A stretch of DNA of 64,000 bases from a virus. Every line of letters begins with the position of its first letter. Positions within the stretch are counted from its first letter, which is position 1. Below are positions 1-64,000 of this stretch, one piece after another. The notes beneath the pieces were generated by a model. The model saw nothing but the letters and a program-made list of their open reading frames with translations, did no database searches and was not told the origin of the DNA. The translations under genes were made by a program, and so were the position numbers. The stretch spans positions 19,541-83,540 of IMG/VR virus record IMGVR_UViG_3300032288_004617. One strand, written 5' to 3'.

Positions 1-952
1 CTTGTCCTGCTTTTTTCATAGCTTGTCCTTGCATTTTCATAGCTAGACCTTTGTCTCTTCTTGCTATTCCCTCTTTTTTAAGTTGTGCAGCTGTCTTACC
101 ACCATCACCAAACTTTTTAATTGTACCTCCTTTTTTCTTCATAGGTATCTCACCTTCCATCATACGCATCTTTTTAGATTCACCTTTTTCGTGTTTCATC
201 ATTGCTGACTTAGATGCATACTTCTCTCCTGTTTTTTTCTCAGATAAAAGTTTCCCTTTAAGTTTACCTATTTTCCCTCCTTTTTTCATATATTGTTTTA
301 TTTGTTTTTTTCTATAATCTTGGTTTTGTTTTTTAATCTTTTCTGCATATCCATCACTCATCGCACTACTCTTAAGACCTTCAACAGTTTTCATTGCATC
401 TTTTCTGCCTACTTCGTATCTAGTCACTTTAGTTGTAGTTTGTGCAGGTGTAACTCCTAAATTTACTTTCTTAACAACAACAGGAAAACTCTTTTTCCCT
501 GCAGCATATCCTACAGTGTCAATTGCATGTGAGAAGCTATCTCCCTCTAACCCCTTAGCAGTTTTTACAACAAGTCCTGATTTATCTGCTTTATATGTTT
601 GTCCTGTACCTTTGTTTTCAGCTCTTGTAACCTTACCTTTGTTGTTAGTTGTCAGATAAACGTCAGAAGAAGGTGACATTTTAGAGTTATTCAAATTAGA
701 TACATACCCTCCTTTATTTGGACTTTTTGAAACTGGTGCTGTAGTCTTTTTTTGTGCAGTCGTTGGTGTCTTTTCAACCTGTGCTACAGTTTTCTTTGGT
801 ACAGTTGCTTTACCTTTTGAAACAGGTGCTACAGTTTTCTTTGGTGCAAATACTTTACCTTTTGAAACCGGTGCTGCAGTTTTCTTTTGTGCAACCATTG
901 GTGTCTTTGAAACAGGTTTTTTTGGTGTTGTTTTTGGGTATGGAGTTGCCAT
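1..952 (-). CDS. Lys/Pro/Thr-rich basic (histone H1-like) protein, putative internal virion protein; runs off the window start (>317 aa)
   Basis: Missing from the ORF track because no stop falls in the window. Hand translation from ATG at 952 is open to base 2: MATPYPKTTPKKPVSKTPMVAQKKTAAPVSKGK...YMKKGGKIGKL...PMKKKGGTIKKFGDGGKT... Confidence 0.85.
   Translation of the reverse strand, partial: MATPYPKTTPKKPVSKTPMVAQKKTAAPVSKGKVFAPKKTVAPVSKGKATVPKKTVAQVEKTPTTAQKKTTAPVSKSPNKGGYVSNLNNSKMSPSSDVYLTTNNKGKVTRAENKGTGQTYKADKSGLVVKTAKGLEGDSFSHAIDTVGYAAGKKSFPVVVKKVNLGVTPAQTTTKVTRYEVGRKDAMKTVEGLKSSAMSDGYAEKIKKQNQDYRKKQIKQYMKKGGKIGKLKGKLLSEKKTGEKYASKSAMMKHEKGESKKMRMMEGEIPMKKKGGTIKKFGDGGKTAAQLKKEGIARRDKGLAMKMQGQAMKKAGQ
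725..922 (-). repeat. Degenerate 45-bp (15-aa) coding tandem repeat, ~4.5 copies
   Basis: KKTAAPVSKGKVFAP / KKTVAPVSKGKATVP / KKTVAQVEKTPTTAQ / KKTTAPVSK, plus a partial KKPVSKTPMVAQ. Confidence 0.9.
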
Positions 953-985
953 ATAATTATGATTTAGTTATTTATATTTTTATTA

Positions 986-2215
986 TTACTTCTTCTTTTT
1001 TGAAGTTTTAGCTAGACTTCCTATTGCCTCACTTGCAGCATATGCTTGAACTGCCTTTTTAACTATCTTCTTAGCTTTTGGAACTATTAGTTTTTTAGCA
1101 CTTGTCCCTGCTAGCTTTTTAGTACCTTCACCAAGTAATTTTTGAGTTCCAGAATTTAACAATTTAGGAGAAGATTTAGCTATTGCTTTTGGTGCTGCTT
1201 TAGTTAGTAATTTTTTAGAGCCTTCTGTAATTAGCTTTTTAGTAGCTGCTTTTGCAAGCATCTTAGTTCCTAGAGCTTTAACACCTCCACCTGGAGTCGC
1301 AGCCATTAAAAGTGTCTCCGTTAGTTCTCCTCTTAATTTAGGCATAATCTTAGTCATTTTTTGACTAATAGCATTTTTATATGCATCTCGTTCAACTTTT
1401 GAAAGATTATCTCGGCTCGATCTTCCTCCGGCCCAATTTTCATAAGTTGTCATTTTTTCAATATTTTTCCACTCATCTTCAGATAATTTTGCTCCACTGG
1501 CTCCTTTTTTAAGCAAATTATCTCCGGCTTTTTTCATAGTGACTTGAAAAGCTTTATATTTTTCTTCAGCTGTTTGTGGTTTTGCTTTTGCTGTTTGTGC
1601 CTTTTCCACCTTCTTTTTTAACGATTGCTTCAACTCTGTGCCTTTTTTCTTCATCTCTAGGCCTTTTTTCTTCATCTCTAGACCTCTAGAATACTTACCA
1701 AGTCCTAAAGCCTCAAGTCCAGCTTTTGTGCCTACCTTACTTTTAACTAATTGGTCTATAGTGGATCCTGCAGCTATCTTAGCCTTTACATTTTTAATAT
1801 ATGCATTCTTCTGAGCTTCACTTGAGAAACCTCCTGGTAAAGTTTTAGCTTTAACTTTTGCAACACTTACAGGTGCAACTTCCGCTTTTGAAGTTGGCAT
1901 CTTAATCTCACTCAACTTTTTGCTATCAGGAACTAATTCTGTCTGAAGCTTCATCTCTATATTATCAGGAGATTTTGGTGCTATAGGTTTATTATTTTGT
2001 GATACATTTTCAAATGAATCATTTGTTTTTATACCTACTTGTTTTCCACCTTCTTCGAACTTTCTAAGGGATCTTCCTTTAGTCTTTTTTGAAATAGGTT
2101 TAACTGCTATCTTTTTAGCAGAAGGTTTAGCCATAACTTTCTTAGTTGAGGCTTTTTTAGTCATAACTTTCTTAGCCATGACCTTTTTAGTTGTAATTTT
2201 TTTAGTTGTAGCCAT
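986..2215 (-). CDS. Lys-rich basic (histone H1-like) protein, putative internal virion protein
   Basis: N-terminal 5-aa repeats (TTKKITTKKVMAKKVMTKKASTKKVMAK), Lys/Ala-rich C-terminus and KFEEGG motif. ATG at 2215 preferred over the track's GTG at 2236. Confidence 0.75.
   Translation of the reverse strand: MATTKKITTKKVMAKKVMTKKASTKKVMAKPSAKKIAVKPISKKTKGRSLRKFEEGGKQVGIKTNDSFENVSQNNKPIAPKSPDNIEMKLQTELVPDSKKLSEIKMPTSKAEVAPVSVAKVKAKTLPGGFSSEAQKNAYIKNVKAKIAAGSTIDQLVKSKVGTKAGLEALGLGKYSRGLEMKKKGLEMKKKGTELKQSLKKKVEKAQTAKAKPQTAEEKYKAFQVTMKKAGDNLLKKGASGAKLSEDEWKNIEKMTTYENWAGGRSSRDNLSKVERDAYKNAISQKMTKIMPKLRGELTETLLMAATPGGGVKALGTKMLAKAATKKLITEGSKKLLTKAAPKAIAKSSPKLLNSGTQKLLGEGTKKLAGTSAKKLIVPKAKKIVKKAVQAYAASEAIGSLAKTSKKKK
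1641..1681 (-). repeat. 21-bp-period tandem duplication (GLEMKKK x2)
   Basis: ccttttttcttcatctctag at 1641-1660 and 1662-1681. Confidence 0.9.
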
Positions 2216-2260
2216 TTTTCTATTTCTTTTTTCCACTTTATTACTTTAATTAATTTATTA

Positions 2261-4483
2261 TTATGCTTCAGCATCAACTGATTGTTCTGTTGTATTTGTA
2301 GGACCAAGCCCTATTCTATTTAGATTATCATTATTTTTTATCTGGAAATCATAATACGGATCATAATTAACACCCATACCATAGTAATCTAAAGAATAAT
2401 CAGGAGTAAGATTTGATATCAAATTAAGTTGCTGAGTATTTGAGAAATTATTCATAGCTACATTATGATTGTATCTTAAATACTCTCTTAAATCAGCCTC
2501 TGTATTTGCTTTAGCCATTAAACTTCTTCCTTCAAAATTTAAAAGGTTTGATCCTTGAGCTATATTCTCTCTATCAGATTGTCCAATATTAAATTGTTCT
2601 GCTGCAGCTTGATTTTGAGCATTTGTTATATTTGCATTATAACTAGCTTCATTTTCATAACTTTGTGTTGTTGATAATAATGATGCCAATGCTGCAGCTC
2701 TTTGTGCAGGTGGTAAAGAGTCAACTTGACTTGCTAAAAAGTTTCTATTTTCAGCTGCTGACTGAAGTTGACGATCAATACCAATCTTAATAGGATCAAT
2801 TCTTTGAAACCTATTACTAACTAACATTTCAGGTTGTTGACCTGATGGAGGCAATACGCTTTGATCTGGAGTATAAAAAGCTCTTGCTCCTTTTTGTCTC
2901 GTACTCAAATCTACTTCATCCTTAATAGGTCCTTCTTCAGCAGGTGCTTTCGCTTCACCTTCATCAGGTGTATATACATTAATATTGTAATCAGACTCCT
3001 CACTTTTTATCTCTTTCAATCTTTTTACTCTATTTTGAGATTCAGGTGAAAGTTCTGCTAATATTTCTGGTGTTATTTGATTCGCAGTGTATACCCCTTT
3101 TGACTTAAGAAGTTTACTTTCTTCCGGTGTAACTAAGTCTAGTTTTAAACTATATCTTCCAGAAGTAAAGTTACCCATCTTCTTATCATATAATCTAATT
3201 CTTTCTTCCGGTGTTTTTGCCTTAGTTGGATCTTCTACGAAAGTTTCATTCTTTAAATAATCTTCTGCCTTCGCTACTGTTTCTTCACTGAAGTTATCTG
3301 GGTTTTTAATAATATCATTAGCAGATGCACGCATTCTTTTATCAGCTCTTTTCTGAAACTCTAATACAGCTGCTTGTTCTTTGTTTAAAGGTAGATTATC
3401 TTTAAATTTAACCTCTCCTTTTTTTAATGCCTCTTGATCTATATACTTTCCAAAAACTTTTTCGTCTGAAATAATATCAGGGAAATTCTCATATAAATTA
3501 ACTAAAATTGTTTGAGGATCTTTCTCAGTACCATAGTTTGTCTGATTAGATTTTTGGTAAACTCTTTCTTCATTTTTAAACTCATTGTCTACATAAGTCC
3601 CTCTTAATCTAGTTTTATCTTTAGCAGATGTAGTTGTTCCAGGATATTTCTGGTAATACTTCTTTAAAACATCATTATACTCAGTTTCAGAAATAGATCC
3701 TTCTATAGATGCTTTTCTTAAATCAGCATATATCTTATCTGCATCCTCTCCTGCTTCTATCCTCGTAATAAATTCTCCACCTTTATCAAAAAGTGGAAGA
3801 TCGTTCATTGCTCTTCTACCTTCCTCTTCAGAAAGATTATATTTCTTTAGTAAGTTTTGAAAAGCTTGTTCTTGGACTCCTCCAAATTTAAACTCTCCTT
3901 CTTGATTTTCTTGTTTCTTTTTTGACTCTTGAATATCAAATACCTTATCAAAGAATTTTTTTCTTTTGTCTTCTAATGGTTTCTTTTTAGACTCAATATC
4001 GTAAATCTTTTTAGATAAGTATTCATTATTAATTTGACTTGTGCCTTTATCAACAGCTTTCTTTTCTATCTCTTTCTTTAAAACAGAGAATACATCTTCT
4101 TGTTCATCATTTAACTTAGTCAGCCCAATCTTTTTTGAATACTTATCCAATGCAGATGCATATGTATCTTTTGTTGAAAAGTTTAAATCAAACTCTCCAC
4201 TTAATCTCTTTGCTTCAGATTTAGTTAAATGTATAGAATCTGAAACTACCTCTGTGTCTGTAGGTAGATTCACTTTTATACCTCCATTCTCATGTTTAGG
4301 GCCTTCTGCTTTCTTTACTTTTCCATTAGGATATTTCAAAAACTCATCCCCTTCAATCTCAGCATTAGGTTTCCTTGGATCATCTTTTCGTAATCCTGCT
4401 TCAACATCCCCTGTTAAAAGTTTCTCAATATTTTTATCAGAATCTTTTACTTCAATCTTGCTTATATCAAATCCTTTTGCCAT
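2261..4483 (-). CDS. Putative internal virion/ejection (cargo) protein
   Basis: 740 aa. NAEIEGDE...GPKHENGG motif and Gln/Ala/Asn-rich helical C-terminus; lies downstream of the muzzle gene, where crAss-like phages encode cargo proteins. Confidence 0.65.
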   Translation of the reverse strand: MAKGFDISKIEVKDSDKNIEKLLTGDVEAGLRKDDPRKPNAEIEGDEFLKYPNGKVKKAEGPKHENGGIKVNLPTDTEVVSDSIHLTKSEAKRLSGEFDLNFSTKDTYASALDKYSKKIGLTKLNDEQEDVFSVLKKEIEKKAVDKGTSQINNEYLSKKIYDIESKKKPLEDKRKKFFDKVFDIQESKKKQENQEGEFKFGGVQEQAFQNLLKKYNLSEEEGRRAMNDLPLFDKGGEFITRIEAGEDADKIYADLRKASIEGSISETEYNDVLKKYYQKYPGTTTSAKDKTRLRGTYVDNEFKNEERVYQKSNQTNYGTEKDPQTILVNLYENFPDIISDEKVFGKYIDQEALKKGEVKFKDNLPLNKEQAAVLEFQKRADKRMRASANDIIKNPDNFSEETVAKAEDYLKNETFVEDPTKAKTPEERIRLYDKKMGNFTSGRYSLKLDLVTPEESKLLKSKGVYTANQITPEILAELSPESQNRVKRLKEIKSEESDYNINVYTPDEGEAKAPAEEGPIKDEVDLSTRQKGARAFYTPDQSVLPPSGQQPEMLVSNRFQRIDPIKIGIDRQLQSAAENRNFLASQVDSLPPAQRAAALASLLSTTQSYENEASYNANITNAQNQAAAEQFNIGQSDRENIAQGSNLLNFEGRSLMAKANTEADLREYLRYNHNVAMNNFSNTQQLNLISNLTPDYSLDYYGMGVNYDPYYDFQIKNNDNLNRIGLGPTNTTEQSVDAEA

Positions 4484-5562
4484 TATAAAAATATTTGTCC
4501 GTTTTCAATCTTTGAAATTTTACCCTTGTAAGTTTTTCCTCCATATTTAAAATTTATAGAATCTCCTACTTGGTGTTTGAAAGATCCTCCACTCTTCATC
4601 TTTGGTAAGTCTTCTTCTTCCCCAGATTCTCCCTCTTCAGATTCTCCTAACAACTGTTGTGCTATTTGCATAACCTCTTGGTAAGTTTGTTGATCTACCC
4701 CTTGTTGTTTTAAGTATGCATCAATAGCTTCAATACTTCCTAACTTATCAACAAGCTGTTGAGCTATTTGCTCCATACGAGGTCCCTCTGCATTTTGAGA
4801 CTCTTGTCCTTGTTGTTCTGGAGTTTCTTGTTGCTCCTCTGCTCCCATTTGATTTTGGTCTTCTCCCATCATTTGGTTGAACATTCCACCACCATCTTCG
4901 AATTTAAAGAGACCTCCATACTTAAATGTACCTAATTCACTATTAGTCATATTCGCATTTGCAGTTTGTGAAGCATTTACATAACGTCTCTCTTGTTTCT
5001 TTTTGTTATACCAATCTTGTGCATAATTGTCCATTTTCTGGTTAGCGTATCCTGACATTCCTTCTCTAGCTAAACCTAAGCCTAAAGATAATGAATTGCC
5101 TATGATATCAAGATTCTTTCCTTTTGCTCCTTGTGGTGCTCCTAATGCCCTTCCTAAATTGTAAACTCTAGAATTTAAGTCACTACCTGTAGGACTTAAG
5201 TATGGCATATTATTTATGTCAAATGTTTTATTATTTATGTCAAATGACTTATTACCAGATTCCTTTAATTTATCTAAACCTTCAATCTCTTGGTTATTAC
5301 TTACAGCATTCATAGTACTTGTATGAAACTCTTTGTCTATAACCCCTGCAGTTTTTGCATCGTCTAGAGCTTTCATTTTATCATACTCAGTTGCCTTTGG
5401 ATCAGTTAATACTTGATACAGTGAGTCTGTATCGACTCCCATTCCTAAATCTTCTGTGCTACCTTTAACCCTGTACTTATCAGGATCTTCCATTACTTTT
5501 TTATATCTAGCATCTGCCCGATCATTCCTGTAGTCCTGAAACCAATTTGATAAATTATTCAT
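4483..5562 (-). CDS. Putative internal virion (cargo) protein
   Basis: 359 aa with an acidic/Gln-rich segment, four [FM]xxGG motifs and 1-bp stop/start coupling to the next gene. Confidence 0.6.
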   Translation of the reverse strand: MNNLSNWFQDYRNDRADARYKKVMEDPDKYRVKGSTEDLGMGVDTDSLYQVLTDPKATEYDKMKALDDAKTAGVIDKEFHTSTMNAVSNNQEIEGLDKLKESGNKSFDINNKTFDINNMPYLSPTGSDLNSRVYNLGRALGAPQGAKGKNLDIIGNSLSLGLGLAREGMSGYANQKMDNYAQDWYNKKKQERRYVNASQTANANMTNSELGTFKYGGLFKFEDGGGMFNQMMGEDQNQMGAEEQQETPEQQGQESQNAEGPRMEQIAQQLVDKLGSIEAIDAYLKQQGVDQQTYQEVMQIAQQLLGESEEGESGEEEDLPKMKSGGSFKHQVGDSINFKYGGKTYKGKISKIENGQIFL

Positions 5563-5567
5563 AATGA

Positions 5568-5612
5568 TAAAATTATGTATTTTTATTTTAGTTTAAAAAA
5601 TTATAGAAATTA
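5568..5612 (-). promoter_or_regulatory. Putative Bacteroidota-type promoter (variant -7 box TAATTTTA)
   Basis: TAATTTTA at 5568-5575, 5 nt before the ATG at 5562, with upstream TTTCTATAATTTTTTA. Confidence 0.4.
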
Positions 5613-5620
5613 TTGAAACT

Positions 5621-6475
5621 TTAAGAAGCAGGCCCTATTGAAAAAAGACTCTCTGCTTGTTGTGCTTCAAATGGTAACTCTTGTTTATACATATCCATAT
5701 TAACTTTACCAGCTTCTGTTGCTTTAGTATTTGGATCATCTGTATTATATGTTATTTTACTTAAAGCTTGAATAAATCCATTCTTACTTTCTTCTTTAGC
5801 TAACTCCTGTCTTGCTGTAGAATTCTTCTCTTTTTCAATCTTAGCTGTCTCTATTTCAAGTTGTTTTCTAAATTCCTCTGTTGTCAAAGGTGTTCCATTT
5901 TCAGAAACATTTAAGACTTCAAAGCGAGATGCTGATTGTGGCATACTTCCTCTCTCTAAATACCCTGTTGAATTATCACCACTGCCACTGGTATTATCTA
6001 TTTTAACATCTATATTAGAGGGATTGTATATTTCAGTTGCGTATTTACCTCCATCAAAACTTTTAAAAAACCCTTGTCTTTGAACACCTCTAACATTTTC
6101 ATTAGCAGGGCTTTCCCATTCAGTTGTAAAATAGTATGAGGCTTGTTCAGGTGATTCAAAGTTTCTACTTAAATAAGCTTTAGAATTAGACTCACTTAAA
6201 GCATAGTCTATTTGTCCTTTCCAATTAGACATGTCTCCATTTAAATAATTAACTAGACCTTTTCTTCTTGGACCTGTGTGTTGGAATAGCCCAATACCTC
6301 CACCTCCGTTCTTGCCTCCTTCTGTAATTGAAGCATTGAAATTACTTTCGTATTTTATATTCGCAAGCATACCTAATGCATGATTCTTAGATACCCCCTT
6401 TGATTGGAGGTAACTTAGAATCTCGTTAGGATCTACTGATCTATTAGCTACATCTTTTGCTCTTTCTGCTGCCAT
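5621..6475 (-). CDS. Virion-associated peptidoglycan hydrolase (phage tail lysozyme-like domain)
   Basis: GMLANIKYES..FN, GIGLFQHT, QIDYAL and F...WE.P motifs of the Phage_lysozyme2-type domain. Confidence 0.8.
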   Translation of the reverse strand: MAAERAKDVANRSVDPNEILSYLQSKGVSKNHALGMLANIKYESNFNASITEGGKNGGGGIGLFQHTGPRRKGLVNYLNGDMSNWKGQIDYALSESNSKAYLSRNFESPEQASYYFTTEWESPANENVRGVQRQGFFKSFDGGKYATEIYNPSNIDVKIDNTSGSGDNSTGYLERGSMPQSASRFEVLNVSENGTPLTTEEFRKQLEIETAKIEKEKNSTARQELAKEESKNGFIQALSKITYNTDDPNTKATEAGKVNMDMYKQELPFEAQQAESLFSIGPAS

Positions 6476-6485
6476 TTTTTAAAGT

Positions 6486-9400
6486 TTATTGTTCGTAATA
6501 CTCTCTTGTGTCACCCATAAATCTAAATAACATTTTAAATCTACTTTCAACATCATTTGTTAGCCTAATTAAAAAATGGTCACCTCTTAATCTATCTTTA
6601 TAGTTGTTTCTATAATCAAGAAGTCTTGAATCTAGTACCTTGTCAATTTGAGCACAGTCATTAATCCAAATAGGTAACCCACTTCTTTCATTTCTTATTA
6701 AGTTGTAAAGATAGTTAAAAGAATATTTACCTGCAATTTCAGATTGTAAAATATCTATAGAATTTGTATTAAATTTTGGATAAGATATTTGTTGACTCAA
6801 ATTGTTATTAATTTGTGTATTCAATTTCAACTGCCCTGAATTTTGAAAACTATTGTATACAATTGCTTTATTGAATCCAGATCCATAAATATCAGTGAAA
6901 TCCCATTTATTGTAATACTTTCTAACATCTAACCAATACTCAATATCTGTCAACACAGAATTTGTATATCTAGTTGTAAGTGGAAACTCAACTGTAAACG
7001 GATATAGTTTTCCGTAGAACACTTGGTAACTTGAAAGGAATGGTAAATGTGTCCATAACCCTATCTCTGAAGATGTTGTAGAGTAATTAATACCTGTTTG
7101 AAAGTAATTATTATATGCTATATAGTAATTAGGTTTAAATGAATAATAAGATATCCAAGTCTTCAATAAAGGAGAGTAACCTACTGTCCAAGAACACTCT
7201 TTAAAATAAGTAGGGTTCCCTAAAGCTATTTCTTGTATTGCATAAGTTGTCTCTATTTTTTGACACACTCCACAAATATCACCTGGAGATACGTCTACAA
7301 ATGTATCCGGACAAGTAACTTCCTGAACTGATTCGTAAAATATTGTCTCAGTTTCTGTAGAATAAATCACATTTAAATCTGCATCACTAGTAGCTGCTAT
7401 TAGTTCTGCTTTAGAATTATCAAATATTGCTGAACCGAACATGTAATCACCTCCAAAATTCCAACCTTCTACTTTTATATCGTGACATCCAGCAGTTAGT
7501 TCAATAGGATAGATGTGTCCTCTTACAAAAGCAATTGTATCACCTGAATTGTTTGGAGTGTGTTGCGGTTGCATAGCTGTCCAATCAGATTCCAATGCAA
7601 CAACACCATCAATAGAAAATCTGAATTTATTATCTGCAACTACAAATATGTAGTATGTCTTTGTTGTAGGTATACTAACTATACTTGTAGCCCCATACCA
7701 TACATTTGAAGGCATTTGATTTACTCCATAAAAAATAAATGCTAAATTACCCGTTAGAGTAGTTACACCAAATGTTGTAGGGTTTGATGTTGCAAATCTA
7801 AAAATAAGCTTTGGACCAACTTGTGTCACACTATAACCTAATCCAGCTAATGTTATACCGTGTGTTGTTATAAAATCTGTAGCCGTTTGAGTAAGACTTG
7901 TGTTGAATGTTGCTAAGTATCCAACCCCATTCAGCTCTATATTACATGTACCTGATGTATTTGTTAATATAATGCTTGTCTCTTTCATAGAAACAGTTTT
8001 ACCCAATCTATTTACATAGTTGCTATAAATTACACCATTTCCTGTCCAAAAGGGGTTTAATAGGTATTCGTATGTATAACCTGTTGGATACATTCCATCT
8101 ACCAATGCAGAACCATCTGGATTATATGCATCATACAGTGCAGGATATCTCCAACCATAAGCTGTACTTTTAGAATTCACTACAGTTATAGGAGTCCCTT
8201 GAGGTACCTTAGATGTAGTAGTTATTTTTGTACACACTCCATCTACAAGAGTATATCCAGTAGGACAAGGTACATCTACATAAAAACCAACTTCCTCATC
8301 ATATTCTAAAGTATCGTTTATAATTGAATAATCTTTTTTAGTCAGGAATAGTCTTTTTTGTCTTTCGTCCCACCCCATGGCAATACCTAATCCTTTGAAG
8401 TTGTTATCTATGTCTATATTTGGGAAACTGTTTAAAATTTTAAATGGTAAGTTCTCTTTAAACCATTTCTCTAAACCTGATGTAATCTCATCTAAAGACT
8501 TTCCACCTGGTGCTAAGTTGAAAACTTTACCTCTCTTAGCATCTACCCAAAAATGTCCGAAGTCACAACTAATTTTTGCATTATGTTGAGTTCCTGCATA
8601 TCCTAAATCAGTCTTATTGAAGTCAACCGCTCTTCCTGCAAATATACCTCCTTGTCCAAGATTCTTAGTTTCAGGAGTAAGTCTGTCTCGGATTTGGTCA
8701 ATTGATCCAAATATACTAACACCATTTGTAAATCTTGCTAAAATTTGCTCAGACTCTATACCATCCATCTCAATAAGTTTACCAAAACTTTTTGGAAATT
8801 GATATGTATTTAATGGTTTATATATTAACCAAGGATCAATTAAATCATTATCTGAAGAATCCGGTTCAGAGTATATAACACCATTTGGTTGGATACTTAA
8901 AGCATCATATTGTAATCTATTATACGTTGTTGGTAAAACTCTATGGGCTACCTCACTTGCTGTAGAAGAGTATACTGTATTGTAAAAATATGTGTTAGGT
9001 TCTTTAATACTTAAATTCTTCTCTTGTGTCCAATCTATTACATCATTCACATTAGGATAGAAGTTTTCATGGTATTCTCTTTTTGCGTATCTATAATTCA
9101 TATTATATTCAGATTCAACTAAGAAATATGGTATACCGTATGAATATAAGAAAAACTTTGATGGAGGTTTAATATAGAAACCTGTATTTCCTGACAATTG
9201 ATGTAGGTTATAAGTACTTCCATTAGAAGGCCATATAAATGAAGCTGTATAATTATCAGAGTCATTTATCATAAAATCTAGGAAAAATCTACCACTAGAT
9301 ACTGTATTTAGATGTGGATTTATATTAAAATTACTAGAGTATTCAAATGGAGTCAAAGGTGCTAATCCAAAAGCATCTGTTTTAAAGAATGGAAACTTTC

Positions 9401-12400
9401 TTTTAACAGCAAATCTACTAATAAAAATATCTCCTCCTAAAACTGTATTACATTCAGAATTATCATTTATGTCACCACAAAACCCTGTACTAAGCCAACT
9501 TATAGAGTTAATACTTCCATATTGAGATGGGTTGTATTGCTTCATTGTCACATAAGGTGAAGAAGCGTTAGTAGTATATTGAGCAGCTTTTCCTATGAGG
9601 GTATCTGTTAATCTTCTACTTGAATTATCTAAACTATAATTTGTATTATCATAGTTAACAATTGTTCCTGGATAATTTATTCTATAGCTATCTCCAAATG
9701 AGATTAGAACAGAATCTTCCCTTCCTACATTATTAATCTTATATATATTGCCATTGTACTCATTTGAGACATTCCAATATCCCTCTTTTAAATACTGAAC
9801 AACTTCCGCAGATCTTAATAATGAATCACCCTGATTATTAGGCATAAATGTACTATAATGACCAACAACTGTCTGATAATACGCAAAATTATTAGGCTTA
9901 CCCATATTAGTAAATGTCTGAAGCCATTGAAGTCTATATTGTCCTGTTTTTTTAATGGCCATAATTACATATGCTGCAATTGCTAGACCAGCGATAATAA
10001 CCGCAGCAGGAGAAGATACCCCACCTGCAGCGGCAGTAACTGTCCAGCTTGAAGACTGTATCACAACCTCTAAAGCAGATTCAAGAATAGCTAAAGATGT
10101 GGCTAAAGATTTTGCCTGATCCCCTAATAAAATATATGTTGGGTGATCTAAAACTTCATCAAAATACATTCTACCCTTACCCACTAGATACCCATCAATA
10201 GCTATCTCTCTTGTTAAAGTTGGCTTATTAAAGTGTATATTTGGAGAGTGAAAAGTAAAAATACTATTACTAGTACTTCCAAATGGATGCCCCTGATATT
10301 GCCCATTAAGAAGATCGTTACCTAAGGCATTCAAAGGGTAATTACTGTACATCTCACCCTGGAAGGATGATCTATATACATCAAAACATATACCTTTTGC
10401 TATAACAGATTTCTCAACCCTTCTATCTCCTATAAAAATTTCATACCCTGTTATTGCAAGTCTCTCAGATAATGTTAATAAATCATTATTGACAGCTATG
10501 TCTAGAAAAGTTCTGATAACATCAGCTGTAAGATTGAAACCAATAGGGTATATAACACTGTCACCAAAATTCGAAGGTGTTTGGTTTTGTGTAGACATGA
10601 ATGGAGATATCTTATTATCAGGATATTTGAAATGTCTTATAGGCTTATCCATAAAGTTCGCTTCAGTAGATAAGATATACTCAGTTCCAATAGATCCTAA
10701 TACAAAGTAGTCCTCGAACTTAGTCACATAGTCTGCAGGTAACGCACTTAAATCTGTACTTTTTATAATTAAATTAGAAGAATCATATAATTCTGAATTA
10801 CATGGGTACTTTTCAGTAGACTCCCAATAAGAGAATTCCCCCTTTTGGTATGGAACAGGATCGCAATCTCCTAGCTTAGGTATAGTGTATGTACACACAG
10901 AGCTATATGTTTGTTTTTTTCCAAATGTAAGATTTATAAAAGAGTTTATTTGCGAATACTCTACAGCCCTTTGGTACATATTAAAATTACCACAAGGTGG
11001 TGCTAGAGTATACTTTAATACACCTCTCATTTTTAATGCTGTATCTATTGCTATATATGCATAATCTGTTGTAAAATCTGTTTTATTCAACTCTAATCTA
11101 GTTACATTAGTGTCGAAATCTGAAACTAATAAAGAGTAAGATGTGATATCTGAAGTTGCTCCACAACTATCATAAACACTTATTCTAATAGTATTTCCTG
11201 TGTTAGAATCTGAACTGTCACATTTAACTCTTGATAAATCTACTAATATTTTATCCTCTCCATTAAATTCGGCCTTAAACCAAAGTACACTTTTATTTAA
11301 GAAGTTTCCAAACTCAGCACTGTAATAAGTTGATGCTATAGTTGTAATTAACGCTGCACTTGTAGTAGCTCCAAAATCTTGGAAATAGAATGGTATGTCT
11401 ATTTGAGGACTTTGTAATGTCGATAGTGCAGTTGCTGCTCCACATGTTGTGTTTGGTAATGGATTTGATTTAACAAATACCAAACTCGACATAGGCATAT
11501 AATCATTCTCAAATGTTGTATTTCTTTGAATGTTTCCACTTGAATCTGGCTTCCAATAGTTCCAAACACTTGGTGATTGTACTTCAGTGTACATATCATC
11601 TTCCCATTGGACAAGTGTAGAAGTCTCTTCATCAACGCTAATAGCAAACATATTCTCTTCAACTAAGGTAAGCTCTTCACTACAGTTTGTCCCAAATTCA
11701 GGTGTACAAGATCCTATATATGTCGAAGGATTATTTAAAATGTATTTTATGTCATCAAATTGTGGATCTGTTGACACTTTAATAGCTTCTATATTTGTAT
11801 TGATGTAGCTAACTAAACTTAACTCTGAATTAATTGTTATATCTCCACTAGGTATTGAAGTGAGTGTAGAAGCTTCTCCTGCTACTGAAACAACACAAGA
11901 TAATTCATTAACTCTAGTTATAGTTGTAGTCTCTCCTGATCCTGCAGGAATTGTACATAAATCCGGATCTACAGTTGCAGTATTGTTATACTGCCAATAT
12001 TTGTCACGTTCTGTTCCATTACAATTAGAAGTATATGCATTTATAGATTGGTAATTCTTATCTCCAGTACTCATAAGCTCTATCTCAATAGGCTTTGGAG
12101 GTCTTGAAATTAAAGGGAAATTTGCTGTAGTATATCCTCCATTAAAAAAGAATCTTATAGAGTATGGATATACTTCATCTCTCATAGCTGATTTATAATT
12201 GGAAACATTTTCTCCTTCCATATACAAATCCTCTTTTGCTTGAAGTGTCCCCCATTTAGCTAAAGATCCCATTAAGTTGACTACAGGTTGAAGATTTACT
12301 TCTCTATGCTCTTTTAATCCATATTGAAATAGTGTACCATTACTATCTGACATACCTTTTGATGTAATATAAAAAGGTTTTTGGGAAATTAGGTCATCAA

Positions 12401-13442
12401 AAGATACTTGTTTTTTCCCATTCAACGATGTGATTATAACCTTTAGATTATCTATTGGATATGTATTATATTCATAATAGGAAACTGATGCATCTAATCC
12501 TGACTTACTTACAACTGCTATTTTATAATAGTCATAGTTACTATCTAAATTAGAGACAGATAAACTAATAGCCTTATCTGTTAAATAGTCTAAGTTAGTT
12601 TGGTCTAAAATATTGTTATTTCTATCAAATATCGCAATAGGATTAGTCATTGAATAATAGTTTGAGATATTATTCCCTAATTTATCACAATAAGCTAAAA
12701 GGACTTCTATCATACCTGCTCTAAGTTTTCCACCTGATCTGATAGATTCTACTTTTAAACAAGGTTTTTCAAATAGTTTAAATATCCTCATTTTGTCTAC
12801 ATTCAGACAAGTGTCTGTAACAACATTAGTACATTCGTCAATATCTGTAAAATAATACGAAATGTTATCTAATTGTATATATCTTGGAGGATTTAAATTA
12901 TCTGTAAAATAAATTACCTTACCTGACTTCTCATCTTTTATATGAATATTATTTTCAAAAATTGGATAGTCTATGCTAAAGTTAAGGCTACCTGTAGACA
13001 GTCCTGTTAACGTACAAAAGTCTGAAATAATTGTCGTATATGTACATATAGCTACTGGTCTTATTTGTTTCTCTAAAGGATTCTCTAAGATTACAGATAT
13101 ATTACAATTACAAGAATTTTCAACTTGTTGTAAATCTGTATATGTATAAAAACTACTTATATAGCCAATCTCGGAATCTCCTGTTGTAGGATTTGTTAAA
13201 AAGAAATATGTCCTATCTCCATTAATATCATACTTATGGCCAATAACTTTATATCCAGATTTAAAACCTGTACATTTTATATTAGAAGATTCATTCTGAA
13301 GAACAACAGGTCCATTTCCATGTTCATCTTGAAAATTAACATTTAATGCAAATGAGTATTCAGTCTCTTTTAATTCTGCTTCATGAGAATCTCGGTTCAT
13401 CCCCTCTTTAGGAGATGATAGTTTTTTGTTACTTGCTGCCAT
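6486..13442 (-). CDS. Tail stabilisation/muzzle protein with large inserted domains
   Basis: 2318 aa. crAss-type motifs GMNRD, YFTDNLNPPR, MRDEVY, FHSP, GGDIFISRF, FWVDAKRGKVF, SWTVGYSPLLKTWISYYSF; follows the ring/tubular gene. Confidence 0.85.
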   Translation of the reverse strand: MAASNKKLSSPKEGMNRDSHEAELKETEYSFALNVNFQDEHGNGPVVLQNESSNIKCTGFKSGYKVIGHKYDINGDRTYFFLTNPTTGDSEIGYISSFYTYTDLQQVENSCNCNISVILENPLEKQIRPVAICTYTTIISDFCTLTGLSTGSLNFSIDYPIFENNIHIKDEKSGKVIYFTDNLNPPRYIQLDNISYYFTDIDECTNVVTDTCLNVDKMRIFKLFEKPCLKVESIRSGGKLRAGMIEVLLAYCDKLGNNISNYYSMTNPIAIFDRNNNILDQTNLDYLTDKAISLSVSNLDSNYDYYKIAVVSKSGLDASVSYYEYNTYPIDNLKVIITSLNGKKQVSFDDLISQKPFYITSKGMSDSNGTLFQYGLKEHREVNLQPVVNLMGSLAKWGTLQAKEDLYMEGENVSNYKSAMRDEVYPYSIRFFFNGGYTTANFPLISRPPKPIEIELMSTGDKNYQSINAYTSNCNGTERDKYWQYNNTATVDPDLCTIPAGSGETTTITRVNELSCVVSVAGEASTLTSIPSGDITINSELSLVSYINTNIEAIKVSTDPQFDDIKYILNNPSTYIGSCTPEFGTNCSEELTLVEENMFAISVDEETSTLVQWEDDMYTEVQSPSVWNYWKPDSSGNIQRNTTFENDYMPMSSLVFVKSNPLPNTTCGAATALSTLQSPQIDIPFYFQDFGATTSAALITTIASTYYSAEFGNFLNKSVLWFKAEFNGEDKILVDLSRVKCDSSDSNTGNTIRISVYDSCGATSDITSYSLLVSDFDTNVTRLELNKTDFTTDYAYIAIDTALKMRGVLKYTLAPPCGNFNMYQRAVEYSQINSFINLTFGKKQTYSSVCTYTIPKLGDCDPVPYQKGEFSYWESTEKYPCNSELYDSSNLIIKSTDLSALPADYVTKFEDYFVLGSIGTEYILSTEANFMDKPIRHFKYPDNKISPFMSTQNQTPSNFGDSVIYPIGFNLTADVIRTFLDIAVNNDLLTLSERLAITGYEIFIGDRRVEKSVIAKGICFDVYRSSFQGEMYSNYPLNALGNDLLNGQYQGHPFGSTSNSIFTFHSPNIHFNKPTLTREIAIDGYLVGKGRMYFDEVLDHPTYILLGDQAKSLATSLAILESALEVVIQSSSWTVTAAAGGVSSPAAVIIAGLAIAAYVIMAIKKTGQYRLQWLQTFTNMGKPNNFAYYQTVVGHYSTFMPNNQGDSLLRSAEVVQYLKEGYWNVSNEYNGNIYKINNVGREDSVLISFGDSYRINYPGTIVNYDNTNYSLDNSSRRLTDTLIGKAAQYTTNASSPYVTMKQYNPSQYGSINSISWLSTGFCGDINDNSECNTVLGGDIFISRFAVKRKFPFFKTDAFGLAPLTPFEYSSNFNINPHLNTVSSGRFFLDFMINDSDNYTASFIWPSNGSTYNLHQLSGNTGFYIKPPSKFFLYSYGIPYFLVESEYNMNYRYAKREYHENFYPNVNDVIDWTQEKNLSIKEPNTYFYNTVYSSTASEVAHRVLPTTYNRLQYDALSIQPNGVIYSEPDSSDNDLIDPWLIYKPLNTYQFPKSFGKLIEMDGIESEQILARFTNGVSIFGSIDQIRDRLTPETKNLGQGGIFAGRAVDFNKTDLGYAGTQHNAKISCDFGHFWVDAKRGKVFNLAPGGKSLDEITSGLEKWFKENLPFKILNSFPNIDIDNNFKGLGIAMGWDERQKRLFLTKKDYSIINDTLEYDEEVGFYVDVPCPTGYTLVDGVCTKITTTSKVPQGTPITVVNSKSTAYGWRYPALYDAYNPDGSALVDGMYPTGYTYEYLLNPFWTGNGVIYSNYVNRLGKTVSMKETSIILTNTSGTCNIELNGVGYLATFNTSLTQTATDFITTHGITLAGLGYSVTQVGPKLIFRFATSNPTTFGVTTLTGNLAFIFYGVNQMPSNVWYGATSIVSIPTTKTYYIFVVADNKFRFSIDGVVALESDWTAMQPQHTPNNSGDTIAFVRGHIYPIELTAGCHDIKVEGWNFGGDYMFGSAIFDNSKAELIAATSDADLNVIYSTETETIFYESVQEVTCPDTFVDVSPGDICGVCQKIETTYAIQEIALGNPTYFKECSWTVGYSPLLKTWISYYSFKPNYYIAYNNYFQTGINYSTTSSEIGLWTHLPFLSSYQVFYGKLYPFTVEFPLTTRYTNSVLTDIEYWLDVRKYYNKWDFTDIYGSGFNKAIVYNSFQNSGQLKLNTQINNNLSQQISYPKFNTNSIDILQSEIAGKYSFNYLYNLIRNERSGLPIWINDCAQIDKVLDSRLLDYRNNYKDRLRGDHFLIRLTNDVESRFKMLFRFMGDTREYYEQ

Positions 13443-14302
13443 TAGAAATTTGTTTCGTATTGTCTAGATTCTAATTGATTTAATCTTTTTATGTCTTGGA
13501 AAACAGAAGGTTTTAATCTTGTCATCTTTAACTCTGTTGATGCATTCTTTAAAGATATTGTCTCTTCTTGCTTATAGATTTGGTATAAGTTTTGTATACC
13601 TAAAGAATCATTATTCCCCATTAGTCTTTCTGTTAATCTTCTTTTTAAGAAATACTCTAGGTATGTCTCTAAATGTCCATTAGGTGTTTCAGGTATCTCT
13701 ATGTTACCATCTTCGTCAGAAGGTAAACCATAGTAAATCATGTAGATATATCCACTGTTGAAATTTGCTTGTAATCTGAAATTATTTATAACAATCTCGT
13801 TTGGATTATCTGTTATTATTTTATTTCTACATGATGCGTGGCAATTACTTTTTTCAAATGATCTACCTAAAGTAAGTAACCTTGGACTTTGATAAGTGAA
13901 TGTAACTGCATTTCCATTATAATAAAGATTCTCCTTAATAACATTTTCAGAAATAGTTTCACAACCTGCACTACACTCTGACCACTCTTTATTCTTAATA
14001 GTTCTTTCTTTATATATCACTGAGTTGATAAGTGAATCTTGCTCTACACCATCGTGATTAATCATCTCACCAGGCTCACATAGATATGCAGCATACAAAC
14101 TAAAAAAAGAATCAGGAAGTTTAGCAAAACCATTCTCCACTGTAACAATTGTCTCTTGTCTATAAGTTATATCATTTCCAAATCTCTTCAGTCCTAATGT
14201 TATATCTCTATATAAAGATGTATCATCAATAAGTCCTGCATCTGCATACTTACTGAAGTCACTTTTTATTTGAGCAATTAAAGCTTCTACGTTACTAAAC
14301 AT
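13442..14302 (-). CDS. Tail tubular/ring protein (head-tail connector)
   Basis: 286 aa, coupled to the muzzle gene. VENGFAKLPDSF and YYGLPSDEDGNIEIPE are typical of crAss-like ring proteins. Confidence 0.7.
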   Translation of the reverse strand: MFSNVEALIAQIKSDFSKYADAGLIDDTSLYRDITLGLKRFGNDITYRQETIVTVENGFAKLPDSFFSLYAAYLCEPGEMINHDGVEQDSLINSVIYKERTIKNKEWSECSAGCETISENVIKENLYYNGNAVTFTYQSPRLLTLGRSFEKSNCHASCRNKIITDNPNEIVINNFRLQANFNSGYIYMIYYGLPSDEDGNIEIPETPNGHLETYLEYFLKRRLTERLMGNNDSLGIQNLYQIYKQEETISLKNASTELKMTRLKPSVFQDIKRLNQLESRQYETNF

Positions 14303-14788
14303 CTATATTAATTTTAATTTTTGTACTGTGTATATGTAGTTTTTGTATTTCTTTCCTGCGTAAACATTTTCCTTTACACTTTGAGCTATCGAATGCACGT
14401 AGCTGTTATCCATGCTCCAACAATATGGTGGAAGATGTCGCTCCTTTACAGGATAAAACATTGGTTCAATATACCTTGCATCCTTCTTTTGATTGTAATA
14501 CATTTCAGAAGTCCCATCAGGATATACATAACTAGCAATCCTTTTCTTTGGAGATCTAAATACAAAAAAATATCCAAGATTCTTAATAGCTACACCACCC
14601 CTATTGTTAACAACGTCAAATGCAATTGTTTTAAATATTTCTATAACTACTTTGATGTAAAGGTTTCTATTTGTTATTCTATGAATCTTAGGTATCTTCT
14701 GCTTAAACTTATTATAATGAGGCCACATTCCAATAGCTGAAATGTGTTTCATTTTTAAATATTGTATATTAGCAAAACCCCAAGCCAT
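14303..14788 (-). CDS. IHF/HU-like DNA-binding protein
   Basis: Basic; IFKTIAFDVVNNRGGVAIKNLGYFFV matches the IHF core; sits between two ring genes as in crAss-like phages. Confidence 0.6.
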   Translation of the reverse strand: MAWGFANIQYLKMKHISAIGMWPHYNKFKQKIPKIHRITNRNLYIKVVIEIFKTIAFDVVNNRGGVAIKNLGYFFVFRSPKKRIASYVYPDGTSEMYYNQKKDARYIEPMFYPVKERHLPPYCWSMDNSYVHSIAQSVKENVYAGKKYKNYIYTVQKLKLI

Positions 14789-15489
14789 TATTGAACTGTT
14801 TTACTTTTTTGATTTATGTCTAAATTAGGATTTGAATCTTCAACAGAAGTTCTATATATTGAACCAAGTTCTGTTAAGGTATCTCCAACCACTCTATCTA
14901 AAAATCTATCAGGGCATACAAATTCATAATCCCAAACAGACTTACAATTAGAAGTATTAGATCCGTTGCAACTAGATACGTCTTCAGTAGCCTTCTTATC
15001 TAAGGTGATCATCCTTAACTCTAACAATTGAGTAGTTGAATTAGGTAATACAATATACCCATCTGAAATTGTATAATATCTTGTTGTATCTCTTGTATAC
15101 TTTCTCTTCTTTAACTCTGCAAATCTTTGTGGAGAAATATAATCATATTCTTCCTCTCCTTCAATATTCATAACGGATATAATTCCAGATCCATTCTTTC
15201 CAAAAATACCATCCGGTATCTTCTTTACAGACCTCATTATATTTCTACAAATATTAAACTCAAAAATGCAACAAGTTTTATAGTCCACAGACTCTAACTC
15301 AAAACAAGATATTGTAGAAATTATACCATCTTCTCTGTATAGAGTCATTTCATCAAGCTTTTGGCTCATATAAAATTTTGCCTTTGTCTTACCTATATTT
15401 AAAACAAATCTGTCGCTTATATGTCCATCTTTTGTCAAGGCTTTAAGGTTATTACTTACCCTTGAAACAAATTCACTGTTAGTTATCAT
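14788..15489 (-). CDS. Tail ring protein
   Basis: 233 aa; ISDRFV, RSVKKIP, YYTISDGYIVL, EFVCPD; synteny with the IHF and muzzle genes. Confidence 0.6.
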   Translation of the reverse strand: MITNSEFVSRVSNNLKALTKDGHISDRFVLNIGKTKAKFYMSQKLDEMTLYREDGIISTISCFELESVDYKTCCIFEFNICRNIMRSVKKIPDGIFGKNGSGIISVMNIEGEEEYDYISPQRFAELKKRKYTRDTTRYYTISDGYIVLPNSTTQLLELRMITLDKKATEDVSSCNGSNTSNCKSVWDYEFVCPDRFLDRVVGDTLTELGSIYRTSVEDSNPNLDINQKSKTVQ

Positions 15490-15811
15490 TTGAATAAAAT
15501 CTTATATATGTATCTCTCACGCTTTTTAAAACTGCACACTGTTCAAACATTTGAACTTCTATCAACTCTGAAATTACTCTGTTTATTGTTTCAACTAATT
15601 CAGTTGGTTCAAATATGATTTCATTTTCTACATTTTTTGACAGTACTTTCATAATCAACATATTTGGATATTCTTTTAAATAATTATATCTTTTACTAAG
15701 TTGTAAGTAATACTCAATGTCTTGATCGTCCAATGTATACAAATGGACTTTAAATCTATCCTCCTCAAGTTCACAAGATCTGCTTATGTTAATCATTTCA
15801 GTTTTTACCAA
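15479..15811 (-). CDS. Hypothetical protein with UVR-like C-terminal helix
   Basis: ORF track; LIEVQMFEQCAVLKSVRD resembles the UVR motif. Confidence 0.5.
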   Translation of the reverse strand: MVKTEMINISRSCELEEDRFKVHLYTLDDQDIEYYLQLSKRYNYLKEYPNMLIMKVLSKNVENEIIFEPTELVETINRVISELIEVQMFEQCAVLKSVRDTYIRFYSNDN

Positions 15812-15859
15812 AATTACTTATTCTTTTTTAGTAGGTCAAATTTATAACTTTTTTGACAA

Positions 15860-15885
15860 TAAAAAACCCCTCACTAGGAGGGGAT
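15860..15885 (-). terminator. Rho-independent terminator
   Basis: Minus strand CCCCTC-CTAGT-GAGGGG followed by TTTTTT. Confidence 0.8.
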
Positions 15886-15918
15886 TAGAATGTAAGAAAA
15901 ACCACTAAAACTTACAGA

Positions 15919-16482
15919 CTAAGATATTTTAGTAATCTTACATACAGCATTTCTTGGATATGTTGTAACCTTACTAGGAGTTGCAGATGCTTCTATTTTT
16001 ATAGTGAATCCAGCAATAAGGTTAATTCTTGATGCAAACAGTTTAAAAGGTATTGATACATTTGTCATTCCATTTGTAGAAATCTCTCTATTCACTGCAG
16101 CATTGTATGGAGAATTATTTACAAGTAACCTTAAATTTAATTTTCCTGTACTCGTACTAAACATCTCTCCTACATATTCTATCTCATATTCACCATCTCC
16201 ACCCAAAGGGACTGTATAAGTTGTTCCAGCCATAGTGTTATACACAGGAAAATTACCAGGGGTATTTGCACCTAATGCTTGTTCTGAATAGTATACTGTT
16301 TTTGATGTTATATTAGGTACAAGATTTCCTTCTAAATATTCCTCTATATTTAAGAAAACTGACTCTACTGAATCTCCTGTAACACTACCTATTAAAGGTA
16401 AATCTACTCCGGTGTAAACACATGGTTTATTAGTGGGAGTCGTTTGGGAGCATGGACACTCTATTGGAATATTTGTACACAT
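15919..16482 (-). CDS. Small fibre/structural protein (Cys-rich N-module plus C1q/TNF-like beta C-domain)
   Basis: CVYTGVDLPLIGSVTGDSVESV module; YTVPLGGDGEYEI beta-sandwich pattern. Confidence 0.5.
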   Translation of the reverse strand: MCTNIPIECPCSQTTPTNKPCVYTGVDLPLIGSVTGDSVESVFLNIEEYLEGNLVPNITSKTVYYSEQALGANTPGNFPVYNTMAGTTYTVPLGGDGEYEIEYVGEMFSTSTGKLNLRLLVNNSPYNAAVNREISTNGMTNVSIPFKLFASRINLIAGFTIKIEASATPSKVTTYPRNAVCKITKIS

Positions 16483-16535
16483 TATAAAATATTTTAAACT
16501 TTTTTATTATTCTTGTAAGTACTATATACTAAAAA

Positions 16536-17780
16536 TTAATTATAAACTCTGATTTCTAAACTCGCATTATCTAAAGTGCTATCCCTTCCTATTGTTGAAG
16601 GATCATAGGTTCTTATAGCAACAACATCACCACTATTTCTTTTTGTATAACCAATTACTTGAGGATCTGTCAAACTTAATGTTAATTGAGAAAATGTTTT
16701 TGAAGCAGTAAAAGCACCTGTTAATGTTCCGCTATAAGTACCAGCTGAAGTTCTTGTCCAAACTATTGCACCAATTGTATTCTCTAAAACAGTCGCAGTA
16801 GGTGCAGCCGTTCCACTCTGAGAAATTAAAGCTGAATACACTTTGTAAGGTCTAAAATCTACAGAAGGACCTGTAGCTCCTGTTGCCCCATTAGGAGTAA
16901 AGTCTACAACCAAAATATCACCTGATAAAAAACTACCTTCATTTTGAATTACAGTTACATCTATGTGAGCTACTAAACCTACAGTAGAATAACCTGTAAT
17001 TTTACCCATCCAAAAGTTAGTTTCGTCAGAGTTAGCATTATAAATTTTTAGTAATCCATAGTAATTAGTGCCACCAATGTTGTTTGAGAAAGCAGCTAAA
17101 AAATCTACCATATCAATGTTGACATTATTATTAAAGTTAATATAAACTTTAGTAGCAAAACCTGGAACACTATTATCAAAATTGAGGTTTGTTGGTAACG
17201 GAGTAGCACTCGTTCCTGCCTGAAATATCCATTTACTAGACCATCCACCTGGAACACCGTCTATACCATTTGTTCCATTTGTTCCATTTACACCTGGGGC
17301 ACCTGCAGGACCTATTAAAGATATTCCAGATCCCCAAACACCAGAAACTTTTGGTCCATATAAAATATGAGTTACATTATCAATGTAGTAATCCCCATTA
17401 GAACCATTGTATATTTCAGGAGCCACATTTCCACTAAGAATAGTGTTTCCATTTAATCCATTAGCTCCAGTTGCTCCTGTACAAACGTACTGAGTTGTCA
17501 TTATTAAATTCGTATCTCCATTAACAAGATCAATCCTCACTCCACCATAAGCACAGTTTGGACCTGGAGCTTCTTGTTGTAGATTGAAATAGTTAGCAGA
17601 GCTTACTTCACAATACTTAGCGTTTATTTTAGTAAGTACATCTGATAAAAGATTTCCACTAATAACATCTATACAAGATAAACTCTCTCCAGAATATCTC
17701 ACACATCCAGCATCTACTTCAAAGGCACATCCACATGTTGACTCTGCACATGCTGTTGTTGTATTTGTACAATTACACAT
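16536..17780 (-). CDS. Collagen-like fibre protein
   Basis: G-X-Y runs (GATGANGLNG, GPAGAPGVNGTNGTNGIDG), GDYYIDNVTHILYGPK motif, C-terminal YKVYSALISQSGT...LEIRVYN domain. Confidence 0.75.
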   Translation of the reverse strand: MCNCTNTTTACAESTCGCAFEVDAGCVRYSGESLSCIDVISGNLLSDVLTKINAKYCEVSSANYFNLQQEAPGPNCAYGGVRIDLVNGDTNLIMTTQYVCTGATGANGLNGNTILSGNVAPEIYNGSNGDYYIDNVTHILYGPKVSGVWGSGISLIGPAGAPGVNGTNGTNGIDGVPGGWSSKWIFQAGTSATPLPTNLNFDNSVPGFATKVYINFNNNVNIDMVDFLAAFSNNIGGTNYYGLLKIYNANSDETNFWMGKITGYSTVGLVAHIDVTVIQNEGSFLSGDILVVDFTPNGATGATGPSVDFRPYKVYSALISQSGTAAPTATVLENTIGAIVWTRTSAGTYSGTLTGAFTASKTFSQLTLSLTDPQVIGYTKRNSGDVVAIRTYDPSTIGRDSTLDNASLEIRVYN

Positions 17781-17803
17781 ATTAGTTTTTTAAATATTAT
17801 TTA

Positions 17804-18130
17804 TTATAATTTTATTCTAAGAAATCCGTTTGTATCTTTATAAGGCTTGCCTGTCAAAAGTCCTGCAGTAGCTGCAGCCGTTTCATCAGCATACACCGGA
17901 AGAGTTGTCAAATCAATAGTCTTTGAAAACTGTTGATTGATAACTTGCATCTTTAACATTATTTTACTAATAACAGATGTAAGAGTTTCTCCAATAGCTA
18001 TTCCAAAAAAAGTGTATGCGTTTTTAGTCACAACACATTCAGTACTGATTAATGAACTGCATTCAACAGATGTATCGTCAACTGCAGGTTTTGTTATTTC
18101 TTTACAGTTTGTTGATTTTGTAATTCCCAT
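17804..18130 (-). CDS. Small structural protein with Cys module
   Basis: CSSLISTECV...GETLTSVISKI; LPVYADETAAATAGL motif of fibre-associated proteins. Confidence 0.55.
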   Translation of the reverse strand: MGITKSTNCKEITKPAVDDTSVECSSLISTECVVTKNAYTFFGIAIGETLTSVISKIMLKMQVINQQFSKTIDLTTLPVYADETAAATAGLLTGKPYKDTNGFLRIKL

Positions 18131-18134
18131 TATA

Positions 18135-18602
18135 TTAAGGTTGAAGATTATCTAACATTATTTGTAATAACTCTTGTAAGTTAGCCGGCTGATTTCCACA
18201 AGCATCTACTAATACACCGTAGTCTAAATTTAAACAAGCGATGTTATCAGAGAATATTTTTGGACAGTCTGTACAATCAGGTGATCCAGAACAGTCATCA
18301 CATTTCATTCCAATGAATGCCATAACCTCTTCTAACTTCTGCTCTAAGCCTATAATAGCTGCACTAACTGTTAAAGGATTAGCACCATTATTGAAATCTA
18401 TACATTGACTAGTTAAAGCTGTTAAATCAGTATTTGCTTTTAACTCATCAAGTCCATCATTAATATCTTCTATAACATCTTGAACTGAAAGACAGTTATC
18501 AGGATCTAATCCTGTATCATCTCTTAAAATCCCTTCATAGTCTACACAAATAGATGACGATCTCTTACCACATCTATTTGATATTTTATCTCTACAACTC
18601 AT
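18135..18602 (-). CDS. Cys-rich structural protein
   Basis: 11 Cys in 155 aa; CVDYEG module. Confidence 0.55.
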   Translation of the reverse strand: MSCRDKISNRCGKRSSSICVDYEGILRDDTGLDPDNCLSVQDVIEDINDGLDELKANTDLTALTSQCIDFNNGANPLTVSAAIIGLEQKLEEVMAFIGMKCDDCSGSPDCTDCPKIFSDNIACLNLDYGVLVDACGNQPANLQELLQIMLDNLQP

Positions 18603-18852
18603 CTAATTTCAATATTGCGTTTTTAATAACTTGTTCTCTTATAAGTTTAATCTCTTCTTGATCTAAATAACAAATATTATTGCAAACAAATCTTTCCAAT
18701 CTTAACATCTCTCTCATCCTATCTAAACTAATCCCACATCCATAGTCAAATTTGATTTTCATCATTTGCTCCATAGATGTAGACTTGATGTACTTTGAAA
18801 GTACCTCATTTGTTGGTCTATTATTTGAATTGGTTACGTTTTGACTGCTCAC
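18592..18852 (-). CDS. Hypothetical protein (possible tail hub-related)
   Basis: ORF overlapping neighbours in the operon. Confidence 0.45.
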   Translation of the reverse strand: MSSQNVTNSNNRPTNEVLSKYIKSTSMEQMMKIKFDYGCGISLDRMREMLRLERFVCNNICYLDQEEIKLIREQVIKNAILKLDEL

Positions 18853-19072
18853 TATCTAGGTAGTTTGTTATTAACATTATCTGTTCTTGTGTCGGGCATA
18901 CGTCTTTAATATTGCTTATCAAAGAGTCTATCTCGTCAATTAATTCTTTATACTCAATCTTCTTTTCAGGAATCTTCACTGTATTGTAAAGAGTCACCGT
19001 TCTATTTCTAAGTAACCTTAGTGTATTAGAATTACCTCCACAAAGACCTCCTGTATTATTGCAAGAACACAT
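18821..19072 (-). CDS. Hypothetical protein
   Basis: ORF coupled to neighbours. Confidence 0.5.
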   Translation of the reverse strand: MCSCNNTGGLCGGNSNTLRLLRNRTVTLYNTVKIPEKKIEYKELIDEIDSLISNIKDVCPTQEQIMLITNYLDSEQSKRNQFK

Positions 19073-19073
19073 A

Positions 19074-19598
19074 CTAATGACACGTTTTACAATTTTTCAA
19101 CTTGTCTACTTTTTTTAAGACCTGTTGGAATATCATTGATGCTTCACTTTCTAGATTCTCTCTTACATGAGCTTCAGCTCCTCGTAATAAATATTCAATC
19201 TCTGTTAACTTATCTAAGATTAACTTTCTACTAGGATTTGTAAAACTGTCGATGTATATTCTGTCTAATTCAGACTGTACTTGATCCGTTTTTAAAAACC
19301 TAACTTCCTTATTAAAAGTACTAGGTGATCCTATAACTTTAATAATATAAATACCATCCGGAAGTGTCAATAGCTCTGAAGAGCTGCAATCAACACAACC
19401 AAGACTAAAAGAATTAGAGTTAAAAATATTTAACTTATTCTTATCAAAAAACTTTGTGAAAGGTTCAGAATATCCTGGAAGTGTAATTTCAATAATAGAA
19501 GGTCTATTCTCCAATAACTCCCAAAAAGAGAAATCAAATATCTTTAAATAATATAAATCACTTTTTATATCAAAATCTATATTTACGGCTTGACTCAT
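19074..19598 (-). CDS. Putative tail hub/fibre-attachment protein
   Basis: IEITLPGY and LPDGIYIIK motifs typical of crAss-like hub proteins. Confidence 0.55.
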   Translation of the reverse strand: MSQAVNIDFDIKSDLYYLKIFDFSFWELLENRPSIIEITLPGYSEPFTKFFDKNKLNIFNSNSFSLGCVDCSSSELLTLPDGIYIIKVIGSPSTFNKEVRFLKTDQVQSELDRIYIDSFTNPSRKLILDKLTEIEYLLRGAEAHVRENLESEASMIFQQVLKKVDKLKNCKTCH

Positions 19599-19602
19599 TA
19601 TA

Positions 19603-19634
19603 CAAATTTAGTTGTTAAGTTTTGGTTAAACAAA
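19603..19634 (-). promoter_or_regulatory. Bacteroidota primary-sigma promoter (-33/-7)
   Basis: TTTG-N20-TAAATTTG, then 4 nt to ATG. Confidence 0.75.
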
Positions 19635-19658
19635 AGTATTGAAAATTTTGATATTTAG

Positions 19659-20246
19659 TTAGAATTCATTTAGTAAACAATAACTTACTGATCGTTGGTC
19701 TTTTAATTGAGCTACCCACTTTAAATGTTCTTGCTTATCATTTAACACTTGACATCCCATACTCCATTCTCCAATAAAAACTTTTTTTGATGTAGTTTTT
19801 GGATCATAGCTATTAGAGTGGAAATTTATTCCGTACAATCCATCTGTAGGGTTTCCGATTTCCTCAGATTTTCCATCTTTATCTCCATCTCTATAAACAG
19901 AAATAGGACCAACTTGAACTAATGCCGGCATTTTCCCATTGTGCAAACCATACCTCCAAACACCATAGTACCACTTATCAGCTTTCACTACAGCAGAACC
20001 TAATTTGTTATACTTAATGAATCCTCCTTTTAAGCCTGGAGTACCAGGATTAGTTGTTCCTGTTGTAACACTTAAGAATTTTTGATCCTTATCAAATAAA
20101 TAAAACTTATCATCATAGACATTTTCAGCATCTTCTTTACTTCTTATTCCTATAATAAAGTCTTCTTTTGGAAAACCCTTAAATCCTTGAACAGCTTTTG
20201 CTCTTTCTAAAATTTCTTTGTCTGTGTAATTTCTTACGTTGTTCAT
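19659..20246 (-). CDS. Putative endolysin (L,D-transpeptidase/YkuD-like His-Cys catalytic motif)
   Basis: GINFH...IGEWSMGCQV; adjacent to spanin/holin-like genes. Confidence 0.6.
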   Translation of the reverse strand: MNNVRNYTDKEILERAKAVQGFKGFPKEDFIIGIRSKEDAENVYDDKFYLFDKDQKFLSVTTGTTNPGTPGLKGGFIKYNKLGSAVVKADKWYYGVWRYGLHNGKMPALVQVGPISVYRDGDKDGKSEEIGNPTDGLYGINFHSNSYDPKTTSKKVFIGEWSMGCQVLNDKQEHLKWVAQLKDQRSVSYCLLNEF

Positions 20247-20797
20247 ACTAATAGTTTTTTTATAAATGTTATTAATTTTCCTATATGACTAACTAATATT
20301 CCAAGTATTAATCCTATTAAAAAATAGTTAATTTTTCTATTTGATTTTTTAGTAGTCCTTGAGTCTGCTCTCAACTCAACTCTTTTTGTTTTATTTTTTT
20401 GTTTTATTTCAGCAACTTTTACTTTAGTACCTTCCTTAACAATTTTTGTAATTGTTTTGTATTTCAATCTTATCTCTTGTCTTGTTTGAGGTGGAGTTAT
20501 ATATGTATTATCAACCGGAAACTCAATCTTTATTGACTTTAAATACCAATACAAATTTGTCTTCGGCCCTTCATGTTTGACACTAATATATACAAAATTA
20601 TTCTCAACCATAGTATCACCATAAAAATATACATTACCTGTATCAGAAATAGTTTTAACTATTGTATCTCTATGTGTACTTACAATTGTTGGATCTAATT
20701 TTATAGCCCTTTTTAAATGTCTATTTGCTCTCTCCGTTGTTGAACAAGATATTGTTGATAGTAAAATTAAACAGATTGCTATTATTTGGTTTTTCAC
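20243..20797 (-). CDS. Putative unimolecular spanin
   Basis: Lipoprotein signal MKNQIIAICLILLSTIS-C and a C-terminal TM helix YFLIGLILGILVSHIG. Confidence 0.65.
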   Translation of the reverse strand: MKNQIIAICLILLSTISCSTTERANRHLKRAIKLDPTIVSTHRDTIVKTISDTGNVYFYGDTMVENNFVYISVKHEGPKTNLYWYLKSIKIEFPVDNTYITPPQTRQEIRLKYKTITKIVKEGTKVKVAEIKQKNKTKRVELRADSRTTKKSNRKINYFLIGLILGILVSHIGKLITFIKKLLV

Positions 20798-20807
20798 TTT
20801 TATCAGT

Positions 20808-21044
20808 TTATTTCATTGTTATTCTATTTCCAATTGCATCAGAAATCTTAGTGCTAACTGCTGTGCCCATAAATACTAAAAATACTTCAAAGTTAAATCC
20901 TTTTAAAATAAAATGTATTGTAGCAGCAATAGTTGCAAATAGATAAGATGTGAACATTGTCAATGAAGTTCTACTCCATCTCATTCTTCCATCTTCAGCT
21001 TTTTTCTTTAATGTGTCGTTAACTATATCTCTTACTATACTCAT
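20808..21044 (-). CDS. Small 2-TM holin-like protein
   Basis: 78 aa with two hydrophobic helices and charged termini; RWSRTSL. Confidence 0.6.
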   Translation of the reverse strand: MSIVRDIVNDTLKKKAEDGRMRWSRTSLTMFTSYLFATIAATIHFILKGFNFEVFLVFMGTAVSTKISDAIGNRITMK

Positions 21045-21046
21045 AT

Positions 21047-21970
21047 CTATTTCAAGGTATTCAAGTAAAATGCTCTCATTAAATCTTTATTAATCTTTGT
21101 AGAAGTTTCACCATCTTTTAACATGTTTTCCATGTTCTTATCTGAAGCATCATCTATCTTACCACTTGACATAGATATTATAGATTTACATCTAATATAT
21201 GTCCCTAACCTTCTTCCTAAAAGGTTTGGTAATAATGCATATAAATTTGTTAACGTATAATCTGTTAATTGAGATCCTTCTGCAAGTAATATATCCACAG
21301 TTGGTTCAGCCCAAGAAATCATCCCACCGTCTAATGTCTTATTACTTATTACAGACTTCTTTTCCCCTGTTGAGAAAGAAATTATATTAATCTTCTCATA
21401 ACCTTCTTTTAAGCATTCAAGTAAGGCCATCATAGATGCATTGTTTACATACATCCCTCCATCAATATACTTATCTCCTCTTATCTCAATAGGCTTGAAA
21501 AAAGACTGTGCAGAAGCACTACTTCTTATAACCTCAAATAATGTGTAATTATCCTCATCGTTCTGCTTTGCCTTTGATGACTTAAATAACTTACCTTCCT
21601 TTTTAGATATATTATAAGCTGGTATTAATATTTCAGTTTTGCAATCCTTTAAAGTAAGATTTTTAGTATAATCTAATATAACCTTATTAAAATATTTATC
21701 GTCATATTTTGGCCTTAGGTATCCAAATCTAAGTATATTTTTGTCAAATATATTCTCCCCATGTATAGTGTACAAATCTAGAATATCCTCTGTAGAATAT
21801 CCTACAGAAAGTAGCACTGCTATTATGGCTCCCGTTGAAGTTCCTGTTATTAAGTCGAAATGATCTTTAATAGGTTTTTTTATAATCTTCTCAAATTCGA
21901 CAAGTTGTACTAAAGCTGTAAGACCTCTAATACCCCCTCCATCTATTTCTAATACATTAGCTATTTTCAT
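21047..21970 (-). CDS. Patatin-like phospholipase
   Basis: Intact DGGGIRG, GTSTG (catalytic Ser), SASA and DGG (catalytic Asp). Confidence 0.92.
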   Translation of the reverse strand: MKIANVLEIDGGGIRGLTALVQLVEFEKIIKKPIKDHFDLITGTSTGAIIAVLLSVGYSTEDILDLYTIHGENIFDKNILRFGYLRPKYDDKYFNKVILDYTKNLTLKDCKTEILIPAYNISKKEGKLFKSSKAKQNDEDNYTLFEVIRSSASAQSFFKPIEIRGDKYIDGGMYVNNASMMALLECLKEGYEKINIISFSTGEKKSVISNKTLDGGMISWAEPTVDILLAEGSQLTDYTLTNLYALLPNLLGRRLGTYIRCKSIISMSSGKIDDASDKNMENMLKDGETSTKINKDLMRAFYLNTLK

Positions 21971-22580
21971 CTGGTGTCATTTTTTTTATTAAAGCTTGTA
22001 GCCCAAATTTATTTTTTAATAGCTTTACTAGAGGTTGTGGTAATATCCCTATCTCCCCACAGTTTTCCAAAAGTGAAGTTAAATACACACCATAAAAACC
22101 TGCCATCGTAATTGAAGGTAAGAAGAAGAATAAAGTACTTCCTTTTGAAATCCACCAACTAATTGATAATATAAAAGATGTTGCTACAAAATATATTGGC
22201 ATTCTCCAAAATCTATAAGAATTAAATACTCCGACTTTCATAGACTTAAAAACTCCTGTTATCCAATCTGCACCCATCAACGCCCATAAAGTATACACTG
22301 CACTTGATGTGTCCCACATATATCCTGTTATAAAAGATGTTAGAGCTCCTACAAAAGCAATTAAAGAATTAGTAGACCAGTGTTTAAACCTAAACAAAGA
22401 TGCTAAGAAATCAGACATCGATTCAAACCCTAAAAAAGATCTATTATTAGAACTCGGTCCATTTCCTGCATAACTTGTTAAACTATACAATTGAGACTTT
22501 ATGGAGATTATTAAATTTTTCAAAATAAGATTTCTGTAATTAATAAAACACGAAATTAATAATCTAACTTTAATTATCAA
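21957..22580 (-). CDS. Holin-like multi-TM protein; true start probably downstream of the track start
   Basis: LMGADWITGV and SLLENCGEIG motifs of phage holin_4-type proteins; several TM helices. Confidence 0.7.
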   Translation of the reverse strand: MIIKVRLLISCFINYRNLILKNLIISIKSQLYSLTSYAGNGPSSNNRSFLGFESMSDFLASLFRFKHWSTNSLIAFVGALTSFITGYMWDTSSAVYTLWALMGADWITGVFKSMKVGVFNSYRFWRMPIYFVATSFILSISWWISKGSTLFFFLPSITMAGFYGVYLTSLLENCGEIGILPQPLVKLLKNKFGLQALIKKMTPDENS

Positions 22581-22597
22581 AAATGATAGACTTTTTT
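22551..22597 (-). promoter_or_regulatory. Putative promoter of the lysis cassette
   Basis: AAAAGTCTATCATT-TTTG-N19-TAATTTCG. Confidence 0.5.
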
Positions 22598-22609
22598 AGG
22601 ACTAAAAAT

Positions 22610-22858
22610 CTACAGAAAATAGTTTACTGCTATCTCAGGATAATAAGTTTGCAAAAATTCAAACATTCCCGATTTATGTAGTATAATTTCATTTGCCAAA
22701 GTTTCCTCAATAGTGCTAATAATACTACACTCATCACCAAATAAAATTAAATCTTTTAAAGCGATATTAGTAGGTGCTAACTCATAATATAGAGTCCCAT
22801 CACCATTATCTGTAAATCTTCTTGTTTCAATTAAAAATTGTTCCATATTAAAATTCAT
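22610..22858 (-). CDS. Small acidic protein (possible fibre chaperone)
   Basis: Overlaps the end of the long fibre gene. Confidence 0.5.
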   Translation of the reverse strand: MNFNMEQFLIETRRFTDNGDGTLYYELAPTNIALKDLILFGDECSIISTIEETLANEIILHKSGMFEFLQTYYPEIAVNYFL

Positions 22859-25800
22859 ATGCTACTAAATGAGACCATTGGTTTATTGTTGCTAATGCTG
22901 TTACACCATTTGTTCTAAGACACTGTACCCCTAATAAAGTGTCAATACCTGGTAGATCTGTTGTCAGCGTTCCTTGTGCTGTAGCACCTGTAGTACGATT
23001 AGTTATTCTATACTTTACTGTGGATGTGCCTGGTTCGTTATACATATCAAATATGTAAAATGCTGTTAAAGCAGCTCCTGCTGTTCTATTAGCAGGGAAG
23101 TTAACTCCTAGATCAATTTTAGAAGCTGTACCTACACCATCATTATAAAACACTTGTAAATTAGTATCTGCTGCATCTGAACCAACTCCTATAAAGTTAA
23201 TTAATGATGAATTGTCTACAGTATTTGACAGAGTACCTAATGTTGTAATAGGTAAGAAACCGTGAAACTGTTTAGCTCCTGCAACATATGCTGCATCTTG
23301 AATACACCAACCTACAGAGAAAAAGAAACCTTGACCTACTGAATGTCTTAATGAAGCCGTTCTAATACCTGCTTTTGCCCCTACCGTAGATGTAGTAGGA
23401 ACTTGTAGTCTTATTGTTCTATTTATAGTAGATCCTGTTGATATTGATATAGCTGCAGCAGTTCCAGAAACAGTAGCGGCAGAAACGTTACCCATAACAG
23501 TCATAGTAGCAGAACCATTATTTGCATGGTATCCTGAAGGATAATTACTAGGTGGCAATGCTGGAATAAATAATGGGGCAGCACTATTAAAATTAACCCA
23601 GTCTGTAGAACTCAGATAGCCATTTTGAGTAGCACTCGCAACTTGTTGAGATATATTTACTCCACTGCCTATTACTGATCCTGTACCCCCTGTTACAGAT
23701 ATACCATCTGTTCCTACATCTGTAAAGTCACCTATAGTAAGAGCATCTTGTTTACCGTTCCAAGTACTTTTTTCAGTATCTGTAACAAAACGATAAGATG
23801 CTGATTGTGTAATATTTGCTGGATCAGATGTGTCTAAATTAGCAACGTTTGATAAACCTACATCACTTTTAGTCAATTGTTTATTCTTCCATAAAGAAGT
23901 AGCAAAATCATAATAGATAATGTCATTGTTTGCTAATGTTCCAGTGTCAATTTTAACGTTGTGTATTTCATTTAACTCAAAACCATTCTGTACCTTAACA
24001 AATATTTCCCCATTAGTTGCACTTTTTCTAGTTATAATACCTATAAATACCAAATGATCTGGAGCTACAGGTTTATTAATTAAACCAAAAATTAAATCTC
24101 CATTAACCCCCAACCATACAGGATCACCTTCATTACCACTATTAGTATTTAAACCAGCAAGCAATCCTTCTGTAACTACAATACCTTGGTCATTTAATAT
24201 ACCAGTTGCTGTAACTAATCCCATTGTTTTAGAGGAAGTTGCTTCAGAAGTATTACTTGCTTTTGAAACAATCATGTTAGTCCCATTAGCACTTGTTACA
24301 TAAACTGCTTGGCCTTTTGTAATAGCTTCACCATATTTAACAATATGAGAAACAGTAGATGCAGATGTTGGTAATGTAGCTAAAGTTCCATCACCTCTGA
24401 TATATTCAGCTGTTGTACCAGCACCAACCACTGCAATATCCCCACTAGATGTAATTGGACTATTTGAAACAGTGAATGCACTTGGCATTGTTAAGCCTAC
24501 AGAAGTTACTCCACCTGTTGGCAATGCACTTATATTACCATTTAGTTTTCCTATTGCACCAAGAATACTATCTGATGCAGATAAAGTTCCTGCTGCTGAA
24601 ACATATCCTGTTAGAGGAGCGGAAATTGCTCTTGCATCTGTAAAATAAAGATTTGTCCCTTCAGTTAAATTTGTCGTACTTACAGATCTAGTAAGTTGTC
24701 CAGTGGTAGTTGCTCCGATAACACCAGACGCTGCCCCTGTTAAATTATTAACAGTAACTTCTCCTGATGATGCTATACCTATTCTTGTAAGATTATTAGT
24801 ACGTATATTTAAACTAAACGCATCTGTCAGTCCTATAATTGTATCTGCTCCATATGCATTACCACCTTTTTTAAACCAGTCAGCTGGAGAAATACTATTT
24901 AAAGTAGTTATATTACTTATCGCATGAGTGTTCATATTAAGTGTAGCAGCCATAGGTTTGCTACCATCTAACATTAAAAACTGAGTGTGCCCTGCATCTC
25001 CTGTTGTTAAATTAGATAAAGATAAGTGATCTGAACTTGCAGAAGTTCCACCAGATCTAAAACCAACTACAGGTCTTTGGTCAATTATTTCTGTTATATT
25101 AGTTGCACCAAATGTGACAATAATACCTGCAATTAATGTAACTGCATCTTTAATAAATGTTGGAGGTATAGGTATTACACCTGTTTCTGCAGCACTCAAA
25201 GATGCGAAAGTTGTTTGTCCATAAACAACATAGTATTTTTCATGACCAGTTCCTCCTACAACATATACAGAATGTTTTGCATATTGACCTGCTGTTAAAG
25301 CTGTAAGTGTACCTGCATTATCCCATGATAAAGGTATTGTTTGAGTTGCGGTTTGTATTACACCATTTAATGTTGGTACAAATGTTATATTAGTTCCTCC
25401 TACCGGACTAAATACATTTGATGCATAATAATAAATACCACTATTGACATTTAAATGAAAAGGTGTTACATTTTCTGTCACCTGAGAACCTGATGCATAT
25501 ATAGGCCCCATCGCACTTCTAAACAGATTATCAAATCTATTTGATGTATGCTCAGCATGTGCAGGGACTTCATCTAACAGTTCAATACCTGTTCCATTTG
25601 TAACAACTCTACCTAATAATATATTATTGATTGTATCAGGTTGAGATCCATTACTTGTTAATGCACCTGTAGTGTCAAAGTAAATATATCTATCTTGGTT
25701 TGCTGAAAGTGTTATTGATGTACTACTCCAATCTTTTCTTAATACAACATCTGTAACAGGTAGTTCATAATAACCATATCCTGAACTAATATTAACAGTA

Positions 25801-28061
25801 AAGCCACCACCATTAGTAAGATCACCACCTTCCATAAGGCCCATAGTCCCACCTTCTAATAGTAATGTTGATATATCAGAATGTTCACCTGTTGGATAAG
25901 TTACAGCTAGTTTTCCGGTTATCTCAAACTGTGCATCATTACTATCTAAGTATGCCCATGCAAAGTTAGGAGAAACATTATTAACTTTGGTGTGATCAGC
26001 TGATCCATTAAATGTACCTGAAGCTGTTGGATGTTCAATGAATAAATCCCATGTTGTAGAATTATCTACATCCAATGATGTTATTATGGCATTTGATGCA
26101 ACACCAGAATTTTCCATATACAACCCCATGTCAAAATAGTCAACATATGTTGCAAGAAGAGTTAGCAAAGCACCATTCACAAGATGAAAAGCTTTCCCTG
26201 TTCCGTCTGATGTATGTCCTGAGCCTACTACTTTAACTTCCGAATTTGTACCTGATACAAATGTACCTGCAAGTATACCTGATGTAGGTATATTATAATA
26301 ATTTTCTAAGTTAGCAAAAGCATAAAATCCATTTGTCGAAATGACTTTTACACCATAATCATATACACCATTAAAGTCTATATACTCACCATAGAAATAT
26401 GTATCTTGAGTAATAGATTGAACAAATATACCTACACTACAGTCTTCAAAAGATATTTTATGTGCTTGAGAGAAATCTCCTGTATCATCTATTGATAGAC
26501 CTGCATACCCTGCTCCAGCATTTTGTAAGGTAAGAAAAGATACTTCATTATTTGCACCAAGTAATATAATATCATGATTATTTGCATCCGGTTGTATTTG
26601 TGTTGTTTTAATACTTGATCCAATAATACTTACATATGGATGAGATGCAAGATCAATTACAGGCTCTGTAAAAACACCTGGCCCTACTTGTACAATATAT
26701 CTATTTGTTATACTTGAACCTGTTATAAAATTTACAGCTGCAGCAATAGATGTAAAATTACCACCCTTCTTAGCAACTGTAATTATTCTTGGATCTTTAT
26801 TTACTTCATATATAGGGGCTGCAATAGGAACTTCTGTTTTTAAGAATGTATCAGTTCCTTCGAATTTACCTGTAGTACTAGGGTGCTCTACAATAATATC
26901 TTTTGTATTATTCTCAAAATTAAGAGCCGTTCCATATATACTAGGAGCAGATCCTACATTAGGAGCATAAATACCTGTAGACCACCTTTGAAAATTAACT
27001 GCTGTTAATCTTAATGATGCACCATTCTCAACCCAAAATCCTGTACCACCTGCAGCTCCTGTCGCTTTAGTTAATAAGCATCCATTAACAATAAATGCAC
27101 AACCAGGTTGATCTGCTTTAGCAAATATTAAACCTGTCGTTGTAGTTATACCTCCATTAGTAGATGTAACATTTCTTAATTGCATTCTACCAATACCAGA
27201 TCCATCATTTGTTACATGGAATCCTAATGTAAATGGATAACCACCATATTTAACATTAGAACATTGTAGTATACAATTTCCCCCACTAGTACCTATCGTT
27301 TTAGCATGAGTGTAATTGGCCCCAAATCTTACATTTTCAGCATATGCTATTGCATTAGTTTGTGGGACAGTTGGAGAAGAGTATACAACAGCAGAAACAC
27401 CTGTGCCAGTAGAACCCTGAACTTGCAAATCAATTATCATAGATTGATCAGCCATTATGAATACACTATTACTGCTATTATTAGCTTCTACGATAGTATT
27501 CATACTACTGTCTCCTTTAACAGTAACCCAAGATTTCATAGTGATAACAGGTTCTAAATATAAACCTGCATTAACTCTAACTACAAAAGGATTACTAGAT
27601 GAAGCTGTAGTAATACTAGCAACAGCTGCAGCTATAGACGTAAAATCTGCGACACCTGACACTGTATCTACAGTAACAATATTAGTACTCTTTTTTAAGA
27701 GAGTTGCCCAACGATCATAGTTGTTTAAAGTTTCAGATGTAATGTATTTTTCATTATCTGTCCCTGTATTTACTTCTAGTTGTGTAGCTTTACTAGCTGA
27801 CTCACTATATATCCATTTAGTTAAATCTGAATAGTATGCACCAGCTGGATAATATGTTCCACCTATACTACCATACCAAAATTTATTACCTTGTGCATTA
27901 TCTACAATAAATACATCATACAGTCCTACTGTTGTAGGATCTGGTAATGCAGAGTAGTTTGCTACATGAGTTATAACAACTGTAGTAGGCCCTGGACCTC
28001 CTCCGGTGTTTGCTTCGTAGTAATCAAGTGTTCCTGTAAAAGGATTAAATTTCCAAGACAT
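22848..28061 (-). CDS. Long tail fibre/tailspike with two pectin lyase-like beta-helix domains
   Basis: 1737 aa; two ITV....(D/N)FTSIAAAV...V.V..G...E starts; fibre motifs STTNLTEGTNLYFTDARA and LTKSDVGLSNV. Confidence 0.8.
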   Translation of the reverse strand: MSWKFNPFTGTLDYYEANTGGGPGPTTVVITHVANYSALPDPTTVGLYDVFIVDNAQGNKFWYGSIGGTYYPAGAYYSDLTKWIYSESASKATQLEVNTGTDNEKYITSETLNNYDRWATLLKKSTNIVTVDTVSGVADFTSIAAAVASITTASSSNPFVVRVNAGLYLEPVITMKSWVTVKGDSSMNTIVEANNSSNSVFIMADQSMIIDLQVQGSTGTGVSAVVYSSPTVPQTNAIAYAENVRFGANYTHAKTIGTSGGNCILQCSNVKYGGYPFTLGFHVTNDGSGIGRMQLRNVTSTNGGITTTTGLIFAKADQPGCAFIVNGCLLTKATGAAGGTGFWVENGASLRLTAVNFQRWSTGIYAPNVGSAPSIYGTALNFENNTKDIIVEHPSTTGKFEGTDTFLKTEVPIAAPIYEVNKDPRIITVAKKGGNFTSIAAAVNFITGSSITNRYIVQVGPGVFTEPVIDLASHPYVSIIGSSIKTTQIQPDANNHDIILLGANNEVSFLTLQNAGAGYAGLSIDDTGDFSQAHKISFEDCSVGIFVQSITQDTYFYGEYIDFNGVYDYGVKVISTNGFYAFANLENYYNIPTSGILAGTFVSGTNSEVKVVGSGHTSDGTGKAFHLVNGALLTLLATYVDYFDMGLYMENSGVASNAIITSLDVDNSTTWDLFIEHPTASGTFNGSADHTKVNNVSPNFAWAYLDSNDAQFEITGKLAVTYPTGEHSDISTLLLEGGTMGLMEGGDLTNGGGFTVNISSGYGYYELPVTDVVLRKDWSSTSITLSANQDRYIYFDTTGALTSNGSQPDTINNILLGRVVTNGTGIELLDEVPAHAEHTSNRFDNLFRSAMGPIYASGSQVTENVTPFHLNVNSGIYYYASNVFSPVGGTNITFVPTLNGVIQTATQTIPLSWDNAGTLTALTAGQYAKHSVYVVGGTGHEKYYVVYGQTTFASLSAAETGVIPIPPTFIKDAVTLIAGIIVTFGATNITEIIDQRPVVGFRSGGTSASSDHLSLSNLTTGDAGHTQFLMLDGSKPMAATLNMNTHAISNITTLNSISPADWFKKGGNAYGADTIIGLTDAFSLNIRTNNLTRIGIASSGEVTVNNLTGAASGVIGATTTGQLTRSVSTTNLTEGTNLYFTDARAISAPLTGYVSAAGTLSASDSILGAIGKLNGNISALPTGGVTSVGLTMPSAFTVSNSPITSSGDIAVVGAGTTAEYIRGDGTLATLPTSASTVSHIVKYGEAITKGQAVYVTSANGTNMIVSKASNTSEATSSKTMGLVTATGILNDQGIVVTEGLLAGLNTNSGNEGDPVWLGVNGDLIFGLINKPVAPDHLVFIGIITRKSATNGEIFVKVQNGFELNEIHNVKIDTGTLANNDIIYYDFATSLWKNKQLTKSDVGLSNVANLDTSDPANITQSASYRFVTDTEKSTWNGKQDALTIGDFTDVGTDGISVTGGTGSVIGSGVNISQQVASATQNGYLSSTDWVNFNSAAPLFIPALPPSNYPSGYHANNGSATMTVMGNVSAATVSGTAAAISISTGSTINRTIRLQVPTTSTVGAKAGIRTASLRHSVGQGFFFSVGWCIQDAAYVAGAKQFHGFLPITTLGTLSNTVDNSSLINFIGVGSDAADTNLQVFYNDGVGTASKIDLGVNFPANRTAGAALTAFYIFDMYNEPGTSTVKYRITNRTTGATAQGTLTTDLPGIDTLLGVQCLRTNGVTALATINQWSHLVAYEF

Positions 28062-28098
28062 ATTTAGTTTTTTATAAAATGAATTAAATCATTTATGT

Positions 28099-28761
28099 TT
28101 AGTTATAATTTATTTTTTTAAATTTCCCATTTAATGCTTCGAAAGTTGTCTGCATATCTTTTGGTAATAAATCTATTCCCATTGCAAACATTTCATAACA
28201 AGCTAAAATCTTTTCAAAGTTAGATCTATGATGCGTGCATGCAAATATACTATCTATTCTATGTTGGAAACTAACAACTACATCATAACGGAATTTTTCA
28301 AACAACTCTATAATATAAGATGCATCTTCAGGACTTATTCCACGATTTAACCAATGATTTTTAGTTGCATTAATATAATCTACGTGCATGGCATTCATTT
28401 CTCTCAATACTAATAATTTTAACTCATCAAAAGATATTTTTTCAAAATCTTTATCTAAAAACTTTGTAAAATAAATAGTACATATATCACATTTGAAATT
28501 GGTGAAATCTATACACATCCTTGTCTTAACTGCATCATAATCTCCATGAGTGTAAAATTTCATGAAGAATACTTCTTTTTTGACTCTTTCTATAGTAGAA
28601 AATATATTGTGACATTTTAAATCCTTAATGTCTTCTTTAGATTCTCTTTTAAAGATTAATTTAGATATATCTTTATGAAAATAGTAAACTAAAATTCCAA
28701 AAATAATAACTGTAAAAAGTAAGTAAGGTGGTAAATTGATGTGTCCAAGAAAGTCAAACAT
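28099..28761 (-). CDS. Membrane-anchored protein (N-terminal TM plus soluble domain)
   Basis: YLLFTVIIFGILVYYF followed by ~190 soluble residues. Confidence 0.6.
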   Translation of the reverse strand: MFDFLGHINLPPYLLFTVIIFGILVYYFHKDISKLIFKRESKEDIKDLKCHNIFSTIERVKKEVFFMKFYTHGDYDAVKTRMCIDFTNFKCDICTIYFTKFLDKDFEKISFDELKLLVLREMNAMHVDYINATKNHWLNRGISPEDASYIIELFEKFRYDVVVSFQHRIDSIFACTHHRSNFEKILACYEMFAMGIDLLPKDMQTTFEALNGKFKKINYN

Positions 28762-28820
28762 TTTAATTATTAAAATAAAGTTGTTGTAATAGGTTTTTTA
28801 TTTTTTATAATGTATATATT

Positions 28821-29165
28821 TTATACCGGCACTTTAGCATCAATTAATTCTTGTACCTTTACTTCAATAGCTAACCTCATGTTGTGTAGAGTTGTCATTA
28901 AGTCAGGATGTTCAACTTTAATACTAGCTAAAGTAATAGGAGCATGATCATCACCTGGGTTCTGGCACAATATACGTGATTCGCACATATGCTGATCTTC
29001 TGTCAACTGTACTACTACTTTCTCAAAAGTAATACCGTATGTAGCTTCAAATTCTTCCTTAATAGGTAAGATGATATCTAATACGTCTACTTGATAATGC
29101 TCTTCGTTGAACATTGAAAACACTTCATTCTTAACGAAGTCTACTGTTATGTTTTGTAATTCCAT
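28821..29165 (-). CDS. Hypothetical acidic protein (possible fibre chaperone)
   Basis: ORF following a spike gene. Confidence 0.55.
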   Translation of the reverse strand: MELQNITVDFVKNEVFSMFNEEHYQVDVLDIILPIKEEFEATYGITFEKVVVQLTEDQHMCESRILCQNPGDDHAPITLASIKVEHPDLMTTLHNMRLAIEVKVQELIDAKVPV

Positions 29166-29179
29166 AATTCTTAATTTAC

Positions 29180-30790
29180 TTATCTTACATTTGTATCTAC
29201 TATTCTATTTGCTCCTGTCCCTACTTGCCAAGTTATTGTTCCTGTATCTGCTGTATTTGAAACAACATTACCGTATATTTTACCAGTCATTGATCCTGTT
29301 GCTTTAATTGCAGCACTATCTGAAGAACCACAATAAAAAGAAGCTGATGAATGAAGTATCAATGTACCACCTGTCCAATCTATGCAAGGGTAAGTTCCAC
29401 TTGTATTAGCTGTGTTTAAGTTCTTGATAGGTCCTAGTATTCTAAGCGTTCCTGCTGTTAATGATATTGTACCATTATAACCAGCTCCACCATTATTTGC
29501 ACCAGTATAGTAACTGTATAAACTAACATCTGCTGTTCCTGATACAGTAAGTTTATTATATATATGCCCAAAATCTTGGATTATAGCAACACCTCCTGAA
29601 ATAGTAGCACCTGAAAAATCACCTCTACCTGAGTATCTAATAACTCCATTAAATCTACCACCTGATTGCACTAGTGCTCCTGTAACTTCTCCGTGAAATT
29701 CACCAGCTCTTAAATCTAAATAAATACAAGTACCTGTAAATTTAAGTACATCAGCGTACATTGTAACTTTAGACCATATAATACTAGAATTTACAATAGC
29801 ACCTGATGCAAGTTCTAGTGTCATTATTTTAGTACCTGTAGCTGATATTTCCATCATACCACTAGGAGCATTGATGTTGAAATAAGACAAGTTAGCATAA
29901 CTATCTCCATCTAAAAAGAATGAAGATCCACTTCCTCCTGGAATGTAAGAAACACCGTTAAAAGATATTCTTGAATTATAACTTGTATAATCCGCAAGAA
30001 TTGCTGTAGATGTAGATGATTTAACATTAATAGTATTTATTCTTCCTATTGTTTCTGGAGCTCCTATATAAATAGCATATGTAGAAGTAGATTGACAATT
30101 TCGAAAATCTATATCCATCAACAATCCTGCCCCACTAGTATAGAAAGCTGAACCGTTTGTGGATATTACATTATTAATTTTAACACTGTTAGTATTTAAA
30201 GCAGTATATGTTCCTGCTGTACAGTTTGTTCTTATTGTGTGAGTTGTGCTAGAAGAAGCATATATTGCTTCAAAAGTAGTGTCTACATTCATTCTTGATC
30301 CTTCAATAATATAGACATTAGTTGCAACGTTAGAAGTAGAAAATTTACCATATCCGTATACATTTGTACTAGAAGTAAATGCATTATTTCTAAACATTGG
30401 TCCTGTTGTAGATTTACTTAAAATAGCACCTGGATGAAAATACCAATTGATACCATCTTTTAATAAACCATTAGCTGCTGTAGTTGTTGTAGTGTAAGTT
30501 CCTGGATAAACAACAATCATATCTCCAGGCGTAGAAGCAGCAAAAGCTAAATCTACAGTAGCGTAATAAACTGGTAAACCATTATCATGAGGTACAACAG
30601 CTATAAGACCTCCTGCTGTACCAAAAGCATCAACAATAGCACCTGAAGAATCTTTCTTTCTAACAAGATAGTTCATATCTATTTGCTCAAAGTAACAGTT
30701 ATTAGGTAAACCTGCGTGATCTGCAGAACTTCCTACTTGTCTAGTAACAGGAAAAGGACCACCTGTTTTATTTATAATTTCTATAGCCAT
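29180..30790 (-). CDS. Beta-helix tailspike/fibre protein
   Basis: GDMIVVYPGTY...KDGINWYFHPGA; rich in Gly/Ser/Thr. Confidence 0.7.
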   Translation of the reverse strand: MAIEIINKTGGPFPVTRQVGSSADHAGLPNNCYFEQIDMNYLVRKKDSSGAIVDAFGTAGGLIAVVPHDNGLPVYYATVDLAFAASTPGDMIVVYPGTYTTTTTAANGLLKDGINWYFHPGAILSKSTTGPMFRNNAFTSSTNVYGYGKFSTSNVATNVYIIEGSRMNVDTTFEAIYASSSTTHTIRTNCTAGTYTALNTNSVKINNVISTNGSAFYTSGAGLLMDIDFRNCQSTSTYAIYIGAPETIGRINTINVKSSTSTAILADYTSYNSRISFNGVSYIPGGSGSSFFLDGDSYANLSYFNINAPSGMMEISATGTKIMTLELASGAIVNSSIIWSKVTMYADVLKFTGTCIYLDLRAGEFHGEVTGALVQSGGRFNGVIRYSGRGDFSGATISGGVAIIQDFGHIYNKLTVSGTADVSLYSYYTGANNGGAGYNGTISLTAGTLRILGPIKNLNTANTSGTYPCIDWTGGTLILHSSASFYCGSSDSAAIKATGSMTGKIYGNVVSNTADTGTITWQVGTGANRIVDTNVR

Positions 30791-30800
30791 AATTCTTGTT

Positions 30801-32942
30801 TTATTCTACGTCAGCATCTTCTATAATAGTACCACCTGTAATGTTTGTCAACGCATAACTATTCTCTCTTATAATACTACCTGTTAGATTTATTAATGAA
30901 TTATTAGTAAATGGAGTACCTGCGATATCTGACTCTATATAAAAGTAAAGATCTGTACCTGGGGTGTCTTGGGAAGCAGTGAGATCTAACGTTCCTGAAG
31001 CATTTATTAATGCCGCCATTCTTTGTGCAAGTAATTGACGAGTGTTATATGTTGCTACATCACTTTCAGTAAAAGTTTCACCTAAACCTGTACCATCGTT
31101 TAGGTCAACTGATGTTGAAACAACACTATCAACAATATATTTTCTTTTAGCTTTTTTAGCAGAAGTTAAACCTGTAATTCTATTAGTATTTAAACCACCT
31201 GTAAGTACTTTAATATCTCTGTTTGCACCACCAACAATAATAGGTGGAACTTCTACGTTTGATGTAAGTAATACTGCACCGTTACATACTAAAGTACCAC
31301 CGTTGTAAGTAACACAAGTACCTGTAGCTTGAGCTGTAAGAAGATTTTTAATTCTTCCGTTGATTACTAACTTACCTGAGTTTAATGTAAATGCATCTCT
31401 ATTTCCTAAATAGTCAGTACCTCCATATTCAAATTCACCATTTACTACTACAGTTCCACCTGCAATAATTCTTGCTCCAAGAGTGAATACATTAGAACCA
31501 TTGCCCCAAAGTATTGTTTTACCCCCTGTAGCATTTAAGGCGAATGAGTAACCGTGGTATGGTAATTCTATATTTGCAAAACCTCCTGTAATAGTATGAT
31601 TAGCATTTGTTCCACTATCTGCTTTATAGGAAACTGTTCCCCCATTTATAGTAGCATAGCCAACAGTACCCCCTTTGAAATTACCACCTGTATTATACAA
31701 ATAAGCACAAGTACCATTATGATTAAAGTTTCCACCACTAGTCATTGCTATACCGTTAGCATAGCCAGTAACAGTAATATCTACTGCACCTCCATTAGTT
31801 CCATAACCATAAACAGAACCAACAGCTCTACCTACGTTAAATGTGCCATTTATAATTTGATACATAGCACCTACAGCATCGGCAGTAGTAGACTGTAATA
31901 AGCTAGCATTTACTGTAATATATGTGCTACCACTATTGAATCTTATAGCTGATCCTGCAGTACATCTGAATGTATGTGTATTTACTAATACATTACTTTG
32001 GTAAGCAATATATAATAAGTGACTTCCTGATGCAATAGCGTGTCTTACATTATATACGGCAAATGCATTATTATATATTGAGAAAGTAGCTGCTACAACT
32101 GTCTGTTGTACAAAATCTGCTTCAAAAGTAAAATCTAGGGATATACTTGTGCTATCATCACCTGCCCAATGAACACCTTGAGTACCACCTGTTTTGTAGA
32201 AAGTACCTTTACCATAAACATTACAAGTACTAGCTAATCCCGACAAACTAAACATCCATCCGTTAGTTACCTTTGTTATAACAGCACCCGGATAAAAGAA
32301 CCAATTTACACCTGATTTAGCAATACCATTAGTAGCAGTAGTTGTTACAGTATATGATCCTGGGAATACAAATATAGTGTCTCCGAATACAGCAGCATCT
32401 CTTGCTAATTCTAATGTTGTATAGTAAGTGAATATTCCAGTTGTTTGGTTTGGAATACCTACCTTTCCTCCTAACGTAATTGTTGCCCAAGTATTATCTC
32501 CTCTTAGAAAAGTTGTATTATCCCTTGTCCCTGATAACCCTAGACGGTTCACATTTACTACACCTGTTGCTAGATTAGCAGCATTTATTCCTGTAATATT
32601 TAAGCCATTACCTGTAAATGTAGTTGCTCTTAATGGGCCTAAATGCTGAATAGCTGCTGTCTTATTTCCTCCTGCATCTACTGTTGTTCCTAATAAATAA
32701 AAAGGTGTAGATGGAACAGTTACAGGTGCATATGTAATATAAGAAGTGCCACTGTAAATCCAAGTACTTGCATCAACTGAAGATACATATAGTACATCTG
32801 CTGTTGCAGGTGTATTAGGATCAAAAATTACTCCAGGTGATGTTGGTGTCAATTGATCAAAATTTACAACCTCAGATGGTGTTACTACCGGTAATTGATA
32901 ATAATCATGCTTACCTGTTATAGGATTAATTTTATAAGCCAT
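30801..32942 (-). CDS. Beta-helix tailspike/fibre protein, paralogous to 29180-30790
   Basis: GDTIFVFPGSY...KSGVNWFFYPGA; TTFLRGDNTW fibre motif. Confidence 0.7.
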   Translation of the reverse strand: MAYKINPITGKHDYYQLPVVTPSEVVNFDQLTPTSPGVIFDPNTPATADVLYVSSVDASTWIYSGTSYITYAPVTVPSTPFYLLGTTVDAGGNKTAAIQHLGPLRATTFTGNGLNITGINAANLATGVVNVNRLGLSGTRDNTTFLRGDNTWATITLGGKVGIPNQTTGIFTYYTTLELARDAAVFGDTIFVFPGSYTVTTTATNGIAKSGVNWFFYPGAVITKVTNGWMFSLSGLASTCNVYGKGTFYKTGGTQGVHWAGDDSTSISLDFTFEADFVQQTVVAATFSIYNNAFAVYNVRHAIASGSHLLYIAYQSNVLVNTHTFRCTAGSAIRFNSGSTYITVNASLLQSTTADAVGAMYQIINGTFNVGRAVGSVYGYGTNGGAVDITVTGYANGIAMTSGGNFNHNGTCAYLYNTGGNFKGGTVGYATINGGTVSYKADSGTNANHTITGGFANIELPYHGYSFALNATGGKTILWGNGSNVFTLGARIIAGGTVVVNGEFEYGGTDYLGNRDAFTLNSGKLVINGRIKNLLTAQATGTCVTYNGGTLVCNGAVLLTSNVEVPPIIVGGANRDIKVLTGGLNTNRITGLTSAKKAKRKYIVDSVVSTSVDLNDGTGLGETFTESDVATYNTRQLLAQRMAALINASGTLDLTASQDTPGTDLYFYIESDIAGTPFTNNSLINLTGSIIRENSYALTNITGGTIIEDADVE

Positions 32943-32948
32943 GGTCTA

Positions 32949-33239
32949 TTATGAATAAGCTATATTAGTCACATTTGAACCATTTATTGCAGAGTTGATA
33001 TAAGTAAATATCTCTGTAATAGTTTCAACACCATTTGGTGTAGTACCTGAATGAAGTATGCTGATAACATTATCTGTACCAACTGGATCATAGGTTAAGG
33101 CTCTATTATAATTCGAAGAAGCTTGAATTCTTGCCATTTTTGAAGACTCTTCTAAAAGTAACTCTTTAACTAAACATAATTGTTTATTTAATGATTGCAT
33201 TGTATGAAATGCATTAGGATCTAATTTTGTATATTTCAT
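32949..33239 (-). CDS. Small structural protein
   Basis: First gene behind the promoter at 33273. Confidence 0.55.
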   Translation of the reverse strand: MKYTKLDPNAFHTMQSLNKQLCLVKELLLEESSKMARIQASSNYNRALTYDPVGTDNVISILHSGTTPNGVETITEIFTYINSAINGSNVTNIAYS

Positions 33240-33256
33240 AAAAATTGTTTTAGTTC

Positions 33257-33349
33257 TGAGGTTTTAGAGTTTCAAATTTACTCTAAAATTGAGTAGTCAA
33301 CAAAATCATAGACTTTCTTAAAACAAAAAAAAAGAGAGGCGGTTACCTC
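33257..33349. repeat. Direct repeat copy 1: terminator plus promoter unit
   Basis: tgaggttttag..caaattta..taaaatt.agta..acaaaat.ata.actttc.taaaacaaaaaa..agagaggcggttacctc; matches 36936-37027. Confidence 0.85.
33273..33318 (-). promoter_or_regulatory. Bacteroidota -33/-7 promoter
   Basis: TTTG-N20-TAAATTTG. Confidence 0.75.
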
Positions 33350-33354
33350 CCTTT
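33324..33354 (-). terminator. Rho-independent terminator
   Basis: AAAGGGAGG-TAACCG-CCTCTCTTT followed by a T-run. Confidence 0.8.
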
Positions 33355-33378
33355 ATTTTCATATTTTAAATTTACTAC

Positions 33379-33711
33379 TTATTGAATATGTTTTTCTATA
33401 AGTGATTGGAAATTGTTATAGATTGTTTTCTCAGCAGTTGTTAGTGCATCATATCCACCTTCAACTAGCCAGTCGTTTACTCTGATTGTAGCTACAGATA
33501 ATGCTTCAGAATTTACTGATCCATCAATATAATCAGTCATGTAAGCAGAAGCAATTCCATCGACAAACTTATTGTAAATAGTCAAATCTTTTTTTACAAG
33601 ATCTGTTACTTCAAGAAAGCTTGTATTGTCATTTAAAAAATCACATTCAACAGATGTATCGAAGTCTCCTGCTAAAGATTTTACTTTGTATGTTAATTTA
33701 ATTATATTCAT
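33379..33711 (-). CDS. Hypothetical acidic protein (possible spike chaperone)
   Basis: ORF right after a beta-helix gene. Confidence 0.55.
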   Translation of the reverse strand: MNIIKLTYKVKSLAGDFDTSVECDFLNDNTSFLEVTDLVKKDLTIYNKFVDGIASAYMTDYIDGSVNSEALSVATIRVNDWLVEGGYDALTTAEKTIYNNFQSLIEKHIQ

Positions 33712-33715
33712 TTTT

Positions 33716-35281
33716 TTAAAAATTTGGTAATACTAATCCTGATACTTGTGTATAATCTTGGGGTGTGAACAATGTTGTTCCTAGTGCTCCACCAATCAAT
33801 ACGTTTCCTTTTACATTGTTACATCCAAAAGAACCAACACTTGTGTCGTTTAAAAATCTATCTCCTGCTCCTGATGAGTAAGCCACACAGTTGTAAAAAT
33901 ATCCTTTTGTTGTAACAGCATCTAAAGCAATAACGTTTGAGTTAACTGTATTGTAGTTCTTAAACAATACGTTTTTAGCATACACTTCACAACTGTTTAC
34001 AGCATAAACACAAGGTCCTGCAAGAGAATCGTTTAATACTTTTGTTACCTCTCCTTCAAGTTTTATTTTGTTACCATGTCCTAATAATAATACAGGTATA
34101 TATTTTGAAAATATGTTTCCTTTTATATCGTAACTCATATAGTCATTACCTGAAGCACTAACACCGTATACACCAAAACCTTCATTTGCATATAGATTAC
34201 CATATACTCTTATAATACCACCTGGATTTTGCAATGTAGAAATGCATGCTGCTTGGTATATAGTACCTGGACCATAAACAAATGTGTTTGAATTATTTAT
34301 CAAATCACCGTAGATTTCAAGTGTCCCGGAACTTGCTTGTGATAATACACATACTTTTAATCTGCTGTCATAAGTTGTTGTTCTATTATCTGAAATTATT
34401 TTTGGGCACTTGACAATAGCTGTACCTACAAAGGCACTCGATGGTGAGTTAGCCGAAAGATTTATTAACTTACCTGGACCAGCCATGTGTTTAGAAACCT
34501 CTAATGTAACAAACGTACTTCCTCTAAATGTTACAAGATATCCATTCTTACAGTTTGATTCTAACTTGTTACATCTTATATGTAATTGAGCATTTGTATA
34601 ACCAACTAAAATCTTTGACTCTATAACACCTAAAAAACTTGTTGCATCTTGTATAGATTCATCAAATTCTAGATATATGTTAGTAGTATATTGTTGTATC
34701 AATGCTCTTGCATTGCTATAAAAACAAGCGTGTCCATATATTTTACATACTCCTGTATTCACGTCATCAAAAAAACCACCGTTAGTGAATACAACACCTT
34801 CTTCACAATTTACATACACATAAGGTTTTAATAACATGTTGTCAACATAGACACCTTTTCTAAGGACAACTAACGCAGGTGCACTTATTGTAGGAGAAAG
34901 AGCAAGAGCTGCTGTTGATGCAGCATCATAAGTACGGTAAGGTTTATCAAATCTATTCACTTCTCCTGTTGAATCATTTCCGTTTAATGGATCTGGATCA
35001 ACAAAGAATACATTTGCATAGTTAACTGAAGCACTTAAAGTGATATCAATGTTTTGCAACAAAGATACTCCATTAATTGAGGCTAGATTTAAATTACCTG
35101 TTTGTCCATTTATAGCTGTGACACCTGAAGGTGCTGGAGCAGGAACTTTAGCTAATATATCATCTACTGTAGTAAATGCTGCAGGTCTTGATTTTGTTGT
35201 TGTATATAACGGTATACGCTCTTCGCCAGACAAATTTTTATCTTTTTTAAGAGTGTTTACTGAAAGTCCGTTTATTGGCAT
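33716..35281 (-). CDS. Beta-helix fibre/spike protein, paralog A
   Basis: FFVDP...GNDSTGEVNRFDKPY...VLRKGVY, the start of a pectin lyase-like fold. Confidence 0.7.
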   Translation of the reverse strand: MPINGLSVNTLKKDKNLSGEERIPLYTTTKSRPAAFTTVDDILAKVPAPAPSGVTAINGQTGNLNLASINGVSLLQNIDITLSASVNYANVFFVDPDPLNGNDSTGEVNRFDKPYRTYDAASTAALALSPTISAPALVVLRKGVYVDNMLLKPYVYVNCEEGVVFTNGGFFDDVNTGVCKIYGHACFYSNARALIQQYTTNIYLEFDESIQDATSFLGVIESKILVGYTNAQLHIRCNKLESNCKNGYLVTFRGSTFVTLEVSKHMAGPGKLINLSANSPSSAFVGTAIVKCPKIISDNRTTTYDSRLKVCVLSQASSGTLEIYGDLINNSNTFVYGPGTIYQAACISTLQNPGGIIRVYGNLYANEGFGVYGVSASGNDYMSYDIKGNIFSKYIPVLLLGHGNKIKLEGEVTKVLNDSLAGPCVYAVNSCEVYAKNVLFKNYNTVNSNVIALDAVTTKGYFYNCVAYSSGAGDRFLNDTSVGSFGCNNVKGNVLIGGALGTTLFTPQDYTQVSGLVLPNF

Positions 35282-35360
35282 AATCTATATATTATATTGT
35301 AAAATTAATTAAGTTTAATCTCTCTTCAAAAAATATTGTAATTTATAAAACAAGTTAATT

Positions 35361-36914
35361 TTAGAAGTTTGGAACTGTAACACCTGTCACTTGAGTATAA
35401 CCTTGCGGTGAAAATACCGGAGTTGCTACGGCAGCTCCTAAAGGAATGTTACCTTTTGTATTTACACATCCAAAAGATCCTACACTTGTATCTCTCAAAA
35501 ACTTATCACCAGATCCTGTGCTATAAGCTGTACAATTATAAAAGTACGCTTTTGCTGCAACATTATCTAAGGCTACAATACCTGAATTTACAGTGTTATA
35601 ATTTTTTAAGTGTGTGTTTTTAGCATATACTTCACAACTATTTACTGCATATATACAAGAGCCTGCAATAGAATCATTTAATACTTTTGTAACTTCTCCT
35701 TCTAGTTTAACTACATTTCCTGCACCTAACAAACAAATAGGAATAGACTTAGAACTTATATTACCTTTTATATCATACTTTGTATAATCATTTCCTGAAG
35801 CATACACTGTATAAATACCGAAAGTATCACCTGCATATAAGTTACCATACACTCTTGTCACAGCACCTAATGCTGATTGTATTGAGTGTAGACATGCTTG
35901 TTGTCCTGTAGATCCAGGTGCATATGAAAAGTTATCTGATAAATTATATAAATCTCCGTATATCTCTAACACTGCTGTCGAAGTCGAAGCTTGTTGGGTT
36001 ACGCAACTTTTATTTTGAATATTTCCTGCATTATAGGGTGTTCTATTTGTGGCAACTATCTTAGGGCAGTATATTTTTATAGTATTTGACATACCTATTG
36101 TACTGAATGTTTTCCTCGGACCTTGTATATAATTTCTAACATTTAGTGTAGCTTCAACACCATATCTAAGAGTAACTATTGTGTTATTTGAACCATTAGT
36201 ATCTATGCTATTACAAACCACATGTAATTTACAAGTCCCACTTACATAACTTGATAATATAGCCCAACCTATCAATGTAGATTGCATATCTACTTTATCA
36301 AATTCAAAGTATATATCACTTCCATAATTTTGAGTCAATGGTCTAGAGTTTGTATAAAAACAAGCATTTCCATATATCTTACAAACACCTGTACTTGCAT
36401 CATCAAAAAAACCACCAAATGTAAATACAACACCTTCTTCGCATTTTATATATACATATGGTCTAAGAAGCATATAATCTATATATGTCCCTTTACGTAA
36501 TACTATTAATGCCGGAGATGTTTGTGTAGGTGCTAATGCTATTGCAGCTAAACCTGCTGCATAATACGAAAAGTAAGGTTTATCAAATCTATTCACTTCT
36601 CCTGTCGAGTCATTTCCGTTTACAGGATCTACAAAAAATGTATTTGCGTAGTTCAATGCTGAACTTACAGGAATATCAATATTTTGGAGTAAGGATGTGC
36701 CATTAACTGTTGCTAGTTGTAAACTGTTTGTTTGATTATCTAATGAGTCAACTATTGCTCCTGTTGTTGGAGAAGATACTTTAGCTAATATGTCATCAAC
36801 CGTTGTAAACTTTGATGGTTTGGATTTTGTTGTTGTATAAACAGGTATACGTTCAGATCCACTCAAGCTTTTAGCCTTCTTTAAAGTATTTACTAAAATT
36901 CCATTTATTGGCAT
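35361..36914 (-). CDS. Beta-helix fibre/spike protein, paralog B
   Basis: Collinear with 33716-35281 from MPING to ..PNF. Confidence 0.7.
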   Translation of the reverse strand: MPINGILVNTLKKAKSLSGSERIPVYTTTKSKPSKFTTVDDILAKVSSPTTGAIVDSLDNQTNSLQLATVNGTSLLQNIDIPVSSALNYANTFFVDPVNGNDSTGEVNRFDKPYFSYYAAGLAAIALAPTQTSPALIVLRKGTYIDYMLLRPYVYIKCEEGVVFTFGGFFDDASTGVCKIYGNACFYTNSRPLTQNYGSDIYFEFDKVDMQSTLIGWAILSSYVSGTCKLHVVCNSIDTNGSNNTIVTLRYGVEATLNVRNYIQGPRKTFSTIGMSNTIKIYCPKIVATNRTPYNAGNIQNKSCVTQQASTSTAVLEIYGDLYNLSDNFSYAPGSTGQQACLHSIQSALGAVTRVYGNLYAGDTFGIYTVYASGNDYTKYDIKGNISSKSIPICLLGAGNVVKLEGEVTKVLNDSIAGSCIYAVNSCEVYAKNTHLKNYNTVNSGIVALDNVAAKAYFYNCTAYSTGSGDKFLRDTSVGSFGCVNTKGNIPLGAAVATPVFSPQGYTQVTGVTVPNF

Positions 36915-36935
36915 AATGTCTTTTTTATTATGATT

Positions 36936-37027
36936 TGAGGTTTTAGGAAAAACAAATTTAATGTAAAATTAAGTATAGCACAAAATTATAAACTTTCCTA
37001 AAACAAAAAAAGAGAGGCGGTTACCTC
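36936..37027. repeat. Direct repeat copy 2: terminator plus promoter unit
   Basis: Matches 33257-33349; contains TTTG-N20-TAAATTTG (36953-36984). Confidence 0.85.
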
Positions 37028-37031
37028 TCTT
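37004..37031 (-). terminator. Rho-independent terminator after the auxiliary capsid gene
   Basis: AAGAGAGG-TAACCG-CCTCTCTT perfect stem followed by a T-run. Confidence 0.85.
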
Positions 37032-37053
37032 CCTTTTTTATTATGTTTACCTA

Positions 37054-39300
37054 TTAGATAGGGAAAGCTTGTACTGGAGAAACTCCTGCATTAGCTGCCA
37101 AGTTATTTAATAAGTCTTCAATTGCATTATGTCTACCAATCTCTACAAAGAAGTTGTAATCGATATCATCATTAATTCTTCCTGCGAATCCTTGTGTATG
37201 ATTAAAGTTACTAACTTTCAATGTATACTGAATATATTGAGCAGTACTGTTTGGTAAGTTTGTAGTCTCACCTCTCAATAATTTACCTAAGTAAGATCTT
37301 GGAGATTCTCCTCTGAAGTAAGCATTAGCTTCTTGCTCTTTCTTACGTAAGTTACCTGCTAAATGTGTTCTGTGTTGTTGACGAGATAAGTATTTACCTT
37401 GGTATCCACCTTCTGGAATACTTCCGATACCCTCACGAATTTCTTCAGGGAATCCTGCAGCAACTTGAATTTTTGTAGATGTTTCTAAGAAACCAACTTC
37501 TTCGTACAATGCCTCTTCAGCATCTAAAACGAAAACTCTTGATTTAAATCTAATACCACATTTACAGTTTCCACTTGGAGAAACAGCTGCTTCACTTGCA
37601 GATACAGTCCAGTCGATATTTTCATAAGACTCAGGAGCTGAAGTGATATAAGCATCTTTGTAGATAACATCACACTCTTCACCAACTAAGTTAGAAATAA
37701 CTGAAGTTGTATATTTAGTTTGACAACCTGCTGTGTAAGTAACTGCAGCAGCTAATGTACCATCTAAATCACTTACATCATTTGCAATTGAGATAGTTGG
37801 CAAAGCAACACCAATGTTTTCAAAAGTTAAAACACCTAAAGCAGCTGTAACTTTAACACCTTCGTTAGCTAAAATAGTAGCTCCATGTGCAGTAACAAAG
37901 TTAGCAGCAGTTTGAGTTAAACTAGTAGCAAAAGTTGCTGTGTAATCAGTACCACCAATGTTAATGTCTGCTGTTCCAGAAGTACCAGTTAAAGTTAACA
38001 ATCTGTATTGAGCTAAAGCAACAGTTAAGTTAGTGTAAGCACCTTGTAACTCTACTAATCTATCATTTCCACATTCTCCATCAGCTAACCATAAGTCATA
38101 CGCTTCAGAAACTGCATTAACTGTGTCTCCTAAAGTCCAAGCTGTAGTTGTAGCAGCAGCATTAGAATCACATAAGTCAGCAATTTTACCTACTAAATCT
38201 ACTGTGAATGTATTGCTTGGAACTGCACCACCTAATAAAGTTGCAATTTGTGCATCAGTAATTTTAGCTGTAAATACTGCTGTATAGAATCCTACACCTG
38301 CATCATTTCCAGATTTAATAACTGTACCTGCTGAGTAGTTTGCCATTGCTGTAATTAAAGCAGTTTTGTCAACACCATCATCTTCAATAGTGAATGCGTA
38401 AACATAACCACCTGTTACTGCAGTGTATCCAGCAGGACAAGTATCACATCCTTTAATGAAAGATGCTACTGTTGAACTGAAATCAGCAGGTGCACTTGCA
38501 GCTAATAATTGGTAAGTAGAAATAGATCCACTACGTAAAATTCTTTTTACAGGAACATTGTATTGTGCTGCAACGATAGCTTTAGCAACATCATCACCTG
38601 TATCACATAACTCTAATGTATAGAAGTTAAAAGGAATCAAGTTAGCTGCAATATCATTTGTACACTCAAAAACAGGTGTTACATCAATAAAGTCTGCAAC
38701 AGTTTTTCCTCCTGTTAATTGTTTTCTACGTAATCTCTCAACTGCTTCTAATACGATTGCTTTACAATCAACTGCATCACAGTTATCACAAGTATCACAA
38801 GTGTTGAAAGGATCACATGAAGGAATCTCAATATTAATTCCGATGAACTCTTCAGCGTTTTTTCCACCTCTGTACTCAATTGCTCCACCTGTAAGTTTAA
38901 GAGCTAATCTGAAATAAGAATCTCCTGTTTTCCATTTGAACTCAGATCCTGGAGTACCATCATATCCAATAACAACCTCATCAACGATGTGCTCAGTAAT
39001 TTTTGGAGCAGATACTGCTAATCCACGAATTGAATCTAAAGAGAAAGGAACTGTAGATTTGTCTTTGTCAGAATAAGAACGACCTGGAGTTTTTCCATCG
39101 ATACCTAATCTAATTGTAAAATCTTTTTTATCTTTTGCTTTTCCTGCGAAAGATGAAATAACTTTCAATCCATCAGCTGTAGCTTTAGTTTGATCAACTG
39201 CTGCTAATTGTCCTTTTGCAAGGTGCAAAGATCCACCAGTTGTCTTAACTGCTCCATTGATTAAGAAGAAGTCTCTGTTAAACGGTTTGTTTAATCCCAT
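37054..39300 (-). CDS. Putative auxiliary capsid (major structural) protein
   Basis: 748 aa; third gene after MCP as in crAss-like phages; codon usage of a highly expressed gene; followed by a strong terminator. Confidence 0.65.
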   Translation of the reverse strand: MGLNKPFNRDFFLINGAVKTTGGSLHLAKGQLAAVDQTKATADGLKVISSFAGKAKDKKDFTIRLGIDGKTPGRSYSDKDKSTVPFSLDSIRGLAVSAPKITEHIVDEVVIGYDGTPGSEFKWKTGDSYFRLALKLTGGAIEYRGGKNAEEFIGINIEIPSCDPFNTCDTCDNCDAVDCKAIVLEAVERLRRKQLTGGKTVADFIDVTPVFECTNDIAANLIPFNFYTLELCDTGDDVAKAIVAAQYNVPVKRILRSGSISTYQLLAASAPADFSSTVASFIKGCDTCPAGYTAVTGGYVYAFTIEDDGVDKTALITAMANYSAGTVIKSGNDAGVGFYTAVFTAKITDAQIATLLGGAVPSNTFTVDLVGKIADLCDSNAAATTTAWTLGDTVNAVSEAYDLWLADGECGNDRLVELQGAYTNLTVALAQYRLLTLTGTSGTADINIGGTDYTATFATSLTQTAANFVTAHGATILANEGVKVTAALGVLTFENIGVALPTISIANDVSDLDGTLAAAVTYTAGCQTKYTTSVISNLVGEECDVIYKDAYITSAPESYENIDWTVSASEAAVSPSGNCKCGIRFKSRVFVLDAEEALYEEVGFLETSTKIQVAAGFPEEIREGIGSIPEGGYQGKYLSRQQHRTHLAGNLRKKEQEANAYFRGESPRSYLGKLLRGETTNLPNSTAQYIQYTLKVSNFNHTQGFAGRINDDIDYNFFVEIGRHNAIEDLLNNLAANAGVSPVQAFPI

Positions 39301-39328
39301 TGTTAAAAATTTATTAATTTATTTATGA

Positions 39329-40000
39329 TTATATTTCGGAGAAAAGTGCATTACTTTGTATTTCATACCCTGCTACATCTCCATTTGTTGCTGAAAATTG
39401 TTTTGCCATTGCAATAATGACTTTGTTCATGACTTTATCATCGAATTCAGGATCTATGTCTACTGAAGCTGTATTGTCAAGTTTTATATACCCTTCTATA
39501 TCTAATTTCTTTGGGTATCTGTAGTAGCTAATATTTACCTTATCAATTTCAAAATCTGTTTTATAAACGGCTACTTTATTTTCTGTTGTAAGATAAAAGG
39601 TCTCTCTGTACTCAAAAGATGGCGAATTGCTGGAATCTCCTAATAGCTCTTCTATATTCTCACTCTTTACTTCAAAAGGCTTCTTTAATTTTTGAGACTT
39701 ACAATTTCCTTTTGTTGCGTAAATATGCAAGTTTGCTAAGTCAAAGTAATCTTTAGGTAAATGAAAGGTAGTATAGTTTGTTTTCTGATCAGCTTTTGCT
39801 AAATCTTTTTCTAATATTAGAAGAGGAGAGATGTAACGAATTACATCTTCACTCCTTTTCTCTAATATCCAAGATACATATCTTGTTAATGTTGTATTAA
39901 GAAGCGTAATAAATCTAGGCAAGTCAACATTGACATTATTATTAGTCATGTTTCTATTCACTGTATCTAGAAATGATACGTATACTTCTTTAATCTTCAT
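39329..40000 (-). CDS. Ring/connector protein (conserved crAss capsid-block gene)
   Basis: FHLPKDY, PSFEYRET, YYRYPKK motifs; position after MCP. Confidence 0.65.
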   Translation of the reverse strand: MKIKEVYVSFLDTVNRNMTNNNVNVDLPRFITLLNTTLTRYVSWILEKRSEDVIRYISPLLILEKDLAKADQKTNYTTFHLPKDYFDLANLHIYATKGNCKSQKLKKPFEVKSENIEELLGDSSNSPSFEYRETFYLTTENKVAVYKTDFEIDKVNISYYRYPKKLDIEGYIKLDNTASVDIDPEFDDKVMNKVIIAMAKQFSATNGDVAGYEIQSNALFSEI

Positions 40001-40955
40001 CGTCTGCTAATAATATATCTCTTTTTACAGATGCTAATGAACTATTCTTAGCAATGTTTTCTGCTGAATTTTTTAAATCTGGTCCTATTTCTTTATCTTC
40101 ATAAAAGTAAAGACCACTAATTTTTGTTACTTTACCACCTTTTTTGTAAGCATCTCTAATAGCCTGATAAATTGTGATTTTTTCTAACCCAACTTTTGTC
40201 TCAGACTCTTCAACTAATTTATTAAAGGCAGTTGTTTTATCGTCATTCTCTCCAGTTAAATAGTCGTTAAACATTCCTATTAAAACTGAATCCTCAATAG
40301 AGGATGAGAAATTCATTCCTGTGTAATGTAGAATTGCTACAAGTCTTGGTTTATCTGTTTTCAATAATGCTGTAAAAGCACCAATTGCAGCAAACTTAGC
40401 TAATGCTCTCTCATCTTTAATTTTGATATCTTTACTAATATCAATAACTACATAAGAAGAATCATTGTATCTTGTATTTCCTTCTTGTCCTTTTGGTGTA
40501 ACTTGTTTTGTTAATAATCCAAAATAAAGCTCCATTCTATCAATAGGATCAAGTGTATTGTATGTTTTCTTAGAATAAACTTTAAAATTAGTTTTATCAA
40601 AGAATGCATTATTATTTAACTCAAAAGCCAGATCATCGCCTATTGCATGTCTGTAAGGTAATAATAGATTTTTCTTTAGACCTGTAACTAGAGTTTTAAT
40701 CTCTGTTGCATCTGTGTCTCTATAGCATGGAGAGTATTCATAGAAACCTGTATCCCAAGTCCCTGTTCTTCCACCATCTCTACTTACAAAGCTTACTTGA
40801 AATGATTCAGATACTCCTCTTGAAGGAAGTTTTGTGACTCCTGCTTTGATGTACCCCGTTGGTGCATCCATATCCTTTTTGTCTTTGATGACGTAAGTTG
40901 AGTTTTCTTTAACTTCAAATCCGTCAATGACAAATAATGTTTTTCTTGTTGACAT
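39990..40955 (-). CDS. Conserved crAss-like protein downstream of MCP
   Basis: ATG at 40955 preferred because the track's TTG lies in the promoter -7 box; synteny. Confidence 0.6.
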   Translation of the reverse strand: MSTRKTLFVIDGFEVKENSTYVIKDKKDMDAPTGYIKAGVTKLPSRGVSESFQVSFVSRDGGRTGTWDTGFYEYSPCYRDTDATEIKTLVTGLKKNLLLPYRHAIGDDLAFELNNNAFFDKTNFKVYSKKTYNTLDPIDRMELYFGLLTKQVTPKGQEGNTRYNDSSYVVIDISKDIKIKDERALAKFAAIGAFTALLKTDKPRLVAILHYTGMNFSSSIEDSVLIGMFNDYLTGENDDKTTAFNKLVEESETKVGLEKITIYQAIRDAYKKGGKVTKISGLYFYEDKEIGPDLKNSAENIAKNSSLASVKRDILLADDED

Positions 40956-40973
40956 TCTTGGTTTATTTTTGTT

Positions 40974-41020
40974 CAAATTTACTTACAAGAAGCATCCTTT
41001 ACAAAAATATAAGATTTTCT
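40974..41020 (-). promoter_or_regulatory. Bacteroidota -33/-7 promoter
   Basis: TTTG-N20-TAAATTTG. Confidence 0.75.
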
Positions 41021-41030
41021 AAAACTATTT

Positions 41031-41050
41031 GGGGAGATATTTCACTCCCC
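41031..41050 (-). terminator. Hairpin after MCP (weak terminator or mRNA stabiliser)
   Basis: GGGGAG-N8-CTCCCC with a poor U-tract on the minus strand. Confidence 0.5.
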
Positions 41051-41078
41051 TTTTAGTTTTATGGTTAGGTTTGATATC

Positions 41079-42773
41079 TTAACCTCTTCCTTTTTCTTGT
41101 AACTCAATAGTTACGTATCTTGTAGTATCTAATACTAAAGCAGAAGATTGAGAAGTTGCCCAGAATGTTCTACCCATTTGTTTGATAGAAGAAGCAACGT
41201 TTTCAAATTGATCTTTATTAGCTGTACGTCCTTGCTCGTATCCGTATGTTACGTGAGGTTGCCCTTCAGGTTTAACATAGTAGATATTAGCTTGTTGTGA
41301 ACCACCTTCAACCAATTTAGCGTTTTTCACTTTGCTAGTTACATTAGAGTATTCTGGACTAGTAACATCCCAAATAACTAATGAGTTAGATGTGTGTGCA
41401 AAACCTTCTGAATAGAATCCTGAAGAGAATCTGTCTGTGCTTGGCATATAATCTAAAGAGTCATCGTGCTCAACTGTAACTTTTCCAACTCCTGGGAATT
41501 GTACTTCTGTAATTGCTACTGCAGCTAAAGATAAGTTATTCAATGATCCTGAGAATACTTTTGATGGTAATTGTCCATCAGTACCGATTAAACCTGCTGG
41601 TAAACCATTCAATTGGCTAATAGCGTGTTCACGGAATAATTGTAACATATTTTGGTAAGCTAACCAACCTGCTTTAAATTTAACAGAACGTTGTCCTACT
41701 GGAATATCAGAATTTTGGTAGATGTAAGAAACTGCTTCATAAATATGATCTAAAGTGATACCACCTTGTCTTGCATATTTAATCAATTTACCTCTACGGA
41801 TTTGATGCCATACACCCTCATTTACACGCTTAACTCCATTAGCAGTATTAACTGTTGCAGCTTTAGCGAATAAAAGCTCGTTTGCTTCCATTTGAGATAA
41901 TTCCATCAATGCTAAGTATTCTAATGTAGAACCAATCATCATTGGATTTAAAGTACCATTAGGATTTTTCTTAGCTACGAACATACCGTTTTTACCACCC
42001 ATTGCTTCTAACTGAGCATTGATTTTATCAGATACACCGTTAGCAAATCCTGTAAGACCTGGAGACTTCATTCTAGCAGCTTTACCTGTAACGAAAGTCT
42101 CAATTCCTCTTGGATCAGATAATAAGAACTCATTAGTAATTGTTCCTGTAGGATCTTTAACTAAAGATAAAGTTGAGAATGCAGTGTCGAATTCAGCAAT
42201 TTTGTTAGTCAACTTAATCCACTCTCTACCAGCTCTTAAATACTCTTTAGGGAAATATTTAGATTTGTCATTAGTTTGCATTGTAACATAGTGCTTGAAG
42301 TTTTCTCCAACTTGCTCTACATCATGTTCTGCAGAAACCATAACTTGTTCTCCATAAACAGGATCGTAAGTTAAAATATCTCCTTTAGTAAACTCTTGGT
42401 TTAATACTAAAACAAAAATACCATTGTCAATACCTGGGAAGTCATACTCAGCTGAAGTATCTTCTGCAGTATAACATTTAACCTCTGAACGGTCAACTGG
42501 TAAATCATAAGTGATTGATTGTCCTTCAGCAACCTCTAATACTGCAGCTTGAGAGAATAAATCTTTCAAGAATGGCATAGATTTTTTGTGAGATGTTGCA
42601 AATAAGTTAATCAAACCTAAATGTTTTTTGTGTGAATTATTATCATCCATTAAGTATGTAGAAACCTTTGCAGAGTCCATCCAACCTAAAGTCTTTAATT
42701 CTTTCACGTTTGTAAATCCAACAACGTAATCACCGTTGATAGACTCATGTAAATCGAATCTGTTTTGAGACAT
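41079..42773 (-). CDS. Major capsid protein
   Basis: 564 aa; order TerL-portal-acidic protein-MCP; biased codon usage; EANELLF, EGVWHQIRRG, GKVTVEHDDSLD. Confidence 0.8.
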   Translation of the reverse strand: MSQNRFDLHESINGDYVVGFTNVKELKTLGWMDSAKVSTYLMDDNNSHKKHLGLINLFATSHKKSMPFLKDLFSQAAVLEVAEGQSITYDLPVDRSEVKCYTAEDTSAEYDFPGIDNGIFVLVLNQEFTKGDILTYDPVYGEQVMVSAEHDVEQVGENFKHYVTMQTNDKSKYFPKEYLRAGREWIKLTNKIAEFDTAFSTLSLVKDPTGTITNEFLLSDPRGIETFVTGKAARMKSPGLTGFANGVSDKINAQLEAMGGKNGMFVAKKNPNGTLNPMMIGSTLEYLALMELSQMEANELLFAKAATVNTANGVKRVNEGVWHQIRRGKLIKYARQGGITLDHIYEAVSYIYQNSDIPVGQRSVKFKAGWLAYQNMLQLFREHAISQLNGLPAGLIGTDGQLPSKVFSGSLNNLSLAAVAITEVQFPGVGKVTVEHDDSLDYMPSTDRFSSGFYSEGFAHTSNSLVIWDVTSPEYSNVTSKVKNAKLVEGGSQQANIYYVKPEGQPHVTYGYEQGRTANKDQFENVASSIKQMGRTFWATSQSSALVLDTTRYVTIELQEKGRG

Positions 42774-42799
42774 ATTTATTTATATTAATTTATTAGTTA

Positions 42800-43966
42800 C
42801 TATTTTAAATCTTCAAGCCTTACAGCTTTATTTGTATTAACCGGTGCAGAAAGGCTAGATGCAGAATCAGTTCTTCTGATAATCTTTAGCTTTCTTGCTC
42901 CTTCTAATTGTTTTTCAACCACTGCTTTCTTTGTTACTTGTTTGATAAACTCTTCTTTATCAGTCATAAACAACATCAGCTCGGCAGCTTTTTCAGGGTT
43001 CAATCTCATCTCATTGTAGACGATATCCATCTCGTACTTACCTTCCTTATTAGCTTTAGTTGCAAAATCTACTAACTTTGTTTTAGCTTTATCATTTAAC
43101 TCAAAAACATTCCCAAGAGTAGTTTTAATATCAGTTTTATACTTTTTAAATAACTCTTCTCGTTCTTTTTTATCCTGTTCTGATTTCAAAACTTCTGCTT
43201 TAACCTTTGCATCAATAGCTGTTCTCAACGATGCATCAGCTTCTTCAGCCATCTCTGCTAAAATTCCTTCAGACTCATAAGACTTTATCAATCTATTTAT
43301 ATCAGCTTCAGTCTGTCCTGCAGCTTGATTTCTTAAAAAGATAACTGTCTTTTGATCCTCTACACTTTCCAGATCTAATCCTTCTAAAGGATCAGAGAAT
43401 TTCTGTTTAATGTCAAGTAAATCTTTTAAAGATCCTCCGTTATTCTCAACTTCAATTAAATTCTTAGTAAATTCAGAAACACCATCTAATGAAATTTTAT
43501 TCTTAGTAGCTGATTCTTGAATCTCATCAATCTTTGATTGAAATATTGACTTAAAAGTTTCTTCATCAAATTCAATATCATCAATTGAAACCTCCTGCTC
43601 TACTCCGTCAACCTCTTGTATGATTGATCCGATCTCATCACCCCATAAACTTTTTAAAGTGTTACGGTAGATTTTAGAGCTTTCAGGTTCAATTTCTGTA
43701 TTTTCAACTTTTGTTTCAAAGTCTAAAATTGAATCATTTTCAGATTTTTCTTCATTTAAAGTTGGTTTCTCTTCAGTTGTAGAACTAATGTTCTCTGATT
43801 TGTCAACATCTCCAAAATCAAAACCTGGTAATAATGGCTCTTCATTTTTTAAACTGTCTGAAATAACCTTTGTTACTTCTTCAGCAGACTCTGTTTTTGT
43901 AATTGGTGCATTGTTCTCAAGTAAATCTTGTAAAGATACTACACCTGCACTTCCTTCATTTTGCAT
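42800..43966 (-). CDS. Acidic scaffold-like protein
   Basis: Very acidic, helical; lies between portal and MCP. Confidence 0.6.
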   Translation of the reverse strand: MQNEGSAGVVSLQDLLENNAPITKTESAEEVTKVISDSLKNEEPLLPGFDFGDVDKSENISSTTEEKPTLNEEKSENDSILDFETKVENTEIEPESSKIYRNTLKSLWGDEIGSIIQEVDGVEQEVSIDDIEFDEETFKSIFQSKIDEIQESATKNKISLDGVSEFTKNLIEVENNGGSLKDLLDIKQKFSDPLEGLDLESVEDQKTVIFLRNQAAGQTEADINRLIKSYESEGILAEMAEEADASLRTAIDAKVKAEVLKSEQDKKEREELFKKYKTDIKTTLGNVFELNDKAKTKLVDFATKANKEGKYEMDIVYNEMRLNPEKAAELMLFMTDKEEFIKQVTKKAVVEKQLEGARKLKIIRRTDSASSLSAPVNTNKAVRLEDLK

Positions 43967-43967
43967 A

Positions 43968-43999
43968 CAAATTTATTTTTTGGTTTTTATTTTAACAAA
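43968..43999 (-). promoter_or_regulatory. Bacteroidota -33/-7 promoter
   Basis: TTTG-N20-TAAATTTG. Confidence 0.65.
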
Positions 44000-44053
44000 T
44001 TGATATTCAATTCATACAACTATTTTCATAATTATAAGAAAATATACAATATT

Positions 44054-46801
44054 CTAATTTTTATTAATTGCTGCTATATACTCACCACTTTGGCGAGTTT
44101 TAGATTTCTCTTCTAATGCTCTAGCTTTTAATTCTAAGTCCTTAAGTTTCAATTCTCTAGCATCATTCATTTGCTGTTCTCTTAACTTAAAATTATTAGC
44201 ATCACTTTCCATTCTATGATTTAATTCTAGATTTTTTATAGATTGATTAGCTTGTTCACTGATATATTCCATACTATTTGGATCTGTTTTCATATCAGCA
44301 GCTCTACCCATTGCTTGTATCTTTTCTTGCTCTAATCTAGATTCTCTATCTTTTTGTTTAGACATTTCTTGTCTCTCCCACTCTTTTTGATTATTTTGAT
44401 CAATCATTTGTTGCTGTTGTGCAGCTTGTTGTGATTGTGAATCTTGTGCTTGTTGTTGTTCTTTCTGTCTTGCTTTTCTTTCCATATTAGCAATTTCTAC
44501 AACTTCAGACCAAGAATCTGAACCTATTAACCTTGCTAATTCTAATGTATCTGATCCTGTTGTATTATTAGAAATAAGTAAGTTCTTAAATGTTTCAAGA
44601 TTTTTTCTCTTCTTACTATCTGAAGTAACAATCATTCCAAGTCTTCGTAAAGGAAACTCAGGATCTGTCATCTTTAAAAATTGAATTGATCCATCAGACT
44701 TTGTATAGTAAAGAGATAAATCTTTTTTATTAGACTGACAATATTGTGCTACAGATAAATGTAGCTCTAAAGCTCCTTTATGGAAATTTGAGAACTCCTC
44801 ATGTACTCCTGATATTTGAGCTACATTTGATTCATTACTTAATCTAACTCCCTCAGCAGTTTCATACTTTGTCGGTTGATTTAATATTGGATTTATTCCA
44901 ATCAGTTCATAAGCTTTCTTTTGAAAGAAATCTGCTAATTGAACTCTACTTGCAATCTCTTGTGCATGTGAGATATTAATTGCTTGTATTGGATTGGCAT
45001 TATTCATTGTCTTCTGAGAATCGAGCGAGAAATTAACTGGCATAAGTCCTACAGATTTTGCTGTATTTCTCATAGCCATTAATGCACTTTCTGCATCTCC
45101 CCATCCTTCATACTCAGAAGGAATTAAATCAGTACTCATTAATAGTACCATACCCAATTCCTTTTCAATCAATGCACCAATCTGATTCATACAAAGATTA
45201 TACTTTGCTTGGAATGGTAAAAACTTACCTACAGTTGATACACCGGCTTTACCTGCAACAGGTAATAAAGTATCGTATTCCGAATCCCCTTGAATTTGAT
45301 GCTCCATAGGAGTTACATCTATATAAATAGGTTCAGACAAATTTCCACTTTGAATTTTTACACCGTAATATGTGACAGGTTTATATTGCCATTTTAATGT
45401 TCCTGGTTCAAAATTCGTTATAATATCGTGAATGCTTTGTTTAAAAGTTTGCTTAATATTATTATCCTTTAAGAAATCTTTTAGAATATCTTCTGTTACT
45501 TCTTCTGTAACAACTCTTCCATAATCATTTTCATATGTTAGGTATCCCCATAAATCATATGCTTTAAAATATACTTCAGTTACTTGACATAAATCTCTTC
45601 TATGGATAAAGTCATCTCTTAGTAATCTAGCCAATGAATTGTGTATACCAACATTTCCATCTGCCATTCTAGGTAAATACCTTTCTTTTACAGAAGATGA
45701 TCCATCTTTATTAAAAACAGTTTCAATACCCATTGGTGTATCTAACTCATCCTGTAAGTTCAACATGAAGTTGTAATCATGATACCCTTTAAAAGGTACT
45801 GTCTCTAATTGAAGGAAATTTGAATTAATTGCTTGTTCTACAGTTCCTGAAACAACTCCTGCTGATACAAAATTGTCCCAAGTTGTATTTCCACCTAAAA
45901 GTTCTTTTTGTTTTTCTGCTGAAATTTTATGTCCATACTCTGAAATACACTCACTTGGTGTTTTCGGTACAACTCTTCCAACATACTCTCCTTTTTGAAT
46001 ATCCTCTAATTCAATCTCTTTAGAGAAGAATGTAACTTTTGGACTCCAGTTATTAGGTTGGTATTTATCGTGGTATATTTTATACTCTCTAAAACATCTT
46101 CCTGATGTTAAGTAGTCTTTTAGAGATTGTTTATTTAACTTTAATAGATTGAATCTTTCTTCATCATGCTCTAATGTAGCTTCACCCCAAACAACACCAT
46201 TTGTTTTAAATCCTTTATTCTTAGAATCTTCGTTTGCTTTTGTTGTAAACTCGTTTCTAGCTTCTTCTAATTGACTAAGATATTGTTGTTGTTCTTCTTC
46301 AGAAGAAAATTGTTTACCTTCTGTAGTAAGTCCATTTTCTGCTAAGTGTGTCTCTACATAATTATCAACTACTTCTTTAAGAAGTTTTTTAATTTGATCA
46401 TCTTTATATCTTATGAAATCATTCTTTGCGACTTCTCCGGTATCTTGTACATGAAACTTATCTTGCAAATCAACATACTTATCAACAATAGTGTTTACTA
46501 CAATACTCGTAATATCATAATGTTTTAAAAATGTAGGGATTCCTACACCGTCTAATAAATTTTCTAATCCCTTTAAATGTGGGACTACTTCAGAAAGCTC
46601 TTGGTAAGACATCTTACCCTCAACCATTCTATAGTTATCAAAAAAACTTAAGTTCTCATGGATTTGTTTCAAACCAATATGCTCAAAAGAGTCCATTACA
46701 GCTTTCTTCCATTTATCCGTATCCTTTACCTTTTTAGGTACAGTCATTGGAGGAAGTAAATCTGTTCTACTAAGTGAATCTAAAAAAGACGTATTCATCA
46801 T
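44054..46801 (-). CDS. Portal protein
   Basis: 915 aa; LKHYDI, PFQAKYNLCMNQI, Gln-rich coiled-coil C-terminus; directly after TerL. Confidence 0.85.
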   Translation of the reverse strand: MMNTSFLDSLSRTDLLPPMTVPKKVKDTDKWKKAVMDSFEHIGLKQIHENLSFFDNYRMVEGKMSYQELSEVVPHLKGLENLLDGVGIPTFLKHYDITSIVVNTIVDKYVDLQDKFHVQDTGEVAKNDFIRYKDDQIKKLLKEVVDNYVETHLAENGLTTEGKQFSSEEEQQQYLSQLEEARNEFTTKANEDSKNKGFKTNGVVWGEATLEHDEERFNLLKLNKQSLKDYLTSGRCFREYKIYHDKYQPNNWSPKVTFFSKEIELEDIQKGEYVGRVVPKTPSECISEYGHKISAEKQKELLGGNTTWDNFVSAGVVSGTVEQAINSNFLQLETVPFKGYHDYNFMLNLQDELDTPMGIETVFNKDGSSSVKERYLPRMADGNVGIHNSLARLLRDDFIHRRDLCQVTEVYFKAYDLWGYLTYENDYGRVVTEEVTEDILKDFLKDNNIKQTFKQSIHDIITNFEPGTLKWQYKPVTYYGVKIQSGNLSEPIYIDVTPMEHQIQGDSEYDTLLPVAGKAGVSTVGKFLPFQAKYNLCMNQIGALIEKELGMVLLMSTDLIPSEYEGWGDAESALMAMRNTAKSVGLMPVNFSLDSQKTMNNANPIQAINISHAQEIASRVQLADFFQKKAYELIGINPILNQPTKYETAEGVRLSNESNVAQISGVHEEFSNFHKGALELHLSVAQYCQSNKKDLSLYYTKSDGSIQFLKMTDPEFPLRRLGMIVTSDSKKRKNLETFKNLLISNNTTGSDTLELARLIGSDSWSEVVEIANMERKARQKEQQQAQDSQSQQAAQQQQMIDQNNQKEWERQEMSKQKDRESRLEQEKIQAMGRAADMKTDPNSMEYISEQANQSIKNLELNHRMESDANNFKLREQQMNDARELKLKDLELKARALEEKSKTRQSGEYIAAINKN

Positions 46802-46805
46802 TGTA

Positions 46806-46852
46806 CAAACTTACTAATTGTAGATTTCATATTAAAAAACATAAGATTTTTC
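46806..46852 (-). promoter_or_regulatory. Putative promoter of the portal gene
   Basis: TAAGTTTG 4 nt before ATG; upstream AAAAATCTTATGTTTTTTA. Confidence 0.6.
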
Positions 46853-46856
46853 ACCA

Positions 46857-48905
46857 TTAAAAGGCACTTGGTCTCTTTGATCCAAAGACAGATAGTCCTA
46901 CCTTTTTAGGTCCTGAAATATTATTATATTCAGCGGTTTTTCTCTTTTCTGTAGGTCTAACATTGTTCTTGTCTAACTCTCTTGCATAAGCTAATGCATG
47001 CATAAATGCAGTGATTCTATCGAAGTTACCTCCTTTTCTATAAGAAAGCATTTCTTTTAGAAGAGCTATATCTAGAATATACTCAACTCCGTATTTAATT
47101 AACTCGTTCCCATCTTCATCAATCCCAATCACATGCTCTTCCTTACAATAGTCTATAAGCATGTTAAACATATAAGCCTTATTACCTCCTGTAGGATAGA
47201 TACCGAATTTTGAGTTTAACTTTACGTTTCCATTTTGTGATGAGTTAGAAAAAGATATTGATGGTGCTAATAATTGTTCAGATTTATATTTAGTGTCTAA
47301 AAACTGTTTAAAACTGACATCGACAGCCTCCATCATACAAATTGCATTAAATGCTTCAATCAAGGTCTCTCCTGTTTTATGAAAGTCAGAATGTCTAAAT
47401 GGTCTTGCTACATATGATGCTGCAATTGTCTCACAAGGTGAGTTCATTTCTAAGTTTCTTCTCTTAAGTACATAAAATGAACCAAGAGAATCTGTATCAG
47501 ATTGGTCTAATTTATAATCATCGAGTCCTGAAACATGAGTATATTTTGGTGGAGTAGTTTCAGGAAGTTCTCCAAATAAAAGAATTGGAGCATCTGCTTC
47601 TCCACCTCCATGGGAAACCTCTGCTAGTTTTTTTGCAGAAAATTCCTGTTTATACTCTCCATTGTGCTTGTAGATATTTACACTCTTTCCTGTTATGCCT
47701 TCATCCTCTAATTTTCTTATATGCTTATCAATAACAGCTGTAGGAAATGGATTGGAAGAAGCTGTTATAAATACATCTGCAATTTCTAATGGAAAGTACA
47801 TTCTATTTCTTTCTCTATCCTCTTCCTTTTTAAATGCATTATTTTTATCTTTTATAAAAGTAGATGCTTTCTCCCAATCTGTTGCATTTACTTTTATCTT
47901 CTCCAGATCATTATTTTCAATATCTAGGTATTCTGCTAAATTTATGGCTTTTTTAGGTACAGGTAGACGATAAGACATCTGTCCTGGAACAAATGTGCAG
48001 AAGCTCTCTTTCTTACTCCTCTCCCATGTTATAAACTCAGGATCAACTTTCCTATCTAATGTATCCCAATTCATAGGTAGCATGTCATAAGCTTCAGGAT
48101 TTGATAATACATCCTTCGCATCTTTACTAAGATCCTGATTACCAGAAGTACCACTTAAAATAGGTACAAGCTTCATACCATATTGAGTCTTAAATGAAGG
48201 AAGTGCTGATTGTAGTACTTTTTTAAAACCCCACTTTCCACACTCATCAAGGATAAATCCTACAGGAGATAAACCTGCACCTTTTTCAGAAGAGTTATCT
48301 GTACCCCCAGATCCGTTAGTTATTGATATATGAGAATGTGGTAACCTGAAACCATCTTTCTCTTTAATGCCTAATTCAACTTTATTATCCCACTCTTGTA
48401 TTAATTGAGGTATATACATTGCAGGGCTTACATTATTAAACCCTACTTTTAAAAGAGTTGATATAGCTTTTAAATCTCCATCATTACCTCCCATAACAGA
48501 AGTAGTACCATTAGCTTTAGTTGAATTTAACCAAGTAATCAAAGATGCTAACATACTAGATTTTGTAAAACCACGACATCCAAAAAGCATTAATCCTAAA
48601 CCTTTAGCTTCAGCTTCTTCATAATTCTCCATAACAAATAACATATTGTCATCTAGTGGAGGATTCATTATAAGCTCTTTACCATCTTTTGTTGGGATAG
48701 GTGTCTTAAAGAAGTTTAAATGCCAATATAACCAAGGGTGAATATGATACCCACCGATAGTTATACCTTCTGTAATTTTTCTCTTTTCCTCTAAATAAAA
48801 ATCTATTACATCTATTTGCTGATCAAAAAAGTTTTTTCTAGGATTCCACTTTGGAGGATTCTTAATATTTATGAAAAGTTCATTAGATGTTAGAAATTGA
48901 GACAT
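46857..48905 (-). CDS. terL: Terminase large subunit
   Basis: Walker A-like GCRGFTKSS, Walker B FILDECGK, coupling motif SGTSG, nuclease GLDDY..DSLGS and NFDRI. Confidence 0.9.
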   Translation of the reverse strand: MSQFLTSNELFINIKNPPKWNPRKNFFDQQIDVIDFYLEEKRKITEGITIGGYHIHPWLYWHLNFFKTPIPTKDGKELIMNPPLDDNMLFVMENYEEAEAKGLGLMLFGCRGFTKSSMLASLITWLNSTKANGTTSVMGGNDGDLKAISTLLKVGFNNVSPAMYIPQLIQEWDNKVELGIKEKDGFRLPHSHISITNGSGGTDNSSEKGAGLSPVGFILDECGKWGFKKVLQSALPSFKTQYGMKLVPILSGTSGNQDLSKDAKDVLSNPEAYDMLPMNWDTLDRKVDPEFITWERSKKESFCTFVPGQMSYRLPVPKKAINLAEYLDIENNDLEKIKVNATDWEKASTFIKDKNNAFKKEEDRERNRMYFPLEIADVFITASSNPFPTAVIDKHIRKLEDEGITGKSVNIYKHNGEYKQEFSAKKLAEVSHGGGEADAPILLFGELPETTPPKYTHVSGLDDYKLDQSDTDSLGSFYVLKRRNLEMNSPCETIAASYVARPFRHSDFHKTGETLIEAFNAICMMEAVDVSFKQFLDTKYKSEQLLAPSISFSNSSQNGNVKLNSKFGIYPTGGNKAYMFNMLIDYCKEEHVIGIDEDGNELIKYGVEYILDIALLKEMLSYRKGGNFDRITAFMHALAYARELDKNNVRPTEKRKTAEYNNISGPKKVGLSVFGSKRPSAF

Positions 48906-48907
48906 AA

Positions 48908-49372
48908 TTAAATATTATTAAACATTATTTTTAAATTATCTTCTGTTAAATGTTTTTCTGTTGTAGACTCCATAAATTTTGCAATGATTTCAGGTTGCAA
49001 TTCTATTAACTCACCATTCTTAACAGAATAAAATAATCTTGACACTTGTGTAATATTCTCAAGAATAAGTGTATCTTCTGGATCCAGGTATGACATATCA
49101 ATTTCCATCACTGTCGCAAGATTTGTCAACACAGTTATTCTATTCATCAACCCTTCTAAATCTTTAATAGCTAAAGTTGTAAACTGTTGTCCATGAGCAA
49201 TCTCTAATAAAAGACCTCTCATATCATCAAAAGTAACTGATGGATTATTCTTTTTATATTCAACTACCTCTTGTTGTTTTTTAAAATTCTCTGATAAAGA
49301 TTTATCAATAACTTTAGATGTTTCCAAATACTCACTGATTTGGCTCTTAACGAATTCTTGTAACTTTTCCAT
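48908..49372 (-). CDS. Hypothetical protein
   Basis: Tightly packed ORF upstream of TerL. Confidence 0.6.
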   Translation of the reverse strand: MEKLQEFVKSQISEYLETSKVIDKSLSENFKKQQEVVEYKKNNPSVTFDDMRGLLLEIAHGQQFTTLAIKDLEGLMNRITVLTNLATVMEIDMSYLDPEDTLILENITQVSRLFYSVKNGELIELQPEIIAKFMESTTEKHLTEDNLKIMFNNI

Positions 49373-49373
49373 A

Positions 49374-49592
49374 TTAATTATACTTATTTAATTTTTGTGA
49401 TTCCTTTTTTAATGCTTTCTCTGCTGCTGAATAGAAGTCTTCATCTGTTATCGACAATAAATCTGACTTACTGAATTTTTCAAATCCATCCATATTCTTT
49501 AAAACTGCTAAAACTGTTTGTGAAAAAGTGTAGTCAGGTATTAATGCCCTAAACTCTTCCATCTTTCCATCTACTAAAACTCTGTAATTCAT
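49374..49592 (-). CDS. Hypothetical protein
   Basis: Tightly packed ORF. Confidence 0.55.
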   Translation of the reverse strand: MNYRVLVDGKMEEFRALIPDYTFSQTVLAVLKNMDGFEKFSKSDLLSITDEDFYSAAEKALKKESQKLNKYN

Positions 49593-49595
49593 TTT

Positions 49596-50258
49596 TTATA
49601 ATTTAATTATTCTAAATCTTACAGTTACAGTTTTAAACACTCTTTCTGTAACCTTATATTCTATGTTTAATGTTTTCTCATTTAATCCTTGTCTAAATCC
49701 AATTGTAGATATAGTGACATCTAATTTATTTTCACTTTTATTAATTGGCGTAATAACATCAACATGTGTACAACCACATCCAACAGTTGTTTTATTAATT
49801 TTCTGAGGTTTCTTTGAAAGAATATTAAAAGAAAGTTTAACTGTATTCTGATCAGTCACTCCTAAATCGTATAAAAATTCTTTATTAGTATTTTTTACTT
49901 TATGATCTGAAGAAGTTTGAATTATTGTATATTCTCCTGAACTATCACTAACTTCAAGTGCTTCCCATAAAGGTGTCAACCCTATTTCAATTCTTCCACA
50001 TGTTTCTGTTTTAGATGCACTCTTTTGTCTTATACAACAACCACATGCTGTGCAATGAGGGCCATCTCCACATAATCCTGTCTTAATTTTTAATTTATCA
50101 GTGAATGATAATTTCTCTGATGGTATATTATCTGAATTATATTCACATGGTGAACACTTACTAACCCTATCTTGATACCACTCTTGATCAATAGGCAATT
50201 CATTTAAGAAAGCTTTTGCAATAACTGCCCCTTTTTTAAGTATGTTTTTCATTTCCAT
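49596..50258 (-). CDS. Cys-rich Zn-finger-like domain fused to a DUF1573-like Ig domain
   Basis: R..KCSPC...CTACGC....K....TC, then VGCGCT...KTLNI. Confidence 0.6.
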   Translation of the reverse strand: MEMKNILKKGAVIAKAFLNELPIDQEWYQDRVSKCSPCEYNSDNIPSEKLSFTDKLKIKTGLCGDGPHCTACGCCIRQKSASKTETCGRIEIGLTPLWEALEVSDSSGEYTIIQTSSDHKVKNTNKEFLYDLGVTDQNTVKLSFNILSKKPQKINKTTVGCGCTHVDVITPINKSENKLDVTISTIGFRQGLNEKTLNIEYKVTERVFKTVTVRFRIIKL

Positions 50259-50665
50259 TTTGTGTTTTGATAATTTTCAATTTCCTCCGTACTCATTCTT
50301 CCAACATAACTATAATCTGATATAACTGACTTTTTTGCATGTCTTCTTTCACACTTTGTAACCATAAGTTTTGTCAATTCATTCTGCCTTTTTAATGAAA
50401 ACAATTGTCCTTTTTTTATGTACAACTCTTTACTTTTAATGTAAACTTCTTTATATCTGAATGCCTTTAGAAAACCTATCTTAAGGTACATGTAGCCTAT
50501 GTAAGGTAGTTTTATTGAAAGTACTAAAGGATCCTTCATAACTGAATGAATATATTTTGTCATGAAATTTAAAATATACTCAACTTGTTTTTCAGTAGCT
50601 CCTGTACTAGCTGCTACCTTTATAATTATGTCCTTGTTAGTAGATATTTCTTTACCATTATCCAT
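50249..50665 (-). CDS. HU/IHF-like DNA-binding protein
   Basis: NKDIIIKVAASTGATEKQVEYIL...IKLPYIG matches the HU N-terminal helices. Confidence 0.65.
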   Translation of the reverse strand: MDNGKEISTNKDIIIKVAASTGATEKQVEYILNFMTKYIHSVMKDPLVLSIKLPYIGYMYLKIGFLKAFRYKEVYIKSKELYIKKGQLFSLKRQNELTKLMVTKCERRHAKKSVISDYSYVGRMSTEEIENYQNTKWK

Positions 50666-51054
50666 TAACCTGCCACTAGTGAAAACATAACTCTTGTAAA
50701 ATCTCCGTTATTTGCTTGATAATAATCAGAAAGACTTTGTAATTCAGGATTTAAAAAAGATACTCTTGTATTCATATCAGACTTTATTAAGAATCCACCT
50801 TCTCTTAACTCGGAATTCAAGCAATTTAAATTCTCTTTCTCTAAACCTAATAATTTACAAGCATAGTTTTTTGTCTCCTTGCTGTATCCTTTTTTTATAT
50901 AAATGCTAAGCAATGTAACTAACTTAGCTCTTAGCATCTTTGTCTTATCACCTGTAATTGTCTTATAACATGAATATACTGTTATCAAGTTCTTCAGAAC
51001 TTCAAATTCATTTTTCGACTTAATTTCTAATTGGTAAATATTCATATGTAGCAT
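50665..51054 (-). CDS. Winged-helix (RepL-like) DNA-binding protein
   Basis: ACKLLGLEKENLNCLNSELREGGFLIK...FLNPEL. Confidence 0.5.
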   Translation of the reverse strand: MLHMNIYQLEIKSKNEFEVLKNLITVYSCYKTITGDKTKMLRAKLVTLLSIYIKKGYSKETKNYACKLLGLEKENLNCLNSELREGGFLIKSDMNTRVSFLNPELQSLSDYYQANNGDFTRVMFSLVAG

Positions 51055-51069
51055 TCAATAATTATGGGG

Positions 51070-51100
51070 CGAATATAACACTATTTTGTTAGAAAACAAA
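51070..51100 (-). promoter_or_regulatory. Leftward promoter at the strand switch
   Basis: TTTG-N19-TATATTCG. Confidence 0.55.
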
Positions 51101-51138
51101 CAACTTATACCATATTTAACATATTTTAACACAATTGA

Positions 51139-51170
51139 ATTGTTTTTTTAACATCCAAAATGTATATTTG
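51139..51170 (+). promoter_or_regulatory. Rightward promoter at the strand switch
   Basis: ATTG-N20-TATATTTG, then 4 nt to ATG 51175. Confidence 0.65.
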
Positions 51171-51174
51171 TATT

Positions 51175-51387
51175 ATGATATTTGAAGACTACTTTTACGA
51201 AGTTTGGAATGAAATGCCGGACTCTATAATAACAGAGGAATACTACAATAAGAATGAAGCTTTATTTGAAGCTATTACTTATGACTTCTTTCATTATAAC
51301 GAACAGACAAATGGTTTGCCATCATATTTGGCTAGATTTGTTATTCAACAGATTGTAAATAATTCTTTAATTTTAGGAATTAGATAA
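51175..51387 (+). CDS. Hypothetical acidic protein
   Basis: Start moved to ATG 51175, downstream of the promoter. Confidence 0.55.
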   Translation: MIFEDYFYEVWNEMPDSIITEEYYNKNEALFEAITYDFFHYNEQTNGLPSYLARFVIQQIVNNSLILGIR

Positions 51388-51478
51388 TCTTTTTTTTGAT
51401 ATTCTATGATTTTTTTGTATTTTTACAGAATGTATGCTTATGCGTATAAAATAAAAACCGATGTAATTTCATAAAAAT

Positions 51479-52864
51479 ATGAAGAATAGAGTTCCAAGCA
51501 AATATGTGTATAAACTATACACAATCCCCGAAAAACTAAATAATGATATCCTGGCACTAGATCTATGCTCAACTCAATATGAAAGAGTTGTTAGGTTTAT
51601 TGGTGTCCTAAAAAAGAAATCATATCAGCAAAATAGAGATTTTTGTCTTCCTGTAACTCTTCCAAGAGATTACTTAACTACATTTTTAACAACTAGCTAT
51701 TACAAATTGACAAATATGCTTGTTGAAAATGGAATTATAGAAAGAGATGATTACTGGAATCAAAAAAAGTCAATTTGCAAAAAATACAATATTTCCCCAA
51801 AATACTTCCAAAGAGATATATATTCTATAGATAATAATAGTATAGAAAGTATAGAAGAAAATAAAGGTATAAAAACAGTAAGTCTATCATTTAAATGCAT
51901 TTTTAAGAAAGAGGACGTTGAAACTGAGCGAGTTATAGACTCTGCTAAAAAACAGTTAAACAGTCTAAAAATTGACGAAAAAAGATTGAAAAATGTCTCT
52001 GAAGAATTGGTTGAAAATATATCTGAAAATGACTTTATTTTGAACTCTGCTATCACTGAACCACAGTTTGAAGTTAAGATGATGGTTAACTCTGAATTTA
52101 AAACAAGGTGGGTGAATTTAAAAGATGCTCTAGAACTTGCTAGAGTTAACAATAAAGATCTGATACAAGATAGAAAGTGTTTCTTTATCATGGATATATC
52201 TGAATTTATCCTTAGAAAAAAGGACATGGTAAGAATTTACCATAATGAGTCAATTGATCGTTTGTCTAAAAAGTATTGGACTGTTTCTAGAAATAGTACA
52301 AATAACAGGTTGGACACTAACTTAACAAACCTTCCAACTGGATTGGTTAAAGCTATAATGGAGGACAATGATCTGGTTCAAGTTGATTTAAGTAATTCTC
52401 AGTTTGCTATCTTAGCTAACATTCTTCCGGAAAACTTGACACACCCAAGTACAGTGGAGTTCAAGGAAAGTGCTTCTAGTGGCAAGTTTTACGAGTCTGT
52501 ACAAAATAAGTTAAATCTTGATACTAGAAATACAGCTAAACAAACGACATTTGAATTATTATTCTCTTCCCATAAAAATAAATCTAAAAATTTATCTAAA
52601 ATGAGAGATGCCTATCCTGAATTATTAGAGTATATCGACAATTATAAAATTGAGAATGGGCATAAGAATTTCTCAATATCTCTTCAAAAGGAGGAGTCTA
52701 GGATATTTATTGACGGAATACTAAAAAGATTATCAGATTTGAAAATACCATGCCTATCAAAGCATGATTCAATTATATGTAAAAGAGAGGATTTCACAGA
52801 AGTATTGGAAGTTATGAATCTTATTTTTGATAGTAACAATTTTAAAGGAAACCTTGTGTATTAA
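51479..52864 (+). CDS. Minimal family-A polymerase-like protein (TV-Pol-like) with N-terminal winged helix
   Basis: NNRLDTNLTNLP, motif A VDLSNSQF, motif B RNTAKQTTFELLF, LQKEES, motif C KHDSI; no exonuclease domain. Confidence 0.75.
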   Translation: MKNRVPSKYVYKLYTIPEKLNNDILALDLCSTQYERVVRFIGVLKKKSYQQNRDFCLPVTLPRDYLTTFLTTSYYKLTNMLVENGIIERDDYWNQKKSICKKYNISPKYFQRDIYSIDNNSIESIEENKGIKTVSLSFKCIFKKEDVETERVIDSAKKQLNSLKIDEKRLKNVSEELVENISENDFILNSAITEPQFEVKMMVNSEFKTRWVNLKDALELARVNNKDLIQDRKCFFIMDISEFILRKKDMVRIYHNESIDRLSKKYWTVSRNSTNNRLDTNLTNLPTGLVKAIMEDNDLVQVDLSNSQFAILANILPENLTHPSTVEFKESASSGKFYESVQNKLNLDTRNTAKQTTFELLFSSHKNKSKNLSKMRDAYPELLEYIDNYKIENGHKNFSISLQKEESRIFIDGILKRLSDLKIPCLSKHDSIICKREDFTEVLEVMNLIFDSNNFKGNLVY

Positions 52865-52884
52865 ATATCTTTTTACTATATTTA
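52853..52884 (+). promoter_or_regulatory. Putative promoter
   Basis: CTTG-N20-TATATTTA. Confidence 0.5.
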
Positions 52885-52900
52885 CATAAAAATAAATTAC

Positions 52901-53092
52901 ATGCAGAAAACAAAATTATACCCTATTAATTACATGGGTGTTGAATACACAGAGGAGTCAGTTAGTGATATTTTTGAATCCTTTTACCACTCAAAAAAGT
53001 CTGTTAGAAATGATGGAGGAATTTATATGTTTGACGGAATGGTGATCTATCCTGATGGATCTATGGTAGATGAAAGTGAAATAGATTATTAA
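52901..53092 (+). CDS. Hypothetical protein
   Basis: ORF with A-rich leader. Confidence 0.55.
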   Translation: MQKTKLYPINYMGVEYTEESVSDIFESFYHSKKSVRNDGGIYMFDGMVIYPDGSMVDESEIDY

Positions 53093-53102
53093 TTTGAATA
53101 TT

Positions 53103-54170
53103 ATGGCGAAGAAAGAAGGTAAAGAGTTAAGTGTCAATGAAATACTTGACGATTTAAATAAGGTATTAAAGACAAATGTTCAATTTGCTAATTCAGGAAA
53201 AGGGTTAGATATTGAAAGAGTTAGAACTGGAAGTATTACATTTGACTCTGCAACAGGTGGAGGATTTCCAAAGGGTAGACATACAATACTTTATGGACCT
53301 GAAAGTTCTGGAAAGACTACATCAGCACTTATGGCTATTGCTAATTTCCAAAAATCAGATGACAAAAGACTTGCGTTATTTATTGATGGAGAGTTTGCTT
53401 TTGATAAGAAATATGCTAAAGCATTAGGAATTGATTTGTCAAGACTTTTAGTTGTACAACCAGATCATACAAACCAAGCCCAAGATATTCTATTAGAATT
53501 ATTGAATAAAGATTTAATAGGTATTCAAGTTTTTGACAGTATTGCAGCTGTACAACCTATTTCAGTATTAGAGAATGATTCTGATGCATCTAATATGGGT
53601 AAGCATGCACTTGCTATAGGAAATATCTTTAAGACTTGTAATGGTCTTGTAAGTAAGAATAAAATATGTTCTATCTTCATTAATCAAATTAGAGATAAGA
53701 TTGGTGGCTATGGAGGAGGTATTAGTATGCCTGGAGGACATGCACCAAAGTTCTATGCTTCATTAATGGTACAAGTTAATAGAGGTTCAAAAATAGATAA
53801 TCCTGATGGGACAACTACAAATAGAGGATCAATCTATGTTACAAAAAATAAAACAGCACCTCCATACAAAAAAGGTGAATACGATATGGAACATGGGACA
53901 GGTATTTCAATATCTCAGGAAGTCTTAGATTATGGTATTTTAACAGGTGTTCTTTATAAAGGTGGAAATACTTTTTATTATGATGAGACATTTGAGAATA
54001 AGTCTGATAATAAAGAGTCGCATGTAAAAGTTGGATCTTCAAAAGCATTAGCTAAAGAATTCTTAAATCAGAATATTGAGTTTAGAGATCATTTATATGA
54101 AATTATTGTAAATCATGTAATATCTCAATTCAATGATGAAGATGTTGACTTAGAAGAACAAAGAGATTAA
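53103..54170 (+). CDS. recA: RecA-family recombinase
   Basis: GGFPKGR, Walker A GPESSGKTT, FIDGE, DSIAA, IFINQIR, PGGHAPKFYAS, KNKTAPP. Confidence 0.95.
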   Translation: MAKKEGKELSVNEILDDLNKVLKTNVQFANSGKGLDIERVRTGSITFDSATGGGFPKGRHTILYGPESSGKTTSALMAIANFQKSDDKRLALFIDGEFAFDKKYAKALGIDLSRLLVVQPDHTNQAQDILLELLNKDLIGIQVFDSIAAVQPISVLENDSDASNMGKHALAIGNIFKTCNGLVSKNKICSIFINQIRDKIGGYGGGISMPGGHAPKFYASLMVQVNRGSKIDNPDGTTTNRGSIYVTKNKTAPPYKKGEYDMEHGTGISISQEVLDYGILTGVLYKGGNTFYYDETFENKSDNKESHVKVGSSKALAKEFLNQNIEFRDHLYEIIVNHVISQFNDEDVDLEEQRD

Positions 54171-54175
54171 ATATT

Positions 54176-54201
54176 AGCCCCCCTTAATTGGGGGCTTTTT
54201 T
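54176..54201 (+). terminator. Rho-independent terminator
   Basis: AGCCCCC-CTTAATT-GGGGGCT followed by a T-run. Confidence 0.85.
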
Positions 54202-54211
54202 ATTTTAAACA

Positions 54212-54637
54212 ATGGCAAAGAAAAAAGTAGTAAGAAAATCAAGAGTAGAGAAACCTTTTAATCATGGCACGCAGAGTAAAGCTGCGTTCTTTGGATCTAT
54301 CAGGGCAGCATTAAGAAACTCTAGTAGATGGTGGAAACCTATTGCAGCATGTAAAGCTAATGCAAAAAGACCTTACAAAGGACCAAGTAAACTTCAGAAG
54401 TATGAGTACCAATGTAATATCTGTAAAGAATACTTTTCTGAAAAAGAAATAGCTATAGACCATATTGTAGAAGCTGGAAGTTTAAAGGATTATAACGACT
54501 TACCAGGATTTGTAGAAAGACTTTTCTGTGAGGTGGATGGGTTTCAGTGCTTATGCAACAAGAGAAAAGACGGAAAAGTAAGTTGTCATACTATTAAGAC
54601 TCAGGATTATATGAAAAAACAAAAAGAAAATAAATAA
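54212..54637 (+). CDS. HNH-family Zn endonuclease (possible junction resolvase)
   Basis: CNIC...IDHI...QCLC...CHTIKT. Confidence 0.75.
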   Translation: MAKKKVVRKSRVEKPFNHGTQSKAAFFGSIRAALRNSSRWWKPIAACKANAKRPYKGPSKLQKYEYQCNICKEYFSEKEIAIDHIVEAGSLKDYNDLPGFVERLFCEVDGFQCLCNKRKDGKVSCHTIKTQDYMKKQKENK

Positions 54638-54641
54638 TAAT

Positions 54642-54672
54642 TTTGCATTTAATCATAAAAGTCTTAATTTTA
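54642..54672 (+). promoter_or_regulatory. Putative promoter
   Basis: TTTG-N19-TAATTTTA. Confidence 0.45.
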
Positions 54673-54689
54673 TAAAAAAATAAAAACAC

Positions 54690-55145
54690 ATGTTAATACG
54701 ATTAAATTCAAATCCTCTTCCATTATTCCTAACAGAAGGAAAGTGTTATGAGGCAGTATCTGTTCTTATTGAGGATGACGAGATGTATTCTTATAAAATA
54801 CTTGCTGATCATGGATACCATTTATATGTTCCTGCAAGATACTTCACTGTAGTAGAGGAATCACCTATTGAAATAACTCAAGAAGATGGACCAAAGTTCG
54901 ATGATACTATATTAGATACATTAAATAATGGTGGATCAACTGATTACTATAAGCTGGATCCTGAATGGAGGGAAGCCTCAGATATTATAGAAGCTAGAAA
55001 TATGAATTACAATCAAGGAAATATATTCAAGGCTGCAATGACATTCAATATTGGAAGACACCAAGGGACAGATGAGCTAAGAGATCTTAACAAGATTATA
55101 TTCTTTGCAGAAAGACAAAAACAATTAATCCTAAAAAACAAATAA
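54690..55145 (+). CDS. DUF3310-like protein with an N-terminal extra domain
   Basis: GGSTDYY...DIIE...GNIFKA...RDLNKIIFF. Confidence 0.6.
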   Translation: MLIRLNSNPLPLFLTEGKCYEAVSVLIEDDEMYSYKILADHGYHLYVPARYFTVVEESPIEITQEDGPKFDDTILDTLNNGGSTDYYKLDPEWREASDIIEARNMNYNQGNIFKAAMTFNIGRHQGTDELRDLNKIIFFAERQKQLILKNK

Positions 55146-55146
55146 A

Positions 55147-55461
55147 ATGATTAAATTAACACAAGTGTTATTTCAGTTTTCAAAAACTTATGAGCAAAAG
55201 ATTAAAGATATATCAGAAATCTATCAAGAGGAAGTTAGACAAGCTGAGCTATCTAACGGTATCATACCACAACCACCAACTATTAAACCAAAGCCTGAAG
55301 ATTATGTTTCAACTTCTGTTCCTTTGTTTATAGAGAAAGAGTTGATTAAAGTTATTACCACTGATTTACTAGGTGCAACAATTATCTCAGATGGATTAGA
55401 TGTTCAGTATAATGTAGCTGAAACTCCAAGACAAGTTCATAATTTACTAAAAAGAAAATAA
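55147..55461 (+). CDS. Hypothetical protein
   Basis: Tightly packed ORF. Confidence 0.6.
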   Translation: MIKLTQVLFQFSKTYEQKIKDISEIYQEEVRQAELSNGIIPQPPTIKPKPEDYVSTSVPLFIEKELIKVITTDLLGATIISDGLDVQYNVAETPRQVHNLLKRK

Positions 55462-55466
55462 ACATT

Positions 55467-56129
55467 ATGTCAACAAAGCCTAACAAAGAGAAGAGGATTC
55501 TAAAAACAGAACCTAAGTTAAAGATTGAATTAAGTGATGAGCAGAAAGAAGTTGTTAAATTATTTCATGAGTTTGATGTAATCTTTATCAATGGAGACTT
55601 TGGGACAGGTAAAACGGCAACAGCTGTTCATATCGCTTTATCAGCATTTAGAAAGAAAATGTTTAATAAGATCTGGATTACTAGACCAATGCTGAAGAAT
55701 CAATTAGCAGCTCTTCCAGGTACATTAGAAGAGAAGTTACATCCATACATCTATCCAATCCTTCAGAACATGGAAATGTGTCAAGGAAAGGAGCTTACAG
55801 AGAAAATGAAAAAAGATGGTAATGTAGAAATCATTCCATTTGATGTAGCTAAAGGATTGACATTTTCAGATTCTGTAGTTATAGTTGATGAGTGGCAAGA
55901 TATAGATTATCAAGATTTCAGGACTATTTTAACAAGACTTGGAAAAGATAGTAAAATGATTTTCTGTGGTTCTAAAGAGCAAATTGATAGAACAATGTTA
56001 GATAAAACCTGCTACCACCGTGTGTCAAAATTAGAAAACAGTGGTATAGTTGGTTGGGCAGATTTAAAAGCTAATCATAGAAACGAGATATTAATGAAGA
56101 TTATAAATTATTTAGAGAAAAATGACTAA
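55467..56129 (+). CDS. phoH: PhoH-family ATPase
   Basis: GDFGTGKT, ITRP, LPGTLEEK, IVDEWQD, LTRLG, QID, NHR. Confidence 0.92.
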   Translation: MSTKPNKEKRILKTEPKLKIELSDEQKEVVKLFHEFDVIFINGDFGTGKTATAVHIALSAFRKKMFNKIWITRPMLKNQLAALPGTLEEKLHPYIYPILQNMEMCQGKELTEKMKKDGNVEIIPFDVAKGLTFSDSVVIVDEWQDIDYQDFRTILTRLGKDSKMIFCGSKEQIDRTMLDKTCYHRVSKLENSGIVGWADLKANHRNEILMKIINYLEKND

Positions 56130-56322
56130 AGAAAGATATAAAGAAATAAGAAATCTTCCTAACTTCCTTCATATATATTTTATGGAGGAAAGTGGGACTA
56201 GCATTGCTCCACAAGAATTTGATCAATTTTTTACAACTTGGTTATTTGTTATGATTGGAATGGATCCAAATCAAGGAGTGCAAAAAATAATTAATTTTTT
56301 AGATACAAAGTTTGCAAATTAA
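56122..56322 (+). CDS. Hypothetical protein
   Basis: Overlaps the phoH stop. Confidence 0.55.
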   Translation: MTKERYKEIRNLPNFLHIYFMEESGTSIAPQEFDQFFTTWLFVMIGMDPNQGVQKIINFLDTKFAN

Positions 56323-56341
56323 ATATTTCTTACTATATTTG
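56311..56341 (+). promoter_or_regulatory. Bacteroidota -33/-7 promoter
   Basis: TTTG-N19-TATATTTG. Confidence 0.75.
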
Positions 56342-56387
56342 CATATATAATTAATAACAGTAGTAACACACACAAAAAACAAAAAGC

Positions 56388-57101
56388 ATGAACTACAACA
56401 ATTTTAGCATTAGTGCAGGTAAAGGAAAACTTTTCTTAAAAGAGAAAACTCCAACAGAAGGTTATGAAGAAATAACTTATGGTGCAGAAAACAAAAAAAC
56501 TTACCACAAGTATTTTACAAGTATCAAAGGGACTCCAAAGTATTTCGATACAAAAGAGGTAAAATTTGATGGTAAGACATTACGTTTCTTAGAGTTGACA
56601 TTAATTGATGGTCAAGAGTCAAACAAAGTATCTGTACCTTTAAAAAACACAAAAGGTGGATATACTGATGAGACAAGAGCAATCATCTCTTCATTAAACT
56701 CCTTAAAATTAGGTGAAGAAGTTACACTTTCAGTGAAAACATCAACATCTATTGGTAAGAACGGAAAAGAATACAAAAACTTGAATGTGTATATTAATTA
56801 CACAAACATCCTTAATGACGAAGGTAAAGGTCAAAGTACTGGATTTATTCCTTATACAGAAATCCCTGGACCAGAATCAAAAACTATTGCAGGAGATCAA
56901 GTTTGGGATTGGACAGCACAAACAGAATTCTTCTACCATAAGTTAGAAGAGATTAAAGCTAAGTTCGCAACAGGTACTCCGGAAGCTTATGGATCATCTC
57001 AACCAACAGCTCCTGCTGCTGCTACTGTCGAAGAAACAGCTCCAATCTCTTTATCAAAAATAGAGGCAGTGACTATCGAAGACGATGAGCTTCCATTCTG
57101 A
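56388..57101 (+). CDS. Putative single-stranded DNA-binding protein
   Basis: Beta-rich core, Ala/Pro linker, acidic tail EDDELPF; has its own promoter and terminator. Confidence 0.75.
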   Translation: MNYNNFSISAGKGKLFLKEKTPTEGYEEITYGAENKKTYHKYFTSIKGTPKYFDTKEVKFDGKTLRFLELTLIDGQESNKVSVPLKNTKGGYTDETRAIISSLNSLKLGEEVTLSVKTSTSIGKNGKEYKNLNVYINYTNILNDEGKGQSTGFIPYTEIPGPESKTIAGDQVWDWTAQTEFFYHKLEEIKAKFATGTPEAYGSSQPTAPAAATVEETAPISLSKIEAVTIEDDELPF

Positions 57102-57143
57102 TTATCAGCTACTTAAATAAACTAAAACTACAACTATGAAAAT

Positions 57144-57171
57144 AATCCTCCATTTTTTGGGGGATTTTTTG
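57144..57171 (+). terminator. Rho-independent terminator
   Basis: AATCCTCCA-TTTTT-TGGGGGATT followed by a T-run. Confidence 0.75.
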
Positions 57172-57198
57172 TTTATTATATAAATAGTATTATATTTG
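57168..57198 (+). promoter_or_regulatory. Bacteroidota -33/-7 promoter
   Basis: TTTG-N19-TATATTTG. Confidence 0.7.
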
Positions 57199-57224
57199 TA
57201 AAAAATATTACTAAAAATAAAATT

Positions 57225-57512
57225 ATGGCAAATAGAAAACCCAATGCATCTTATACGTTTAAGCAAAATGTAACTTTGTTTAATTATGCAATTAAGTTTA
57301 TTAAGAGTGAGGTTCCAAATAACTGTACATTCTTATCATTAATCAAGAAACCAGATGGAGAGATTATGATTAAGGCATCTATTAAGAATAAAGCTACTAA
57401 TGTAAAAGATTCATTTTTATATACAATACCTCAAGACTTTTCCTTAACAGATTCTGACTTAGCTAGAATTAAAGAGTTAATTAATAATAAGTGTGTTGAA
57501 TATGGGAGCTAA
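57225..57512 (+). CDS. Hypothetical protein
   Basis: ORF behind a promoter. Confidence 0.55.
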   Translation: MANRKPNASYTFKQNVTLFNYAIKFIKSEVPNNCTFLSLIKKPDGEIMIKASIKNKATNVKDSFLYTIPQDFSLTDSDLARIKELINNKCVEYGS

Positions 57513-57687
57513 GGAAATGAAAGCCATCTACGAAGATTTATCATCTTCAGGTGACTTATTAGATATGTTTCCAACTTTAACAGGAAATTGGAAAGAAGAT
57601 AAAAGAGATTTTAAAGAATTGTATAATCAAGTTAGTAATTCTTTTGGTACAGATTTTAACATATATTTTGGAGATGAAGAATATTAA
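57502..57687 (+). CDS. Hypothetical protein
   Basis: ORF coupled to neighbours. Confidence 0.5.
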   Translation: MGAKEMKAIYEDLSSSGDLLDMFPTLTGNWKEDKRDFKELYNQVSNSFGTDFNIYFGDEEY

Positions 57688-58996
57688 CATTAAAGAGTTT
57701 TTAGAGAGTAAAAGAGAAGAGTTGTTTAATATCTATGAAGATATGTCAAACATCGCTAAATCAGCTAGAAAGTTGTGTGAGCAATATGGGGTTGAGTACA
57801 CAGAATCTTTTAGGGCATGTGCATCTAAGATTATAAATAGTGACAGAACGTTTGAGAATATATCTGAAACTGAAACTAATCAATATAAAGATGATTCAAA
57901 TCCTGTATCAGTTTTATCTGCCTTAAGAACAGATGGATCTATAATGAATATTACAGAGTATTGTGAAACATATAATTTACCTTATGACCAGGTTAAGAGT
58001 TATAAATTAGTTACACACACTGGTAAAGGTGCTTATTATAATATTGCTAGTAATAATGTTTCTACTTCTTTTGATCTGGAAGAAGAGAAGACTTCAATTG
58101 AGCAATCTTTAAGAGATATCGTCTCAAGAATTGGCATTAATCCTTCTAAAAGCTTATATAAAGAGAACACTGTTTTAAATGATGAATTCTTTGATAGACT
58201 TGTATTTACAGATGTTCATATCAACTTAGATCCAAATGGTGATGGAAGCCCTCTGTATGGAGGTATTTATGATAAGGCCGAGATATTAAGAAGATTGGAT
58301 GAAATGGTATCTTATGTTAGACAAGAGCAAGTGTCAACAGTACTGTATATTGATGAGCTTGGAGACTTTATGGATGGATATAAACAAGCTACAACTAGAA
58401 ATTCAGGCCACTCACTTCCTCAATTAACAAATGATAAGGATGCCTTTGATTTAGGTGTTGAATTTAAAATTTCATTGATAAATAAATTATTACCATTCTA
58501 TAAAAAGATTGTATGTAATAATGTTACAAATGATAACCATTCAGGAGATTTCTCATACTTTGTAAACATGGCTGCAAAAGGTGTATTGGAAACACTATAT
58601 CCAGATCAAGTTGAATACAATGTAATAAATAAATTCTTTTATCACTACTCTATTGGATGTCATACATTTGTTGCATCACATGGTAAGGATACAAAAGATA
58701 TGAAGCATGGTATGAAACCAACATTAGATTCTTCAGCAAAAGAAAAGATTGATCAATACTGTAAACATCATGGGTTATATAATGGTAATTATATAGAATT
58801 TAGCAAAGGAGATTCACATCAAGCTATTTTTGATGAATCTACAAGTAGCGATTTTAGCTATTACTCGTATCCTGCATTCTCTCCTCCAAGTGCTTGGGTA
58901 CAAACAAACTTTGGACTATCTAGATCTGGATTTAGATTCTTCAATATAAGTAAAGTTAGAAATCAAAAAATTACTCATCCGTATTATTTTAATTAA
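57674..58996 (+). CDS. Calcineurin-like metallophosphoesterase with an N-terminal extension
   Basis: TDVH, LGDFMDG, NDNH, SHG, GDSH. Confidence 0.8.
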   Translation: MKNINIKEFLESKREELFNIYEDMSNIAKSARKLCEQYGVEYTESFRACASKIINSDRTFENISETETNQYKDDSNPVSVLSALRTDGSIMNITEYCETYNLPYDQVKSYKLVTHTGKGAYYNIASNNVSTSFDLEEEKTSIEQSLRDIVSRIGINPSKSLYKENTVLNDEFFDRLVFTDVHINLDPNGDGSPLYGGIYDKAEILRRLDEMVSYVRQEQVSTVLYIDELGDFMDGYKQATTRNSGHSLPQLTNDKDAFDLGVEFKISLINKLLPFYKKIVCNNVTNDNHSGDFSYFVNMAAKGVLETLYPDQVEYNVINKFFYHYSIGCHTFVASHGKDTKDMKHGMKPTLDSSAKEKIDQYCKHHGLYNGNYIEFSKGDSHQAIFDESTSSDFSYYSYPAFSPPSAWVQTNFGLSRSGFRFFNISKVRNQKITHPYYFN

Positions 58997-58997
58997 T

Positions 58998-59594
58998 ATG
59001 AAAAGACCTGATGAATTGTCATATACGGTAGAAGAATTAAACCAAGAAGTCTGGAAAGATATACCAGGCTTCGAAGGTTTTTATCAAGCTAGTAACTTAG
59101 GAAGATTTAGATCTTTGCCTAGAGTTATAGTCAGAAGCAATGGTATTACTGAAAATAAACCTGGTCGTATTCTTAAGAATAATTACTACTCTAATGGGTA
59201 CGTCCAATTAATACTTTATGTAGATAAGGTTAGGACTAACTTTATAGCTCATAGAGTAATTGCTGAAATGTTTGTAGCTAATCCTTATAATAAAGATACT
59301 GTAAATCATAAAAATGGAATTAAAAATGATTTAAGGGAGCATAACTTAGAATGGTGTACTAGGTCTGAGAATAATTACCATGCTTACAAAATAGGTTTAT
59401 CAAAAGCTAATCCTAAAAAAGGAGAAGATAGTAGTAGAACAAAACTTACAAACTTAGAAGCTTTAGAGATTAGACAAACTTATAAACCTGGAAAATTTAA
59501 TAAAACCATTTTTGAGAAGTATAGAGATAAGATATCAAAAAGTGGATTTAATAGTATAGCAAGAGGAGAATCTTGGAAACATCTTACAAATTAA
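58998..59594 (+). mobile_element. Free-standing NUMOD4-HNH homing endonuclease gene
   Basis: EVWKDIPGFEGFYQASNLGRFRS (NUMOD4); AHRVIA..F...VNHKNGIKND....NLEWCTRSEN (HNH). Confidence 0.92.
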
Positions 59595-59619
59595 AAGTAA
59601 AATTAATAATTTTTAACTA

Positions 59620-60429
59620 ATGAAGACATTGATTATTTCATTTGTCCTACTTATCAACTGTAGCTTGGCCCAATTTTGTGGGCCTTCTACTTTTGTAGGA
59701 CTTTTGTCACCTAATAATACAGATCAAATTACACCTGCTACAGGAAATGGTCTTAGACCTTATTGGAAATTTAAAGCTTTTGCAGGATGTACTTATACAT
59801 TTCAAACTTGTGGACTAACTTCTACAGATACAGAGTTAGAATTAATGTCCACTAGTGCTTTAGATTTTAATGATGACTACTGTTCTCTACAATCTTATAT
59901 CAGTTGGAAATGTCTTGTAGATGGGACTTACATAATCTTTCTGACAAGATATAGAAGTGGTACATGTAAAGTATTAAATCAAGATGTCTCTTTAAAGTAT
60001 AAAACAGATTGTGTCATTCTTCCAATAGAGTTAGCTTCATTCACTGTTAGAAATGAAAATGGTTCAAACTTACTGAAATGGACCACCTACTCTGAGGATC
60101 GATCAGATTATTTTTCTGTCGAAAGATATGATGGTTTTTGGGAATCTATTGTAAATGTAGATGCAGCAGGATATTCTCACCACACATTGAATTACAGCTA
60201 CTTAGATAATACTTTTAGCAATGGATGTGTAAATTACTACAGACTTAGAATGGTTGATATTAATGGAGAAGATAAAATATCCGATATTGAGTCAATAGAT
60301 AATACAGAAATATCAGAACATCTAGTAAAAGTTGTAAACTTGGAAGGAAAAGAAGTGAATATGAATGAAAAAGGGGTACTTATACTTATATATTCAACCG
60401 GAACAACAAAAATAATTTATAATTTATAA
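59620..60429 (+). CDS. Secreted protein with T9SS-cargo architecture
   Basis: Signal peptide ending SLA-Q; Cys-rich domain (YTFQTC, FNDDYC); LPIELASF..LKWTT.SE...YYRLRMVDING Ig domain; CTD-like tail. Confidence 0.75.
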   Translation: MKTLIISFVLLINCSLAQFCGPSTFVGLLSPNNTDQITPATGNGLRPYWKFKAFAGCTYTFQTCGLTSTDTELELMSTSALDFNDDYCSLQSYISWKCLVDGTYIIFLTRYRSGTCKVLNQDVSLKYKTDCVILPIELASFTVRNENGSNLLKWTTYSEDRSDYFSVERYDGFWESIVNVDAAGYSHHTLNYSYLDNTFSNGCVNYYRLRMVDINGEDKISDIESIDNTEISEHLVKVVNLEGKEVNMNEKGVLILIYSTGTTKIIYNL

Positions 60430-60472
60430 TTTAATTGAAATATAATTATTACTTTTACAAAAAAATAAAAAC

Positions 60473-60742
60473 ATGGAGACATTATTAGGAAATAAAGTGT
60501 TGGTAAAAGGAGATGATCCAACAATTACAGAGTCAGGTATTTTATTAGAGATGCCAAACCCTTCTCAAAAACAAAGACCTGAAACAGGAGAGATTGTTTT
60601 AGTTGGAACAAAGCTAGAATATGACTTAAAAGTTGGAGATAAAATCCACTTCAATAAAATGGCAGCAAAAGAGTTTCACCACAATGGTAAGGACTATCTG
60701 ATTATAGCTGGAGGAGATATTAATGGATTTTTTGAAAAGTAA
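60473..60742 (+). CDS. groES: Co-chaperonin GroES
   Basis: LGNKVLV, TESGILL, GEIVLVG, LKVGDKI, GKDYLII. Confidence 0.9.
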   Translation: METLLGNKVLVKGDDPTITESGILLEMPNPSQKQRPETGEIVLVGTKLEYDLKVGDKIHFNKMAAKEFHHNGKDYLIIAGGDINGFFEK

Positions 60743-60747
60743 TTAGT

Positions 60748-61038
60748 ATGTCAAAGAAATTATTATGTGTAGATGCAACTCCTGGTAAGGGGACATCTAA
60801 CTTTGAAAATTGGATTGTTGAAGGAGAGGTTTACACTTTAAGAGCTACAACAGGCTCTTTAGTCAATGAACAAGGTGTTTTACTCAAGGAGATTAAAAAT
60901 CCACCTGTATTTATCAAAGAACTAGCAGGAAGAGTGGAACCATCTTTTGCACGCAAACGTTTTGTAGAGGTTGATGATGCTATGAACTTAATGGAAGAGT
61001 CAAGTGCTGTAAAAGAAGAAAACTTAATTTTGAATTAA
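60748..61038 (+). CDS. Hypothetical protein
   Basis: Tightly packed ORF. Confidence 0.6.
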   Translation: MSKKLLCVDATPGKGTSNFENWIVEGEVYTLRATTGSLVNEQGVLLKEIKNPPVFIKELAGRVEPSFARKRFVEVDDAMNLMEESSAVKEENLILN

Positions 61039-61039
61039 T

Positions 61040-61990
61040 ATGGCTTGGATAGATAGTTTATATGAAACGGCAATATGGGATGTCCTACGAAATGGGTATA
61101 GATATCCAGATCCTAATAGAGAAGGTGTAAATAGATTTGAAATACCAAGCTATACATTTAGATATGAATTGGAAGACAAAGAATTACCTATAATAACTCT
61201 TAGGAAAATCTTTTACAAAGGAGCAATCAATGAGCTAATATGCTTTTTGAATGGATTTACAGATGTAAAGGAATATTGGAAAAGAGGTGTTAATTTTTGG
61301 GACAAGGATGTTGCCAATTTCAATAACACATCTGTTGAAGAACTAAGAGCAAATCCAGAAGCAAAAACTGACATGGGAGCAATTTACCCTTTTCAATGGA
61401 GGAATCCTGAGAGTGATCAAATTGCAAAGCTTATCTATACAATGGTGAATAATCCAATGTCTACAAGCTTAATTGTAAACTCTTGGGACCATAAGCAATT
61501 AAAAAACATGTGCTTACCTCCATGCCACTATTCTTTCCAGATCATCTGTTTTCCTAGTGAAAAACATGGATATGAATTTGAATTACATTGGTCCCAAAGA
61601 TCAACAGACCTATACTTAGGATTTCCAACAAACATAATCTTCTACACAGTTCTTTGTAAATTATTAGAACTTTTTACAGGATATAAAGCAAAAGCTGTAG
61701 TGGGAGATTTAAAAAATGTCCACTTGTATGATAACCAATATAGTGCTGCAACAGAAATCTCTTTGAGAAATCCATTTGTGCATAAATCTGCGACATTGGA
61801 AATACAAGAGGAATTAAAAAATATGCTTGAAAATTCTAATGCAATTATTAAGTCTATGGATTATAATAGCTTCATCACTTTCTTAAATGTTGTATTAGGT
61901 CTTTTAACTGATGAGATGTTCCAGGTGAATAATTATGAGAGTCATCCAGCATTAAAAGTAGAAATGTTAGCACACACAATTGATAAATAA
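61040..61990 (+). CDS. thyA: Thymidylate synthase
   Basis: YPFQWR, MCLPPCH, QRSTD..LGFPTN, HLYDN. Confidence 0.9.
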   Translation: MAWIDSLYETAIWDVLRNGYRYPDPNREGVNRFEIPSYTFRYELEDKELPIITLRKIFYKGAINELICFLNGFTDVKEYWKRGVNFWDKDVANFNNTSVEELRANPEAKTDMGAIYPFQWRNPESDQIAKLIYTMVNNPMSTSLIVNSWDHKQLKNMCLPPCHYSFQIICFPSEKHGYEFELHWSQRSTDLYLGFPTNIIFYTVLCKLLELFTGYKAKAVVGDLKNVHLYDNQYSAATEISLRNPFVHKSATLEIQEELKNMLENSNAIIKSMDYNSFITFLNVVLGLLTDEMFQVNNYESHPALKVEMLAHTIDK

Positions 61991-61994
61991 TAAA

Positions 61995-62273
61995 ATGTAT
62001 AAAGCAAAAAACGACAGTTGGGATGAATTACATTCCATTATAGATAAAATTGAAAGTTTAGATCCAAACGACTTTGAGGAAAGGCTTTCTGAAATTGAGA
62101 ACAAAAAAAGATTCTCTGTAATTATTGACAGAAATTCTTGCTTCATAGTATTAGAAGCTGATGATAATACAGTTGAAATTGCATCTGCAATTAAAGACAC
62201 AAAAAAGGAAGCTGTAGTGTTGGCCCTTAATGATTTTTTTAACTTCTATAAATTCTTAACTTATGAAGACTAG
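61995..62273 (+). CDS. Hypothetical protein
   Basis: ORF track (ATG start chosen). Confidence 0.55.
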   Translation: MYKAKNDSWDELHSIIDKIESLDPNDFEERLSEIENKKRFSVIIDRNSCFIVLEADDNTVEIASAIKDTKKEAVVLALNDFFNFYKFLTYED

Positions 62274-62383
62274 TAAAATATTTGTAAATCTACTTCTTTT
62301 ATTTTGGACGTGGAATCACTTCCCAATACTTGTTGGGACATTTAGAGAGGATAGATATAATTACATACATATAATTAAATAAT

Positions 62384-62641
62384 ATGATGTCAGAATACGA
62401 AGAGGAAATACAAAAGAAGATTGGACTAGCTGTAATGCAAATGCATTCCCTAAATAAGACTGCAGGGAATGAAGTTGAACTTACTAATAGAGCCACATTT
62501 ATTGAGACTCTATTACTTGAGTGGGACAATCATATTGATAATCAAATTAATACATTATGGAAAAGCTTTACAGAAAATTACGCAACGGAAGATATCAAGA
62601 AGTCGATAGAAACCTATCACTTAATCAGGAAATCCTCTTAA
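62384..62641 (+). CDS. Hypothetical protein
   Basis: ORF; overlaps the next ORF by 85 nt. Confidence 0.45.
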   Translation: MMSEYEEEIQKKIGLAVMQMHSLNKTAGNEVELTNRATFIETLLLEWDNHIDNQINTLWKSFTENYATEDIKKSIETYHLIRKSS

Positions 62642-63006
62642 GCTGTGCATTCCGATATTGTCTAGGAAGAAAAACTTACGTAACAAGTAGTTGTGTTGAG
62701 GAACTATTAAGACTTTCTGATGTACTCCCTGACACCTTTAAATACAGGACTGTGAAGGAAATCAAAGAAGCAGAAGTAGAAGATAATCTTGGTATGGCTA
62801 TGGATGCAGAAGGTTGGCTTAAGTTAGCAGACTTTTGGACACCTGAAAAAAGATTTTCCCTAGAAGCTAATAAATATAAAACAGATGAATGGATTTATGT
62901 AGATGAAGCTTACGAATCAAACGGAATCTACTACTCCATAGAAGGACACCAGGAGTATCACACCGTCCGGAACATCAAATCAAAAAATAAATCTTATAAT
63001 TTTTAA
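62557..63006 (+). CDS. Hypothetical phage protein
   Basis: CAFRYCLGRKTY motif common in phage small proteins. Confidence 0.6.
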   Translation: MEKLYRKLRNGRYQEVDRNLSLNQEILLSCAFRYCLGRKTYVTSSCVEELLRLSDVLPDTFKYRTVKEIKEAEVEDNLGMAMDAEGWLKLADFWTPEKRFSLEANKYKTDEWIYVDEAYESNGIYYSIEGHQEYHTVRNIKSKNKSYNF

Positions 63007-63014
63007 AAATAATT

Positions 63015-63040
63015 TCCCCTTCATAGGGGATTTTTTATTT
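63015..63040 (+). terminator. Rho-independent terminator
   Basis: TCCCCT-TCAT-AGGGGA followed by TTTTTT. Confidence 0.85.
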
Positions 63041-63048
63041 TAATTGTA

Positions 63049-63056
63049 TATATTTG
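63049..63056 (+). promoter_or_regulatory. -7 promoter box
   Basis: TATATTTG between the terminator and the ATG. Confidence 0.55.
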
Positions 63057-63071
63057 TAGAAAATAAAAATC

Positions 63072-63779
63072 ATGGAAAACAAATTAGTATTACCAAAGAA
63101 GTATAAAGCAAGAGAAGAGAGGTTTGAAAAGTACAACGGAATGGAGAAACTTTCATACTCTCAAATAGGATCATTCACAGATCCATTATATAGAAATGAC
63201 TATATTCGTCAATACATGTTCGGAATACCTTCTGAGGGGACAATATGGACAGATTTCGGATCAGCTGTTGGAGAATACATAGAGACAAACGGAGCTACTT
63301 GTAGCCCTCTATTAAATGAAGAATCTATTGCTTCACTAAAAGCTATTCCTCGTCCTAAAAAAGCTGCATACGAATATCCTATTGCTGTTGTCGTAGACAC
63401 ACCTGAAGGAGACTTAGTTATTGAAGGCTATATTGATGAGTTAGAATACGTATCAGACACAGAAGTTATTGTCCGAGATTTTAAAACAGGAAACATAGAC
63501 AAGAAAGTGGAACAATATGCAAGTGATGACTACCAACAAACAACCCTGTATTCATATCACATGGAAACTGAAGGATATAAAGTTGTTGACTCTTGCGTTC
63601 TTCTCCTTTCTAGAAAAGGAAACGGATTCCCAAAATATCCTGTAAGACTTGAGAACAAATCTGTTCACATCCCAACACCTTATTCAAAAGAACGTGCAGA
63701 GAAATACTTCAACAAAGTTAGAAAAACTGCAAAGGAAATCTCAGACATGTATAAAGTGTTTTTAAAACTAAACTCATGA
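63072..63779 (+). CDS. PD-(D/E)XK (RecB/Cas4-like) exonuclease
   Basis: LSYSQI, GYIDEL, DFKTG, QQTTLY. Confidence 0.85.
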   Translation: MENKLVLPKKYKAREERFEKYNGMEKLSYSQIGSFTDPLYRNDYIRQYMFGIPSEGTIWTDFGSAVGEYIETNGATCSPLLNEESIASLKAIPRPKKAAYEYPIAVVVDTPEGDLVIEGYIDELEYVSDTEVIVRDFKTGNIDKKVEQYASDDYQQTTLYSYHMETEGYKVVDSCVLLLSRKGNGFPKYPVRLENKSVHIPTPYSKERAEKYFNKVRKTAKEISDMYKVFLKLNS

Positions 63780-64000
63780 AACTAGAAGCCGGACAGAAAT
63801 TCAAAGACGAACATGGTGAAATCCTCACCATTGTTTCTGTCGTTGAAAAAGACATAGACAAATATGGAACCGTATATGCATCCTCCTCAAAAGAAACATC
63901 TTCAGCATACACAAAACTAAATAACGAAGATTCAGAACATCACGGAACAATTCCATTCTTCCTAGAAACATTCTTAGAAAACACTACATATGTACAAGAT
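63776..64000 (+). CDS. Hypothetical protein, truncated by the window end
   Basis: ATGA overlap with the nuclease stop; MKLEAGQKFKDEHGEILTIVSV... stays open to the end. Confidence 0.6.
   Translation, partial: MKLEAGQKFKDEHGEILTIVSVVEKDIDKYGTVYASSSKETSSAYTKLNNEDSEHHGTIPFFLETFLENTTYVQD

Follow-up and report, generated by a model that had tools for sequence, protein, structure and literature searches.

A patatin-like phospholipase gene in the lysis cassette of a crAss-like phage: a candidate accessory lysis protein

An intact patatin-like phospholipase gene lies between the holin and endolysin genes of what is probably the lysis module of an uncultured crAss-like phage with a probable freshwater Bacteroidota host, and the reading we favour, with moderate confidence, is that its product acts as an accessory lysis phospholipase. 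The module was found in a 64,000-nt stretch of the viral record IMGVR_UViG_3300032288_004617 (record positions 19,541-83,540), hereafter the window, and all coordinates given are window positions. Textbook lysis of Gram-negative hosts has three steps, carried out by holin, endolysin and spanin, and digestion of membrane lipids may be an extra step in the bursting of hosts by these phages. As far as we found, a lipid-hydrolysing member of the lysis set has so far been proposed solely on genomic grounds, for Wolbachia phage WO. Here, an intact patatin holds the holin-to-endolysin slot in phages that possess all three canonical-type parts, and it does so through exchanges of the endolysin, raising the concrete question of whether digestion of membrane lipids alters the timing of lysis, its completeness or the release of progeny.

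On the minus strand, five closely packed genes occupy positions 19659-22523. They run from a holin of the Phage_holin_4_1 family (21957..22523; PF05105 and PHROG 199) through the patatin-like phospholipase (21047..21970, 307 aa; PF01734), a small membrane protein of 78 aa recognised by hydropathy (20808..21044) and a candidate unimolecular spanin of 184 aa, named for its architecture (20243..20797), to an endolysin candidate of 195 aa, a predicted YkuD-fold L,D-peptidase by fold and conserved residues (19659..20246). The sequence-only reading had given this order and these coordinates, and both are correct: the patatin ATG lies inside the 3′ end of the holin gene (a 14-nt overlap), gaps of 2 nt and 10 nt separate the patatin gene from the 78-aa ORF and the latter from the 184-aa ORF, and the 184-aa and 195-aa ORFs are joined by an ATGA overlap. 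On one side of the cassette, further upstream, is a 1737-aa tail-fibre-like gene, with an 82-aa ORF between it and the holin; on the other side is a gene matching PHROG 'virion structural protein'. Such surroundings could suit a patatin that acts after lysis or extracellularly, digesting receptor-bearing debris or vesicles and so freeing progeny, or one carried in the virion as an entry aid. In the same direction, a related patatin in IMG/VR locus L008 has its start within the final part of a 1235-aa tail-module gene, and one of the 109 direct neighbours of more distant viral patatins described below matches PhageMin_Tail (Pfam). We consider a post-lysis or virion role decidedly unlikely: the holin, spanin candidate and endolysin are embedded identically, so that a position among structural genes tells little about the patatin itself, the protein has no virion-targeting or export signal, and the same viral record encodes its own, separate tail lysozyme elsewhere (PF18013).

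The patatin matches PF01734 with 81.1 bits (E 1.5e-22; Pfam cut-off 27.7). By the definition in PMC12480259, the family motifs are GGGx[K/R]G, GxSxG and a catalytic Asp in DG[A/G], and each is intact in the window protein as the oxyanion loop G11-G12-G13-I-R15-G16, the elbow G43-T-S45-T-G47 and D170-G-G172, with Ser45/Asp170 as the catalytic dyad. In the alignment columns of 29 patatin homologues, G11-13, G43, S45, G47, D170 and G172 are unchanged. The AlphaFold model (pLDDT 92.1) has the expected fold, with Foldseek E-values of 4e-21 to 1e-19 and TM 0.83-0.88 against 9kh6, 8zr9 and 1oxw, which comprise CapV-type proteins and a plant patatin. Residues 3-9 form strand 1 of the predicted fold, and because the N-terminus goes directly into this strand there is no evident signal peptide; the complete motifs and the absence of an evident signal peptide had both been read correctly from the sequence. 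The protein is apparently an active lipid-cutting enzyme. A search for fused or longer forms gave none in the close clade, the 15 matches being all at 33% identity or less.

The holin matches PF05105 (Phage_holin_4_1) at E 7.8e-10 (39.3 bits, cut-off 22.2) as well as PHROG 199 'holin'. Its longest ORF spans 21957-22580; the likely start is TTG 22523, giving 188 aa, as the N-terminal extension is kept as protein in the relative L003, while the alternative ATG 22418 would give 153 aa. Hydropathy analysis gave two peaks, and by eye there are 3-4 hydrophobic stretches. The 78-aa protein had been described as a 2-TM holin. That label has its basis in hydropathy, which shows either a single long hydrophobic segment or two short ones, and there was no family match above noise in Pfam, PHROGs, PADLOC or NCBIfam. 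Homologues directly behind the patatin occur only in L003 (86%) and L004 (44%), and possible roles of the protein are those of second holin, antiholin or membrane partner.

In the 184-aa protein, a putative lipoprotein signal with Cys18 stands at the N-terminus and an apparent transmembrane helix at the C-terminus, an architecture already noted from the sequence. S17-C18-S19 is unchanged in 4/4 homologues (window, L004, L005 and L006), as is the C-terminal F-x-x-G...G helix. No family model in Pfam or PHROGs matched, and the ESM Atlas neighbours of this and the 78-aa protein are viral hypothetical clusters only. By architecture we regard it as a candidate unimolecular spanin, a class of which gp11 of phage T1 is an example. 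In the 195-aa protein, H143 and S162-x-G164-C165 are invariant. Its best 20 chains in VIA-align are all YkuD-fold (Pgp2, Csd6, Ldt, Bd1075, DpaA; Z 9.4-5.5) and the row after them has Z 3.7; Pgp2 is also the top Foldseek match (E 3.4e-3), and PHROG 33083 'endolysin' is matched at E 2.5e-8, with no Pfam family matching. These results are compatible with the earlier description as a His/Cys peptidoglycan enzyme and make the protein an endolysin candidate, modelled as a YkuD-fold His/Cys peptidoglycan peptidase. It points to an unnamed, very common YkuD-fold endolysin family; at 58 of 79 IMG/VR loci of this family, the gene immediately upstream encodes a small TM protein. Like the canonical cassettes of phages with Gram-negative hosts, the module as a whole combines a holin with a candidate wall enzyme that is soluble and signal-less and with a putative lipoprotein ending in a TM helix, all packed into one late unit. 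It differs in carrying a phospholipase and an extra small membrane protein between holin and spanin, and in that its candidate endolysin, a predicted YkuD-fold His/Cys peptidase, matches no Pfam family. The cassette also points to crAss-like environmental phages and their lysis genes, no description of which was found in the literature on patatin and lysis, a narrower body of work than that on crAss lysis generally.

Placement of the patatin gene was compared in its closer IMG/VR relatives, L003, L004, L005 and L006 (78%, 61%, 59% and 58% identity), where gene calls come from simple, crude ORF picking. In all four, a small membrane-protein gene comes first and its stop is overlapped by the patatin start. 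The membrane protein is a PF05105 match in L004 and L005, fits our holin model in L003, and is a 107-aa TM protein without a family in L006. The synteny survey places the patatin beside a small membrane-protein gene in every closer relative, counted as a Pfam holin in three of the four, and a distant locus on the same side of the tree (L026, 32% identity) likewise has holin_4_1, then patatin, then a protein that is CHAP-like by eye, with no Pfam match. The wall enzyme varies across these loci: it is YkuD-like in the window and Phage_lysozyme (GH24) in L005, and L004 and L006 have GH19-like enzymes, that of L004 scoring under the Pfam threshold and that of L006 carrying PG_binding_1. The lipoprotein with a C-terminal TM helix is found again in L004-L006. 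That the patatin slot is kept while the type of endolysin is swapped speaks for the patatin being part of the lysis module, and the earlier suggestion of phospholipase-assisted lysis gains support from this comparative context.

From this arrangement we infer an enzymatic activity for the patatin, its timing, the membrane attacked and its effect on lysis, as follows. Synthesis of the protein would take place in the cytoplasm alongside that of the holin, with which it appears to be translationally coupled. Carrying no export signal, it would most likely reach its substrate once the holin permeabilises the inner membrane, like an endolysin, and would then hydrolyse glycerophospholipids in the inner membrane, in the outer membrane's inner leaflet, or in both. 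The endolysin of YkuD type and the lipoprotein spanin would break down the envelope, and this hydrolysis may speed up or complete their work. Were the phospholipase constitutively active in the cytoplasm, it would carry a risk of premature killing, and no control mechanism is visible in the cassette. A working analogy is LysB of mycobacteriophages, a lipid esterase encoded among their lysis genes by which the mycolic-acid outer membrane is detached: LysB and, by prediction, the patatin are lipid-ester hydrolases within a lysis cassette, and both would provide an extra step against an outer lipid layer. LysB, with its cutinase-like fold, differs in fold, substrate and host envelope, and has no sequence relation to the window patatin.

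With a holin, an endolysin and a spanin candidate present, the cassette lacks no function that the patatin would have to supply, and accessory genes are known to settle in lysis regions. The patatin might be a 'moron' riding in the lysis region with no part in host lysis, and could serve as an effector of superinfection exclusion, abortive infection or inter-phage competition, or as an auxiliary gene for lipid remodelling. Consistent with an optional gene, a patatin occurs within 4 kb in 0 of 80 IMG/VR loci of the same endolysin family (51-65% identity), from which it follows that the patatin is dispensable for lysis with this endolysin. The protein also gives a full-length match to the PADLOC CBASS effector phospholipase model PDLC00758 (209.3 bits, E 2.2e-62), and distant phage patatins have mixed contexts that include regulators, methylases and histidine kinases. 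Against this, the start/stop overlap persists in all four closer relatives despite exchange of the endolysin and even of the membrane protein, and a random passenger would not be expected to stay put between holin and endolysin while its neighbours are shuffled in this way. Adjacency to lysins also recurs in at least three further patatin lineages. We judge the passenger explanation unlikely compared with the accessory lysis role. Another 80 loci, anchored on the downstream 174-aa structural gene (25-44% identity, best segment), contained no patatin, holin or lysin by our seeds and are therefore uninformative on gain or loss of the patatin.

Among 59 de-duplicated viral patatin loci, 14 have a lysin within three genes, four of them WO-type; with the same seeds, a lysin neighbour was found in 0 of 147 patatin loci from bacterial genomes and metagenomes. 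Such neighbours include Phage_lysozyme in L012 (E 7.8e-40), GH19 in L057 (27.4 bits) and both a YkuD-like homologue and Phage_lysozyme (E 2.3e-41) in L061, and the patatins of L053 and L072 likewise lie no more than three genes from lysins. For 55 more distant viral patatins, just 2 of 109 direct neighbours are holins and most are regulators or unknowns, so that the link to lysis is a trait of some lineages and not of phage patatins generally. A broader interpretation is that phospholipid hydrolysis constitutes a distinct, recurrent class of phage lysis protein in Gram-negative hosts; we put this forward tentatively, as somewhat improbable. A cytoplasmic patatin could erode the inner membrane, collapse the proton-motive force and set the holin clock, or, passing through the holin lesion, could dissolve the outer membrane from its inner leaflet, alongside or without spanins. 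If this were true, several unrelated patatin lineages in phages (this clade, L012, L053/L057, L061/L072 and WO) would be independent recruitments to the same job.

Searches for relatives gave about 66 close protein clusters of at least 39% identity to the patatin. Relatives in a metagenome profile scan were at 38% identity or less among the matches listed, and the matches listed in a genome scan, at 37% identity or less, included no prophage copies of the close clade. The stretch had no blastn match in a phage collection, and the named phage-collection matches of the patatin were mainly WO (6 of 8 records, 26-28% identity).

Phage WO, without canonical holin, endolysin or spanin, has a 'patatin-based lytic cassette' proposed as a hypothesis by Bordenstein & Bordenstein 2022 (PMC9203015), with patatin as the lysin replacement. 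It is the one printed precedent that we found in the literature on patatin and lysis. The WO patatin too adjoins a small holin-like membrane protein near tail genes and, like the window patatin, has a proposed lysis role. The two differ in that the WO patatin would stand in for a lysin, whereas the window patatin comes on top of a full holin/endolysin/spanin-type set; the WO patatin is also paired with an ankyrin protein, confirmed for the WO-type locus L025 and absent from the window cassette, and WO patatins belong to another lineage of the tree.

It had further been suggested that the gene is a defence-type effector domesticated as a lysis timer. On a related view, the patatin would be a CapV-type, cyclic-nucleotide-gated phospholipase from CBASS, serving as a switchable lysis trigger or tapping the host's CBASS signal. 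AbCapV, a cGAMP-activated patatin phospholipase (structures 8zr9/9jeh), is described in PMC12480259; the likeness includes a single-domain patatin fold, GGGxRG, GxSxG and DGG motifs, a cytoplasmic location without a signal peptide, and an attack on the inner membrane from inside that would be common to both. Alongside the PDLC00758 match, the protein scores 182.1 bits against NCBIfam NF041079 (CBASS_lipase), and its top PDB sequence matches by profile are the CapV-type chains 9wn0/9kh6 (209 bits). The CBASS_lipase score is, however, below the 200-bit equivalog cut-off, plant patatin nearly equals AbCapV in the same PDB search (184.6 against 181.1 bits), and Foldseek TM is 0.84-0.88 for all three structures (0.84-0.86 for CapV). 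No SMODS/DncV-like or PADLOC cyclase was found by PADLOC and Pfam in the 73 ORFs of the 83.5-kb record, which is about 55% complete, so that a distant cyclase may lie beyond it; neither direct neighbour of the patatin, one a holin and the other a small membrane protein, is a CD-NTase. In an unrooted tree, all 13 cyclase-adjacent patatins fall into one clan (SH-aLRT 99) that leaves out the window's clade, as do 18 of 18 in an unrooted FastTree run. In tblastn, annotated plasmid CapVs mostly align to 60-76% of the patatin, in its N-terminal part (two rows reach 93%), consistent with a divergent C-terminal part, as against 95-97%, nearly full length, for five rows annotated merely as patatin-like. 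Identity with CBASS CapV was rejected on score, cyclase and clan, and the defence-derived explanation is very improbable.

The cyclic-dinucleotide binding residues of AbCapV are F147, K149, D159, E207 and R279. By eye, an F-x-K motif lies near the expected binding position in the phage patatin, which is not discriminating, since plant patatin has F-x-K too. The Acinetobacter baumannii plasmid CapV differs from AbCapV in numbering and resembles the 9wn0 type.

A promoter of the cassette's own had been proposed at 22551-22597. A sigma-70 scan gave none there, and its 18 sites compare with 24.9 expected by chance; the consensus used is that of sigma-70, and the host's promoter type may differ. 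No minus-strand terminator was found by scanning 18800-23200, and the two spacers contain weak, AT-rich inverted repeats. The spacer 5′ of the holin (22524..22609) is also a module boundary by the divergence of near-identical lake-metagenome contigs, which agree over 18800-22599 and diverge beyond. After 22599, one contig has a different 400-nt stretch in place of 356 nt, a replacement seen again in a 1,462-nt contig of a third run, and the other of the two long lake contigs ends in unlike sequence. Contigs from two other studies span 18800-22599 with 37 and 57 differences and zero gaps, the whole cassette being intact and indel-free in them. Among the 40 of 246 differences listed between the window and the lake contigs, all five that fall in the patatin gene are at third codon positions.

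The cassette is made up of five minus-strand genes, and the ORF calls and junctions bear out the order given by the sequence-only reading, including the overlap of patatin with holin. The holin gene (21957-22523; PF05105 Phage_holin_4_1, E 7.8e-10, 39.3 bits against a cut-off of 22.2; PHROG 199 'holin') shares 14 nt with the patatin gene (21047-21970; PF01734, E 1.5e-22; PHROG 25573, a family without assigned function). Gaps of 2 nt and then 10 nt lead to ORFs for a 78-aa protein (20808-21044) and a 184-aa lipoprotein and spanin candidate (20243-20797), neither of which has a family match in Pfam, PHROG, PADLOC or NCBIfam. An ATGA overlap joins the latter to the gene of the 195-aa endolysin candidate (19659-20246; PHROG 3000, of unassigned function, with PHROG 33083 'endolysin' as a weaker match); 60 nt separate this gene from the one that follows, which PHROG labels 'virion structural protein'.

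The catalytic motifs of the patatin are intact, as had been read from the sequence: Ser45, Asp170 and the glycine loop are all present and show no variation across 29 aligned homologues (28-82% identity). AlphaFold gives a confident model (pLDDT 92.1) that opens straight into strand 1 (residues 3-9), so that a signal peptide is not evident in the model, again in line with that reading. The model superposes equally on the CapV-type lipases 9kh6 and 8zr9 (AbCapV) and on plant patatin 1oxw (TM 0.83-0.88), with a poorer superposition for CapE, while sequence-profile scores were 209.5 bits for the CapV-type chain 9wn0, 184.6 for plant patatin and 181.1 for AbCapV.

The best-supported explanation is that the patatin probably acts as an accessory lysis phospholipase, which would be made together with the holin and would hydrolyse membrane lipids after the holin fires. 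The phospholipase-assisted lysis proposed earlier thus stands in part: the slot is conserved, the genes are coupled and the catalytic residues are intact, whereas activity, timing and target membrane are what we infer. A rival reading, that of a post-lysis or entry enzyme, we regard as distinctly unlikely. In full-text searches combining patatin or phospholipase with lysis, the only published proposal of a patatin in phage lysis that we found concerns Wolbachia phage WO, where the role is an explicit hypothesis (PMC9203015, PMC5062602).

Patatin-holin synteny was recovered in relatives, with patatin behind a holin or small TM gene in the closer IMG/VR loci L003-L006 and in the more distant viral locus L026. 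The arrangement is kept in all four closer relatives. L003 (78% identity) carries holin, patatin and a homologue of the 78-aa protein before the contig ends; L004 (61%) carries a PF05105 holin, patatin, the 78-aa homologue, a lipoprotein and a 216-aa GH19-like protein (21.3 bits, below cut-off). In L005 (59%) the order is lipoprotein, PF05105 holin, patatin and Phage_lysozyme (E 4.1e-23), and in L006 (58%) it is lipoprotein, single-TM coiled-coil protein, 107-aa TM protein without a family, patatin and a PG_binding_1 plus GH19-like protein. In each of the four, the patatin start overlaps the stop of the preceding gene, and the unrelated upstream proteins therefore share a C-terminal ending (…DENS). 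S-C-S is invariant across the lipoproteins, which also share a C-terminal helix. In L026 (32% identity, same side of the tree), tail-fibre-like genes are followed by a PF05105 holin (E 3.9e-11), patatin and a 198-aa protein that is CHAP-like by eye and has no Pfam match. Small patatin-adjoining proteins that combine a single N-terminal TM segment with a long coiled coil were also seen at L006:3326-3694 and, in a further member of the window's clade, at L052:2533-2937; this architecture is what PMC9203015 terms 'holin-like' in WO.

A nucleotide-gated derivative of CapV, the CBASS effector phospholipase, is very improbable. In its favour, the PADLOC effector model matches the patatin over its full length (209.3 bits), but the NCBIfam equivalog counts against it, at 182.1 bits and below the 200-bit cut-off, and no cyclase family was found by PADLOC or Pfam among the 73 ORFs of the ~55% complete record. 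In tblastn, rows for annotated plasmid CapVs mostly covered only the N-terminal 60-76% (93% in two rows), compared with 95-97% in five rows whose sole annotation was patatin-like. Cyclase-linked patatins were flagged by clustering neighbours across 224 fetched loci: the biggest cluster (34 loci, mostly the gene immediately downstream of patatin) is DncV-like/SMODS by Pfam, and a model built from it placed a cyclase within three genes in 36 of the 224 loci (viral 5/77, metagenome 19/74, genome 12/73). Cyclase-linked patatins all lie on one side of a branch in an unrooted FastTree phylogeny of 99 rows (18/18) and form a clan with SH-aLRT 99 in an unrooted 61-row IQ-TREE phylogeny (13/13; quick search, mixture model). 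Tree rows were hand-chosen; for the larger tree, 70 representatives were taken out of the 107 at 55% identity. The window's clade, consisting of 18 close sequences plus L026, L007, L008 and L052, is placed elsewhere in both unrooted trees, on a branch with support of 93 (61 rows) and 94 (99 rows). Score, the lack of a cyclase among these 73 ORFs and tree position together speak against the defence-type effector of the sequence-only reading.

A protein search with the 195-aa sequence gave 310 relatives at E ≤ 0.001, none with a Pfam domain, and at least 530 stretches of its family occur in IMG/VR. His143 and Ser162-x-Gly164-Cys165 are invariant in the family alignment, and every one of the top 20 structural matches to the protein's model (pLDDT 85.6) is an L,D-transpeptidase or carboxypeptidase of YkuD fold (Z 9.4-5.5; next row Z 3.7). 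Among 80 IMG/VR family loci (51-65% identity), the flank is long enough in 79, and in 58 of these a small TM protein is encoded immediately upstream, the pattern expected of an endolysin; the usual partner has 60-76 aa and 2-3 TM segments. This looks like an unnamed, very common family of predicted phage endolysins. Because none of the 80 loci carries a patatin within 4 kb, the patatin is an optional addition. Such absence would also fit a passenger or defence gene, an unlikely reading alongside the slot retained in relatives.

Beyond this clade, models from cassette-type lysis proteins were used to look for lysis-type neighbours within three genes of patatin. Of 59 de-duplicated viral loci, 14 had such a neighbour (4 WO-type), against 0 of 147 genome and metagenome loci with the same seeds, a contrast biased by seeds drawn from the viral set. 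By Pfam, viral loci outside the clade carry Phage_lysozyme at +2 (L012), GH19 at +1 (L057), Phage_lysozyme at -2, next to a protein homologous to the window's lysin at -1 (L061), PG_binding_1 plus GH19 at -3 on the opposite strand (L072) and a weak YkuD match (L053), and these five represent at least three other patatin tree lineages. The link between patatin and lysis genes is lineage-specific, since a blind family scan of the genes flanking 55 distant viral patatins (109 direct neighbours) gave only 2 holins, along with 2 cyclases and many regulators. A 589-aa GAF-PAS-histidine-kinase gene lies directly upstream of patatin at L072:2217-3986, and similarly in L033, which hints at signal-controlled lipase use in that lineage. 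At L008:300-4846, within the window's clade, the start of a 38%-identity patatin overlaps by 4 nt the 3′ end of the gene for a 1235-aa tail-module protein, which is probably the tape measure; the context there is a structural module, unlike the cassette.

The longest holin ORF begins at 22580, and because residues from TTG 22523 onward are conserved at the protein level in L003, the holin product is likely the 188 aa from that codon. ATG 22418 is a possible second start, and long and short products in holin/antiholin style are conceivable. The 35 residues between TTG 22523 and this in-frame ATG are kept in L003. A promoter claimed at 22551-22597 was not recovered by a sigma-70 scan, whose consensus may not be the host's and which found fewer sites than shuffled sequences (18 against 24.9); the same scan found no minus-strand terminator.

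Two other freshwater/lake studies contain near-identical contigs that span 18800-22599 without gaps, with 37 differences in one and 57 in the other; both part from the window sequence at 22599. In one of them, as well as in a short contig from a third run, a different 400-nt stretch replaces the next 356 nt. As judged from these contigs, 22599-22956 is a recombination boundary, and the gap-free match through the cassette followed by divergence indicates that the cassette behaves as a single module whose boundary lies upstream of the holin. In the window, the replaced region holds an 82-aa ORF and a tail-fibre 3′ end; the contigs with the substitute stretch are ~99% identical to the window over the cassette.

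The whole record (83,540 bp, judged ~55% complete) has a G+C content of 28-35%, and no tRNAs were found in it. Its 73 scanned ORFs gave single-ORF Pfam matches to CrAss_Ring_1, CrAss_Ring_2, RecA, PhoH, thymidylate synthase and tail lysozyme, in an aggregated scan in which the two CrAss_Ring matches are not tied to particular ORFs; on those two matches the phage is classed as crAss-like, and its host is presumably a member of Bacteroidota.
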